DNA of 63,520 bases, filler included, from Hyphochytrium catenoides (Eukaryota; Protista; Hyphochytriomycota): NCBI GenBank assembly GCA_900088475.1. It is 11 parts of 11 records of this genome, joined end to end, with 100 filler letters (N's around TTAATTAATTAA, not from the genome) between each part and the next. Parts side by side here need not be neighbours in the genome. Positions count along the whole stretch, not along the records: positions 16,041 to 34,989 come from FLMG01003216.1; 10 more parts are not named here. One strand, 5' to 3'. Below, piece after piece: positions 1 through 63,520 of this stretch. The notes under the pieces were generated by a model, which worked only from the letters and a program-made list of their open reading frames with translations, made no database searches and was not told where the DNA came from. A program made the translations under genes and the position numbers. The first letter of the stretch is position 1. The number at the start of each line of letters is the position of its first letter.

Positions 1-664
1 GAGTCTCTCACGGTGGTTAGGCTTTGGCGAGGGTGTTGGGGGGTAGAGTTGGCCTCCCGGGGGGACAGAAGAGCCTCTGAGTGGCTCTGGGTCTCCTATC
101 ATTTCAAAGGCTGGCAGCAGTAGGCGAATGATTGTTGAAGGCTCAGGGTGACATCGACGATAGGAATGCTTACCTTCCATAATAACTCTACCTCGCTAGA
201 GTGTATTACTGATAATTCGCTGACAGAGCCATGCCTTCCTCCGTCTGCCAACGGACACAATCTGCTGGCTGTCTCAAGGATCTTCCTTGCCGAAATCCAA
301 CTCTCCTTGACTCCCTCACCACCTCAACAAGCTCTTCTACCCTCGTCGTCTTCGTCTTCTCTTCCTTCTTCTACACCCGATCCGAATTATGCCCTCCTTC
401 TCTCCTATTTATGGCGTGGCGTCCCGACCGGCGGCGGCAGTACCTGTAGCACGCCGCCGCCAGCAGCTCAGCAAGAAGAAGAGGAGGCGTCATGTATGTG
501 CGTTAAAGGAGTTCTTTTGAAGATCTTAATGACTTCCTCCTGAGTTAAGTTGCTCTCTTCTACGCCTTTCTTTCTTGTTGGTAGTAGGTTGCTTAGTTAC
601 CCTTCTTCCGGTCCCAGTAGGTAGGAGGGTCCTCAGCGAATCTTTCTGCTCGCATGAGTGAAGT

Positions 665-3192
665 ATGGCTAGTCGTCGTTGTCGGTCCTTAGACCGCCAC
701 ATCTTCATAGTAGTGGTCTACTCTTCTCACTTCTTTTTCACGTGTCTTCTTGCACCTTCTGCTGCTGCTGCGGGAGGTTCACCAGAGTCAATCTTCGCTG
801 GAGAGTCGTCCGAGGACTTCTCCCTCTTTCCCACGGCACCCAAGGTCTCATCATCATCACCTACCTCCTCTTGGTGAATTGGAGGAGTGGTACTTAGAAC
901 AACAGGGCCATGAGCCTTCACAACTACCAAGCGCCACCGATTTGTTGGGCGACACAAATAATAACTGTCTCAAAGAAGATTATGATAGGCGTCCGTCCAC
1001 GCTGAAGCGCTGCTTTCTCCTGACCTAGTATTGGCTGGATTCTTTACTCGTAAGGCGGATCCCCAGCGTCCAACACTCCATAGCTACAAGGATCATTATG
1101 CTTACATGCGTTGCTGGTATGAATCAGTGCATGCGCAGGGCTGTATGGCGTTGTCCTCTATGACGACCTGTCAGACGAGTTCATCACGACCTTCCAGAGT
1201 AGTAACGTCCGCTTTGTGAAGGTCCACAAAGAAGATCTACTTCAATCGGGCTCCAAAGCTAGTGAGATAGATGCTCTTTGGCCTGCGGAGTATAGATTCT
1301 TAGCGTTCTTGGATTACCTGATGCGAAATCCGAGCATAGAGTACGCCTTTCTTACAGATATCTCCGATGTCATCTATCAGCGGAACCGCTTTCCATGGGT
1401 CCGCACCAGACCAGAAGAGTTGTTCTATTCCTACGAAGCCAAGCCAAAGCCAGGCCAAGAGTTTGCTGATCTCAAGTGGAAGGGCTGCTTCGAAGAGATG
1501 AGCCCTCCCCAAAGCGTTCGCGACAGGCTTTATGCTGCTGGAATGTTTGGTGGCAGACGTGAAGCTCTCATTGTGCATCTCACACTCATGAGGTACCTAA
1601 CGGAGACCGCCTATAGCCGCATTCAGCCTACCAGAGCATTAGGTACATATTTCCCAGGTGTCTGCGATATGTTGGTCCACAACCGCGTGGTCCACGACTG
1701 GATCGAGAGCCCTAGTTCCATAATGAAGGGACGCATCTGGGGCGAAGGTCAACCACTCTTCAACAAGATTGTGAAACCAGATGACGAAGAGGCTGAGACG
1801 ATTGAAGAACTGCAAGAATATTACATCGTTCACGTGCACAAATCAGATCCCTTTGCTCCTCCTCCTCCTATTCGCACCGACTCTTGGAACCAGAGAGACA
1901 CGTTCGGTTCACAGGTTCTGACCTCAACCTCACGCAGGCTGCCAGGGCCATTTACCTTCCAAAAAATCGAAAAGCGTAGACTTACTCCGATTTCCATACG
2001 CGAATTAGCTGGGGCATTCCTCCTTAAGGTCTCAGGTGGTTCGGAGTGTATCGTTCCACACAGCGCCAACAAGAACGATTTTCTCCTGCTGAGCCAAACC
2101 TGCTCGTTCAATGATCCCTTCGCTTGGTATTCTTGGCTACCGGGTGGTTTGCTCCAACACTTGGAGACAGGAATGTGCATACAACCCGCGGAGGAGGGAA
2201 CAGAAGAAGGGAAAGGCAAGGCGCTATTGCTTTCCGCATCATGTGACCCTCATCCCATCAGGTCCTTCCTTGACACCAAGGAGGGTGTCCTCCAACATAG
2301 CGCGAACAATATGTGCCTTCATCGTGCTCCAAGGATAGTCCAGGACATCAGCAAGGGGCTCCAAGACGCTAAAGTCAAGCTTAGCGTGCCAACGCTGCAA
2401 GACTCCTGCAGTAACAGCAGCCAGACGTTGCTACTGTTCAATTTGACCCCAATTCCGGTCTCGCAGCTGAAGACAGCAGATCTTAGCAGCGGCTTGTGGC
2501 AAGGAGACTCTACAGCGGCAAAAGTTCTCAACCTCACGGATCTCAAACACGTCGCCATAATGCATGACCCGACAGTGGCGCATCGTCTCACTCATGTCTC
2601 CCATCAGTTGAGGCTACTGGGTATATCAAACTTTGCGATTGAGACGGAGGAGGAAGTTGGGGACTATCCGATCTCCGGTTTTCGGGGTATCTTGAAGCTA
2701 TTGAAAGAACAAAAAGCCGCTCTGTCTAATGGCGCACGGTTCGAGCCAATGCTCATTCTCGAAGACGTAGTGTCCATCACTCCATGGCACTACCGCCATG
2801 TTCTCAACGTGCCAGTCGATGCCGATGCTTTCTATCTTGGTATCTCAGCCGTCAGAAAAATGGAAGAAGGTTACTTTCACACTTATGGAGTGGCATACGA
2901 ACTCTCAGACGTGCCCAACATAGCGCGCATCTATAACATGCTCAGCCATCATGCTTTCGTCATACTTTCCCCAAGGTACTTGGACTTTCTCATATATACC
3001 TTGGAGCAAAGCGTGATGAAGAGAGTATACTGGGATCTGGAGATCGCTTTAGGAATGCCCAAGTACAATGTGTATGGTGAGATCCGTCCGACGTTCTATC
3101 AAGATGACAGACTGGGCGGTAACTCTCTGGACACGTACCTTACTCTTCTTCAGGTAAAACAGGTGCCTTTTACGCCCATACTAGCGCTTTGA
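665..3192 (+). pseudogene. Intronless multi-domain glycosyltransferase (DPQR/TDxxDV GT-like domain, ricin-B-like lectin, GT25-like domain) with frameshifts in its 5' part
   Basis: The long frame is open from 1138 to 3192 (GLYGVVLYDDLSDEFITTFQ...FLTDISDV...LLQHLETGMCIQP...ILEDVV...DADAFYLG...IYNMLSHHA...PTFYQ). Upstream pieces lie in other frames: 1016-1140 (PDLVLAGFFTRKADPQR...WYESV), 714-1016, and 665 (MASRR plus a hydrophobic stretch). It could be an intact gene with consensus errors. Confidence 0.7.
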
Positions 3193-4569
3193 ATAGAGGT
3201 ATAATAATGCATTAACGACGCAGACGAGGAGTTCCTTGTTCTGACATTGATCAAGCCCATGATGATGAGTGAGTCTCTGACCTAAGGTGTAAGGTCCACT
3301 TTCAGTCTCCTTTTGGGTGACCTCTTGGTGCAAGAAAAATGCAAGCAATTTGTAGCGAGCGGTAACAATAATAACTATACCGCCGAGGGGCTGCTGCTGG
3401 TGGAGCTTGTTCGTAGGTCATTCAGAGGGATTGCGCCGTAGACTATATATATATATCCGATAGTAATCATGCTTACATTGTCAAAAGACTGACATCCACG
3501 ACGAGGAATCGACTTTAGCCGTATGCATTACCGACCTTGAAGTCGAAGAAGACGCGTTTGTGTCGCTCACCGGCCACGACAGCAGATCATGGCAGCTGCT
3601 GCCAATTTTTCTCTTGTTTATTGATGGCTGTATGGGAGGTGAAGCCTCCAGTGAGGTTACATTGACACTTCCCTTGGGGAGCCCTGCCCCTTGCCTGCCA
3701 CTGTTTCTTCTTAAAGAGAGTCAGTGGTGTTGGGGTTGGGTCATCATGCCCTAAGCTGGGCTCTCGCTGTGCGCCAGGCTCACTTCTTGCTGCTTGCGCT
3801 ATTAACTACTATATTATTATGGACATCACCATGATGCCGCCCTAAAGGGTGAGGATGACTGTAGTCTGCCTGCAGTCTATTTGGAAAAGAAAGGATTATC
3901 ATCTGACGCTCAACCATAAAGGTTTCTCAGTTTAATGAATGAAGTCGTAGATCATTGGCTTCTGAGGAGTGTCTATCACTACTATATGCTGCTTTGTGAT
4001 AATAATACTATGGATGATGGTAAAAGACATGGACGACAATACCGCCGCAGCACCAGGCGATCGTGCTGATGAGAATCACTCCCGACGTACCTGATAAGAC
4101 TTTCTTCTTGGCATTGTCAATGCTTCCTCTTCGTCTCCAAGAATAATTGGATCTTCTACCTCCCCTTGCACTCTTCTACAAGCTTGTACAAGTACTTGTA
4201 TGGTGAATGACCTTTCATGATGGTGATGCCTTGTAACGGACAGGATGACCGCTAACGGAGCTATCAAGTTTTGGCGGGAAGTGGGACGAAAGATCGTCAT
4301 GCTGATGGTCTTTCTGGCTTTCNNNNNNNNNNNNNNNNNNNNNNNNNNNNNNNNNNNNNNNNNNNNNNNNNNNNNNNNNNNNNNNNNNNNAGGAGAGTGA
4401 GAAAGAGGCACCATCGGGTGAATTATTAGAGCTATTATTAGTCGTTGTGATAAGGAACTTATCTGCCCCAGAGCTGTCCACTTGCAGCTTCACTTCTCCT
4501 TATTCTGATCGAAAGCAAGGATCTTCAGCTTTTGCACAGAAGGCTTCTCAAGGCGTGTGGACCCCAAGA

Positions 4570-5478
4570 ATGGGAGACAAGAGGAAGGCTCCGTCTTCAA
4601 AGAACAGCCCTAACAATGGTGCTGGTGCTGATGCCAATACCAAGAGGAGTAAAGCTGGTCAGCCCAGCGACGAAGATAGCTTTGCTAGCGAGGCTGTTGA
4701 GATGTACGGCCTTCCAAGTGCTTGCAAGAGTGCTCTTCAGGAACCCTTGTGGGAAAAGTACATCGAGATTCGAGAGGCAATGGAGGCCCAAGCAGAGGAA
4801 ACCGCTGACGAAGCGCCAGAAAATAGCTGGAACGTCTGGAACTTCGTCAAGCCAGAGCTTGATACTCTCATCGCCGCCACCAGGCTCTCGGAGGAGGGAA
4901 AGGGTGTTCTTAAGAAGATGATCTTGGTTGTCTCTCAGACCGCAGAACCAAACAGTGGCTGTGAGCTTGGTGACCTACGGGTTCACACGCGGCTGTATTC
5001 TCTCGTCTCTCCTTATGCTCTGGACCTTTATCTCACCTATTTCGACCAAGACTTCAAATATGACGCACCAGGATTTCTGTCGGTGGCGTTTAGAGACTGG
5101 AGGTCTCTGGAAAAGGACCTGGTGGAGCTTGCAAGCCGTATGCCGTTCACCATGGCAGCAGTAGAGGATCACGGCGAGAGCATCAACCGGATGAAGCGCA
5201 ACTAGCGGCAACTCCTAAAATTCTATAACAAGACCAGTGGCAAGATGTACTCAAACTGTTATTTTACTCCTGATTATGTGGAAGAGATACGGGAGATGCT
5301 CTTCGGTGAAGATCCACGCTTTGCCAGTGACAAGCTCTCAGACCTGGATCTTGCAAGAATATTGGTCGCTGCAGCAGGGCTGACAGTGGAAGAAGGGAAC
5401 TCCTTCAGTGACGAGGTTCTGGACACTGAAGAGGTGCCTGAGCTTCTAGAGCAGGATCTGGATGGCTATCCGTCATAA
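4570..5478 (+). CDS. Intronless acidic hypothetical protein interrupted by one in-frame TAG (5203-5205)
   Basis: ORFs 4447-5205 and 5245-5478 share a frame (offset 798 nt). The bridge reads AAC TAG CGG CAA CTC CTA AAA TTC with no other stop. Confidence 0.55.
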
Positions 5479-6339
5479 CACGACGAAGCGGCAGCGCGAG
5501 AAGCCTACCGATAGTTGGGATAGCCGAGGAGTGCGAAAGAAGAGTGCGGATCATAGAGAGACAGAGAAAGAGATGCCAAGGGAGAGAAAGAGAGAGAGAC
5601 TGCCTAGTCCTAGACGTAGGACTTCTGTCAACGGACTTAGATCCGAGGCGTCTGAACGCGTCTATTGCGCGCCGGTATCGCCACTTCTCATGATTTTTCA
5701 TTCCCCTAACTAGCTTGTTGCTTTGAATAGAGCCCTCTATAGAGCAAAGTCGCCTTCCTTCTCGTTCTCTCTCATGTGCGCTCTGAACAGATCTACACCC
5801 TTCCGAAAGGGGATTGCTTACAATCTGTGTGCCTCTCTTTCACTTTAATTGCTGGCTGTATCTACGGCTCTCCCTGCCCTCACGATAGGTCACATCATCT
5901 TCTTCTCAACTCTGCTTCTCTCATCCCTTCTCCTACATCAGCTACCATTCAGTCTGTGATAACGCATCAAAGTTACTGCCAGAAGGGCAAACGGAGTTAA
6001 AAGCGTGGCAAGGTATAGGGTAGAAGAAGCAAGCGTGAAGAAGCAAGCGTGATCAGATAGCCAGTTGTCAACTGATGCGAGTGGTGGGCACCAGGTCAAT
6101 GGACGTAATGTTGCCTTCCTTTTTGATTAACTGCACTAGTTAGATCGAATCTTCCTGGGTAGCGCTGACCTCTAAACAAAGGAAGTCGAGCTAGCCTTTG
6201 ACTCGCTAGACCAAGCCCAGTGGCTCAACCAGGGAATGATAGTAAGGGCAAACAGTGAGACGAACCTTTAATCGTAGGAATAGCCTCTTTATATAAATTC
6301 GGCAAGGCTGTCTTTTCATGTCCGTTTCTATCCTTCTTT

Positions 6340-9300
6340 TCAGTCGCCGGATTTTGCCTCTGATGAGTTGAACGTGTCCACATATCGAGACTGCAAGGCT
6401 TGAGGGGACGTAGGGGACGCTTGCAGCGAGTACCTGCGCCAGTAGGACAGGACAGGAAGAGAAAAGATAGAGCAAAGAGTTAGGTTGGCCGGTATAGAGG
6501 GGAAGTAACGCTTGACTAGGATGACAGAGGACGAGATGCAAAGTCAACTTCTAAACAAAAAGGAGAGCAAAAGTCTGTTGCCTTAGACAATCAGGCCTTT
6601 CACTCTCTCTCAAAAGATGTCGTTGAGGGCAGCTGGCCTCACCTATTATTAGCGATGGAGTAGGGAAGAGCCGATGAGGTCTTGATTTTCTCCAATTGCA
6701 AAGCTACGAGGACGTCCACCGGTGGAGAGAGGAGAGAACTGTCTACGTTAGAAGACAAGAAAGAGGCTGAGCCATCGTCTTCCTCTTTCTCACCCTCTCC
6801 TGCCTCCCCAGCGTTCTTCTTGTTGGTGGGAGAGGAGGATTTTTGAACTTTCTCAAGAGCCTCCCGCACACTGGGCGGAGGAATTGGAGACTTTGGTGGC
6901 TCAGGAAGTCTGAGAAGAGCGATGAGAGGCGAGATATTAGAGGATGGTCTGGCCAGTACGGTACCATATGATTGAACAGATGTCAAGAACAAAGTGAGAA
7001 AGAAGCGGGACAAAGGTGGCTGTCAATGAATACTAAGACAGCATTAGCTGATGTAAGCTGTATCTTACGGATCAAGTTCCGCATCCGTTGGCGGTCTGCC
7101 AGCACCCGTAGAAGCTCCTGCGTCCTCTTCTCCCTGCGACAGGCGAACGGATACGTCAAAGACATCCATCAATTAGCGGGAATCGGGAAGGGAATAAGCT
7201 GATCCCAGCACAGACAGAAGCAGAAAGAAAAGTTCACAGGAACGAGCTGAGAGAGGCTGGACCTTGACTAGGTGCTGGTTGCGATAGAGACGTCAGAGAG
7301 GACACAGGGTAGAACTCCTGGAAAGACCTGAGTATTTACGATGGAAGGCTGTTATCTGTACCTGCAAGATCCAAGTCTTCTTTTCCTCGTCGTAATAGAA
7401 GTCTGACCCCTCCTTCTCCTGGGTCTTCTCCTTGCTATCTGTCTCCCTTCTTAGACTTCGGGGCGAGGATGCCATCAAACGACCAAAGATAGAGGAGACG
7501 GCCGCCGGCACTCCCCAACCCTGAACATAATGTGGTCAGAGGACACGTGAGAGATGGAGAAACGTAAAGAAAGAAGAACTTTGGGATAGTGAGAAGGCGG
7601 GGAGACAGGTGGAGAAGGCACCGGTATAGAGTCTAGGCCAACTCCACGAGACGAGGAGGGTGACACCAATGCCAAATCACGCTTCGAAACCTATAAAAAC
7701 AGAAGGAGGGAGCAGCAGTTTCCAGTCGCGAGTATAGTCTAACCTGCCACGAATCTCCCTTGTTGTCTGCAGGGGCTGGAGACAGAGGAGGAGAACCCCT
7801 TCCATCCATCTCTTCACCTTCATCCTCTGACTCCTCTTCCCCATCGTCCTCATCCTCTTGACTCCCTTCTTCCTCGTCCTCCTCCTCTCTCTCTCTTCTT
7901 ACTGGCTGACTTCGTGTGCCACTGAGTACGAAAAGCATGGGGAGGATATCAGGAAATCAGATATGGCAGAGCGAAAGTGAAGGAAGAGTGTTGAGGTAGA
8001 GAGTTGTGCCCTAGCAAAGGTACAACATAGATGGGATAGAGCGAGAGTCCACTAGCTTCGGAATCAGAGGATCGATGCCCTCTCCACTAAGTTCTTGGAG
8101 AGGAAATGTTAAGAGAGAGAGACGAAAGGTCCTTACAGCTGCTCTGAGTGAGAGTCTTGGAAATGTCTGTCTTCATCGCTCTCGGCCTCGGGTCTCGGGC
8201 TTTCTACTTGTTCCCCGGCTCCTAGGAGACGGAGAAGTAAAAGAGCACGAGAAAGAATTGAGTCCAACCCCATCTCAATGAGAGGTGAACATAGCATCAG
8301 ACAGTTATTCAGAACGTGCGGAGAGAGATCAAAGCTCACAGTTATCTAACAGTCGAAGAGACTGACAGAGACAGAAAGGGGATGAGAGACGAGAAATGAT
8401 AGACGGAGATGACCCCAAAAAGGTGTATTCGCACCTATCTGCTGCAGGAAGTTAAGCGTCAGGAAAATGCTGGACGTTGGCGGTAGCTCTTTCAGATGGT
8501 GGCGGAGAGGACTGCGGGTCATGAAGTTTCCATAAGGACTCTGTCCATAGATGTTTCGCTTCAAAGGATCTGCCCCATACTGGAGAGAAGAGAAGTCAAA
8601 GATGGGTCAACTTCTTTAGAATCTCAGAGAGAAAGCAGACGGCACTCTGAGGCACTGACGAAAGGAGAAATTTAGCTAAAGAGACAAGAGAAGCCCAGGA
8701 AAGTGGAAGCAGAGCGAGGGTAGGGAGAAACAAGGGCAGGAGAGCGTCACAACCAGGCAACGACGTTCAGACGGGCAATGACAGGTCGGCAGCTCACATC
8801 AATAAGCTGCTTCACACAGTCAAGATTTCCTTTCCACACCGCCAGGTGCAGTGCTGTGTCTTCCATCTTGTTGACCTGATCAACCTCAGCGGCACACTCC
8901 AGAAGAATTTGGAGGCAAGCAGACTGACCGAACAGGCTTCGAAAAAAGTTGTCAGATGAAAGATGAGGAGGACCAAGACTTGAGCAGGAAGGAAAGAGAC
9001 AGGCTGACGGCATCAAAAAACAACGAGACATAGCTCATCCGTTTGCAGGAAGGAGTTGAGAAGCCAAGAAGTATAGAGGTCAAGCCAGCCAGAAGCCGGC
9101 GCTCCATAGCTTACCTGGCGATGTGCAATGGCGTATTGCCCAGGTGGTCCTGAGCGTTGATATCGGCGTCATAGTCGCAGAGGAGAGCCACCAGGTTGGG
9201 CTTTCCCTTCTCACAGCTGAACGTAATGAGCATTAGGAAATTTTATCTGCAAGCCGTCTCTGACGGTAATGGGGACAGCTAAGAAGCGGATCATAACCTC

Positions 9301-12300
9301 CTGACGCACGGAAGGGCGACGGCTTACTGAACAACAGTCTGTTGGCTGCATGATATAATCCTTCCCTCCTCCTGCCGCCACGTACCTTATGTGCAGAGCT
9401 GTTCTTCCCTGATCGTCTACTGCTGCGGTCTGTCCTCCACCTGCTGCTAGTAACGCCTCTAGCTCCTTTTCAGAGCCTGTGGCCGCTATGGAGAAGATAT
9501 CGGGCTGGGCAGCGTCATAGCTTGGTTAGAATAGAGGGCCCAGGCAACACGCAACAGTGTAGGTCACCAAGAAGCAGGAAGAGGTAGGGAAAGATAAGAA
9601 GAAAACGCGGAAACAGACAGCATGAGGAGCGTAGCTCCATACCACTTGTTCTTGAAATGACTTTCTCTTCTCTGACTCTATGATCGCGTTCTCAAAGAAC
9701 CTGTTCCACACTGCCCCAATCTTCTGGGTACTCATGGAGGTAGGTAATGGAGAGGAGACTGGCGAGGAAGAGGAGGGAAGAGACGATGAGGGAAGAGACG
9801 AGTTCTCTCTTGTCGCTTCTGTGGGGCCGGGAAATTGCTCTGAGCTGCGTAGGAACTCGTGCTCCCACTGCACTTCTCCAGTTTGCGTGTTATAGTAGTA
9901 TGTCATGCCATCATCCGTGGTGTACGGCACCCACATCGGGGATTCTGATGGAGGCATCACGAAGATGAGAATGGTCAGAAATGGGAGAGAAAGAGAGAGA
10001 GCGAGACGTAAGAGAGGAGACAAGGAGAAAGAAAGGGGCAGGTAGAGTTACAAAGAGCTACAGATGGAGCGTGATGACCAGGGAAGGGCATTGGGAAGGC
10101 CCGTGCCCGACGAGGACTTCAGCAGTTATTAGAAGACCACAAAGGAGTCAGGGTGTGCGCAAAAATTGGAAGATGACGGCCCGTCCCATTCTACGACCCT
10201 GCTCTCGGCCTGACCTTGCCCTTGCTCCTGTTCGTAAGGCGCCCTAGGTGTGCCGTATGCTTCTTCATTCTGTGTCCCTGTGTCCGTGTCCTCTTCTCTG
10301 ATGGCGGCTTGTCCTTCCTGTGTGTAAGGTGAAGGGAGAGCGAGAGAAGGGTCGTGGTGTAACAGTCGTATAGTGCAGAAAGTTGCAGAGGGGCAGCGGA
10401 GAAGAGACGCCGAGGAGGATGTAAACATCATTTGCAGGAAGCTTCTCTCCTCTTCCCTCTCTTTCAGTGGCTTCCTCATGCACGATGCAGCGAGTCTTCC
10501 CTTCCTACTGATGCCGCCTTCGCTCTTACCGCTGTATCATAGGACCGTCCTTGGGACTCCTTCCCTGGCATTTCCTTCCATATCTTCTCGAGCTCGGCCT
10601 GTAAGAAGGCCACCTGTTCGGCCTGTCTCTCCAGTCTCTCTTTCCACTTCTCGCCTTCTCTCTCTCTTTCTCTCTCTGCCTCTCCTTTGGCAGCTTCTAG
10701 ATACTCGTTGCGGGCCGACAGGGCCTAGGAATAGGAGAAGCTGATTAACCAGGGGTGAAGAGGAAGCAGTACCTTGGCTAACATATATTGGGAATGACGT
10801 TTGCTGACAAGGGCACCATGGTAGCGAACTAACTTCGAAAAAAGGAGCGAGAAAGACTGTTGATGATAGGCGAGGAGAGGAGGGAGATAACAGAGAGCTA
10901 GATTCTAGAGGTAATTAAAGGAGAGTGGTACCTGATAACTGGCTTCTAAGGCCTTGTAGCGCTGGTGAGTAGCAGAGGTCTCGTCCGACAGCTAGGAGGG
11001 AAGGAGCAGTTAAAAACAAAACAACGAGGAAAAGAACATAATCCCAGCTCTAGGCTGCCGTCCCAGTTGGAATCCTCCTGGCTCTACTAAGCTCCAACTC
11101 ACCTCCGCAAGCCTTTTTTGCATCTCCCTAACGGTCTCGGGATCGACCTCTCTCTCGGCGGTCATGGGACTGGTCAAGCTATTTAGACGGTGCTCAAGCT
11201 CTTCCCTAAACGACCGCTCATTCTAATGAGACCATTCAGAGGTCACGAGGTGAAAGAAAGAACGATGAGTATAGTCAGGGGAGCAAAGTGAGAGAAACAG
11301 AGAGTACGTTGCATGGAGAATCAGACCTTTAAAGATTCTTTTGTTGACTCAAGCTCCTTCCTTAGCTGGAAGATGCTCTCTTCCTGACTCTTGGCTTCCT
11401 CTATGTGAGATGTAGCCTAGCATACGTTAGACGGAGAAAGGGAAGAGCAAGACAGAGTGTGTAAGAACAGGCATGACAGGGAGGTTCTATCCTGATCTGA
11501 GAAAAATTTCAGTGGTCTACAAAGCAGGGATGCCGGAAGAGAGCAAAACTATTTGCCTGCCTCGGAGAGAACTTGAGGAATGGAAGGCATGTGAGATGAC
11601 AGGGACAGGATGAACCCACGCAGCGCACCTCGTCCGCAATCTCTTTCATGCTGTTAACCCTGTTCCTTCGTCTCCTATCCTGCTGAGAGATCTTCGACAT
11701 CAGCGACCGGAACTTCTTCAACACTTCCTTTAGTGCGTTCTCGTCACTTAGAACCTGCGAAAAGCGTTGTCCATGTTTAGGGCCCAAGATAGCAGATGGC
11801 CAGATGCGGGTGTATGCGTGTGAGAGTGAGGAAATGGACGATAGAGAGATTAAGAACTTGGGGCAATGTTTGATTGGGGAGATGCAGAAAGAGCACTCAA
11901 TGAATGTGGACGGAGAAAGGGAGAGCTGAGGGCTATGTGTGGTCCGAGGTGGTAGGTAGAGAGCAAGAAGGAGGTAAAGACCTTGTTTCTTTGTGCCGAG
12001 CTCAAGGTGTTACTCTCCTCTGCTTGCTGAGAGGCATTGACAGCGGCGTGCACAAGGAAATATTCCACCTCCTTCACTAAAGACGAGATCTCGCTCTGAT
12101 CGCTCTCCTCAACGTTAAGCTCGGCATCAGAGATACCTGGTGCAAAGGGAGGAGATGGAGCGTGCCGAACATATATATGAAGAGAAAGAGAGAGAGGAAA
12201 AGGTGAGAGGCTTCCAACGGGGGCACTTAAAGAACAAAGAACATGGAATGAAGCTTGTGCACCGCTCTCAACATACAAAGAAGAATATATGATAGCCGAG

Positions 12301-15300
12301 AGTACGCAGTCGGTAAGGGGACGAGGGGAAAAGCGAGAGGAAGAAAGATGTGTCCGTCCCGTACCAAGCGTCACCGATACTCTTCTGGGAAAAGAAGAGA
12401 GAGATTCTCCACTGTTCCTGGAGCTATCCTCGTCCTCCAGTGAAATCGGGATAAAAGACCTTCTCTTCTTCCCGGGAGCCAGCCTGCCTCCTCGTTCATG
12501 GTCCCCTTCCTCATCGTCTGTGATCGTGCTTCTCCCTATCTCTTGATCGCCTTCTCGGCCACTGTTTCCGCTGGTGCCTGGTCCAGCCTTGTGTTTCCCT
12601 TCTTCTCCCTGTCTATCTCCGCCTTTTGCCTCTGCACTTTGCAGCAGTCTAACGCACTCGACTGCTCCTTGAAGGAGAGCCTCCACCAGAGGTGTGTTCC
12701 CTTGAAGGTTTTTGAGAAAATAATTCGCTCCTCGGGAGAGTAACAGAAAGACGCATGAGTCAAAGCCATTCTTCGCTGCCTGTAGATAAAAATCTGATTA
12801 GAATAGAAGGAAGATAAGAAAGAAGAGATCAAGGGCACAATAAAGCAGGGACTTTTCGCAAGTTCAAGATTAGAAAGGGATCGAGGATGGAGAGAGAACG
12901 TAGACGGACGACGAACTGAAAGGGAGAGAGAGAGTGTTGACAAATGGAGAGAGTCAGAAGAGAGAGAGGAGCAGAGATAGTGATTCTATAGGGCTTTTGG
13001 ATATAGAAGAACAACGGAACCAGCAGTAGACAGGACGGACCAGATGTAGGAGGGTATCTCCGTCCTGGTTTGGCTGGTCAATGAGCCCTCTGTCTCTATC
13101 CAGCAGCAGGCGGAGACAGTCAACAAGCCCATTCGCGGCTGTATAATGAACCAACTGATATCCGAAGTTGTCGGCAACATCTACGCGTGCCCCCAAGCTG
13201 GAATATGCGTCACAAGGCGAAATAGACAGACGTTAAAGCGTGAAAGAAAAAACCATCAGCTTAGGCAAAGAGGACTAGACAGCCTAGGGGCAGATGGTGC
13301 AGAGGACGGCTCTAAATAGATAGAGGAGATCAGAAAGGCAAAAGGTAAGCATTGCCCAAACGCTAACGTGTGGCGAAGACCGGCGAAGGGCTAAGTAAGC
13401 AGACCTTGACGTTCAACGCAGAGAAGGGAAGAGGTTGACTAATTGCCTTGAACATGAAGGACTCAGAGCCATGAGATCAAAAAGACAAAGTAAGGGAGAG
13501 ACACCAGAGAGAGAGAGCGACGAGAGAGAGAGCGAAAGAGAGAGAGAGGGAGAGAGAATGCCATACTTTATCATCTCCGTCATCATTATCTCTGCATATT
13601 CTCCGCATTGGCAGGTATAGAAAACTGGCGTCTGTCCATTGAAGTCTCTGACTTCAAGATCCGCCCCTCGCTGTACTAAAGTTTGGACGCCCAGCAGGTA
13701 CGCAAAGGCCACAGAGAGATGCAGAGGCGTGCAACCGTTCTCGTCAACTGCATTCGGATCCGCACCTTCTGCCAGAAGCTGGGAGACATGCTCCTCACTC
13801 ACGTATCTAGGGTGAGAACGAAGAAAGTGAAGAGACAGAAAGAGGGAAGAAATTGGTAGTTAATCGGATGGGTAGAGTTGTGGAGAGGACGAAGAGAGGA
13901 AAGAGATAGAGGCAGAGAGGATACGAAGACCGAAGAAAAGCTTCGGTCAACTGAACATAGCTGTCTACAAAGAGGGAGAAGTAGAAACTAGAAGAAAGAG
14001 CAAAAGGCTAGAAGACAAGAGACAGGAAGAGTATTATACTCAGAAAGATAAGCGTCGACGGGGGTAGAATGAGAAGGAAGAGAGAGACACAATGCTTCCG
14101 TACCCGAAAGAGACGGCAGCATGGAGAGGCGTGATAGAACCACTAGCTGCCCAGTCGTAGAGAGGCGGAGATTCAATCTCAGAGAGGGAAGAGCTTTCTT
14201 GACCACTGGAAAGTGACTGTAGAGTACTTTGTGAAGAAGAGAGAGTGGACGAGTCCCTCTTTTCTTTCCAAGCCCTCTCCTGCTCCTCCGTGCCATCGGC
14301 AGGAAAGAAAACTTTGTTCTCCTGTTTAGCTGGGCTCTGCGCATGAAAAGGAGAGAGCACGGATTTGATCCTTCTTTTGGGAGAGGAGAGAGCACTCATA
14401 TCCAGCTCCATAGAGCGTCTAAAGGAAGGAGAGAGAGTAAGCTCTCTCTTCTCTCGCTTCTCTTTGTCTTCTCCCTGGGTAGGCGTTGTCTCCTGACTCT
14501 TGAGCGGCGGGGAAGAGGTAGAAGAGCTTGTGGTCGCCAAAGCACCAGAGTGCGGATGCTCCTCCTCCTCTCTTTCTGTTCTCTCTGGAACCCGGACTCT
14601 CTGCGACCCGGCAGGAGAAGTGCTACTTTCTGAGAGAGACGTGTCTTGATTCCTTGCATCCTCTTCAGAGCGAGAGAGAAGGGACAGGCCTTCGTCCCTG
14701 GGCTTCGCCGTGCCTTCGGAAGCGGGCTTCAACTTGGTTTCCTGGTGAAGAACAGAATGTTCAAGGTGAGAGAGACATACTAGGTAGAGCTAAGGGAAGA
14801 GAAGCCCTACTGCAACACTGTACAAAGGNNNNNNNNNNNNNNNNNNNNNNNNNNNNNNNNNNNNNNNNNNNNGAGAGAGAGAGAGAGAGAGGACTTGGGC
14901 CCGCGAGAGCTGTCTGGAGACAGAGCGAGCTAGGGAAAAAAAGAAAGAATGAATGGAAGAGAAGAACAGAGAGAGGAGAGAGAGAGACAGAGAGAGAGAG
15001 ACAGAGACAGAGAGGGAGGGAGAGAGAGACAGAGAGAGAGAGACAGAGACAAGAGAGGAGAGTAAGAGGAAAGCCATCCACAGTAGCGAATGAACAGACA
15101 TCAAACTAACGCGCGGACTGAGGAGAGACAGGACAGATCTGCCTCTGGCGCCTACCTCAGAGTTTGCTTCCGAGGGGCCTGGGGAGGACGACAGCGCAGG
15201 GTCTGCAGGGGATCAAGCGTCCAGAGAGATCGATAGACAATACGAAGAAGCAAAAGAGTGTTGAGATTTATGTAAGAGAGACAGGGGCCGAAGAGCGCCA

Positions 15301-16167
15301 GAACAAGCCCGGAATACTGCAGTGACGACGGTGACTAAGCATGTTGGAGAATAATCTTTAGGACATACCTTGGCCTTCGTCCATCACTGCAGGAGAAGTT
15401 GTCTCTCCATCCATTCTGCGGTACAGGAGAATGACCTACCAGAGAGGGAAGTGGAATCTTCTTGAGCCACCGCCGAGAGTTTTGTCGTTCACCAGGTCTA
15501 CTCCTATCGCGCCTAGGACATCTTCTCTACCGCTACTCCCCAGTTCTCTAGCGTTACTTCTTGAGAGTCGAGTTTGGCTGCAGTCCACCAATGATCGAGC
15601 TCGCGCAGAGAAGCAATGGCCTTTGACAGCAACGCTGTTCAATAGAACGTCAAACTGAGAGATCAAAGAGGAAAGCGCAAGGTCCTGGAAAGGAAGAAGA
15701 TGGAGGGCAGCAGCAAAGAGGAGTACAGGGAAAAGATAGGTGGAAAGGGCGGTGGTAGGAAAGAAAGGAAAGAGAGAGAGACCAAGAACGGGAGAGAGAG
15801 ACCAAGAACGGGAGAGAAAGAAGAGCGAGAGAGAGCGAGAGAGAGAGCGAGAGAGAAAAAGAAGGAGGGAAAGAGGGAGAGAAAGAGGGAGAGAGGGAGG
15901 GAGCGAGAGAGAGAGGGAGCGAGAGAGAGAGAGAGAGAGANNNNNNNNNNNNNNNNNNNNNNNNNNNNNNNNNNNNNNNNNNNNTTAATTAATTAANNNN
16001 NNNNNNNNNNNNNNNNNNNNNNNNNNNNNNNNNNNNNNNNAGTTAAATCTCTGCAGAGCACCTCCAGTAGTGAAGAACTTCACCTTTCCATCAGCATCAT
16101 CTTTCTGTTGTTTTCTGCTGCCTTCTTTCTCCCTGTGAGTTTCTGATGATGATGTTTCTTGTTGCAT
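6340..16167 (-). CDS. Large multi-exon ankyrin repeat / coiled-coil / WW / ankyrin protein with a Sec16-like C-terminal tail
   Basis: Ankyrin exons: GADPNAVDENGCTPLH (about 13560-13800), GDTLLHL (about 13040-13200), EDTALHLAV (about 8800-8920). WW exon: WVPYTTDDGMTYYYNTQTGEVQWE (about 9860-9935). Terminal exons: SDFYYDEEKKTWILQ|GEED...RPPT and SRYVDTFN...TGA. The 5' end lies across a linker gap, so it is uncertain. Confidence 0.7.
15941..16040. other. Artificial scaffold linker N44-TTAATTAATTAA-N44 (one of ten)
   Basis: The same 12-mer, which gives stops in all six frames, is centred in 100-nt gaps at 15985, 35034, 36609, 42612, 48857, 52168, 53780, 55112, 59607 and 61879. Confidence 0.97.
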
Positions 16168-16647
16168 CGCCGTGAGGTCCGTTCTTCCTCGAGTCCCTGC
16201 TGTCGCCTCTTTTGTGCGACAGGGTCCACTATGTACCTCTGACTGGGTCTTGGGAGTAGGGCACATCAGAGCCCTCTTCTCTGCTATCCTTCCTCATCTT
16301 CCTCACATCTACAAGTGTCTCGAAGGAGTCATCAGCAGAAGTAATAAGCCTATTATGAAGCGCGACAGTCCTCCTCGCGTGGGGGAAGCTACTGAGAGAT
16401 GAAGAGTATTTGCTGATTGAGAGTTAAGTAAGTGAGACTGCAACCCCAAGAGAGGTCTGCGTCAAGAGGCTCGCTATGTCGGAAGTGCTAGGACTCCGAG
16501 AGTACCACAATGTGGCTGCGGCAGGAAGAGGATCTCAAGTCTTTTGACGTCGACAAAGTTCTAGGATCGGTGGGGAGGAACTATTTTCCTTCTGTTGCCG
16601 CTTCGGGACCTTGGTAGCATCATAGTGGGGGGGAACGGATAGGACCT

Positions 16648-18334
16648 ATGCTTTCCTTAGCCCCACGCTCTTCTGTCCCCCAAAGTAAAGGAGAAAGACA
16701 TCAGCACTTTTTTGCTTCTGTGCCAGATGTCATATTGGAGGTTATCTTCGCCCAGCTAGAAGCAAAAGATCTCGACCGATGCGGAGGTGTCTCAACTCGC
16801 TGGAGGACGATCTCTCGAAAAGAAGAATTATGGCGAGAACTCACTTACCGGGACTTGGTCGGTAACCAACTCTCGCACTATGACGGAGTGCAGGGCGGCT
16901 ATGATGCAGTAAAACGGCTGATGGACTTCACCGAGACAGAGGTAACAGGTGGTGAAGTCCATTCATTTGCTCAGTTCTACCAACCGCATCACCGCTGTCC
17001 TCCCTCTCAAGCGCGGGGTGGAGAGAAGTGGAGACAAATTTATGTGGGCAGAGCCACCAAACCCGAGGTACTGGTGATAGACAGGGGAACGGGGTACGTG
17101 AAAAGCGGATGGGATAATGAGGGCCTACGGCGGGATGTCCTCCTCATGGTCGGCTTCACAGGGGCTTCGGATACGCAAGCGCTGGACTCCGTTTTCCGAC
17201 GGATGGGGTACTCCTTAGAGAGGCCAGTGCCGGTTCTTTACATTGAAAGTATGCGCTTCCTGGAGGAAAGGAAAGCAGCTGAAAGAGAGACGATGCGCGA
17301 TCGGGTTCTTACCACCATATTTCGAAAGTACAATGTAAGCTCCGTCTCTGTTGTCAATGAGGCCCTCTGTGCGCTCTATCTCAGCGCCAGACGTAGCGGC
17401 ATCGTGGTCAACATCGGCTTCCAATCCATTACTATCGCTCCGGTGACAAATGAGTGCATCCTTTCCTCATATGTGCGCTGCATCAACGTTGGGGCGCGCC
17501 AGATGACGATGATGTTAGACTATCTGCTAGGACTGAAAGGCTATCACTTTGGAAGCATCTTTGAGGTGAAGGACCTAAAGGAGAAGCATCTATTCGTTGC
17601 CCGCTGCTTTGATACAGCGATGGCTCTCCCCCAGAGCGCCCACGAGAAGAGAATCTCGACAGAGTATCATGATGTGATGACCCTCTCTAGAGAAAGATTT
17701 TTAGTGCCAGAGATTCTCTTCCAGCCCACCCTTCTGGGCTTAGACGAGCATGGAATAAGCCAGGTATTAGCTGAAATTATTGCACAAATGAGAGCGGGGA
17801 CAGGCGAGACCGGTGGGAATGATGGGGACGAGGCGGCGTGGAGTACAATTATTCTAGCAGGCGGTTCAGCAGGTCTGCCGGGCCTTGCAGACAGAATTAG
17901 AACAGATCTCTTGCGGTTAGTAGGAAAGGTATGAGTAGCCACTTGTTCGTGTCTACTGGGCCCCTCTTCTGTCCCATCTGCTCAATAGCTGCTCCTCATA
18001 AGAGCCCCTCTGGCTGTTGAAGTTTCTGTGCTTTCCATTTCCACCACACCACACTTCTCGCATTCGGTTTACCTCACCGTGTCTCCTACCAAGAGGAGAG
18101 TTCTCTATACCTTGGATTCTCGTGCGATCCATTGATTCCACCGGACTCAAGCTGCGCCCACTAAGCACCGCTCTCTCTTGCTCATAGGAAGTAGAGGTTC
18201 TTCTCCCGTCATCAGAGTCACAACACATTGCTTGGCTTGGTGGAAAGCTTATCAGCCAAACTTCCACCTTTCAGGATCGCTGGTGCATTGACCGTAGGCT
18301 TTTCCTGAACGCCAAACCACTGCATGATAGGTAA
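16648..18334 (+). CDS. ARP8: F-box plus actin-fold protein, plant ARP8-type (exons 16648-17928 and 18188-18334)
   Basis: N-terminal F-box (VPDVILEVIFAQLEAKDLDRCGGVSTRWR...LW). Actin motifs IDRGTGYVKSGW, SGIVVNIGF, LSRERFLVPEILFQP and IILAGGSAGLPG. A phase-0 GT-AG intron leads to AWLGGKLISQTSTFQDRWCI. Confidence 0.85.
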
Positions 18335-18755
18335 GTGGATAGCCTGTCATTGGATCAAGGGAGGTTATCAGAATAAGTCATCGAATCTTTCTGCATTGCT
18401 CGACCCTGTCGTAAGGTACTTGGGCAGAACGTTGGGGTCGGAATCTGAAACGAATATGGAAGAAATGTTTACGTTCTCGGACGGTAGCGACTCCGACTAG
18501 AAAGAAAGATAGGCCGGCACTAGGACAACGATCCCACATACTGGTCCGTACGGAGGGAAATGAAGACATGCCATAGAGAGCAGATCAAACGCTGAGATAC
18601 TGTCATTAATGTTAGCAGAGTCCCTCCGCTCTACTAGCACGACGTGATAAGAGGTTGGATGGAGCCTGGCCCGTAGTTATGCCTAATCACCTATACATAC
18701 CTACTACGGGTTCTGTAGTAGATAGAGGTAGGAACATCAAGAAACGGACTTCACC

Positions 18756-20719
18756 TTAGCTTGAAGAGCTCTTCTTATACAGAGCGACAACCGTCTCCAC
18801 ATCACGCTTGCAGCCTAGGAAGATTGGAGCTCGCTGATGGATTTCTGTGAGAGAGAAGAGGAATACGGAGTGTCACATGGAGGAGCCGCTAGGATAAAGC
18901 ACGTAAGGGAAAGTGAATCATGCCAACATAAACTAAAGGGTTTTCGTATGTAGAGGTTGCGGGTAAGAGACAACTTAGCTATTGTCTATGTTCGACGACT
19001 GCGAAGAAGCGAGGAAGCGAGCAAACAAAGGAGAAGGCTCTTGGCTCTCATGACAAGTAGAAAGACAGTCCTTTCGTAAACAGACTCAATAAAGCAACTT
19101 AGCCTACCTGTGGGCATAATTTCCATAACTCTCTCATGACCTGTGGTTGCCATTCCCCCTGCCTGCTCTACTATATAGCTCATTGGATTAGCTTCGTATA
19201 ATAGGCGCAACTTTCCATTTTTACTCTTCTTGTCAGCTGGGTACATGAAGATCCCTCCATACATGAGTGTGCGGTTGACATCGGAAACCATGGAGCCGAC
19301 GTATCGCGCAGAGTAAGCGGGAGACGCATGCTTGCATTCTTCGACGAAGGCTTTTGTTGGCTCATCCCAGTTATTGTAGTTGCCTTCGTTAACCGAGTAA
19401 ATCTGCGATAGAGGAGAGGACCATAACGGGCGTAAGAAGAGACACAACCAAGGGTCAGAAAACAACCACAGCATTCTTCTCAGCGATCTCTTCTAACTGA
19501 CAAGGGCTCATACCTCCCTAAACTCCGGGATAAGAGGCTAACTCTAAGCCACGTATCTACTATGGGAGACAGAAGTACGGCACGTTTAACCACCAGCCCG
19601 GCCTCTCTCTCTCTACCACCTTCAACCTATATTCCCCTTCTGGTTCCCATCCTACTCTTTCTACACGACTACTGGCCAACCTCCTTGTCTTTTACCCTAC
19701 CCTCTTTGGCTTCTCTGGGATCTTTATGTTGGGCATGGAGAGGATGAACTCCCCAATGGTAGGGTCCAGTGTAAAGCCGTGGACACCGTTGCCAACTGTG
19801 ATGACAAGCTGGGTCGCGCTACCGTACATGCAATATCCGGCACCAATGAGCTCTGTGCCGGGACGGAGCATGTCCTGCAAACTAGAGCCCAAATATGAGA
19901 GATAACACAGTACGATCAGTGTACAAAGAGAGATCCAAGGACGACACCAAGAGACAGGTATTTATGAATCGCTGTGAGAAAGGGGAAGCGTCATGCAGCA
20001 GAGAAGACAGTGGAGGAAGATGCCTTCCGTGAGTGACTATCAGAGCTAATGAACGATAAGGCACACTCACGTGGCACCGCCGCTTGATTGTTTCTGGTAG
20101 ATAGCGAAGATAGTACCCGTGGATACGTTACAGTCGATGTTGGAGGAACCGTCCAATGGGTCGAAAGCTATGAGGAACCTAGCTTCTGGCTCGTCCACAG
20201 TAATTGCCTTCTCCTCCTCTTCTGACACCATGAGAGCCACTTTGCGACAGCACTAGAAATAATGAAACTAATGAACTGCTGATGATGGAGATTGATAGGC
20301 ATAGAGAGGCCAGCAGCCAACGCAGAGGAGAATGTAGGAAACACGAGAAAGACACAGATGATTCGGGCTAGGTGGTGAAGACAAGTCCACTGAAAGTAAA
20401 CCCCCTCGTCTGGTAAGCGCAAGCCGGAGAGGCTAAAGGACGTACATCGGGGGGCCAGACAGCAAGAGCTCCTCACCTTTAGCGAGTTGATGAAGATCTC
20501 GTTTGACATGACGTCAAGCTTCTTCACATCATCGCCTGAACTGTTCGTGGCACCATCCAGTCCATACAGTCCTGTAATGCCTGCTCTTCTCACGGCATGG
20601 CTCGTCACCTTGCAGGCGAGGGCAATGGCATTAAAAAGCATTTCCAGATCATTGTCGCGCGTGATCTTCGGCTCAGAGAGCAGAAAGCGCATAAGAGTGA
20701 TTGGGTCACGGTGTTCCAT
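18756..20719 (-). CDS. FBP: Cytosolic fructose-1,6-bisphosphatase class I (5 exons)
   Basis: The spliced product contains [40 protein letters not shown] and [10 protein letters not shown]. All introns are GT-AG and the stop is TAA. There is no transit peptide. Confidence 0.95.
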
Positions 20720-22485
20720 GGCTGTAAAAGAGCTATACTATTACGGATAGAGTGATAGATTGTCGTCTGGAAGAGGACTCCGGACAAGGTAACGTCAGGC
20801 AACTACGAGGTAGCCAAACAGGAAATGACTGTCTGCCGGTCTTCAGAATGTAGCGGCGGGATATTTTCTGGAGACAAGCTGCAGTGAAAATCATCAACCT
20901 GACTGCATGAGATATGGAGGATTGTGAGACAGAGTCCTCTCGAGGTATTGGGATTGAAAAGGTCCGAGAGTCCGAGAGACGGTTGTCTATGAGAAATACT
21001 TAGTAATAACGAAGACCTATCAGACAGAGTGACATCACAAGGGAAATAGATTCGCAAGCGAGAGAGTAGAAAGATGGGAGACAGAGTCCCATCAATGCAC
21101 AAAGAGGTCCTACGACTCCAACATTCCTTTTGACAAGCCTTGAAGCTTCTTTATTTCGGTTATGACTAGAGAGATCTGTTATATCTCTATATTAATTCAG
21201 TATATGAACCGGCCTTCTGACTTCACTAGGCCAATACCCCAAGTAGATAGGAACCCATGATCAACTTTCACTTCTTCTTCCTATAGAAAGAGATGTCCAA
21301 GTGTGTCCAGTGGTGTTCAAATGCATGGGCATGGTGCTCTTAGCTTCAACCAACCCGGAATAGGAAGGGACTGAATGGAGCTCACTGTTGGACTGATTCA
21401 GCTGATGGGGAATAGGTTCAGGGACGCACACAGGTGCAAGGTNNNNNNNNNNNNNNNNNNNNNNNNNNNNNNNNNNNNNNNNNNNNNNNNNNNNNNNNNN
21501 NNNNNNNNNNNNNNNNNNNNNNNNNNNNNNNNNNNNNNNNNNNNNNTATCTCTCTATCTCTATCTCTCTCTCTCTGTCTCTCTCTCTCTCTTTCTCTCTC
21601 TCTCTTTCTCTCTTTCTCTCTCTCTCTCTGTCTCTCTGTCTGTCCTTCTCTCTATCTGTCTCTCTCTCTTGTTGTTCCCATTCTCTCCCGCGCTCTCTTT
21701 CTTTCTCTGCCTTTCTTTCCTTCCCTCACATCACCTCGCGGTTCTCATCTCTCTCTCTCTTTCTCTGTTCTAAGGCGCCTTACCTCTTCCCCATTCTCCT
21801 CTCTCTCGCTGTATTTAACTGAGGCATCTTCCCCTGCTGCTTGCCTGCTTCCAGCTATCAAGCTCAACCTTCCCCTTCCCTCGCCTCGTGACCTCTTTCC
21901 TCTTTGTTTTCCTCTGTTATCCAGTGCCTTCCAATGTTCCTTGTTCTTCCGTCTCCCATCAACAACATTCTCTGCTATTTCCCTTCCATTGTACACTCTG
22001 TCTCTCTCACTTGGCTCCCTATCCTTCACTTTTTCATTCGTTTTTCCTCTCTCCCCACAAACCCATCTCGCCCGTATAAAAGCCCAGTCTAATTTGCTTG
22101 GTGGATGTCGCTGGTCTAACCATTGGTCTGATCGCTTAGGGCACTTCTGAACGCTTTCTAATGAAACGGAAGCATCCGTCGGTCCATGAGCCTCATACTG
22201 TTAACACCAAGCAGGCTGCATTGGAAAGATCGATGTGGACTGCTAATGCCAGAGATCGATAAAAGCTCGATAAGGGGCTAAAGTTGTGAGACTCCTCACG
22301 TTAAACTGAACTCAGGGAAGAGTGAAAAAAGATCTCCCTTTCGTTTGCTGGGAAGCGCTAAGTGCACGAACCACGCCAGGCAGCGAACGCCTCTGCATGA
22401 CTCACCTCGCCTTGCCTTCCCGGCTCTCCCATTTCTCTACATTTTCTTCTTTTCAAGCCTTATCTATCTGATTGGCATCTTCACT

Positions 22486-24180
22486 ATGAGGCTCAAGGGG
22501 ACTCAGGAAGGCAAAGAAGATGCCGTGTTGGCACCCTCTCTCAGCAGGAAAAAGAGCAAGAAAGAGAAGGAGAAGGAGAAAAGAGAGAAGAAGCAAAAGG
22601 CCAAATCGGCCAAAAAGCGTGCACGCGAGGCGAAGAAGAAGGAGAGCCATGGAACTGTTGTGTCTTCATCAGATAGCTTTCCTCCTGTTCAAAAGGAGGA
22701 AACCGACAACAAGGAAGACAATGAAAGAGGTTACTTTTATGGCTTACTTTCCTTCTTCTCACGAAGAGGAAGCTCCAGCCGCCCTGTATCTTCTCCTCCG
22801 TCTTTACCAAAGGATTCTTCTCTTGCTCTGAAGGGCTCACCCAGGACGAGAGACCATCATCAAGGAGAAGCGAACATATTGCAAGAGGAGGAGGAGGTCG
22901 ACCTTCTTTTTCACGAACAGTCATTAGGATTGAGAGTGAAGAGCACCCAAAGGGGCCTTGAAGTCATTCTATTTCCTAAGAATGTCGATGGTACTGAGGG
23001 AGAGGCAGAAAGGCAAGGTAAAGTACAACTGGGAGACGTCATTGTCGCGCTCAATGGCTCTCGAGTCCACTCTTTGCAAGAGTTCAGTTCAGCACTTCAG
23101 GATCTTCCTCGTCCTCTCGCCATTAGAGTGCAGAGGAAGAGAGAGGTAAAACGAAGTGGAGAGAGCGATACGAACATGCTCTCTCCGACCCTGTCCGCTC
23201 TCTCAGATACTGATTGGACCCCTGTGTCCTCACATGAGAGCGTCAGGCAGACAGAGAAGGGGAAGGAGAATGACCAAACGGACTTCCCGGAACCCCCAAG
23301 TTCTCTTATATCCACAATGGCAACTATCGTCTCGGCCCCTGCCGTCATCCTCACTTATCCTGTCAGCTACGTCATACGTTCGTTTGCTTCATCGCCTTCC
23401 AAGGCGCCCCAACCCTCTCCAAACCTAGAGGAGAATGGGAGAGACTCAGCTGCCAAGGAGCTAGCAGGGGTAAAGGATGAAAGCAGAGTACCAAGGGAGC
23501 CGTCTCCCACTGGTCCACTAAATAATGAAGCCGTTACACGAAAAGATGGGCATGAGGGAGTCAGTAGGAGTGGAGAGAGCACAGAGGGGAACATGGTCAA
23601 AGACGCTAAGGCAAATGCCTCTTCTCTTCTTAGTGAGGGAGAGATGAGAGAACTTTCTCATCACCTTCCCTTTATGCTACGAGAGAGGAAACTTGTGCAG
23701 CTCTATGACTCCGATGTCGATGGACTTAGTATCTTTAATCTCTACCGCAAAGCTGCGGACCGAGGTCCCCTCCTACTGCTCATAAAAGAAAGAGACAGGA
23801 AAGTAAGAATCAAAGAAAGAAGAGAAGACGGAGTAACATCGGAGACAAAAGAAGGGAGGAGATTTGGTAGTTTTTTGAGTGGAAGCCTAAAGTCAAACGG
23901 GACGAACTTCATCGACGGACAGTCCTTCGTTTTCTCCCTGTCTCCCATTGTCGAGGTTCACCGGTGGACGGGAAAGAACACTGACTTCTCTTCCTCGTCC
24001 TCCTCCTTCCTTGCCATTGGTGGTGGCAAGGGGGTGTCTCTCCTTCTCTCTGAGGAGATGGAGACTGGACGGAGTAGTCCTTGTGAGACCTTCAACGAGA
24101 ACAAGTCACTAGCTTCCCAGGAGGACTTTCGGATAGCCAAAGTGGAAGCTTGGGCCTTTGCTGCTTATGACGGGTGCTAA
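22486..24180 (+). CDS. Intronless PDZ-like plus TLDc (OXR1-family) domain protein with a Lys-rich N-terminus
   Basis: PDZ-like segment SLGLRV...GEAERQGKVQLGDVIVALNG...PRPLAIRVQR. TLDc segment LYDSDVDGLS...FGSF...SFVFS...LAIGGG...SSPCETFN...VEAWAF. Confidence 0.8.
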   Translation: MRLKGTQEGKEDAVLAPSLSRKKSKKEKEKEKREKKQKAKSAKKRAREAKKKESHGTVVSSSDSFPPVQKEETDNKEDNERGYFYGLLSFFSRRGSSSRPVSSPPSLPKDSSLALKGSPRTRDHHQGEANILQEEEEVDLLFHEQSLGLRVKSTQRGLEVILFPKNVDGTEGEAERQGKVQLGDVIVALNGSRVHSLQEFSSALQDLPRPLAIRVQRKREVKRSGESDTNMLSPTLSALSDTDWTPVSSHESVRQTEKGKENDQTDFPEPPSSLISTMATIVSAPAVILTYPVSYVIRSFASSPSKAPQPSPNLEENGRDSAAKELAGVKDESRVPREPSPTGPLNNEAVTRKDGHEGVSRSGESTEGNMVKDAKANASSLLSEGEMRELSHHLPFMLRERKLVQLYDSDVDGLSIFNLYRKAADRGPLLLLIKERDRKVRIKERREDGVTSETKEGRRFGSFLSGSLKSNGTNFIDGQSFVFSLSPIVEVHRWTGKNTDFSSSSSSFLAIGGGKGVSLLLSEEMETGRSSPCETFNENKSLASQEDFRIAKVEAWAFAAYDGC

Positions 24181-24193
24181 AGAAAATCCTCAG

Positions 24194-24225
24194 ATGAGGA
24201 TGGGGCCTTATGAGGATGGGGCCTT
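24194..24225 (+). repeat. Perfect 16-bp tandem duplication in the 3' UTR
   Basis: ATGAGGATGGGGCCTT occurs twice in tandem. Confidence 0.9.
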
Positions 24226-24908
24226 CAATGAAGAAAAGATTGAAAAGTGAGTACTGCACCGCCGTCAGCTACGAAACCTGCAAGTGGAAAGCAAGTGTCT
24301 AGGGTAAGAGAGAGGCCTGGGTCCATCTATATGAGCTTATCTCAGCTTTATGATATTTAATCAGAATGGAGTTGACCACGCATATGAAGGCGCATTAGTT
24401 GTTCTCCACTCCGTAGCGAGCCATGTGCTCTCTTTATTCTCAGTCATTTGTGCTCTATCGAATGGTGGACTATTCGAGGTGGAGGTCATCACTTTAGATC
24501 AACTTTGTGCTGATGATGGGCTCCCTAGTCATCTTAAACGTTGTGGGTCCTTAACCCTTGAACCTCTCTCTACTCTGGGCTGGCGCGGTCTTTCCCCTTT
24601 CGAGAATTCTGATGCCCTGCCTTTTAAGTGGCCTTCTCCGATCCAAATGGTCCGTCCGCTGTTCTGCAACTCCAGTGACACACTCCTTATTCATTTCTCA
24701 TACAGGGAAGGCTTAGATGGACAAGGGAACAAGGATGTGTAATCAAACCCGAGATTCATTTTACATTATAGGGTAAGGCTCTTAGCATCAGCATCTATGG
24801 AGAGAACCTCTTCCCAGGTGGATCCTATTCTTAAGGCACCTGGAGGGCGCTAGAGAAGTCGTCCTCTCTCCCTCAACTTCTCTGTGTTGTCGCATGAAAT
24901 TATCTGTC

Positions 24909-26517
24909 TTAGAACATACCCGACGCCTGCATGTTACTCCTAAGGATGATGTCCTTGCAAGCGTTAAATACAACCATAACGTTCTCTGTGTCAGTAGCGC
25001 AGGTGATGTGATGGTAGATCTCCTTCGTCTCGCTCTTGTTCTTCTCCTTGAACTTCTTCAAGAAGTATGCACAAGCCTTCTCATAGTCTCCGAGGCCACC
25101 GTCATAGTCCTTGAATGGCTCAATGGACTTGATGTCAATCTGATGACAAGGTACGAGGAGAGGGCAAAAGTGGATGAGTGTCAGTGAGAAGGAACACAGC
25201 CTTCAAAGCAGCGAGAGTGCGAAGACAGCAGAAGGGCTAAAGGCCACAGCAATAACCACCACAATAGTAAGAGTATAGATTGGCCATCTTACCCTCTTAA
25301 TCTTCTCAGCGAACAAGTCGCGCTTGTTTAAGAAGAGAATGACAGCAGATTCAGCAAAGAATCTGTTGTTACAGATCTCATCGAAGAGATTGATACTCTC
25401 AACCATACGGTTGGTGGTGGCGTCCTCATAAAGCATCATATCGTACTCTGACAGCGCAGCTACGAAGATGACGGCCGTGACATTCTCGAAACAGTGAATC
25501 CACTTCTTTCTTTCGTTTCTCTGTCCGCCCACATCGTAGATCTCAAACGTTGTTCCGTCAATGATGTAGCGCTCTTCAACAATACCGATGGTTCTAGCTC
25601 TAGCCAATAGAATATCCTGTTGGTTGGCCAGGTATCCTGAGAGGATGGGAAGCGGGACGCAAATAAGTGTAAGCGACAAAAGCAAGGGAATGACAAAGAG
25701 CAAACAATATCAAAGCAGACGGTTGGCCTAAAGAAGCTCAGAACAGCGGATAAGAGAAAGTGGGGAAGCCTACCAGGCTGCATAATCTCGTTAATCTTGT
25801 TGAAGTAGTAGGAGACGGCCTCAATGATCTGGAACTCGTTCTTTCTTGCCCATACGGCCAAGATACCCGGGTCAGTCCACAGGGCGTGGATGTGACCACC
25901 TAGCGTTAAATCGATCTCTGCGTCGTCACTGTGGAGAAAGAGTTAGTCGGTTGCCGGATGACGATAAAGGAAAGGAAACGTATGACAAGGAAGCGAGAGA
26001 CGGAGGGATCCTTACTCTGTCTTCATGACAACATCATAAGAGTCCTTCCTAACAAGCTTGTCCATCTCATTTAGCGCCACGCATTGCTCGCACAGAATCT
26101 TCATTGCAGTGACGACGTTGCTGTACACCACGTGGGTGAACTGACGTCTTTCTTCGTCTGTTGGAGGGGCACCATAGAGGATCTGCCAGAGATCGGTCCG
26201 AAAGAATTAAACCATGTTCAGGAGTTCTAAGACTAGTGAGAAGGTTGGGTACCTTCATCTGCTTGAAGACCGTACTCTTTCCGGACTCTCCAGCGCCCAG
26301 AAGAAGAAGCTTCACCTTTGCAGCTTCAGCTTCAGCATCCTAGATTGAGCAAACCAAAACAGTCGAGAACGGAGACAGCAAGAAGTGTAAGCAGCGATAG
26401 GGGCCCCTGCGCTTTTTCGGCTCTGCTAACCTTCTGGTTTTGCTCCTCAAGCTCCTTGTTCCTCTGTAGTTCCTTCTTCTGCTCCTCGTCCATCGAGCTC
26501 GACATGCAGGCACCCAT
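24909..26517 (-). CDS. GPA1: Heterotrimeric G protein alpha subunit (6 exons)
   Basis: MGAC N-terminus (myristoylation and palmitoylation type), [28 protein letters not shown] and TCATD. All introns are GT-AG and the stop is TAA. Confidence 0.95.
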
Positions 26518-27321
26518 GGTTCCTTTATATTATATGCTCGGGCTTTAACCCCTTCCTGTCAAGACCGAGGAAGACAATGAGATACCAACCACTTTAGATG
26601 CCAAAGAGTTTAGCCAAAGAGGGAGGTGAACAACTAATGACGCACACGGATGGCCAACCTAAGCAGAACTAACAAGAGAACGGTTAAAGCCCCTTCCAAC
26701 AATAGGACATGGTGAATCGACAGAACTTCACAAAGAGACCCAAAAGCGGTAAAAGCATAGAGCTCGAGCATTTTTCTAATCTCTGCTCACCTATTTACTA
26801 ACAGATTAACGGAGCTAGAGAGCTTCACAGATGCGCTCGACCGGGGCAGATGGAGAACTGAGCTCTGCGAGATGGGTCGGCAGACTTTGTCACTTCTGTC
26901 CTAGGCCAATGGAAACAAACTGACTCCGGACTTGTCTGACGTGCAAGGCGGCGAGCAGGCTAGGGACAGATCAGAGGAGAAGGAAGAAGAGGAAAAGAAA
27001 GAAGAGTAAGATGTCTGCTCCTAAGGAACAGGCGTGGCGGACGTAACGGACGCCGCTCTTTACTAGTCTCTCCTAGCTTCAAAACCAGGAGAGGAGACTC
27101 TAATGGCGACCGAGGACACAGGAGAGAGAGTTAGCGAGTTTGCTGCTCAGCTTTGATAGGCGGGACGGACTACCCTCTCAGAGCAAGAACTAAACATGGC
27201 AATGTACTTCGGAGTAGGCGTGGCAAGCACCAGCGAGAGAAGACAGAGCGAGACCGAGTGATGAACGCGCCAAAACTTACGAAGAGGGTGATCTAAACCA
27301 AGCTATAGAGGTCATGGACCA

Positions 27322-27391
<70 letters not shown>

Positions 27392-27494
27392 CATGGGAGA
27401 GAGAGAGGGAAAGAGTGAGAGAGGAGGCGGGGAGGGAGAGAGCACGTAACTGGACTTGCGGTTGCGTCCTTTCATAGTTGAGACAGGCATTCCC

Positions 27495-28308
27495 TCACCA
27501 GTACCACCATACAACCAATCTTTCTTGAAAGATTCGGATTCGAAACACATCCATCAAACTGTGGGGTAATGAGGTGTCTGGGAACCCTTTCTGAAACCTT
27601 CCATGCTCTGCGAAATATACAATTTTGCAGTAATCCAAGCCATCTGACTCCGAGGAAGGGGCATCGGTATTATATCTATGAAGTGACAAGGAAATGGGAG
27701 GGGGCTCCGGAGTCGTTACACCACTTGCTGGAAAGAGCTAATTGATAATCAAGAAGGAGGGCTTATTGATAACTGCGGCGTGTCCGTTACTTGCTCTTTT
27801 CCCTTGGATTCCTTGACACTGCACACAGAACAGGTCCATAGAGAGGCATGAGTGCACCAGGCGACAAGGAACAAGGGCGAGTCAGATGTTAGGACTGACT
27901 CGCATATACTTGAAAGAAGGTCTACGAGGTGGAGAAGAGAGTGGCGATTTGCAGTGGTTCCTGTGTGCGAGGAAGAGGAGCTAAAGTAGCAGCAAGGAGA
28001 TGTAGGGAGAGAGGGGTGGATAAGAGAGAGACCTCTTTATTTCTGTCTGTCAGGATGGGGAGCAAAGCACCAAAGAAGGAGCTATTTTTAGCCTGCGAAG
28101 GTGGGATCGGGAAGGTTCGCAAACTGAAGTGCATAACGGTAGTGCCACGGAAATCAACGATAAACCGCAAGCGATCAAGTCAAAACGGTAGTCACAAAGA
28201 TACCAAGCGGTCGCCGCCTCGTGTATCACAAAGATAGTAGAGGTGACATGAGAGACAGCAACAGGTCGTATCCCCATAGTCAATAGATATATTGGGGCGT
28301 GTGTGCAT
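27495..28308 (-). CDS. Small 5-exon hypothetical protein (131 aa)
   Basis: Exons 28308-28204, 28092-28033, 27921-27900, 27818-27791 and 27675-27495 join through GT-AG sites into a stop-free frame, MHTRPNISIDYGDTTCCCLSCHLYYLC...VVWWYW*. I recognise no homology. Confidence 0.35.
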
Positions 28309-28482
28309 CAAAGAAAGCCCATAGAGGCTCCAGAAATAGCCGTAACGGGCCAATGTAACCGGGCAAGACGGGAAACCACCCTAGAACGACAGAAAGAGTA
28401 GCAAACGAAGATGAAGGCCCGGCTCTCTCTGGTATGGAGCATGGTAACAACGGTACAAGTATGTTTTTGGACGTCTGGCCTG

Positions 28483-31400
28483 CTATGCTTTAAAGCGCGA
28501 GGCGACATCATGTAGAATGTCGTGGATCCTAGGCCACACTGCGGTGGTGCATTGTTGAATGAGCTGGATAAAATACTCCTCTGCTTGCTGATCATTTAGA
28601 TCCAGGCGGAACTTTTCCTGGACCTAGCAGGCGTCGAGGAATTAATATGGGGAAGGGGATGTCACGTTTTAGCGTAGGAGATGTGGATGTAAGATTAGCC
28701 AAAGGCCAGGGGTAAGGATCAGAAGCGAGAGTGCTTAAGGTCATAGCAACCACAGGGTGTGGCGCAGAGTTGAACCCAACGAGAGGCACCAGCTGCTAGT
28801 CTCGAATCATTAGAGACACAGGATGTACTCCACGCCAGGGTGAGAGAAAAATCGAGAGGCTAGATCGGAGGAGGTTCACTAGTCCCTTCCTTAGGTGGCC
28901 AAACCGGCACTGCTCTTGTAGCAAAGGAAGATGAGACGGCTGACCTTGGCTAGTTTTGTCTCAGGCTCATCCCTAAGGTCTGGGATACCGGCGTCCACCA
29001 TAAGGCTAAGGAGGTTCAGAATTAAGCGTGCGTGCTCTCTTAAGCGATTGTAGGCCTAATTGGAAGACAAGAAGTTAGAAGCAAAATCAGGCCAGACAAG
29101 GAAGAAGTGCACGTGAAGAGGGTCCAAGACGCTTCCGTTAGGAAGAAGGCTGATGCATATTCGTGTCAGATTTTGATCATTTACCTGACAGCAGTGGAGG
29201 ACAAATTCCTTTTGTCGCTTCTCCCCACCGAAACCATCGACCATCTCCTAGAAGAGTCAAGCATGCAAGTTGATGTCAGCCAACTCAGTTGCTCAGTTAT
29301 CACTGCCCTTGACTCTCCAGACCATTAATGGTACTGTCCCAGTCCCTCATTAAAATCTAAATTCTAACCCAGCGCGAGGCATTACGTGTGCAACCCAGTA
29401 CGATGCAAGTACGTTTGCATCCTCTCCGACCCTTCTGACCTTAGTAATTCGAAAGGCTGGCGCCATGGGCTTGGGATCGCGGCCAAACAGGAAGCCAAAA
29501 TCAAGATGGAATAGACGGCCATCCGTCTATTGTAGTGACATATGGAGGACAGTAAACAAGTTCACCAAAGGTTTAGAGAAGGTTTAGACACTTTGAACCT
29601 CCGAAGACGTCGCCAGAGTAACAATACTTAGCATAGTCCGCAAACTGTATCAGATTGAAGGACAGATATGGTTCTCAATAAATTGAAATTAGTGGTTTGA
29701 TAAAGAGAAACAGGCTCTCAAGACGAGACTCCCCATAGTGGCCCTGGAAAGTAAGCAAGAAGAGCACCTACCAGAAGCATCAGGTTCTCTTGGTGCCTGT
29801 CACCCACCCCTAGCAAATAAGTGATCACGCAATAACCCGCGCAGGACTTGACGTATGCATCTAAGACCTGTTAGTTCCCAAAAAGGATGAGAGAGTCAGC
29901 TCGGTAAAAAAGAAGTAAAGTGTCAGCTCAGTGTTTTGCTTCGGCGAGAAAGCTAAGCAGCGTAGTCTCTGAGTTGTGACACGCGAGATAGAATAGTAGG
30001 ATAAGCTGAAACAAGGGACCACTCCACAGAAGCAAGGTTCTCGCAAGAAGGAAAAGTACGATGGCCTACCTCGGGCCTCACTCCGAGCTCAGCTTGTGGG
30101 TCTGGATTGGCTTCCCTTAGAAAGTCTAGAATCGGGTTGTTTCCTCCCCTAACTATAACCGACTTAAGAGTCTTACTACCGCTCACGAACTCCATTAATC
30201 CATCCCGCGGACTGTACGAGAGACAAGAGAGAATGAGTCGGGGAAAGAGTTTGCATCGCCTCTGCTCTCATTCTGCTGCGTGCATCTCCATTTATCTCCA
30301 CTACGCGTGACTGGTTACTCCCTTCTCTGAGAAGGCTCACGACGGTACTCGGTATGTGCCACCTTTCTCACTATCTCAAAAGACCAACCTACCTCGTTGC
30401 TAGGACTCTGTAAGGGGTCAACTTCAAATCCAGATTGATCTTCTTTAGGAGCCGATCAATCAATATGATCATCTGGTAGAATCATATCAGCAGCGACAGG
30501 ACAGGGGCTGTACGGGGGAAATGATGGAACGCAAATAAACTTCGATCCCGGCTACAAGATCGCCAGAAATGTGGGAAAGGTGCACCAATATGCCAGGCGA
30601 AAGCACACGCAGCCCAAATAGAAGTAGTGATCATCACCTGGATGACAAGCTGATCCTGTCTCATATCGTCCCCGCTTTTGAATACTACTTTATAAGGGGT
30701 CCCCTCCTTGGGTTTATCAAAGAGCTGAGTGATCGCTCTCCTCTGCGATCGTCTATCTCTGTCCTTTTCGCCTACTGGGGCTCCCCCTCCAAAAGCACTT
30801 TCGTCCCCTCCAAAGAAGTCCTTATCTGAAGAAGCTTTCTCCTCTATCGCGAGAGTTCGAAACTCTATAACCGCAGGGTGCATAGCGCTTTTGAACATGA
30901 AAGCACTCGGGGGGTTGAGTCCAATGGCCTAAGAATTCCAGGCCCCAGACACCGCCCAAGAAAAGCGTATAAACTGATGAGAAAGGTGGGTGAAGCTGAG
31001 AAAAAGAGTGTCTGGCATCCTACCTGTTTTGAGGGATCAAGCGGCATCCTGACGGCAGCAACCCCTTTGGGTAAATTAACGCCTTTCAAAAGTTCCCTGA
31101 GCTTCTGCTCCTTTTGTGAGTTATTACCCCTGCTGTCCCGCGCAGCCCGCTGCTGTTCAGCGATAGTCATTACGAAAGTCTCCTGTCGGAAAGGAAGAGA
31201 AAAAAAAAGAGGAATGTTTCAGCAACCTGCCGCCGACATCCAGAGTAGGGCTCAAGAAAACCTTTATCTTTAAATGAGAATGAGACCAAAAGACCAGAAG
31301 TGTTTAGCCCAAGGGAGATCATGCGGAAATGGGCAACGACAGGCATGGTGAATGCAAGTAAGCAGTGCCACAATAAGTGGGCAAAAAATCTCCAAATCTC

Positions 31401-34400
31401 CAAACGCCTGATTGAGCTACAAAATATACTACGTCCCAAGACTGTGTGGATGCAAGAACGAGCTGTGGCACAATGGCAGAAGAAGGAAACGACGAAATAT
31501 AGCGAGAACAGCGGATACCTGCGCCACTATCGCCTGATAAATAGCCGAGGACTCCGGCTGCTCCAATAATCGAGAGGTAAAGAACTGAAATATGTTTGCG
31601 AACATCGGACCATCGTTGGGGTCTTCCATAGCTACTTTTAGGTACCTGAAGAGGCAGGGTCCTTAGCGATCGGTGCAAGTAGAAAGAACTAGAAGCAAAG
31701 CGTAGAGGGAAGAGAGAGAAGGAACATACAGCACGCATTAATTCAACGCCCGTCTTGTTAGAGGTGGGAAGGGAGAGAAGGAAGCGATGCGCCATATCTA
31801 CAGCAAACGAGACCCTTCCCTCAAGTGAGCAAAAGACTAGGGCTACAGATTTAATCACCAAGACAAGAAGCAGGTACCAGTACCAGTATAGGTAGTTTGC
31901 AAGTTCCAGGCTCTGACAGGCTCGAGATACAAGGAATGTGGCAAGAAAGCCCATTCCTCCTCCTCCTCCTCTTCCGCTGACGACTTCATCTCCTGTTGCA
32001 TTCAGTGCCGTGTTGAGCATGTTTTCCGTGCCTCGCGCCGAGCCCGGCTCATAGCGTAAAGCCTAGCATTTGGCAGGCAAAGACATAAACTATTAGTCAT
32101 TTGGTACACTGAGCGCCACGGGACTCATAATTCGAGAGTTAGAAGCTTCACTGAAAGGACAATAGAGGGTCAAATGTGTCCTTGAAGGGGATCGATCAAA
32201 GGGGCAGCTTTTGTTCAGGGAAAAGGAGGCTAAAACGGGCGCCACACCTGAACCAACTGCAAGAGGTAATCTAGCAACTCTTCATTCGTCGCCTTGGACA
32301 AAGTCTTCACGGCGAACTCCCGGACAATATCCATCGAATACTCCTTCTGCCTACAGTGAATGCAGTCAAGCACTAAAAGACCATGACGGCGGGGAATAAT
32401 CTTGCCCTCTGTCCCCTCCTTCGCACTTCCGTTTATGCGTCATCACTGTCCGCCGTGTGTCTATATCCTACCATTCATGCATACTTACCTTCCTAGAAGC
32501 TTAAGAGCGTCTGCAATCTCAATAGGAGCTCTTTCAGCCCAAAGCTGCAGCAATTGGCCAACTTGTTGAACCTCACCCTCATCCTGCCAGTCCACGCATA
32601 GGAGGAACTTCGTCAAGGCCCTGAATAGTTATAATGTTGTTGGGGAAAAGGAAACATGATCCTTTCGTGAGTGATAGTTTGCTATCATCCAGTCATATAA
32701 CCGATGTCTCGCTACTTCACGTTAGAGTTCAGGACTAGAAGAGAAAACCTAAGTCCCAGCATAGATGCTCATGGCAAATAAAGGACTATGAGGGTGAACC
32801 GGGTAAACGGTAGGAGAAATGTCTAAAACGGAAGGGAGAAGCTTAGAGGAGGGTGTCAGAAGGCCGATACTATACTATGGAGTAACCACTGCAGTACCAG
32901 AGATTATATACGAAAGAGAGAAAATTTGAACGTGACCACCTATGATCATACCTCGGGTTCGTCGTAAGGGAGAAACGGAACTTCCATAGAAGGTCTTTCT
33001 CTCCCTCTGTCAATTCGTCCGCTGGACTGTTGACGACCTGCTGGATGACTGCTCGCTCTTCGCTATTAGGCTTGAGATCGGGATCAATGTGAAGTCTCCT
33101 CGCCCCTCGCACAAGCTGAAAATGGCAAGTAAGCGGAACCACACAGAAGCTGCGATGGGCCACCAGGAAATAAGCAAAGAGAGCAAGCACGGAAAGGACG
33201 AGGTAACTAAAGCTCCAGCCGAATTGTGAAAAGAAAACGAGCACTGGCTGGAGTTACTAGAAGCCATCTTTTTGATAAAACAAGCAGACGTCTCCAGTTT
33301 GATACATATAATTCGCTTGGAAGTGTGAGCGGCAGTCTACAAGATCGAGACAACGGATGTATTACCTTCCTATACTTGTGATCGACTGGATTGTCAGCGC
33401 CCATCTCCGTATCAAATACCCAGAGTAGCGCTTGTTCGGTTGTGGTCACCTCTGTCTTGAGAGTGCCTCTTCCCCCATCTCTCCCTTGGACAGAAGAGTA
33501 TGCAGTATGCCTATAGCTTGGCAGCGCCTCGGAGCGAATACGCAATGTTCCCGTTACATCACCAGATGTTGTGCCAGGTCCCTCCATCTCTGAAGTATCC
33601 CCAAGCGCAGCCCGCACAGCATTGATTTGAGTCTCGATGGACGTCAGACTGCCGTCTAAGAGGTTTGGAAGGGCAAAAGTTATTTTGGTTTGTTGTACGG
33701 ATGCGAGAGAGGAGCGGAACAAGCCACTTGAAAATTGAGAATTGGACTTAGTGTCAGAGTCCGGATTTGGTTAAGGCCGCTGCATTTCCAAAGCAAAGAC
33801 AAGGTTGGCCATTGAAATGGAACTGGGCCAAGGACAGGCATACCTATCGCTGAAGGTGCCCTTGCGTTAAGGTAACCGTCGCCGTCATAGAGCACTGCAG
33901 CGCCAAAATAGGGGAGAGATGCGTAAAACTTGACGCTGGTCAACTTTCTTATGTGGTCTGTGAACAAGCACTCGTTGCCAGAGCCAGCAGAACGGCTGGC
34001 AGCATCTCTTGCTTGCTAAAAGATGAAATAGACAGTGAGAATAATGAAGCAATGATTGAAAAACTAGACAATTTGTTTAGACGACAAGGGTCCGAAGAGC
34101 TAAACGACTCAACGACTCTTAAGCCTTACGATGAGTCAAGTGGGACGGAAGACTCAACTGAAGAAAGGCAAGAGTAATCTAGATTGTCCGATCGCAGAAA
34201 GAGCGGATTATGAAGCTGTCAATCCTAAGGAGGAAAGCGTAGCTTTCAAGTCGAACTCACTCTCATCTGCTTGAATGTCATGTCGTCCAGCCAGTTAAGT
34301 GAAGGCATTTCGCTGCAAAAACAATGGCGATTTTATCAGGACCACAGTGAAAGGGAAGATTCCAGTGTTTCACGGCAGATTCGTACACTAATGGCAGACA

Positions 34401-35209
34401 GCGAAACACAGCTTTCCGCCGGCAAAAACATGCAACACGCTATGACCTAAGACATCAGATATATAGTAACCCATACCAAATTGAGCCACGCTAGACGAAG
34501 GATATATAGACAGGCTAGCAAAGGCGCCCCTTTAGTCAGTCCTTACCCTCGTTCATACTTCTCTACCAATTTCTCGAGCCTGTACCATTCCTGCTCTTGT
34601 TTATCGTCGGGACCTTCCGGCGTGCATTCAAATCGGGGGGTCTCCGACTGGGGAGCCATCTAGAGTGCAAACGCCGAGTCATATTATTGGCATAACGTTA
34701 TAACACCACGAGGAGCACCCAATCCAAGGCATAGGTAGACCAAGACAAAATACTTTCAGGCCTATCGGATTCTAAGCGGCAATTGCTTGGCAACCAACAG
34801 ACCTAACGGGCCTTGTTTGGAAAGTTTGCCTTTAGACGATAAGGACACTTGGTAAATGATAGGAGTGAGTAGGAAAGACTTAGAAGCAAGCCAAACAAGA
34901 AATAGGCACCCTAACCGTGAACGAGGAAGCTGTAAAAAAACTAGAGGGAGCATATTATCCTTACTCGTAGTTTCTGGAGTCCTTCCCTGNNNNNNNNNNN
35001 NNNNNNNNNNNNNNNNNNNNNNNNNNNNNNNNNTTAATTAATTAANNNNNNNNNNNNNNNNNNNNNNNNNNNNNNNNNNNNNNNNNNNNTTTCACCGAAG
35101 TCTGCAACGCGCACACTCCCTCCGACGGGAGGTGCTTTCCATGAAGCTCTCCGTATTCCACGAGAATATCATGCGTGGCGACAAGAGGACGGAATAGACC
35201 AGGAGGCAT
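28483..35209 (-). CDS. VPS34: Class III phosphatidylinositol 3-kinase Vps34 (about 20 exons, one linker gap near the 5' end)
   Basis: [85 protein letters not shown] and VQEKFRLDL, ending in TAG. The putative first exon [15 protein letters not shown] lies beyond the gap. Confidence 0.93.
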
Positions 35210-38200
35210 GGTGAGCCCCTCGGTTGTCCCCTCTTTGTATTATATCCTAGCCTAGTGCGCTGTGTGTTGCCTCTCTAGATGCTGGTCCTCTTCGCTGTCC
35301 TAGCTCAGCCAAGGACAGAAGCTTTCCGGAGCAGTACCGGCTGTCAGCCATACATCCTGATCTTGGAGTTGGCACTGGTAAGGAGGACCAAACTGAACTC
35401 GTTCTCGGATGGAGCACAAGGGAAATAGTCCCAGGGTAGGAGTGATATTGCCGCTGTCCTTACTCTCACAAGCACTCGGGACAGCTATCAGTCTGTCCAC
35501 ACTGTCACGGCCCGGATGACCTGAGGAAAGGGTTTATCAGGTAGACAAAGGAGAACAGGATTACATCGTGGATGCGATGAAGGCTCTGATACTCTCAGGA
35601 CAGACAAGGCGAGGCGATGATCCCAAGGCAAACCAGCAGCGAGGAGGAAAAAAAAGTGAAAGGACATTTTGAAGATTCCTCCCTCTGTTCCAGCACTCCT
35701 CCAGGACCAAGGCTAGCAAAGGCGTTACGAAGGATTTATCTGAAGAACTGTTGTCAGAACGGTACTACCTACTGGACGTATCGGCCACACCGACGAAAAG
35801 CGATTGAGCGGACGAGCAGCTGTGAGAAAGCGAAGCTGGAAAGAAAATGAGAGGAGAGTCCGCGTAGACCATCTCAGGACAAATAACTGAGGAGGAGTAG
35901 ACGTGCAAATGGGCCAGAAAGTGCCTTCAGCCCTCACCAATGTCCCTGCTTCTGACTCTTCTGACGGATGATCTCATCTTCAACAACATCATAAGGTGAT
36001 TGATACCAAGTGGCACCCACTGGTAGAAAACAAATTTCAACGATATCTAGCGGTTAACCACCAGAATCTTTGTTATAAAGTCCAACTTCGGCACTAGATA
36101 CCAGTATTACCCCCACACGCGTTTTATTGCCAGTCATCATCAGAACCCTTCAGAAACACACTGCTCCTGCTTGATCTTCACACGGATATTGAGATCTTCC
36201 ATCTTCCACTTAGCTGCTTGTCTGTCCAACCCGAAGATCTGTGGGCTCATACCTTTTCCAACCTTCCAGATTAGAGAAAGCAGGTTGACATCTTCCGTCG
36301 GAAGCGCCGGGAGGAGTGTGAGCTATCCTACTGACCATTCTGAAGTGTCAAACGTAGGAGCTTTTGTTTATGTCAGTGCTACTCCGCCTATTACACCCGA
36401 TCTCAAGCTTCCACTTGATGTGAGAATCGTCTTGACAAGTTGCCTGACGACGAACGACAGCGCGCCGCCCAATTCGTGTGAGACGAGAGCTTGCTGTTCG
36501 AGTTTCCATAGGAGATCGCAAGAGCGGAAGTGACTGTACATGAGCTCTCACCGCGGGTCTGTCTNNNNNNNNNNNNNNNNNNNNNNNNNNNNNNNNNNNN
36601 NNNNNNNNTTAATTAATTAANNNNNNNNNNNNNNNNNNNNNNNNNNNNNNNNNNNNNNNNNNNNCTGTAGATTCGCTTGTACCATAGAAAGAGTACTATT
36701 ACGTTATCCCTATAATGATTGATACGTCTATTTATCTTCCATATCCGCGGTCTTTGGCATTTCTAGTGACAGTCTCTTAGCACTTCCCCCTCGTCGGCTA
36801 ATAAGAGTTACTGTTGTTGACAGGGTTAAGGCGTCCTGTTCCCTTATATATACTCTGTTAATCCTACCTTATGTTCCTAATAAATGCCCGGAGTCCATCA
36901 TTTGCTAGCCTTCAAGAACTCTTCTACCGTGAGCCCCAGCGCCCCAGCGCCCGTTGGTGTAACATCCAACGACTGATAAAGAAGATGACAAAAATGATGG
37001 ATCATAACAATAATGATCTGCACGTAAGAGATGGATCAAGAACATACTTCAGACTTGCTGGATATAATTGGGCTGCTGTTGCTGTTATCTTTGTTCTCCC
37101 TTCAACCTGTTTCAGCCGTTGGAGCTTGGACTGCAGAAGAGACGAGGGGCGTAGTAATAGGAGTGTGATGAACAGGAGCACCCTCTGAAAGAAGAGTTGA
37201 GGCCAGGTGACTGCAGTGTTGTTGCTGGTGCCTGCTTTTAACTAATATATCAGGTAGACTAGTGATCATCTACATATTATTATCGGTCCATGATGAGCGG
37301 CGGTTTCTTCGCTCCGCTCTATTTCTAACCTCACCTGCTTGTTCGCTCATCCACAGCAGCCCAAGACACACTTTCTTCGTCGATGCGGAGCCCAGCCACA
37401 TATCAGCATCTGAGCAGTAGCAGAGAGGAATGCCGCAGAGAAGGAGAGGAATGCTGCAGAGTAGGAGCCGACAGAACAACTGACTGTCAAGTAGTGGATT
37501 TGAGAAGAAGAGACACAACACCCACGTACCCACAGGAAGAGAAAGCGAGAAGAAAGGAAGAGAGAGAGATGAGAGAGAGAGGGAGAGAGAGGGTGATTAT
37601 CATACGGGACAGAGGAGGTCGTCGTCCAGCAATCAGCCACGACGGCCATCTGGTCGCCAGCGCTGGGCTGTTAGGATGAGAAGGCGGCCAGTAGTAGGTC
37701 AGGTCAGTCTGGTGAGGGGCCGATGAGTGACGGCCGTTGGGAAGGACCAAAGGCCGTTACTCATACAAGAGTCACTCATTCCGAATCTANNNGGGGGGGG
37801 GGGACACTTGTTTGCTTGTTTCTGTTGCTGCTGCGGCTGCTGCTCGGCTTGGTGATTGAGGAGAGAGGACCGGAGGCGCCGGTGATCTCCACCAGTGCCA
37901 GTGCCAGCCCTTCATAGTCTGATTCAAGGTGATGCTCTTTGATCATCAACTGTGCTACTTAGGCCTGGGTGGAGGAAGGCTCAACTAACAAGGCGAAGGG
38001 AGGCGCATCAGCTACGCGCAGCTATTGACTGAGGGGAAGGAGGGTGACGATTTGGAGGAGGAAGAGAAAGAGATCTCTATATACTCGGGCTTGCACCCTA
38101 CTACGCTCTAGGGCAAAAGACTTGAGGTAAGAAGAAGAGGATCACTTAGATGAGGGTCTTTTCTTGTTGCCCTACTGCTGCTGGGGCTCTCTATGGCGTC

Positions 38201-39244
38201 AAAACACAGCAGAATAGGGCTTGAAGAAGCTGGCGTTCTGCCTTTCATAATACGCAGAGCAGCGCAACAGCAGCATAATATTATCTATCGTCCAAGCCTT
38301 CATCGGTAGCAGCAGCACTAACAGTACTAAGAATTTGAAATAAACTATAAGGGTGTTCCTAAGAATTCGGCCCGACGACGCCAATAATAATCGTTCCTCG
38401 TCAGGGAAGATGATAAGAAGAGAGCAGGTTTTAAGACAGAAAAGGTGGGGAAGACTAATATCTGTTCCTTCTCCTACTTCTCCTGTCACCATCAAAGAAG
38501 CAAGAGCATCATGATGAACTCTATAATACTCTGTGAACAAGGACTGCCCACTCTAACCAGCAGCTGCCGTCCTGTACCTACTAAGTACGCCAAGAAGGAG
38601 GACGAGTGGGAGCGCCTCACAGGGATACACGGGCCCCAGAGGTAATGGAAGAGAGAGTATAGAAAGGACAAGGAGAGGCAAGGACTGGAAGAGGGAGAGC
38701 TAATAATGCAGGAGGGTAAGGTCGGGATGCATGAGAGATGGACAGGTGGCTCGATGGCGGGTCAGTAAAATGACGGGAAAACATCTTTTGGTTTCTAAAG
38801 AGCGAGGTACCAGTTCACGTTCTAACGAAGGAAGTTGAAGAAAAAACTGTGCTAATAGAGAAAGTGCTAACGCAATGCTTCGCGGTGGAACTTGAGAGAG
38901 CAAAATCACATGTCGAGCAAGCATGCACTAGCACTTGCCCTAGGAATGCCTATTGTTCTCTCCTGCTATTGGTGCCACAGGGTTGAATTAGGTCGCGATC
39001 TCAGCAAGGACGGAGCTGCATTTGCCTCAACTCTATCTGGAAAGAGGCTCTGATATGGCGCCCCTTCCTCCAGGCGACTGGGGAGCAGCGAGGTGCGCAC
39101 ACTCTAATCTTTGGCTCTGTTGGCACTGTTGGGAGGAAGGAGCAGTAGCATGGACGTAGACAACTTGTCTCCCTTTTTTCGAGACCTGTCCCGATACGTG
39201 GAACTACCCTGCCGTACAGAGGTAGGCTGTACGTTTTGGTTGCT

Positions 39245-41023
39245 TCATCCTTTGAGCCAACCCTTGTCCCTGGCCTTCTGGAACATGTCTTGCATCGCCA
39301 CTCTCTCTTCTTGCACCAGATCTGGATGCCAAACGTCAAAAAGAAGGACTACTCGCTCTCCATCCGCAGAGTCATTCCACGCTTCGTGGTCATATGCATC
39401 TAACAAAGCAGGAAGGAGCGAGAAGTAGAACATGAGGGGCACGTGGTGTGTTACTGTCTTGCAAAGGGAACAGAGAGCGTAGGACGTAGTCCACACAGCT
39501 TTGAGAAGTAGAAAGACGCTCTAGTGTTTTGGACTTGTCGAGCAAGGCGGTCCGACTTCGAGCGCTGTTGGGCCATCAACTCCAGGCTAACGACTAACCG
39601 CACTTAACGTTGACCAAACGTTACAGGGAAGCCATCCAGGCACATGAAGCAGAGATCAGATTGAGCCTTACCATCAAAAAGCAAAGGAACACCTTCCTCC
39701 CAGTGTCTCACCTCCTCCCCGACCCTCAGACCACACTCTGCCGGGACTATGAGGGGAAGATGGCAGCGCACCCTTATATTGCAGGGGGCGGAGTGAGCCG
39801 GGATGCTCGACTGCAATAGCATGGGAAACAGTATAGCAGTACCCGTAAGTCAGTCATGATCAAGGTGAGAAATATGCGTAAAGAGGAGAAAGCGCTACTA
39901 ACGAACGACATCGCTATTCAGAGGTTTCAGCACGGGATGAAGATAATGCCAGAAGTTGCGAGGTAGAGATAATGCAGTAATCGAGTCAGGTAAACCAAGT
40001 AAAGGAGCAGAGTCTTAGGGAGTGAGGTGTTGCCTTGGGTCCTAAGGTGGAGAAGAAGGAATAGGCAAAGGGAACGCCTGTCATCAGTCCCGGGATGCTC
40101 TCCAGAGCGGAGCTTGTGAGAGGACAGAGCTCACTCATTTTATCCTGCTTGACTCCCTATTGGTTTAGCAAAGCGAACACAAAGCGCGCAGTTAAAATTA
40201 GCGGAAGAGGAGGATCTAGGGAGGCGTCAGCGCTAAGGGAAACGACTCTTTCTCAGTCTGTTCCTGTTTTCACTACCTTCCCTCTTCGGCTATGTAGTCT
40301 TCTCTCTCCTGCACCTCCTACGCGAGCTCAGATGCGTCTTTCACCTTTTGATAGAACGAGTGCCAGTCCCAATCTCCGGCATGGAGCTGGTGTTCATCGG
40401 CTTTCATTTGGTAGTCAGACTGGGCCTTGTGGCACTCACGGAGAGCCAAATACTCATCCTGCAACGCACGACGAAGGGAGAGGAGGGTCAATCAGAGGGC
40501 ACCAGATGTACCAAACTGGGAGAAAATAGAGAGAGAGAGAGAAACAGCAGGGGAAAGAGAAGAGCGGGAAGAAAGAGACGAAGCCAGAGGGAAAGCACAA
40601 ACACTACTGATAGAAACTAGTGAGCAGAGGGAGTCTGATGAGACACCTTGAGAGACAGTAAATAGCGCGCGTGGTAGGATGTGGAAAGACAGACCAAGTT
40701 TTGGCAGTGGTGAGATATTCAACTAGGTGATCAAAAAGACAAAGGGAGAAGACAAAGAGAGAGCGGCCAGCAAAGTCGGCTGACTGGAGCCGAATGACAA
40801 GAAGCATCCGATGGTGCTGGCTAAGACAGGACAGTTGTAGACAGTCACTTATAGGCGTGACGGAATGGGCTAGCTAAGAAGACAGATAAGACTGCAAAGA
40901 ACAAGGATCAAGACCAGAAGAGAGAGTGTGTGTGCGAAGAGGGACATTTAAAACTAAAGTCTATTGGTTGATATAAGACAGACACATCAGAGAGAGAGAT
41001 GTGTAAAGAACAAAACAGAAGCC

Positions 41024-41057
<34 letters not shown>

Positions 41058-41619
41058 NNNNNNNNNNNNNNNNGGGAACTTTTCTTTGAGCTCCGCCGTC
41101 CAACTGAAAGAGCTAAGCTCCCACCAGGGTCGAGACTCTAGACCAGGGAAGATAAACATCGTAGGGCTCGGCCGACATTTAGCTAATCAGGAGAGTGAGA
41201 AGAAGGAAGTTAGAGAAGCAAGCTCTCCTCGGAACAAGAAGATGCAGAGGAGTTGCCTTTATGAGAAGATTGATGCCTGAGAGCGAGAGAGAAGAGAGAA
41301 AGATTAGCTTCATGGAAAAGAGACTATTAGAAAAGATGACGTGGATAGTCAAGAGGTGACTGAGCACGGGGCACCTGACTGGGCAAGAGGGCGTAGAAGT
41401 CTGCTGGTGGAAAAGAGGGAACTAGGAGGGAGCGAGGGCCTTGGGCAGTAAGAACATCATGCAGAGAGTCTCAACCAATGAGACAGAGAGAGACAGAGAG
41501 AAAGAAGGTGGGAGAGAAAGGAGACAGCGAGGGAGACAACATCCCAGTTGAAGAAGGAGACCTGTAGTGAGGCACAAAGCGCTGCGGACCAGATTCGCGG
41601 TAGGGATCGCCCGTGCCAT
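39245..41619 (-). CDS. Aspartyl/asparaginyl beta-hydroxylase (AspH/ASPHD) domain protein
   Basis: FPGLESRPWW, GDWDWHSF, CPLT, FFSTLGPK|SSIPAHSAPCNIRVRCHLPL and LFD|DAYDHEAWN...RVVLLFDVWHPDL. Confidence 0.9.
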
Positions 41620-42233
41620 CTGTCCACTCCTTGTAAGACAGGCCCCGCAGCCCTACACCTCTAAACCCGACTCCCGGAGCGCCGTCAGAAGAGAGTAAAG
41701 CGAATGTAGATGGGTCCGAGACAGACGGCAGACCGACCGCGAAGTAGAGCGAGGTGTTGAAGCTCAGCTCAGCTCGGTCTTCAGTCTTCGGTCTTCACTT
41801 CTCATCTCTGCATTCTGAAGCTTTCTCCTTTATATCTTACTGACGCTAGACGACCGTTAGCGGCTCTGATGCGTGCGAATCAGAGTGGGCAGGAGATCAT
41901 AGGTGATAGACATCACGGCAGGCCGAGAGATATCGTCCGGGAAGACAGAGGGATTTACATCGCGGCACTGGAAGAGAGAATGCAGCAGACAGAGAAAGAG
42001 ATTGCTGCAGACGGAGACAGACACCGTGGTAGATACGGAGACAGCCAGAGACGGGCGGGCGGGCAGGCGACGGAGTGGGAAGCGACACTCTAGTGACCGT
42101 CGGAACATAGGGGCTGAAGAGAGAGAAAGAAGAGACAAGGAGAACTCCACGATGAGCTGGAAGAGAGCAGCTTGGAACGCCTCTCCTCACGTCTTCCTTC
42201 TGTGATGAGCTACAAGCTTCCGTAGTCCTGGCC

Positions 42234-42432
42234 ATGGGGAGGAAGGAGATAGATGAGCAGGACGATGAGAGAGAGGCGCGGGCGCACAGGGAGAGCTTGC
42301 ATGCGGCTTGGACGGCAAACTCCGGGCCAGTGTCTTCTGCCGCCGCAGCGTCTCTCCTTGGCTCCTCCGTGAACTCTCTAGCCAAGCTCTTGGTTCCTGA
42401 CAGCCTCTATATCAACCAGGATGAAGTTGCGA
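42234..42432 (+). CDS. Possible first exon of a gene cut by the gap, divergent from the AspH-like gene
   Basis: ATG ORF MGRKEIDEQDDE...LYINQDEVAR, followed by a GTGCGT donor-like site and pyrimidine-rich sequence. Confidence 0.3.
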
Positions 42433-42699
42433 GGTGCGTGGGAAGTGAGGCTCACTCATCCCTATGCGCTCTCTTCCAGCACCGCCGTGTTACTGCCAAT
42501 CCTTCCTCTCCAGGCGCCCTGACTCGCTCTTTCTCCTGCCGTCTCTAGTATCTCCCATCCGTTGCTCNNNNNNNNNNNNNNNNNNNNNNNNNNNNNNNNN
42601 NNNNNNNNNNNTTAATTAATTAANNNNNNNNNNNNNNNNNNNNNNNNNNNNNNNNNNNNNNNNNNNNAAGCGAGAAGAGAACCATCTAGATCTCTTTCC

Positions 42700-45600
42700 A
42701 TCTTACCAGCAAAGCCTCCAGTCGGCTCAGCTGGTCCTCGACTTCCATCAACTCGCGCTCACGTTGTTCCTGACACATCTGCAAGGCTGCGAAAGGCAGT
42801 GGAGGATTAGAGTTAGGGAAGGACAAGGCAATTGTCAGGGTCAAAGCCCGTACATTCCTAGGAAATAACGCCAGGAAAAGATGGACGAGGTGCCATCCTG
42901 GGCTTAGGGATAGACATGAAGATAGCGCTGAATGGGTCTGAGAAGAAAGACGAGAGAGAGAAAAGAGAAGTGCCTTCCGGTTAGAAGAGAATACCTTTGG
43001 CTCGCGCCTCCATCCTCACTCTTTCTCTCTCTTTTAACTCTTCCCTGCGCATCACCTCGTCCTCCTGCTGCAGCTCGACCTCAGGAGTCCAGCCAAGGAT
43101 CTCCCTAACAGAGTACTCTTCCACATCCCACGAGTAATATCTGCGCCACCGAGAAAGAGGATGTTAGGCCAAGAGTACGAGAGTGAAGAGACAAAAGGCG
43201 CTAACCTAGAGAGAGAATTCGAGAAGAACCAGGCTTTTTCCTAGCAAATGGTCAGTTCAGGACCGAATGGAGGGAGGAACAGGTGGAGAACAGAGGGAAG
43301 AGAGTAACCTCAAGGAATAGGTGAATGAGGACTCTGGACAGGAAGGAGAGAGAGAGAGAGAGAGAGAGAGGAAGTAGCCGCCGAAGCTGCGAACCGGTAC
43401 CTCATTCTCCATTCTTCCTTCTCCTCCTCCTCTCTTTTCACTCTAGGCAAAATGGTCTCCGTATAGGGGGCGAGAGAGAGAGAGAGAGAAAGCTGTGCTA
43501 GTAGTTGCTGCTGCTTAATCTTCTCCAAGAAGGTCCGAAGGAAGAGGAGGCGAGACGGCTTATGGCCAAAGTACCAGCGGTGGAAGCGGACCACCGACAA
43601 AAAAGGAAGAAGTGCCGGAGCGTTTGACGCTGGAAGGGTACAGACAGGAGAGAGTGAGGTTCATCCTAACGGGAGAGAGCAAAGAAAGAGAATGACCACT
43701 GCTGAACTAAATCTAGAGCTTACGCCATCTTTTAGTACAGAGAACAAGAGAGAGGGAGAGAGAGAGAGAGAAAAAAAGATGAAAGAGATATAAAGCGGAG
43801 AGGTATCGACAGTTGAAAGAGAGAAGCAGCGGTAGACTGAATAGAAGCAGGCGTACAGACAGATATTGCTAAAAGATGGAGACTGAAGATGACCCTGATG
43901 AGAGAGACAGAAAGTAAAGGCATCAGAGGCCATCTACCAGTGACTGTGAAGTCCTGTCGAAGGAGCTCTTGCGCCGGAAGAGGAGACGGAGCTGCCACGC
44001 TCACTTCAGGCAGCAACGCCGCAGCTGCGGCCTCTTCCCGCAGTAACAGCTGTCGTACAGGGAGGGCCGAAGAAGAAGGAGAGAACCACCAGGAGGAGAA
44101 TAGCTCCAGATCATCTTGCCTGTTGATGAAAGAGAGAGAAAAGAATATCGCGACATTGAGAGAGGAAGCAGAGCAAAAAGAGAGAAGAGAGACACAGAGA
44201 GAAAAGAAGTCATTGAGCGTCATCGACTATGTAGATCATATATTTCACTTCTTTCTTCTCTCTTACTCGCTCTCGGCCTCAGCAAGAGGGTCTGGCACCC
44301 TCAGGCCTTCTGCTCCGCCCACGGCTATGACCGTGGGGTCAAGAAGAACAAGAGAGAGTTCCAACTCTTTCTCTTCCCCGGAGAGGGAGGTGGGAGGGCA
44401 AAGGATTGCCAGATTGTAGTCCGGAAGAACGATGGGCTCAAAGAGAGAGAGGGAAGGCGGTCTCTGCGTATCAAGAGCTGCAACAGGGAGAGAAAGTGAG
44501 ACAGACGGAGAGAGAGTCAGGCAGACAGAGAGAGAGAAAATTGAAGAGACTAAGAAGAGAGAGGGCGATGTCACCAGTTTTAAAGGTAACCGCCGAAGGA
44601 GAGAGCAAGCAAGAGGGGGAGTAGGGAGAGAGGGGAAGAGAGACACATAAAAGAGAGCCAAAGGCAGAGAGAGAACAAGGCAGAGAGAGAACGAGGACGA
44701 GAGACAGAGAAAGAAAGAGAGAGGGAGAGGGAGAAAGAGAGAGACAACCGAGCCACTCACCTTTCCTGTACTTTTCATAGTAAGGCTGCTGTACGTTTGC
44801 TAACATGACCTGAGGGCTGCGATAGGGAAAGGAGAAGAGAAGAGAGGACCAGAGAGAAAGACTTTCGTAGCGCTGCTGGGCGGCCCAGAGCCATTCCGTG
44901 CGAGCGGACAGTCTCTCAGCCTGGAGACGAATATCTTCCTCCTTTCTCTCCTGCCAAACACCATTAGAACAGAGAGAGAGACAAAGAGAGGAAATAACAG
45001 CAGGCAGAAGGTCAGTGTAATCGCGTAGAGGCAGAGAGTGGTGGCAAAGGAGAGAGAAGCGGTAACTAATCTAGAAGAGCAACTAGCGGCGCTCTTTCAG
45101 TTGCTCTTCAGTTGGACTCTTTCATTCTTGTTCTCTCTCTCGCTCTCGCTCTCGCTGTCCCTCTCTCACTCTCTTCCCCTCCTACGTCAAAGCTTATGTC
45201 ATGCCCCTCACCTGTTTAGAAGCTTTGCCTTTTCCCTTTTTTCTCCCCTCCGTGGTGCGCCCAGTGGCGTACCAAAAGCAGAAGCGGCGCCATCGAACGC
45301 TGTCAAGTGAGCCATCTGCAAATCGAAGGCAGCAGGAGAGAGGAGGGAACGGAGGAAAAAGTTCAATGAGCGACTAAGGAGTTATCTTGTAGGAATGGGA
45401 AAGCGAAAGAGTAACAAAGGGAGCCTGGATCGCATTCTCATTCTCACCTTCTCACCCTGTTCACTCTCCCTCTCTCTTTCTCTCTCTCTTTTCTTTCTTT
45501 CTCTCTCTCTCTCTCTCGCTCTCTCTCTCTTTCTCTCTCTCTTTTCGTTTCAGAAAGCGAACCCTATCACTAGTTGTCTCTCTTACCTAGCACGTCTCCT

Positions 45601-45991
45601 GGATCTTCCTTCGGGACATTGAAGGTGTAGCCCTGATATTCTCCTTCCTCTTTCCCTTCATCGCACTCCAGCTGACGCCGGAACTGCTGCAGGACTTCAG
45701 CTGATTGACCAGCTTTCTGAAGCTCTTGGAAGAGGAGACGCCGACGATGCTAAAAAAAGCAGAGAGAAGATGGAAAGGGCGAGGGTTTAGCGCGGGTGGA
45801 GAAAGGATAGAGAAACGTGAGAAGTAAATCGAGGCAGAAAGGGGAGATATAGGAGAGAGAGAGAGAGGAGAAAAACGAAAGAGGATAGCGGGTACAAGGA
45901 AACAGAAAGTAGGAGATAGAAGGTGACAAGTGAGAATGGGAGTGACAAAGAGAGAGCCACGCACACAGAGTGGGAGACAGATGAGAAGCAG

Positions 45992-46032
<41 letters not shown>

Positions 46033-48040
46033 GTGAGAGTGCGAGTGCGAGGGAGAGAGTAGTAGAAGGGCCGAAAAAAGCCAAGAGACATTCGCTGCTC
46101 GCCCAAAGAGGAAACAGGAGGAAGGAGAGGGCAGCTGGTGAGAGAATGGAACTCGACAAGAGGATCTGAAGCCAATGCAGGACGGAAGGGAGAGGAGAAT
46201 CGGTGGCTCCCTACGCTGGAGCCTGAGAAGAACTTGGCGAAAGTGCTCCATTTCTTCTTCTCTCCGGCGCCCAGATTAGCGTCTCTCTCTCCTCCCTCAG
46301 GCACTGGGATCCGAGAGGAGCTCGCAACTTTTTTTGTGGCTTCGTCCTTGCACGCGACCAGCAGCTCGACACGCTGCTGATCCTCGGATAGAGAGGCCCA
46401 GACAATGAAGAACTGCGAAGTAAGAGCAGAAGAGAGAGTGAGAGAGATGGGGAGAGAGAGAGAGACGGGGAGAGAGAGAGAAAGAAGGGAGAGTAGGTTA
46501 GAGGAGAGAGAGAATAAGAGGGAGAGACGGGAAGTTGATCTTAGACGGTTTCTGCCCTTCTCTATTTGCTGGATCTCTTTCATTGGCTCCCTTTACAGAG
46601 TCGAGAACGCCTTTCGTAGATCAATCTCTCTTTCTCTCTCTCTTTCTCTCTCTCTTGATCATCAACGTCTCTCCCCTCGTCTGTGAAACTGGGCTTGATC
46701 TTTCCGTTTACGCTCTCTCCTTTTCTCACTTACCTCAGGGGGCGGCGTCTTGTCCCCCAGGCTCCGGACTGCCTGGCCAGGGTCCAGAGCTCCTTCAGAT
46801 TCCTCGTCACTGAAACCATCAGAGGAAGAGTCTTCTTCGTCTTCCTCTTCCTCTCCCCGGGACTGAGAGAGACTGAAGCCTATCCCCACATTTCCTCTCT
46901 TTCTCCGGTTTCTTCTCTCTCTCTCCTTCGGATCTATGGGCTTGCCGTGCAGAACTGGTTGCCGGCTCTGTCTCTCGGGAGGAAGCGAAGGAGAGAGATC
47001 ATCTATCATTGACAACACGCGCATTCCCTTGTTTCTTCTCCCATGGCCCTCCTCTCTCTCTCTTTCTCCCTCATCAAAAGCTTCTTCATTCTCTTCTGTC
47101 TCCTTTTTGGGATGAGGCGCATCGTCCTCCTTCTTTTTGCCAAGAAAGAAGAGAACCTTGCCGTCCTCAGGTCGAGAGGAGGAATAGAGTCCAATGTGCG
47201 CCGGGTCTTTCTTCTCTTCGCTATGTTTATCGTCTTTCTCTCTCTTTCTCTTTTGTCTCTCTCCAGATACCTCCTTTCCTTCTTCCCGCAGTGACCTCAC
47301 CTGCGCGAGGATGTTCGGCAGATGAGAAGGGGATGCGGGAGAGAGAGGAGCAAAGGGAGAGGTAAGAGAGAGAGGTGGAGAAGGAAGGCGAGAGGAAGAG
47401 GGAGAAGGAGATTCGGCTGCGCTGTAAAGCTTTTCGCTTTCCACCGCTTGGTCATCTCTCTCTCTCTCGACCTCTCTCTCTTCCTCCTCGTCTGTCTCCG
47501 TCTGAGGGTACTTGGAGTCTATGTCTTTTTCTTCTTCGGATTCTGTCTCTTCAGCTAAAAGCCCTATCGAGAGAGAGTGAGTTATAGTGTCAGGAAGAGA
47601 GAGAGAGAGAAAGGAGGAGACAGAACAAGCCCATAGATCCGAGGGAGAGAGAGGCATAGAATCCTAAAAGCCTCAGACAGAGACAGACGAGGAGGAGGGG
47701 AGAGAGGTCCAGAGAGAGAAAGATGACCAAGAGAGACGACATGTGTTCTCTGGGAAGCGATGGAAGAGAGAGAGAGAGAGAGAGCCCTCTTACCTGAACC
47801 ATTTACTGGGATCTCGAGCGATAGCATTTTCAGGGTAGGGCCGCTATCGGCCTTTGTTTGCGTTACTTTCTCTCCTTCATCAGAACTCTCTCTCTCTCTC
47901 TCTTTTGTCTCTCTCTGTTTGATTCCTCCATCGAGAGACAGCTGAGAAGCTGACCAGTGCAAGCGGTAGATGTGAGAAGGAGTGAAGACCGCGATATCTC
48001 TTCCTTCCCTGCCGCGTCAGAAAAGTGATGAGATGGACGG

Positions 48041-48095
<55 letters not shown>

Positions 48096-48725
48096 GCGAC
48101 GAACGTAGCGAGAAAGAGAAGGAATTTGGATAAGAGTACGAAGAGAGAGTGAATGAACGAGATGGACAGGACCAAAGAGAGAGAGAGTAGCAACTTTGGG
48201 AAGCTGAAAAGAAATGACTTGTGGGAGAGAGAGGATAAGAGTGAGAGACACAGAAAAGGGAGAAAAGAGAGAGAGGAGGAGAAAGGAGAGAGAGAGGAGA
48301 GAAGAGAGAGAGAGACAGAGACAGAGAAAGAGAGACAAAGAGGGAGAGAGAGAGAGAGAGAAAGAGAGGGAGAGAGGGAGAGACACGGCGCTCACCTTTG
48401 GCCACAGAACACCGCTGCCAGAGGAGAAGGAGAGAGAAGGTAGGAAGAGCAGAGAGAAAAGCGTGTGGCGAGCCCTGAAGGCAGGAGATGAACCAGCCAA
48501 AGAAGGAGAGACCCAGCAGAACAAAGAGAGAGAAGCACTTGGGAGCCACTGAGAGAAGAAAAAGGAGGGGAGGAGAGAGAAACGGAGACAATCTTTCCCT
48601 CGTGCTTCTTGTGCACGAAGAGCGGGGTCCGGATCACGGCAGAGGGAGAGGAAGACACGCTAGGAAGAGGGCTCTGGCCTTGATCTTTCTCTTGGAATCG
48701 GGAGGAGAAGCCTGGGTTCCACAGC
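42700..48725 (-). CDS. Large multi-exon hypothetical protein (Glu/Arg/Ser-rich, both ends lost in gaps)
   Basis: A series of in-phase GT-AG exons, e.g. ...KTPPPE|FFIVWASLSEDQQRVELL, MLANVQQPYYEKYRK, VRFHRWYFGHKPSRLLFLRTF and YYSWDVEEYSVREILGW. I recognise no family. Confidence 0.6.
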
Positions 48726-49217
48726 TGTAACAGATGAGAAAGAGAGGCACATGAGAAGAGAGAGAGAGAGGGGAAGGGACAAAGAGAGAGAGAGAGAAAG
48801 AAAGAGAGAGAGNNNNNNNNNNNNNNNNNNNNNNNNNNNNNNNNNNNNNNNNNNNNTTAATTAATTAANNNNNNNNNNNNNNNNNNNNNNNNNNNNNNNN
48901 NNNNNNNNNNNNATGTCTCTCTCTCTCCCTTCAACCTTTTCTTTCTCTCCCTAATGGTCTTCCATGCTTCGCTCCTCCTACCTTCTTTTCTTATGGCCAC
49001 CTCTCTGGTCTCTCTTCTCTTTTGACTCTAACTCTTCGCTTGGCTCCATCGTTAGCGTTCCTTTCGTCTCTCTTTAGATGTTCGGACAATGGCGCTGTAT
49101 AAAGCTAACTGAGCCTTCTGTTTGCTCTCTCTCTCTCTTTCTCTCTTTCTCTTCTCTCTGTCTCCATCTCTTTCGCTGTTTCTCTCTTCCCTTCTCTCAC
49201 CGTATTTTCCCTCCCAG

Positions 49218-50190
49218 GTCTTCCTATTTCTCTCTCCTTCGGAGGCAAAATTTCCTGCGTCCTTTCTGCTTCAGGCTGAGGCTCGGGAACTCTCGCCTCC
49301 TTCTCCTTCAGGCGGACACTGAAGAGGGAGCGACACTCTGGATGGACACACTGAAAAATGTGGCAAGAGAAGGAGAAGCTCCAGGCATTCTTCCCTCTTT
49401 CTTCCCTTTCCCTGCGCTTGAGGGCGAGGATGAGGAGAAAGAAGAGGAGAAGGAAGCGGAGATCGAAACAGAAGTAGAGAAGACGTCCGCAGCTGAAGGA
49501 ACAGCGTTAGGACAACAGCTAGAACAGAGCAGAGAAGAAAGGAGAGAGAACATGCTTGAAGACGAGAGAGAAGACGCTGTCGAGAGAAAGGCAGGAGAAG
49601 AGATTGTGATATCAGCTGAAGAGGGAGAGACGGTCAAGACTCTTCCTTCCTCTTCTCCAGAGGTTCTCCCGCCCCATAGTGCTCTCCACGCGCATGCACC
49701 TTCCTTCTTCATCTCTTCTTCGACCAAACCTCTATGTCTGTCTCTCCTTCGCTCTCCTCCAGCACTGTTCCGAGAGGTGGCGAGATGCCGTCTCCCGTGC
49801 TCTACAGTTCACTTCTTTCAGAAGTTCTACGGGCCACAGTCTACCTTCTCGCTGAGACAGCTGAGAAGGAAAAGGTGAGAAGCGCCTTGTCTCTCTCTCT
49901 GTCTCTCTCTCTCTCGCTCTCGCTCTCTCTCCCTTTCGCTCTCTCTCTCTTTCTCTACGTTATCCGGTTTTGTGGGCTTTATTCTTGCCTAGTACTGCAG
50001 AAGTGTCAACTACGGAAACTGAAGGCAGGTTATGTGGAAAGAAAGAGAGAGAAAGAAAGAGAGAGAGAGGGCAAGCCGGTCAGACCTGCTAAAGACCTAA
50101 GCACCGGAAGGGAGAAGGTGATATGGAGAGAAAGAATCGAACTAAAGACAAGCCTAAGACGTAGCAAAGTGCAGTTTCTCTCGCTTGCTA

Positions 50191-50246
<56 letters not shown>

Positions 50247-51092
50247 ACGACCTCCTCTTCAGGGCAACCGACATCCACATCGAGCCCTGGCGCTCCTCTG
50301 CCTCTTACGGCTGGCAGCGCAGAACTCGTTTCATTCTCCCTGTGGACACTACTTTCGTGCGGACTTCGTCTCTCGTCAAGATCGACGAGGGTCTCTCCCT
50401 CTACAGCGAAGGTCAGCAAGGGGTCTTTCTGCTCCTGCTGTCTGCTAACTGTCTTTCTCCATGTGCTCTCTCTCTACTCTCCCACCTAAAAACGTATCTC
50501 TCTTTGTTCTACTCTTTCCCCTCTCTTGGCATATTGTGAGCTTCTCAGCGTGCAGGACTGGTCACTCATTTTCTTCTTTCTGAACCCTTCTCCTATCTCT
50601 CCCTGGTCTTTCGCGTCTTCCTTTTCCCTGCTCCAATTCTTTTGGTCTCTCTCTCTTTCTTTCTCTCTCTCTCACGGTCTCTTCCCCCCAGGGTCGCGTC
50701 TCACGATGGTGGGTCGAAGTGTAACCCCTGGAGTGCCCTACGGAAAGTCCTTCGAGGTGGAGACGCTGATGGAAGTCTCAGACCTCCGCCAACCCGGAGG
50801 AGATGGAGAGAGACAAACGGTGCCAAAGGCCGAGAGAGCGAGCGCGGAAAGAGAGACGGGCCGAGGAGAGAGAGAGAGAACAGAAATGCAATGCGGGACC
50901 ACGTCAGAGTGCGAGGTTGTTGTCTCTATGAGCGTTCATTTTTTGAAGTCAACCATCATCCGGAGCATCATCGAGGCGAGTTGCGTCTCTGAGACAAAGA
51001 GCAGCATGGAAGCCATGATGAGACTCTTCCGGGAAGAGCTAAAGGAAGAAGAGAGAGAAAAGAGAGAGAATAGAGGGAAGAAGAAAATGTAA
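49218..51092 (+). CDS. 3' part of a PH plus VASt (StART-like) sterol-transfer protein, LAM/GRAMD1-like
   Basis: PH C-terminus FCFRL...LLLQADTEEGATLWMDTL. VASt motifs FFQKFYG, TDIHIEPW, TPGVPYGKSFEVET and VHFLKSTIIRSIIE. Confidence 0.75.
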
Positions 51093-51338
51093 GGAGAGAG
51101 ATCACACGTGTGTTGACGTGGTCCCGAGGAGAGAGAGAGGAGAGGGAGAGACAGCTGCAGATCTTTACGGACTCCAGGAAGAGTATTTATATTCTGTATG
51201 TTATAACAGAGAAAGGCACAAGAGACTGTGCCACACGGAAGGGGAGAGAGAGAGGGAAGAAAAGGAGGAAGCAGTTAAGGCTACGCGTGTACTATGACAC
51301 TGATTTACCTAACAGACCTTACTTACATATGCTAAGGG

Positions 51339-51375
<37 letters not shown>

Positions 51376-51611
51376 ATATATGTCCGTTCACCATAAATCC
51401 TGTTCGTCATGTCTCTCCCTTTCTCTTTTCCTGTCGTCAATTTCTCTAGAAACTCCTGACAGTGGTTCTTTCAAAGAGAGAGAGAGAGACGGAGAAGATC
51501 GAGATGTTCCCATCCCCTTCTCCTTTGTTGCTGTCACTTTCCAAGACATTCTACGTAGTAGCTTGTCTTCTTTCTCTCTCCTATGAGATCATGTTAAGAT
51601 CGGAGCCAAAC

Positions 51612-52040
51612 CTATTCCCTTGAATCTTCTTCATCGTCTTCTTCTTTGCTCTCTCTCTCTCTTTCCGCTCTCTCTGCCTCTTCCTTCAGTCTCGCCTCTT
51701 CTCTCTCTTGCAGAATCATCTTCTCTGTCGGTCCTTCATAAGGAAAAGTAGAGACAAGAGTGAAATATCTTCCACAGGCGATGGCGCGAACATTTCCTCT
51801 CCCGATCCCGTCCACAATGCTGCCAAATCCTCCTACGTGGCCAGGGAGAGAAGAGAAGACATCGTCTCTCTCCTTTTCTGGATTCTCTCTCTCTCCCCTT
51901 GTCTCCTCTGGGGCATCTTTCTTGCCAAGGGGACTGTCTCCCGCAGGATGGGCAGGAGGAGAAGGAGGACGTTGTTGATCTTCTCGACCCTCTTTCTCTC
52001 TCTTCGCTTCGTTGTGTTGCTTAGGAGAGGCGATCATAGA
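51612..52040 (-). CDS. Last exon of an RCC1-repeat-like protein
   Basis: VRAIACGRYFTLV is typical of an RCC1 blade. It is followed by an acidic tail and TAG, and preceded by a TTTAG acceptor. Confidence 0.5.
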   Translation of the reverse strand, partial: SMIASPKQHNEAKREKEGREDQQRPPSPPAHPAGDSPLGKKDAPEETRGERENPEKERDDVFSSLPGHVGGFGSIVDGIGRGNVRAIACGRYFTLVSTFPYEGPTEKMILQEREEARLKEEAERAERERESKEEDDEEDSRE

Positions 52041-52403
52041 CTAAAGCACAAGAGAGAGGAGAGAGAGTGGAACGGACAGCAAAAGAGAGAGAGAGCCGGA
52101 GAGATAGGGGGGGGGGGGGGGGGNNNNNNNNNNNNNNNNNNNNNNNNNNNNNNNNNNNNNNNNNNNNTTAATTAATTAANNNNNNNNNNNNNNNNNNNNN
52201 NNNNNNNNNNNNNNNNNNNNNNNGCCTTTACCTGTTCCTCTCTTTCGGACACTGCGTCCTCACCTTGGAGTGCTCCCTCCTAGTGTCAGTAGTACTCTTG
52301 CCACTACCCACCTAGCTTCGTCTGAGGGGGAGAGAGTGAGTGAGACCGACAATTAGGTGACTTAATTCGACCCTCACCACTGATGATCCAGAGAAGCTAG
52401 GTA

Positions 52404-52670
52404 TGAGGGGGAGTGTTGAGTGCTACTATGTTCGTTGTCAGTAGTACAGTAGTCACTCTCTATACACACCTAGCTCTCAGGGACATAGACGTTACGGGTA
52501 CACCTGTGTTATGGGAAAGAGGGATGTGAGAAGAATTTCCGGAAGAACACAGGAGCAGCAGAGGAGAGAGAGATGATGAGGGAAGCTGGGCCGAACAAAA
52601 AGATCTCGAGACCAGACCAGGCTCTCAGGACTGAGTGATCATTCAGAGAAATCTCCATCACACATCAATA
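52404..52670 (+). mobile_element. Ty1/copia polypurine tract and start of a 3' LTR
   Basis: GAGGGGGAG immediately followed by TGTTG (52414) is the usual copia PPT-LTR junction. The right end is approximate. Confidence 0.5.
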
Positions 52671-52819
52671 CCAAGTCCCTTTGTTATCATTTTCATCTAG
52701 ATTGTGCTCATACAGAAGCTTCAGGCATTGCCACCCAGCTCTGTAAAGTTCATCGTGCTTATCAAAATGGTGATTGGAAACAAATCATGAATTAACGTCA
52801 ACCTCAGAATTGTGCTGGT

Positions 52820-52955
52820 CCGGGGGTACGATTTACTACCTGTGAACAGACAGACAGACAGACAGACAGAGGCGGACGAACAAATCGGAAAAAATTCTGC
52901 ACCGCCTGACGCGAAAACCTAAACAAAAAAGCTTCGCCCTTCGGGCTCGCCAATT
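52820..52955 (-). mobile_element. Helentron/DINE-1 (HINE)-like non-autonomous element fragment
   Basis: The minus strand has the GC hairpin GCGAGCCCGAAGGGCGAAGC, a T run, then (CTGT)n ending in TTCACAGG. Confidence 0.4.
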
Positions 52956-53189
52956 CAAAGTGCTCACCATCCAATGATAAAATCTAACAGAACAATCCTT
53001 GTGAGTTCGGAGGAATCAGATCATGTTGCCGCAGCAGATTTTGACACAAGCTTGGAAGTTGACGAGTATGAGGAATGTGAGACACCTGATCACAACTCTC
53101 TCCGTACCCGACTCGTCCTTGGCAAAGAGGTACTCCCACCAGGACTCGCTCTGAATGCGGCCGGGGACCCTCAACTCTCTCCAGGTTCA

Positions 53190-53685
53190 AGGACCCGTGA
53201 CTTTAGAAGACGCGTTGGCGTCTCCCCCAGACAGTGGAGTGGCAGGAGGCAATCTCCAGCGAGCTACATTCCATGGAGCAGCACGGGGTTTGGGAACTGG
53301 TTCCCCGCCCTCGTGGAGCAAACATTGTGGGATGCCGCTGGGTATTTAAGGTCAAGATCAACGCTGATGGGACGGTAGAGAGGTACAAGGCAAGGTTAGT
53401 GACACAAGGTTTTCGGCAGAAGGAGGAGGAGGGAGTCCTTTTTCAAGAAGTGTTTGCTCCGACAATCGGATATGAATCCATTCGGTGCATCCTGTCATTG
53501 GCGGCATCTTTTGACATGAAGATTCATCATATGGATGTCAAGACTGCTTTCTTGCACGGCGAGCTGAAAGAACTGTGTATATGAAGCAGCCTCCTGGATT
53601 TGCTCGTGCTGATCATGTCTGCAAGCTGAAAAGAAGCATATACGGACTACAGCAGAGTCAACAAGGTGATTGACGGGTATCTGAA
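53190..53685 (+). mobile_element. Degenerate Ty1/copia reverse transcriptase fragment
   Basis: [12 protein letters not shown]...VWELVPRP...CRWVFKVK...RYKARLV...[13 protein letters not shown], then YMKQPPGF...VCKLKRSIYGL after a frameshift. Confidence 0.9.
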
Positions 53686-55411
53686 AAAATGTTATAATGT
53701 ATGGGATTTGAAGACACTCTTATTTAGGTTATGTGNNNNNNNNNNNNNNNNNNNNNNNNNNNNNNNNNNNNNNNNNNNNTTAATTAATTAANNNNNNNNN
53801 NNNNNNNNNNNNNNNNNNNNNNNNNNNNNNNNNNNGCCTTCCGTTTCATCATCATACAGCGGATAGGACAGCATGTGGCGTGGAGAGACTGAACTTCCAG
53901 GCTCATCTCTCTCTCTCTTTACTTCTCCCGCGGCCAAGTCTCCTCTTGAAGGCTGAGGAGGTAGAGACTCCTCATAAGAAGGTTCAGCCAAGCTGCCTGT
54001 AGAGTCCATTAGGACCTCAGGGAAGGAACAGAGACCTGAATGCAGAGAAGAAAAGAGAGGAGAAGACTTAGCGCCTCTTCTGAAGGGGTCTCATTCTCTC
54101 TCTTCCCTTCCTGCAGTCGGCGCTGCACTCACGAAGTGCTCGTTATCAGCGATGGCAAAGAGCGAGAGAGTAGGGAGAGAAAGAAAGACAGCGAGTGCGA
54201 GAGAGAGGAGTGTTTTAGGGAGAGAAAGAAAGACAGCGAGAGAGAGAGAGAGAGAGAGATTTGGGGAGAGTTAAAACAGCTGTGTGTTTGCTACGTTGAG
54301 GAAAGAAACTTCAGATCCTGGTCACTGAGAGTGACGAGGATGACCAATGCAGCACAGNNNNNNNNNNNNNNNNNNNNNNNNNNNGAGAGAGGAGGGGAGA
54401 GAGAGAGAGAGAGAGAGAGACAGTGTTGAGTGCATTGATGATGGAGCCTGAACTGTACTAGGTATAGGTTCCGGATAGGAATGATCATATTGATAACTAT
54501 GCCTCGTTACTGGCATCGGATCAAGAATAGGCATGACCACTCCCCCAAACGTAGGTTGTGCCCTTCCTCTTGGTCATGATAATCCCCTCTGTCCCTTCCT
54601 GCTCCAGCCATCATCTCTCCTCTCTCCTCTCTGTTTCTTTTCTCTCGCTTGCTTCTCATCTTAACATCCTCCTCTCTCTCGTACTCTCTTCTCTCTCTCT
54701 CTTCGTGTCTCTCTCTCTCTCTCTCTCTGTTTCATTTCTCTCTACTTTGCTTCTCCTCTTCATCGTCCTTCCTCTCCCAGGCACCTGCTGTTATCCTGCC
54801 GGTATCTTTTATGAGAAGCTCTTGAGCTCTGCAAGAGTGACTTCACCCTTCTTTTCTTCTCTCTCTTTTGAAAAGAGACAATATACTGAGCTGCAGTGCT
54901 CTACGAACAGAGCGAGGGAGAAAGTGGGCCGGGGGCGGCTGAGATGGCTGAAGAAGGAAAGGTCTGTCCGCAAGGGCGGAAGGATAAGAGAGCGCTGAAG
55001 AAGCCCAAGGTTAGGATAGAAGCGGCCAGGGATATCTGTCTGGCTCTCTCTCTCTCTCTCTCTCTCTNNNNNNNNNNNNNNNNNNNNNNNNNNNNNNNNN
55101 NNNNNNNNNNNTTAATTAATTAANNNNNNNNNNNNNNNNNNNNNNNNNNNNNNNNNNNNNNNNNNNNGAAAGAGAGAGAGAGAGAGTAAGAGAGAGAGAG
55201 GGAGAGAAGGAGAGGGAGAGAAATTGGGAGAGGGAGAGAAAGAGAGAAAGCATATAGATAGGTCAGCAGGACTGAGGATAACAATTGAGGAAGAGAGCCT
55301 TAGTCCGTCCCAGGGTTATAGCGAAAACAGTGCTCAAGAAAAAGAGAATGAGAGAGAGAGAGAGAGCAATCTACAAAACAGACAGAGAGAAGCTCGAGAG
55401 GAGCGGGTTAC

Positions 55412-55543
55412 ATTTCTTAGATCTGCTTGCGCTTCTAGGAGCCGTAGCTCTCTTATGACGACCGTGTAAGGATTGTCAGACACCTGATTCTTCCTCGCGA
55501 GGAGCTAGGCAGACACAAAGAGTATGAGAGAACGAAGCCACAG

Positions 55544-55599
<56 letters not shown>

Positions 55600-56113
55600 T
55601 GAAGAGAGTCAGACCTACAGAGAAATCTACGTGAGAGTAGAGAGAGGAAAGAGGTTCATGGGAAGGGAAGGGAGGAGGAAGGAGCAACGCCGCAAGAAAA
55701 AAAGAATAGAGAGAGAGAACGCAGGCTGGCGCTGGAACAAAAGCAAAGGCAAGAAGGATCAAGATAATCGGCCAAAGAGGAGAGAGGAAGAGATCGAGAC
55801 AGACAGACTGACAGAGAAAGAGAGAGAGAGAGACAGAGAGAGAGAGAAAGAAAGAGATTATAGAGAGAGAGAGAGACGAGAGAGAAAGGAGGCTCACTTT
55901 CTTCGCGGCTAGCTGGACAGCCTGAGTGATCTTATGACTTGCTATGTACTCGTTGATATGCTGGAGAGACTGCTGATCAAAGACGCCAGCCGGTCGAGGG
56001 ACAGCAGTCTCTCCCCGAGCTGCCGGGGGAGAGAGAACAATCTCTTCCTCCGGCTGCGCTTTCCCTGGAGAGATCTGGCCTTCTTCCTTCTTTTTCTTCC
56101 CCAAAAGAAACAT
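55412..56113 (-). CDS. First two exons of a protein with an RIIa/DPY-30-like dimerisation-docking motif
   Basis: The spliced sequence is EYIASHKITQAVQLAAKK|LLARKNQVSDNPYTVVIREL. The rest is lost in a gap. Confidence 0.45.
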
Positions 56114-56302
56114 CTTGGTTTGAAGAGAGACGCAGAGAGAGAGAGAGAGAGAGGGAGAGCGACTGGAGAGAGGGAAAGAGAAGCGGAGCTGAAACAAGCA
56201 AGACGGAGGGAAGTTGGACGGACAGTGAAGGCTAGACCTTCACCATAAAATGGACATCACCCTTTCTTCTCTTCTTACCCTATCTTCCCTTCTCTTACTC
56301 AG

Positions 56303-56347
<45 letters not shown>

Positions 56348-56691
56348 ACAAGGTCCATTCTCCTCTGGGTGTTCTCTGCTTCCCCTCCTTTGGCCTACGG
56401 AACCCTTGGAGAACTTCAACTTGATAAGGCTTGGCACAGGCAACCCGAGGCTCAAGCGCTTCGAACAGCGCCACAAGTAGGGGGAGACACAGCGAGACGG
56501 GGAGAGAGAGAGAGCGAGAGAGAGAGAGAGAGAAGAGAGAGAGAGAAAGAGAAAAGGGGACATCATAGTTCTCCTCATGTTATCTCGTATCGAAAAGTCA
56601 CAGATAACGGCCAATTACCGGCTACTTACGCCTAGTGTACCACTAACGACCAGGTCGGGTTCAGAATTACCTTCCCGCCAAGCTGTTCAAA

Positions 56692-56741
<50 letters not shown>

Positions 56742-56982
56742 TCTCTCTCCGATCCTCCTTTCCTGTGGGCCCTCTCCTGTACACACTGTTCTTACCCTGT
56801 CGCTGCCGATCTCATCTCCAAACTCTCCACCAGCAGGTAGAAGCGGAAGGTCAAAGGACCCCTCTCTCTCTCTTCCATTCTCTCTCTCTCCGGGCTCACT
56901 CTTCCTCTATTGGCAAGGGCTTTCTCTGTCTCTCTCTTTCCGGCCCGCATCTCGTTGTCCTGACCCCGTCTCGCGGCCAGAG

Positions 56983-57579
56983 ATGGCTTCAGCTACCGCA
57001 CCAAATAAGTTTCTCAATCGGACTCGAGAGGTATGCCGCTCTTTCCCGCTCTATTTGGACTCTCTCTTTCCTTCTCTCTCTGTCTCTCTTTCTCTCTCCT
57101 CCTCTCTCTCCTCCTCTCTCTTTTTCTCTCTCTTCCTCTCTCTGTCTGGTATGGTTCGGCCTGATGCGACAAGCTAACTTCGGAGTGTGCAGAAGGAGGA
57201 TCTGAATCAGTATTGGTACTCTAAGAAGACCATCGAAGTGATCGTCGGTTCGAATGGGCTCTCTCTTTCTCTCTCTCTCTCTCTGTCTCACTCTCTTTCT
57301 CTTTCTCTCTGTCCTCCAACTTATCTCTCCCTCTGTCACTCATACGTTCTCATCTTTTTGTGCTCATTTTGCATCAGCTTGTACCCCGTTTTCTTCGTCC
57401 TTGCAGCCACATCTCACGGGCCCTCTCTCTTTCTTTACTTCCTTGGTCAATGGTCCAGCTTTCTCTCTTTTTTTTTCTCTCTCTCTCTGGCACGATGCCA
57501 TTCTCCTTCATTGATGACCGGTCATCTCTTTCTTATTATCCTCTCTCTCTCTCCCTCACTCTCCTTTCTCTGTCTGTCC

Positions 57580-57640
<61 letters not shown>

Positions 57641-58163
57641 GTCCTGCGACTTTCTTTCTTTGTTGCGATAGACGAGGTGACAGAGCAGACGGGAGATGGT
57701 AGCTGCGCCTTCCTCTCTACGCCCAGCATCTACTTCTCTCTCCCCGAAGCTGTGCGAGCCAAAAGCAAAGTCTTCGATGTGAGCCGTCCTAACTTCTTAT
57801 CCTCATGAGACTCTTTCTTTCTCTCTTTGCCTCTTTCTCTCTGTCTGTTTCACTTTCTCTCTCTGTTTCCCTCTCTCTCTCTCTATTTTTGACTCTCTCT
57901 CTCTCTCTCCTCTTTATCTGAACACATTCTCTCTCTCATAGCCATATACGCTCTCTCCCATTCTTTCTCCTCTCCTTTCACTCTCTCTCTCTCACCCTAT
58001 CTCTCTCTCCTTCTCTCTCTCTCTCAGCTGGATGAGCGCTTTGCCTCGGACAAGAACTTTGTTCGTTATGACTTCAACTCTCCTCTGGACCTGGCAGCGT
58101 CCTTCCAGCACTCCTTTGACATGGTCGTGATAGACCCGCCGTTTATCACCAGAGAGGTATCAC

Positions 58164-58209
<46 letters not shown>

Positions 58210-58842
58210 GTGACTGTGTAAGAGAGAGAAGGGGAAAGACAGTGACGGAGAGAGGGGAGGGAAGTAAGAGAGGGGAGAAGAGGAAAGCGCGGGAGAAAGA
58301 GATAAAAGAGAGAGTTAGGACCAGTACCGTCACTACAAATAATGGATATACAGAGAGACATAGCAGCGAGCGAGACCAAGAGAGAGAGACACAGAGAGAT
58401 ACAGAAGAGAGAGAGAGAGAGAGAGAGTGGCGTGCCATATCAAACACCTTTTGGAGACAAATGATCCTGGCCCCTTCAGGTCTGGGAGAAGTACGCTGCC
58501 ACTACCAAGTATCTTTTAAAAGAAGGTAACACTCTAACTCTCTCTCTCTCTTGCTCTACAAGCAGTTCCAGGTCTCTCTCTCTCTTTTCGCTCTCCTCAT
58601 CGTTCCTTGTCAGCAGTCTCCCACGGCTGCTTTCTTCTAACATCCCTGCTAACTCTCTCTCTCTCTCTCGATATGCAGATACCGGGAGAATTCTGCTGAC
58701 GACTACAGCTGAGAATGAAGAGCTAATCGAAGAGATGCTAGGAGCAACTCCCAAGGTGAAGCACAGAAAGAAGGAGACAGGCTGGGTAGAGTGCAAATGA
58801 GAAGAGGCTCTTGGGGCCTACAGAGAGAGAAAACGACTGCAT

Positions 58843-58878
<36 letters not shown>

Positions 58879-59180
58879 GGAACAGCGAGAGAGAGAGAGA
58901 GAGAGTGCGGAATGGAGAAAATAGACGCGTAAGGTGGCGACCCGAGAACGAGAGATAGAAGAAACAGAGAGGCCTAACGAGAAGTCCTATAGTAAGAAAG
59001 AGAAGCGAGGGAGAGACTTTGAGAGCAATCTCGTTAACTCTCTCGCTCTCTTCTAAGAAATTCTCTCTCTCCTTCCAGACGTTTGAGCCTTCCATTCCCC
59101 ATCTCGTGTACCAGTACCGCCTCTATACCAACTATGAGTCGCCGAGGCTGGACCAGAAGAATCCAGAGCTGAGCAGCTGA
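56983..59180 (+). CDS. EEF1AKMT1: EEF1A lysine methyltransferase 1 (N6AMT2/Efm5 family), 7 exons
   Basis: LNQYWYS, AFLSTPS, FVRYDFNSP, VVIDPPF and FEPSIPHLVYQY..YTNY. All introns are GT-AG and the stop is TGA. Confidence 0.9.
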
Positions 59181-59451
59181 GAGAGACAACGGACAAGCCA
59201 ACTCGAGAGAGAGAGGAGGAAGGGTCATGGAAAGAATGTGTCATAGTTGCTATGGGGGAGGGAGAGAGAGAGAGAGAGAGAGAGGAGACACGGCTCGAGA
59301 ATGAAGAGTGGGAGCCCTGGCGCCAACACCCTCTCCTGCTTTTGCTGCGGCTCTGCCATGAAGGGGTACGAAGACATGAGATGCCCCGCTTTCCTACCCC
59401 TCTCCTTCTCAGCCTAGTAGACATCTAGACTCACTGTCAGTCGTTGTCTCT

Positions 59452-59492
<41 letters not shown>

Positions 59493-59662
59493 GATATATC
59501 TCTGAGCGGTAAAGGGGCCTGTAGGGGCAGACAGATGGAGCTTATAAGGGGTTCGATAGACCNNNNNNNNNNNNNNNNNNNNNNNNNNNNNNNNNNNNNN
59601 NNNNNNTTAATTAATTAANNNNNNNNNNNNNNNNNNNNNNNNNNNNNNNNNNNNNNNNNNNN

Positions 59663-61834
59663 AAGTTGATGGGGAGGCAAACCCAAGAGTGCCGACACAA
59701 GCTCATAGGAGAGAGCAAGAACTAGGTAAGCAGGACGTGAGATAACAGAAGCAGGAAGAAGACCCAGACCACCGAGCTTGACAAGGAGAGAAGCCTGCTC
59801 CCATGCAGAATCAGGAAAGGGAACCGAGGCATCCCAACCCAGAAGACGACCTAAAAACTGTTTAGACCTCAGGTCAAAATCAGGCAATTGACATGCAAGG
59901 AGAGCCAGCCGGGGGACAAGTGCGGAGGAGGTGATTGATCTTGACCACGCTCAGGCAGGCTCGAAAAATGGCGAGACGAACTTGGAGGTCCTCAACTTGA
60001 TCGAGAAGGGAATCAATAGAGACCCCGGAGGAGCTAGAAAGACGGAAGGGGCCATGAATAAGGTGGGACGACTGGCCATAACAGAACCTCACCCAGGGAT
60101 AGAGAGAGGGGAAGTGGAGGAGGACCTGATCAAGGAGAACTGATCTGCTAATACAATTGAAGGCATTGGAAAAGTCCACCTTGAGCATAACCAGATCTGG
60201 ATCGTCACCATGTTCGTCCACCACTCGTCTCACCGCATGAACAACGGCTTCCGACCCCGCCCGCACCGCCACCCCAATCTGGAGAGGAGAGAGATAATCA
60301 CTAACATCAGACTTTACCTTGGCGCAGCAGCACTGGCAGCCAACCGCCGAAAAGTTTCGCCAACAGCAATAGGCCTTACACCTCCAGTGTCTTTCCGAAG
60401 CCCTTAGAGAGGGGCACTGGCCAAGAACGGGGCCACTTCCTGAAGAGCACGACCAGAAACCAAGAACTTAACAAAGGAAGCCAGACAAGAGAGAAAAGCC
60501 TTCTGGACCTCTGGGGAAGGATAATTAAGGAGGTCTTTCAGGTGCTGAGGACGAAGCCGAGAGGCACCACCAGCAGAATGCCGCTGGAAAACTGTGAACA
60601 CAAGCAGCCACCTCTAGAAATAGAGAGCGAACAATCAGAAAGTGAGGGAGGGAAGGGAGAAGTAGGCTGAGATGAAGAAGAATGCTTCTCAAGAAGAGAC
60701 TCATAGGAGGACTGAGACGGCGTCACGAGGTCGGAAGAGACTAAAGCCTGAGCTGCCTTAGAGAGAAGGCCTTGCTCCGCGTAGCCGTATGGCTCTACGA
60801 AGATTAGAGGGGGGTAGTCGACCAGGGCTCACGTCTTCCATACGGGGCCTGGGGTGAAGCCGACTCTTGCACTGCCTCTGCCCAAAGAGCAGCATAATCT
60901 CCTTCATTCCAGCGAACCAGACGGTCCATCAAGAGTTTAGAGGTCTTCCTAGAGTGAGCATGCTTAGTGCGGCTTCCACCCCGAGCTGAGCTAGTCCAAC
61001 GTAGAACAGCTTTAGGGAACAGAAAGAGCAAAGACCAGGATGAGAGCGAGTTAACCCGAACACAAGTATCCATTAGTCTACAGAGAGAAGCGGCGCAGAG
61101 AGGACGAGCAGCAGCCGGGACGTACGTAAGAGTAGGAATCTCCGTTACGAGGACAGAGAGAATATCCGGCAGAGAGTCCGGCGAGGGACAAGAGAGAACA
61201 GAATGAGGAGGTTGGAAAGGAGGGACAAGATGGGCTCCCAGAGGTGAGTTTGGGGGGGACGGAGAAGCAGCAGAGAAGGGAGCAGGTGGTAGAGGCCCAG
61301 CTGGAGCAGGAGAGGCGGCAGCAGGCGCAGACGCAGAAGACGAGGAATGTCTGTCATTCATAGTCGCCGCGGAAAGAGCAGGCGCTGGAGAAGGAGAGGA
61401 TAAGGCAGGAAGGGCTTGAGGAGGCGGCTGCCGGACCAGGTGAGAAGAAGCCGAGAGGGGAGCGGAGGGACAGGCAGGATGACTGGATGAAAAGCGAGGG
61501 CCAGGGCACTTGTGAGGACGACCTCTCCTGTTGCCCTGGGTAGAAAGAATAGCGCCACAGCCCGAAGGACAATATGCATCCCCAATAGAAGGGAGGAAAG
61601 AAGAGATAAGCGCTGCTCAGAGGAAGAAGGAGCAGCGCCAGGGCCCTGCCAGCGACCTAACATTGAGACGGAGCGTCGCCCGAGACAGAATCTCTGGTCG
61701 TAGCCACAGAACTCTCACGGCCATCAAGCGACTCCTCATCCATAGGCTCCAGAACCCCATTGTGGGGAGTCGAGATTGAAGTAGGGTCACCAAGATGAGG
61801 CTTATCATTAGGCGAACACCTCGAACGCTTACTC
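59663..61834 (-). mobile_element. Degenerate CRE-like non-LTR retrotransposon
   Basis: RPIAVGETFRRL, GSEAVVHAVR, LKVDFSNAFN, HLLRTCPP and LGGLGL, with frameshifts, stops and a deleted RT core. Confidence 0.85.
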
Positions 61835-62151
61835 NNNNNNNNNNNNNNNNNNNNNNNNNNNNNNNNNNNNNNNNNNNNTTAATTAATTAANNNNNNNNNN
61901 NNNNNNNNNNNNNNNNNNNNNNNNNNNNNNNNNNGGCTTGGCAAGGTCTAGAAGGGAGGGGGTAAGGCAGAATATGGAAATGAATAAGCCGGAGTGACAG
62001 AAGCATAGCGTAGGACAACGACTAGAGAGTAAAATAGAGCGCGGAGCAACGACTTTGGATTTGCAGGGATCTGCCTGTAAAAGCTGAGAAATGTGGAAAG
62101 AGTTAGAGAGATAGTGGGATATCCGTGGTAGAAGATGCAGCGCGGTAGTAC

Positions 62152-62695
62152 CCTCAGCAATGAGCTTCTTCATGGCTGCCGCTGTTACACTGTCTCTCGT
62201 CTGACTGCTTAACATTGCTGCCAGCAGCACACGGAATCGCGCCTCTGGAGCTGGGATATTATCTGACCAAAAGGCCTCGCAGCCCATCGTATCTACCTCC
62301 GCCGTCTTGTCTTTTCTCATCTCCTCGATACCGCGGAGCTGCTCCCGCCAACGCTTCGGTTGTGGGGGATGTGCTGTCGAAGTCACTGTAACTTTCTCTT
62401 CCTTAACAAAGACAGCTCCATCTTTGATGCCTCCGCTGTAATGCTCTACTTCCTGCTTTACGCTGACAGTCTCGTCCTCTGTCTTGATGTTTATCTCCGT
62501 TTTTATGGTTTCCTCTGTCTTCACCAAGCGCCGTCGCTTGATACCTTGCCGACCACTGGGTCCTGGGCTCTTACTCAGGTCGGTGGCATCCTTCTCCTGA
62601 TTTCCCACCAGCGTCGTCAGTCCGACCTCTCCAGTCTCACGCTGCTGAAAGCTTAGTCTCGCACTCCGACGGAGCATGAGCCGGCTGCGAAGCAT
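62152..62695 (-). CDS. NTH1: Endonuclease III homologue, first exon only
   Basis: IEEMRKDKTAEVDTMGCE and RFRVLLAAMLSSQTRDSVTAAAM, then a GT donor at 62151. Downstream exons are not in the window. Confidence 0.85.
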
Positions 62696-63520
62696 GCTGC
62701 TGCTGCTAAGGCTGCTGCTGCTGAGCAAGCTGATGGCAAGACTATTCCGGACCCTTAACCCTTTTTGCAAGCACTAGCACCAGGCAGATAGCCAATAGAG
62801 GTGGCCAAGGAGACAGAGATTTGGCCAGGTGTGAACCCAAAGAGGACGAAGATGAGAGGAGGGCGGCAGAGCAGGCGCAGTCTCTGGGCGATGGAGTCCG
62901 AGAAGCGTTGTGGGCTCCGCGCTCCGGGCTCCGGTGAAGATGAAGAAGCTGCAATAATTTTGATAGAAGTCATCACTCTGGTCCAGGCATCACTGAATAT
63001 CGTCGCATAAAATCATCTTCGCTCTATAATTCTCGCAATATATCTTTCTCGTTCAATTAAGCATGAACTCTGAGGAAACATTATATGCAACCGAACTGTC
63101 GCCATGATATAATGAGAGAAAATTATCCTTTTATTATCGCATTGTGCCCAGTGGGGCCACCAAGCGACAAACGGGTCTCAAAGAAATCTGAGGAAAGAAT
63201 CGACTGGTCTGCATGTCAAACTCTAGGAAGCAGGCGATAAGGTGCAGATAGGAATCTTCAAGTAGGATGTGGAGGTCCTCAGCAACTCATCGCACAGGCC
63301 AGGAAGACAGCTATGTTCTCCTCACAGGTCGCCTGAGAAACCCTTTGGGCCGTAGGTTGACTTAGAGCTATCTGACCCCTCAGTGTCTGCGCAGTAAGAA
63401 GCCCTAGGGCTAGCTATCAAAGCGCGCTGCTGCACTCATCCCCTACCACTGTCTAGTGGAAGCTTAAGTCGAAGGAGATTGAGGCACAGTGTCAAGGATC
63501 GCCCTTGACTGCGTGATTGT

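Follow-up and report, generated by a model that had tools for sequence, protein, structure and literature searches.

An F-box-actin protein of the ARP8/SUSA2 family encoded on a contig of Hyphochytrium catenoides

The window analysed here, a stretch of 63,520 nucleotides joined from 11 parts of the Hyphochytrium catenoides assembly GCA_900088475.1, holds a two-exon gene for a protein with an F-box and an actin fold at positions 16648-18334 (plus strand), within the piece 16041-34989 (FLMG01003216.1). In the list of open reading frames, a plus-strand frame runs from the ATG at 16648 as far as 17934, and the frame, its translation and the splice signals bear out the coordinates of the original prediction, which had described a plant-type F-box actin-related protein (ARP8). 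Exon 1 (16648-17928, plus strand, 427 codons) is a single open reading frame that runs from the start codon through the F-box and a linker into the actin fold, most of which it covers. The sole intron (17929-18187, plus strand, 259 nt, GT..AG, phase 0) follows K427, and exon 2 (18188-18334, plus strand) adds 48 codons and a TAA stop (18332-18334), which complete the actin fold with its final strand and helix, EVEVLLPSSESQHIAWLGGKLISQTSTFQDRWCIDRRLFLNAKPLHDR. The motifs quoted as following the plant protein are all present, three in exon 1 (VIDRGTGYVKSGW, ALYLSARRSGIVVNIGFQSITIAP and WSTIILAGGSAGLPGLADRIR) and one in exon 2 (AWLGGKLISQTSTFQDRWCI), and the description of a single-intron gene in an intron-rich region also stands, with one intron here against many in the neighbouring genes.

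A Pfam search of exon 1 returned F-box-like (PF12937; residues 23-66, positions 16714-16845 on the plus strand; E 6.2e-10, 39.1 bits against a cut-off of 24.3), F-box (PF00646; E 5.3e-7) and Actin (PF00022; residues 207-424; E 1.5e-21), with all domain scores exceeding the curated cut-offs. Because all of these domains sit in exon 1, the fusion of F-box and actin is independent of the splice; the F-box plus actin architecture of plant ARP8 that had been proposed for this gene is thus present in one open reading frame, and the best matches of the protein are themselves F-box plus actin proteins. The linker (residues 67-125; 16846-17022, plus strand) is helical and then passes into a low-confidence loop (residues 102-117) in the pLDDT profile. 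It carries an F-x-E motif (FTETEV) that is seen after the F-box in relatives and whose E96 is nearly invariant in the alignment. A comparison by hhalign with the N-termini of ten streptophyte ARP8s matched the F-box only (residues 21-65, probability 91.7%), with no extension into the linker, and homology of the linker with that of the relatives is only suggestive. The actin fold (residues ~126-427; 17023-17928, plus strand, running on into exon 2) was delimited by sequence and fold matches in the PDB. Its first phosphate-binding loop, D145-R-G-T-G-Y-V-K152 (17080-17103, plus strand), is kept by comparison with the D-N-G-S-G-x-x-K of actin in the alignment blocks, and in its second phosphate loop N255-I-G-F258 (17410-17421, plus strand) replaces the D-S-G-D of actin, which is the derived signature of the family.

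Exon 1 alone was used as the query for searches, tree and fold prediction, and exon 2 was handled separately. The splice junction was placed by the GT/AG signals, the reading frame and the way exon 2 aligns with relatives at the C-terminus. The exon 2 product, EVEVLLPSSESQHIAWLGGKLISQTSTFQDRWCI..., lines up with the strand and helix at the C-terminus of relatives (Brassica ...VRVIPPPCGVDSAWHGAKLISNLSTFPGPWCIT...), and exon 2 was aligned both to the plant ARP8 C-termini AWHGAKLISNLSTFPGPWCITRKQF and to the C-termini of other family members; in this alignment the relatives stop at about the same distance as the TAA of exon 2. The GTAAGT overlapping the stop codon could serve as the donor in a longer gene model, but this model was rejected, since the relatives terminate there too. 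A search of sequencing runs found no RNA run with the locus, and splicing and expression of the gene are for that reason predicted from DNA.

Downstream, in convergent orientation, lies a gene for an FBPase of cytosolic type without an N-terminal extension (18986-20719, minus strand, at least 3-4 exons), whose last mapped exon ends ~650 nt from the stop codon of the F-box-actin gene. Scores for the FBPase exon were 133 bits against pea chloroplast FBPase, 124 against PDB 5iz1 and 122 against human FBP1, and the exon for the C-terminal domain lacks three residues present in all aligned plant and animal FBPases. Between the FBPase gene and the divergent gene for a PDZ plus TLDc protein come a scaffold gap (a run of N's) and then an extended CT-rich microsatellite, translated as SLSLSL in several frames (together ~21440-22150); a similar CT repeat occurs at ~27300-27400. 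The PDZ-TLDc gene (22486-24177, plus strand) is intronless and encodes 564 aa, rich in lysine and glutamate at the N-terminus; word-index searching gave a single relative for it, at an identity of only 27%, which hints at a poorly sampled lineage. Exact look-ups of its ORF, of the exon 1 ORF of the F-box-actin gene and of a contig-bounded fragment matched no sequence on record. A multi-exon gene at ~24909-26517 (minus strand) encodes a G-protein alpha subunit that starts with MGACMSS, an N-terminal motif of the acylated type, and ends in ...NMQASGMF, with no Cys at position -4. The best 60 matches of its switch-region exon among solved structures were Go, Gi, transducin and a mini-Gq construct, the best of them animal Go/Gi, and plant GPA1 was absent from these 60. 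Identity of this exon to human Go is roughly 65% as counted on the printed alignment, and in an Atlas feature search it fell among broad clusters only, of fungi, nematodes and plants. Further along, a Vps34-like class III PI3-kinase is encoded in many small exons at ~28000-33722 (minus strand), with the PIK accessory domain at 32870-33244 and the first part of the kinase domain at 30482-30898. Neither Rfam nor tRNA scanning gave a match in the piece 16041-34989. Taken together, the neighbouring genes argue against a plant host and speak neither for nor against the stramenopile one of the original prediction, and they give no placement beyond that.

The locus was also examined in Logan contigs from two DNA samples of one organism (2017 run X1 and 2011 run X2). 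These contigs span 16100-20900 with few differences, apart from short breaks between contigs, and hold the F-box-actin gene continuous with the FBPase gene in both samples. The 2011 and 2017 samples are ~1% different. Paired alternative contigs, each at about half depth, occur in both samples at 16191-16333, 18086 and 19824-20033 and are several percent divergent in non-coding DNA, which appears to be the pattern of a heterozygous diploid or two-haplotype organism. A soil metagenome of 2024 contains a 259-bp contig identical to the end of the intron plus exon 2, and two 151-bp contigs of a rhizosphere metagenome show 1-3 differences within exon 1. The gene reproducibly belongs to this organism, apparently a heterozygous one that lives in soil.

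Relatives were collected by several kinds of search. The word-index search returned angiosperm and conifer proteins annotated as actin-related protein 8, with 26-30% identity at 92-95% query coverage in the four full-length rows and 50-67% coverage of the query in shorter or partial ARP8 rows, and the ESM Atlas feature search returned three Streptophyta-dominated clusters of F-box plus actin proteins at 0.93-0.95. An exhaustive phmmer/HMMER search over 1.84 billion representatives placed F-box plus actin proteins first, at 33-37% identity and with alignments from about residue 112-127 to 424-426, which is the whole actin fold; hundreds of conventional actins rank next, matching only residues ~215-424. 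Those matches with a full-length N-terminus have both F-box and Actin in Pfam. The proteins come from Chara braunii, two Closterium species, several angiosperms and Mesostigma viride, and the match from ERR2041121 belongs to the 1KP transcriptome of Gonatozygon kinahani (PMC13730384). A further match comes from run SRR8128904, and Clim_evm48s210, from EukProt, has the gene-identifier style ('Clim_evm') of Corallochytrium limacisporum, a unicellular relative of animals. Another match, from the same accession series as ERR2041121, is presumably also 1KP. Members from unicellular streptophytes are thus those of Mesostigma (P0030), Closterium (P0012/P0049) and Gonatozygon (P0014), with one from a holozoan, Corallochytrium (P0025). 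In Closterium sp. Yama58-4 a single 597-kb contig carries two ARP8 paralogues, CAI5465446.1 and CAI5465448.1.

ENA/JGI metagenomes contributed an F-box plus actin protein of 606 aa (P0055/P0165). P0165 is encoded at 4736-6556 of L007 (ENA ERZ27293304, contig k119_583399; 6.9 kb, 70% GC), a contig with two further intronless, tightly packed genes, one with a weak GH8 match; its source is a compact-genome eukaryote, and the protein branches next to the streptophyte ARP8s. A single-protein scan of JGI metagenomes for further environmental relatives found none. In the exhaustive search of 1.84 billion representatives, none of the other eukaryotes sampled yielded an orthologue more than 37% identical, and hence neither this genome nor a close relative of it is in the searched collection. 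Identity to the streptophyte proteins is 28-37%, no higher than among distant members of the family.

The relationship was assessed by a maximum-likelihood tree (LG+C20+F+G4, PMSF) built from the actin part of the window protein together with 28 diverse actins and 15 other F-box-actins. On the actin domain alone, all 16 F-box-actins are united in a single clade apart from the 28 actins (UFBoot 98 / SH-aLRT 99). Rooted on the actins, the order of branching is Corallochytrium, the window protein, P0055 and then the streptophyte clade (support 96/84), so that the window protein falls outside a streptophyte clade that includes Mesostigma and Chara; a quick tree of 77 rows agrees. The proteins of the window, Corallochytrium and P0055 are long branches, and long-branch attraction could help their grouping. 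The outgroup of this tree consists of actins only, without reference sequences for Arp1-Arp10, and the exclusion of other ARP classes rests on the ranking in the exhaustive search and not on a full ARP tree.

Derived residues agree with the tree as regards membership. The NIGF core of the second phosphate loop is common to the window, Brassica, Closterium, Chara, Corallochytrium and P0055 proteins; all F-box-actins shown have N-I-G here, within VVNIGF except in Mesostigma (LINIGM), where actins have the pattern V-x-DSGDG-V-x-H, with DSGD, DSGQ, QSGD or DSGY in the rows shown. N255 and F258 are common to all or to 15/16 of the streptophyte members, and to Corallochytrium and P0055 as well. The first loop has the form GYxK(F/S)GW throughout the F-box-actins in the alignment, and the window protein also shares with the family A283, where actins carry an invariant glycine. 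Among 19 diagnostic columns, defined by a residue in >=75% of streptophyte members and <=10% of actins, the window protein matches 8, P0055 6 and Corallochytrium 3.

Fold comparisons were performed on an AlphaFold2 model of exon 1 (47-row alignment; mean pLDDT 82.8, pTM 0.83). Against the PDB the best matches were conventional actins both by phmmer (E 1.5e-21) and by Foldseek (E 7.5e-20, target-normalised TM 0.62-0.71, 23-27% identity), and against the Atlas the best match was a streptophyte F-box-actin cluster (TM 0.78 over residues 19-427). A TM of 0.78 over that range means that the placement of F-box and actin fold relative to each other is also alike. We conclude that the window protein is a member of the ARP8/SUSA2 family, as the original prediction had it in calling the protein a plant-type ARP8, on the strength of the best matches, the 98/99 clade, the VVNIGF loop and the whole-protein similarity to the streptophyte cluster. 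The fusion of F-box and actin most likely happened once. The window gene has neither a nested position within Streptophyta in the maximum-likelihood tree nor the intron positions conserved there; it is a family member, though not shown to be a streptophyte-type orthologue.

For the comparison of introns, exons were mapped on the genomic loci of Brassica rapa ARP8 (12 exons) and Closterium ARP8 (13 exons). Nine intron positions coincide between Brassica and Closterium in both column and phase, a striking conservation across streptophytes (loci L004 and L005); the ARP8 gene of Chara extends over 38.6 kb. The window gene has 0/9 of these shared positions. Its exon 1 is uninterrupted at every streptophyte intron site that falls within it, and its own intron sits between the last two streptophyte introns, matching neither of them nor any other of the 11-12 introns. 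GC3 is 0.55 in the F-box-actin gene, against 0.51-0.61 in the neighbouring genes. An AU test that forced the window protein and the embryophytes into one clade cost 26.3 log-likelihood units at p 0.071, which is no rejection. Recent transfer of plant DNA is unlikely, because the protein lies outside the streptophyte clade, shares no introns with it and has a GC3 like that of its neighbours.

The original prediction had left two origins side by side, horizontal transfer and an ancient family widely lost, with nesting in Streptophyta as the sign of transfer. No such nesting was found: the protein stands outside the streptophyte clade, the AU value for placing it with the embryophytes being 0.071. 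The position outside crown Streptophyta and the 0/9 introns favour the old, patchily kept family, and the AU result leaves room for an ancient green transfer. Such a transfer would have brought the gene from a streptophyte or other member of Viridiplantae long enough ago for it to ameliorate, and the Corallochytrium copy would be a second transfer. It would account for named close relatives that are all streptophytes but one, for an extremely patchy distribution outside streptophytes, for the lack of an orthologue above 37% identity in any other sampled eukaryote and, through a cDNA-like or intron-poor arrival, for one intron where the neighbours have many; a place next to the embryophytes is also tolerated by the AU test. 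It is a live rival, though the less likely account given that the maximum-likelihood tree sets the protein outside the whole streptophyte group, Mesostigma and Chara included, that none of the nine conserved intron positions is common, that GC3 equals that of the neighbours, and that 28-37% identity to streptophytes is no higher than among distant members. Old vertical descent with massive loss is the likelier reading, since the protein is not nested in the maximum-likelihood tree, shares no intron and has a counterpart in Corallochytrium.

Two further explanations can be given very little weight. An independent fusion of an F-box with an actin or ARP, its resemblance to ARP8 being convergent, would draw on the promiscuity of F-box domains as fusion partners, on the hhalign match to the F-box and not the linker, and on the low identity. 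We consider it highly improbable against an actin domain that by itself groups with the F-box-actins at 98/99 (in a tree against actins only), against the NIGF loop core and other derived residues that the protein carries, and against the agreement in domain order, spacing and predicted whole-protein geometry. Equally hard to sustain is an origin of the contig in a green-lineage organism or green contaminant, with the gene as that organism's own ARP8. The FBPase exon does score marginally best against pea chloroplast FBPase (133 bits, 122 for human), and soil and rhizosphere metagenomes, in which DNA of plants and algae is common, contain short identical contigs. Yet animal-type or engineered chains make up all of the 60 best matches of the G-alpha exon among solved structures, with no plant GPA1, and the FBPase gets similar scores against plant and animal enzymes and carries a private three-residue deletion, where plant cytosolic FBPases are much more alike. 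The ARP8 introns conserved in streptophytes are absent, and the protein falls outside Mesostigma, Chara and the rest in the tree.

We therefore favour, at a probability of roughly 70%, the reading that the gene encodes a genuine F-box-actin family protein, the family being known from its plant representative ARP8 (SUSA2), and that it sits at a compositionally native locus of a non-plant-looking eukaryote, with a mechanism of the SCF type and a single old fusion behind it. The fusion would have arisen once, before the diversification of streptophytes, and would have been retained patchily, in streptophytes, Corallochytrium, the high-GC eukaryote and this host. In the lineage of the window the gene may have been resident long enough to lose, or never to gain, the streptophyte introns, and would have gained an intron of its own and reached the local codon composition.

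Arabidopsis SUSA2/ARP8 binds ASK1 directly and is needed for autoimmunity mediated by paired NLRs (PMC7562919), and nucleolar localisation has been reported for Arabidopsis ARP8 in a paper cited by PMC11096116. By analogy, the window protein is likely an SCF substrate receptor. Its F-box (residues 23-66) would attach it to Skp1 within a ubiquitin ligase of the SCF (Skp1-Cullin-F-box) type, and the substrate-recognition or regulatory module would be the domain with the actin fold, presenting substrates or sensing a ligand. This domain retains D145, G147, G149 and K152 in its first phosphate loop as well as the GG in the adenine loop, which makes it plausible that it may bind nucleotide. ATP hydrolysis or actin-like polymerisation seems unlikely from the residues present, because the positions of actin D154, D157 and H161 are changed (VVNIGFQSIT).

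The pairing of an F-box with actin has been called plant-only and serves as an example of plant-specific domain innovation (PMC7562919; PMC11096116), so that the literature agrees with the original prediction that it is usually described as plant-specific. The window gene contradicts such statements, as do the proteins of Corallochytrium, Mesostigma, Closterium and Gonatozygon, and the family is probably older or more mobile than stated. The family itself was known already; its presence outside plants is new, and the evolutionary implication is modest. Either the fusion is much older than plants and was massively lost, or it moved between distant eukaryotes, and either reading alters how ARP8/SUSA2 is interpreted. 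The non-plant proteins also offer systems in which to ask what an SCF receptor with an actin fold recognises. More tentatively, and somewhat short of an even chance, the F-box-actin module may not be a plant invention at all and may instead be an ancient SCF receptor of eukaryotes, already present before Archaeplastida, opisthokonts and the host lineage split and since lost almost everywhere. If so, it would have a conserved non-plant function, unrelated to plant NLR immunity, that is open to study in protists.

Among known systems, conventional actin has the same fold as the window protein, which keeps the ERF..PE.LF and GG loops of actin and differs from it in the added F-box, in a family-specific subdomain 2 and in the residues N, F and T at the positions of actin D154, D157 and H161. 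The Arp8 of the yeast and animal INO80 complex is likewise an actin-fold protein and shares the name ARP8, but that family has no F-box. Identity with INO80-type Arp8 was rejected on the presence of the F-box and on the exhaustive search, which ranks F-box-actins and then actins, as the original prediction had also distinguished the two; no Arp8 chains are among the rows listed in the PDB sequence and fold searches, which hold actins instead.

Corallochytrium Clim_evm48s210 and P0055/P0165 resemble the window protein in having F-box and actin, in the NIGF loop and in their place in the same clade outside the streptophytes. They differ in their length (both have 606 aa, including acidic tails or long insertions), in very long branches (2.5 substitutions per site for Corallochytrium and 1.6 for P0055) and in an identity of ~25% to the window protein, and the P0165 locus has 70% GC and packed intronless genes where the window has an intron-bearing locus of 49% GC. 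Plant ARP8/SUSA2 (Arabidopsis At5g56180) and its streptophyte-algal orthologues (Chara GBG68572.1, Closterium CAI5465446.1 and Mesostigma Mv09647) differ from the window protein in the TFLEFGNI segment of subdomain 2, which is not conserved, in an identity of only 28-37%, in the insert between the F-box and the F-x-E motif, which is longer in the window protein, and in having 11-12 introns (Brassica/Closterium) where the window gene has one at a private position, among neighbours that are not plant-like. They nevertheless have in common with it an N-terminal F-box, a linker and a full C-terminal actin fold, the derived VVNIGF loop, the GYxK(F/S)GW first loop, the LAGGSAxLPGLA loop, the C-terminal AWxGxKLIS..STF...WCI motif and a similar length (475 aa in the window protein, 460-525 aa in plant ARP8 and its orthologues), and with them the best mutual similarity is found in sequence, in language-model features and in predicted structure.

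Follow-up and report, generated by a model that had tools for sequence, protein, structure and literature searches.

Four kinds of described system resemble parts of the locus reported here. The closest are template-switch mutations: template switching makes reverse-complement repeats, and with them perfect hairpins, in a single event (PMC8794818), and two further papers treat such mutations as a source of reverse-complement repeats and hairpins (PMC5453318, PMC10710096). The events described by Loytynoja and Goldman (2017, PMC5453318) and by Monttinen and Loytynoja (2022, PMC8794818; 2023, PMC10710096) share with our repeat an ungapped, nearby inverted copy with sharp ends, a short spacer and the capacity to form a hairpin; they mostly span tens of bases, whereas the repeat here measures 95 nt and we infer the event rather than reconstruct it. 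The inverted-duplication model for young plant MIRNA genes (PMC3237417) likewise involves an inverted, gene-derived duplicate that forms a long hairpin complementary to its founder gene; at our locus, however, the founder exon is itself one arm and lies in the same transcript, not at a separate locus. The AC/GT repeat bridges of fish introns (PMC4691745) and the conserved complementary regions of human genes (PMC8052449) also place complementary segments around splice signals in one pre-mRNA. Those cases are backed by their recurrence in many introns, by conservation or by experimental work, whereas ours is a single locus and the rest of the piece of sequence around it shows no excess of local pairing. 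Finally, the editing complementary sequences of ADAR substrates (for example PMC3479170) share with our locus an intronic complement and an exon that together form double-stranded RNA. We see the repeat described below as one more case of an event type already on record.

The DNA analyzed (the window) is a stretch of 63,520 nt from Hyphochytrium catenoides, and all positions count along it. The repeat lies in the piece at 42668-48812 (FLMG01002661.1), called the 6-kb piece below. The original prediction, made from the sequence, was that a minus-strand intron carries a 95-nt antisense copy of its own downstream exon, and the three elements concerned are as follows.

47447 to 47541, minus strand: exon-side (left) arm, located by inverted-repeat scan, direct count and local alignment, and lying inside the open frame 46665-47663.
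47637 to 47731, minus strand: intron-side (right) arm, located by inverted-repeat scan and direct count.
47542 to 47636, minus strand: spacer of 95 nt, the future hairpin loop, delimited by direct sequence reading, fold and frame check.

These arms form the longest inverted repeat in a scan of the 6-kb piece (95 nt, 84% complementary, with 95 nt from arm to arm), and a direct count confirms the predicted pair with 80 matches in 95 ungapped positions. Gapped local alignment does not lengthen the repeat at either end, and the arm boundaries are therefore sharp. Every non-repetitive word named in the prediction is common to both arms, and 60 of 71 positions still match when the left arm's two (TC)n runs are set aside, so that microsatellite content, just as had been argued, is not behind the complementarity. 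Within the piece, the repeat is unique. The runner-up among 95-nt ungapped inverted repeats scores 69 at any distance (a microsatellite pair, 45448 versus 48042) and 60 with a spacer of at most 500 nt, and the top scores in 60 shuffles, which preserved dinucleotides inside 100-nt blocks and hence the local purine/pyrimidine patchwork, were 66 and 58, respectively. The RNA duplex between the two arms has a predicted energy of -137.7 kcal/mol, compared with a mean of -46 and a best value of -86.7 kcal/mol in a swapped control that paired the exon arm with all other 95-nt windows of the piece, and the fold of 47430-47750 has z-scores of -9.3 (minus strand) and -11.7 (plus strand). The repeat thus stands above shuffled sequence, above the runner-up repeats and above swapped windows, the first and last being comparisons that the prediction had proposed, and its fold is extreme; we therefore regard it as a specific duplication and not as an effect of composition.

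Chance pairing between CT- and GA-rich tracts, or a fold-back chimera in the assembly, would give a similar picture, and the piece is indeed full of (GA)n and (CT)n, with microsatellite inverted repeats that reach 77% over 83 nt. The counts just given, both over the whole arm and outside the (TC)n runs, speak against chance. The arms of a chimera would be identical, whereas these differ at 15 sites (16%), and each arm's own version recurs in Logan unitigs from several public runs of the same organism, of which X1 and X2 represent separate samples and X3 the same sample as X1 (S1). In X1, a 180-nt unitig on 47483-47585 covers the left arm and loop and a 198-nt unitig on 47621-47754 covers the loop and right arm, and the right arm is also present in X2 and X3 unitigs. 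Microsatellites were masked in this comparison and no single listed unitig spans the entire repeat; X1 is possibly the assembly's own sample, which makes the unitig support good and not fully independent. The differences between the arms and their recurrence in unitigs therefore disfavor the fold-back misassembly that the original prediction had named as grounds for its own rejection, and we consider an artifactual or chance origin largely refuted and highly improbable.

Two 95-nt inverted arms with sharp outer ends around a 95-nt core would also suit a foldback or MITE-like transposon that was inserted, with 95-nt terminal inverted repeats, across an intron-exon boundary. Word depth in X1 is 20-21 over the arms and 20-25 over the unique flanks, and 2442 over the microsatellite at 47233-47269; the arms, being no deeper than their flanks, therefore belong to a single locus and not to a dispersed foldback or MITE family. 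Moreover, a target-site duplication is absent, the flanks (...TTCCACCG/arm and arm/AGAGACGA) having no direct repeat in common, and one arm lies in frame in a long open reading frame. We accordingly hold a transposon to be a very improbable source. The repeat is real, specific, confined to a single locus and no artifact of assembly.

The terms exon and intron refer to a gene model that we built by hand from canonical GT-AG signals on the minus strand; its putative elements, with splice junctions marked by a slash, are listed here.

47794 to 48008, minus strand: putative upstream exon, with the acceptor GCGGCAG/ before 48008 and a long (CT)n-rich tract ahead of it.
47555 to 47793, minus strand: putative intron of 239 nt, from the donor CAG/GTAAGA (GT 47793-47792) to the acceptor UUUUAG/ (AG 47556-47555).
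47565 to 47564, minus strand: AG of an alternative candidate acceptor, GAUAG/, 9 nt from the acceptor at 47556-47555.
46734 to 47554, minus strand: putative exon with the exon-side arm (start at 47563 with the alternative acceptor), ending at the donor GAG/GTAAGT (GT 46733-46732).
46412 to 46215, minus strand: putative exon, with its acceptor at 46413 and its donor GT at 46214-46213.
45749 to 45589, minus strand: putative exon, with its acceptor AG at 45751-45750 and followed by the last donor.
Within the spacer, minus strand: branch-like motifs CUGAC (about 47590) and CUAUAAC (about 47582) and a polypyrimidine tract, read from the sequence alone.

Joined, the four putative exons give one open frame of 464-467 codons, a result that is slightly circular as support for the frame given that the donor at 46214-46213 was picked partly for frame. 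The open frame at 46665-47663, of 333 codons, is longer than in all of 1000 block shuffles (mean 126, maximum 326). The exon-side arm starts 13 nt inside the putative exon and encodes, in frame, an acidic low-complexity stretch (EETESEEEKDIDSKYPQTETDEEEEREVERERDDQ), and the intron-side arm sits in the middle of the 239-nt intron. In minus-strand RNA the former is purine-rich and the latter, an antisense and decayed copy of it, is pyrimidine-rich. Both acceptors at 47555-47565 keep the frame, and their dual use would add or drop three residues (GLL).

Frame length as stand-alone evidence of coding was considered and dropped. Two minus-strand stretches, 47866-48659 and 45753-46592, contain stop-free frames of 256-280 codons that run mainly through CT-rich, clearly non-coding DNA and give LSLSLS-type translations; frame length alone is unreliable here because purine-only and pyrimidine-only DNA has no stop codons. 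Coding support was taken instead from the block-shuffle test and from frame continuity across the splice sites. We also considered an internal intron at 47300-47444, a stretch that is CT-rich on the sense strand, and set it aside with some uncertainty, the removal of its 145 nt shifting the frame into stops.

Searches for relatives of the putative product returned little. Neither a word-indexed search nor HMMER against 1.84 billion representatives found a homolog of the 296-residue exon translation, and Pfam searches with ten minus-strand open segments gave nothing at E <0.02, all scores lying under the family cut-offs. The ESM Atlas returned only low-scoring look-alikes among disordered proteins, exact-product look-up found no recorded gene products for three open reading frames, and no metagenome relatives were found by protein scan or with an exact 36-nt word taken from that arm of the repeat which lies in the exon. 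The product of the putative multi-exon gene is an orphan or a fast-evolving protein of low complexity, or else it belongs to a genome whose proteins are absent from the searched collections. The coding and intronic labels of the original prediction accordingly fit a frame-consistent GT-AG model, but no homolog was found to confirm them, and we use them as probable assignments. In a rhizosphere metagenome (2024, X4), a 151-nt contig of depth 2 matches the non-repetitive exon stretch 46900-47001 with zero differences, a hint that soil harbors the source organism or a very near relative of it.

The public reads contain two forms of the locus. In X2 and in S1 (X1 plus X3), both are present at a depth ratio of about 1:1 over 47328-47453 and over the right-arm region 47629-47754. 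Over these two regions the forms differ by 7-8%. At 47328-47453 there are nine differences, among which, of those listed, six fall at 47358-47415; the right-arm region has 10 substitutions and one inserted base, with seven substitutions (47659-47697) and the insertion (behind 47710) among the differences listed and the other three substitutions outside them. Elsewhere there is one difference over 46900-47357 at summed depth, and 47483-47585 and 47794-47878 show a single form at near-total depth. Conserved putative exons beside a diverged intron arm fit the gene model. The forms differ most within the rejected internal intron at 47300-47444, and we treat the diverged stretch 47358-47415, with some uncertainty, as low-complexity coding sequence. 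Two forms at these depths point to either a highly heterozygous diploid or a recently duplicated locus. We also rejected the idea that the variant right-arm unitig is a left arm placed in the wrong orientation, since it is identical to neither arm and runs past the repeat.

The differences in the right arm bear on how the two arms have evolved. Five of the seven listed substitutions (47665, 47668, 47670, 47679 and 47697) create a pair with the left arm where the reference form has a mismatch, and the other two (47659 and 47671) break pairs. No compensating change in the exon arm is seen over the visible 47483-47541 (59 nt), where five of the seven partner positions lie, the outer exon arm (47447-47482) being hidden by the repeat mask in this comparison. 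Since pairs are both gained and lost between the forms, the ancestor of the right arm was therefore nearer to a perfect complement (at least 85 of 95), with each form losing pairs independently. Such one-sided changes look like the neutral decay of a duplicate and not like compensation; the clustering of the pair-restoring changes at 47665-47697, four of them at 47665-47679, could alternatively reflect homogenization of the arms. Read on the opposite strand in the frame of the exon, the reference intron arm gives SEGERGIES*KPQTETDEEEGREVQREKDDQ, compared with the coding SEEEKDIDSKYPQTETDEEEEREVERERDDQ; the copy is recognizable and contains a stop codon (asterisk). Counting wobbles, the arms form 87 pairs in plus-strand RNA versus 83 in sense RNA, and seven of the 15 mismatches would be G-U wobbles only in plus-strand (antisense) RNA and are A-C in sense RNA. 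A stop-bearing antisense copy and seven wobbles that favor the plus strand fit a drifting copy better than a sense-RNA stem under maintenance.

We posit that the repeat probably arose by a single local inverted duplication through a template switch, with the copies then drifting and the hairpin a by-product. About 95 nt would have been copied as a reverse complement to a site 95 nt away, and the simplest route would be a template switch during DNA replication; one copy would now lie in the acidic low-complexity exon and the other in the adjoining upstream intron, the two having presumably drifted since to 84% complementarity. The sequence has the features expected of such an event, namely an ungapped reverse-complement copy, sharp boundaries and a short spacer, and protein and DNA searches found no relative for comparison. 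We lean toward copying from exon to intron because 95 is not divisible by three, and an intron tolerates a change of such a length. The pre-mRNA would incidentally gain an imperfect stem of about 95 bp that would cover the purine-rich start of the exon and whose loop would contain the 3' splice site together with the likely branch sites and the polypyrimidine tract. The repeat would then be a clear case, found in nature, of a local inverted duplication lying across a probable intron-exon boundary, and would illustrate how a single mutation may equip a pre-mRNA with a very stable predicted hairpin around a splice site. Hairpins of this kind are raw material for structure-regulated splicing or for new hairpin RNAs.

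The long minus-strand duplex of the original prediction is supported by computed RNA folding. The minus-strand pre-mRNA is predicted to form a long imperfect stem of about 95 bp, with perfect runs up to 17 bp, and to hold the 3' splice site in its loop: the AGs of both candidate acceptors lie inside the 95-nt spacer, as had been proposed, and the predicted stem encloses both of them together with the polypyrimidine tract. An effect of such a hairpin on splicing or on small RNAs is possible, and we are cautious in speculating about a role that selection has shaped. The most likely selected function is none, and since the repeat is present in both forms and the reference form has no indel over its 95 nt, mild selection for pairing could also have acted.

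One functional reading is that the hairpin is a selected splicing regulator that adjusts how often the intron is retained or which of the two in-frame acceptors, 9 nt from each other, is used. By this route the stem would mask the purine-rich exon start and keep the 3' splice site, branch site and polypyrimidine tract inside its loop. The position of both acceptors and the branch-like motifs in the loop, the start of the exon-side arm 13 nt into the exon, the very stable stem and the retention of the repeat in both read forms are consistent with this reading, and earlier studies document splice signals that are bridged or masked by RNA structure (PMC4691745, PMC8052449, PMC10790352). Against it stand the lack of any compensatory change in the visible part of the exon arm, the listed arm differences lying in the intron arm only and both making and breaking pairs, and the seven mismatches that wobble only in antisense RNA; we consider a splicing regulator unlikely.

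The hairpin might instead be a source of small RNAs, as a young hairpin-siRNA or proto-miRNA locus that acts on its host transcript. It is long and imperfect with sizable perfect runs, one of its arms is complementary to a probable protein-coding exon, as expected of a small-RNA locus born by inverted duplication, and plants are known to acquire new hairpin genes in this way (PMC3237417). In addition, the Rfam family RF04209 (MIR7533, from plants) matches 47446-47732 over the full model length on both strands, scoring 89.4 bits (plus) and 84.2 bits (minus); these scores are far from the gathering score of 230 bits and place the hairpin below the threshold for membership. That both strands match suggests a generic hairpin shape, and the match reflects a long CT/GA hairpin of this sort and its composition, not membership of the family. 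Furthermore, one arm is the host exon, so that dicing would destroy the pre-mRNA. We regard a small-RNA source as distinctly unlikely. The E-value of the MIR7533 match is near 1e-17 despite the sub-threshold score, and E-values for long low-complexity hairpins may mislead.

More broadly, the hairpin could be a selected self-regulatory device that either gates the enclosed 3' splice site or is cut by nuclear RNase III, a proposal that we judge quite unlikely. If it were true, the gene would hold down its own expression through a stem built from its own exon and retained in both read forms, so that part of the regulator would be coding; likewise, should the hairpin control splicing or give rise to small RNAs, a regulator with one arm in coding sequence would be a rarity. 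An exon paired with an intronic complement is also the classic architecture of a site-selective ADAR target (PMC3479170). The intron arm might on that basis be an editing complementary sequence, and the duplex a double-stranded substrate for A-to-I editing of the exon; we hold this to be exceedingly improbable. To our knowledge ADAR is found in animals only, and this restriction, in a system that is animal-specific and usually conserved, stands against its action here.

We return to the local inverted duplication as the preferred account, and ask how far the pairing extends beyond it. The original prediction presented the repeat as the clearest case of a wider design in which introns pair with exons, and this part of it found no support within the 6-kb piece. 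Outside the repeat, the best complement of each 40-nt window averages 21.7 of 40 within 500 nt, compared with 21.1-21.4 of 40 at 1-3 kb, and sliding 320-nt folds of the minus strand have ordinary z-scores (about -3.5 to +2.3) everywhere except over the repeat. Near and distant complementarity being equal and the folds ordinary, the repeat is therefore a one-off within the piece, an outcome that the original prediction had itself listed as refuting its general idea. Intron-exon pairing elsewhere is a matter of composition, with exons rich in purines and introns in pyrimidines on the sense strand and with GA or CT microsatellites in both, and control duplexes of up to -87 kcal/mol give a measure of the pairing that such composition can provide by itself. 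This calls for caution in this genome, where intron-exon complementarity appears designed and is mostly composition.

Two smaller observations concern the same background. CT/GA tracts give inverted matches between 45460-45551 and both 48041-48124 and 46430-46504 (75-83 nt at 76-78%, and 48-52 nt at 92-94%); these sit 0.9-2.5 kb apart and set a high chance background for the piece. On the sense strand, (GA)n in the putative upstream exon and (CT)n just past the 5' splice site could pair (47886-47916 and 47765-47784); the fold z-score there is an ordinary -0.9, and this pairing around the 5' splice site therefore looks like microsatellite complementarity.
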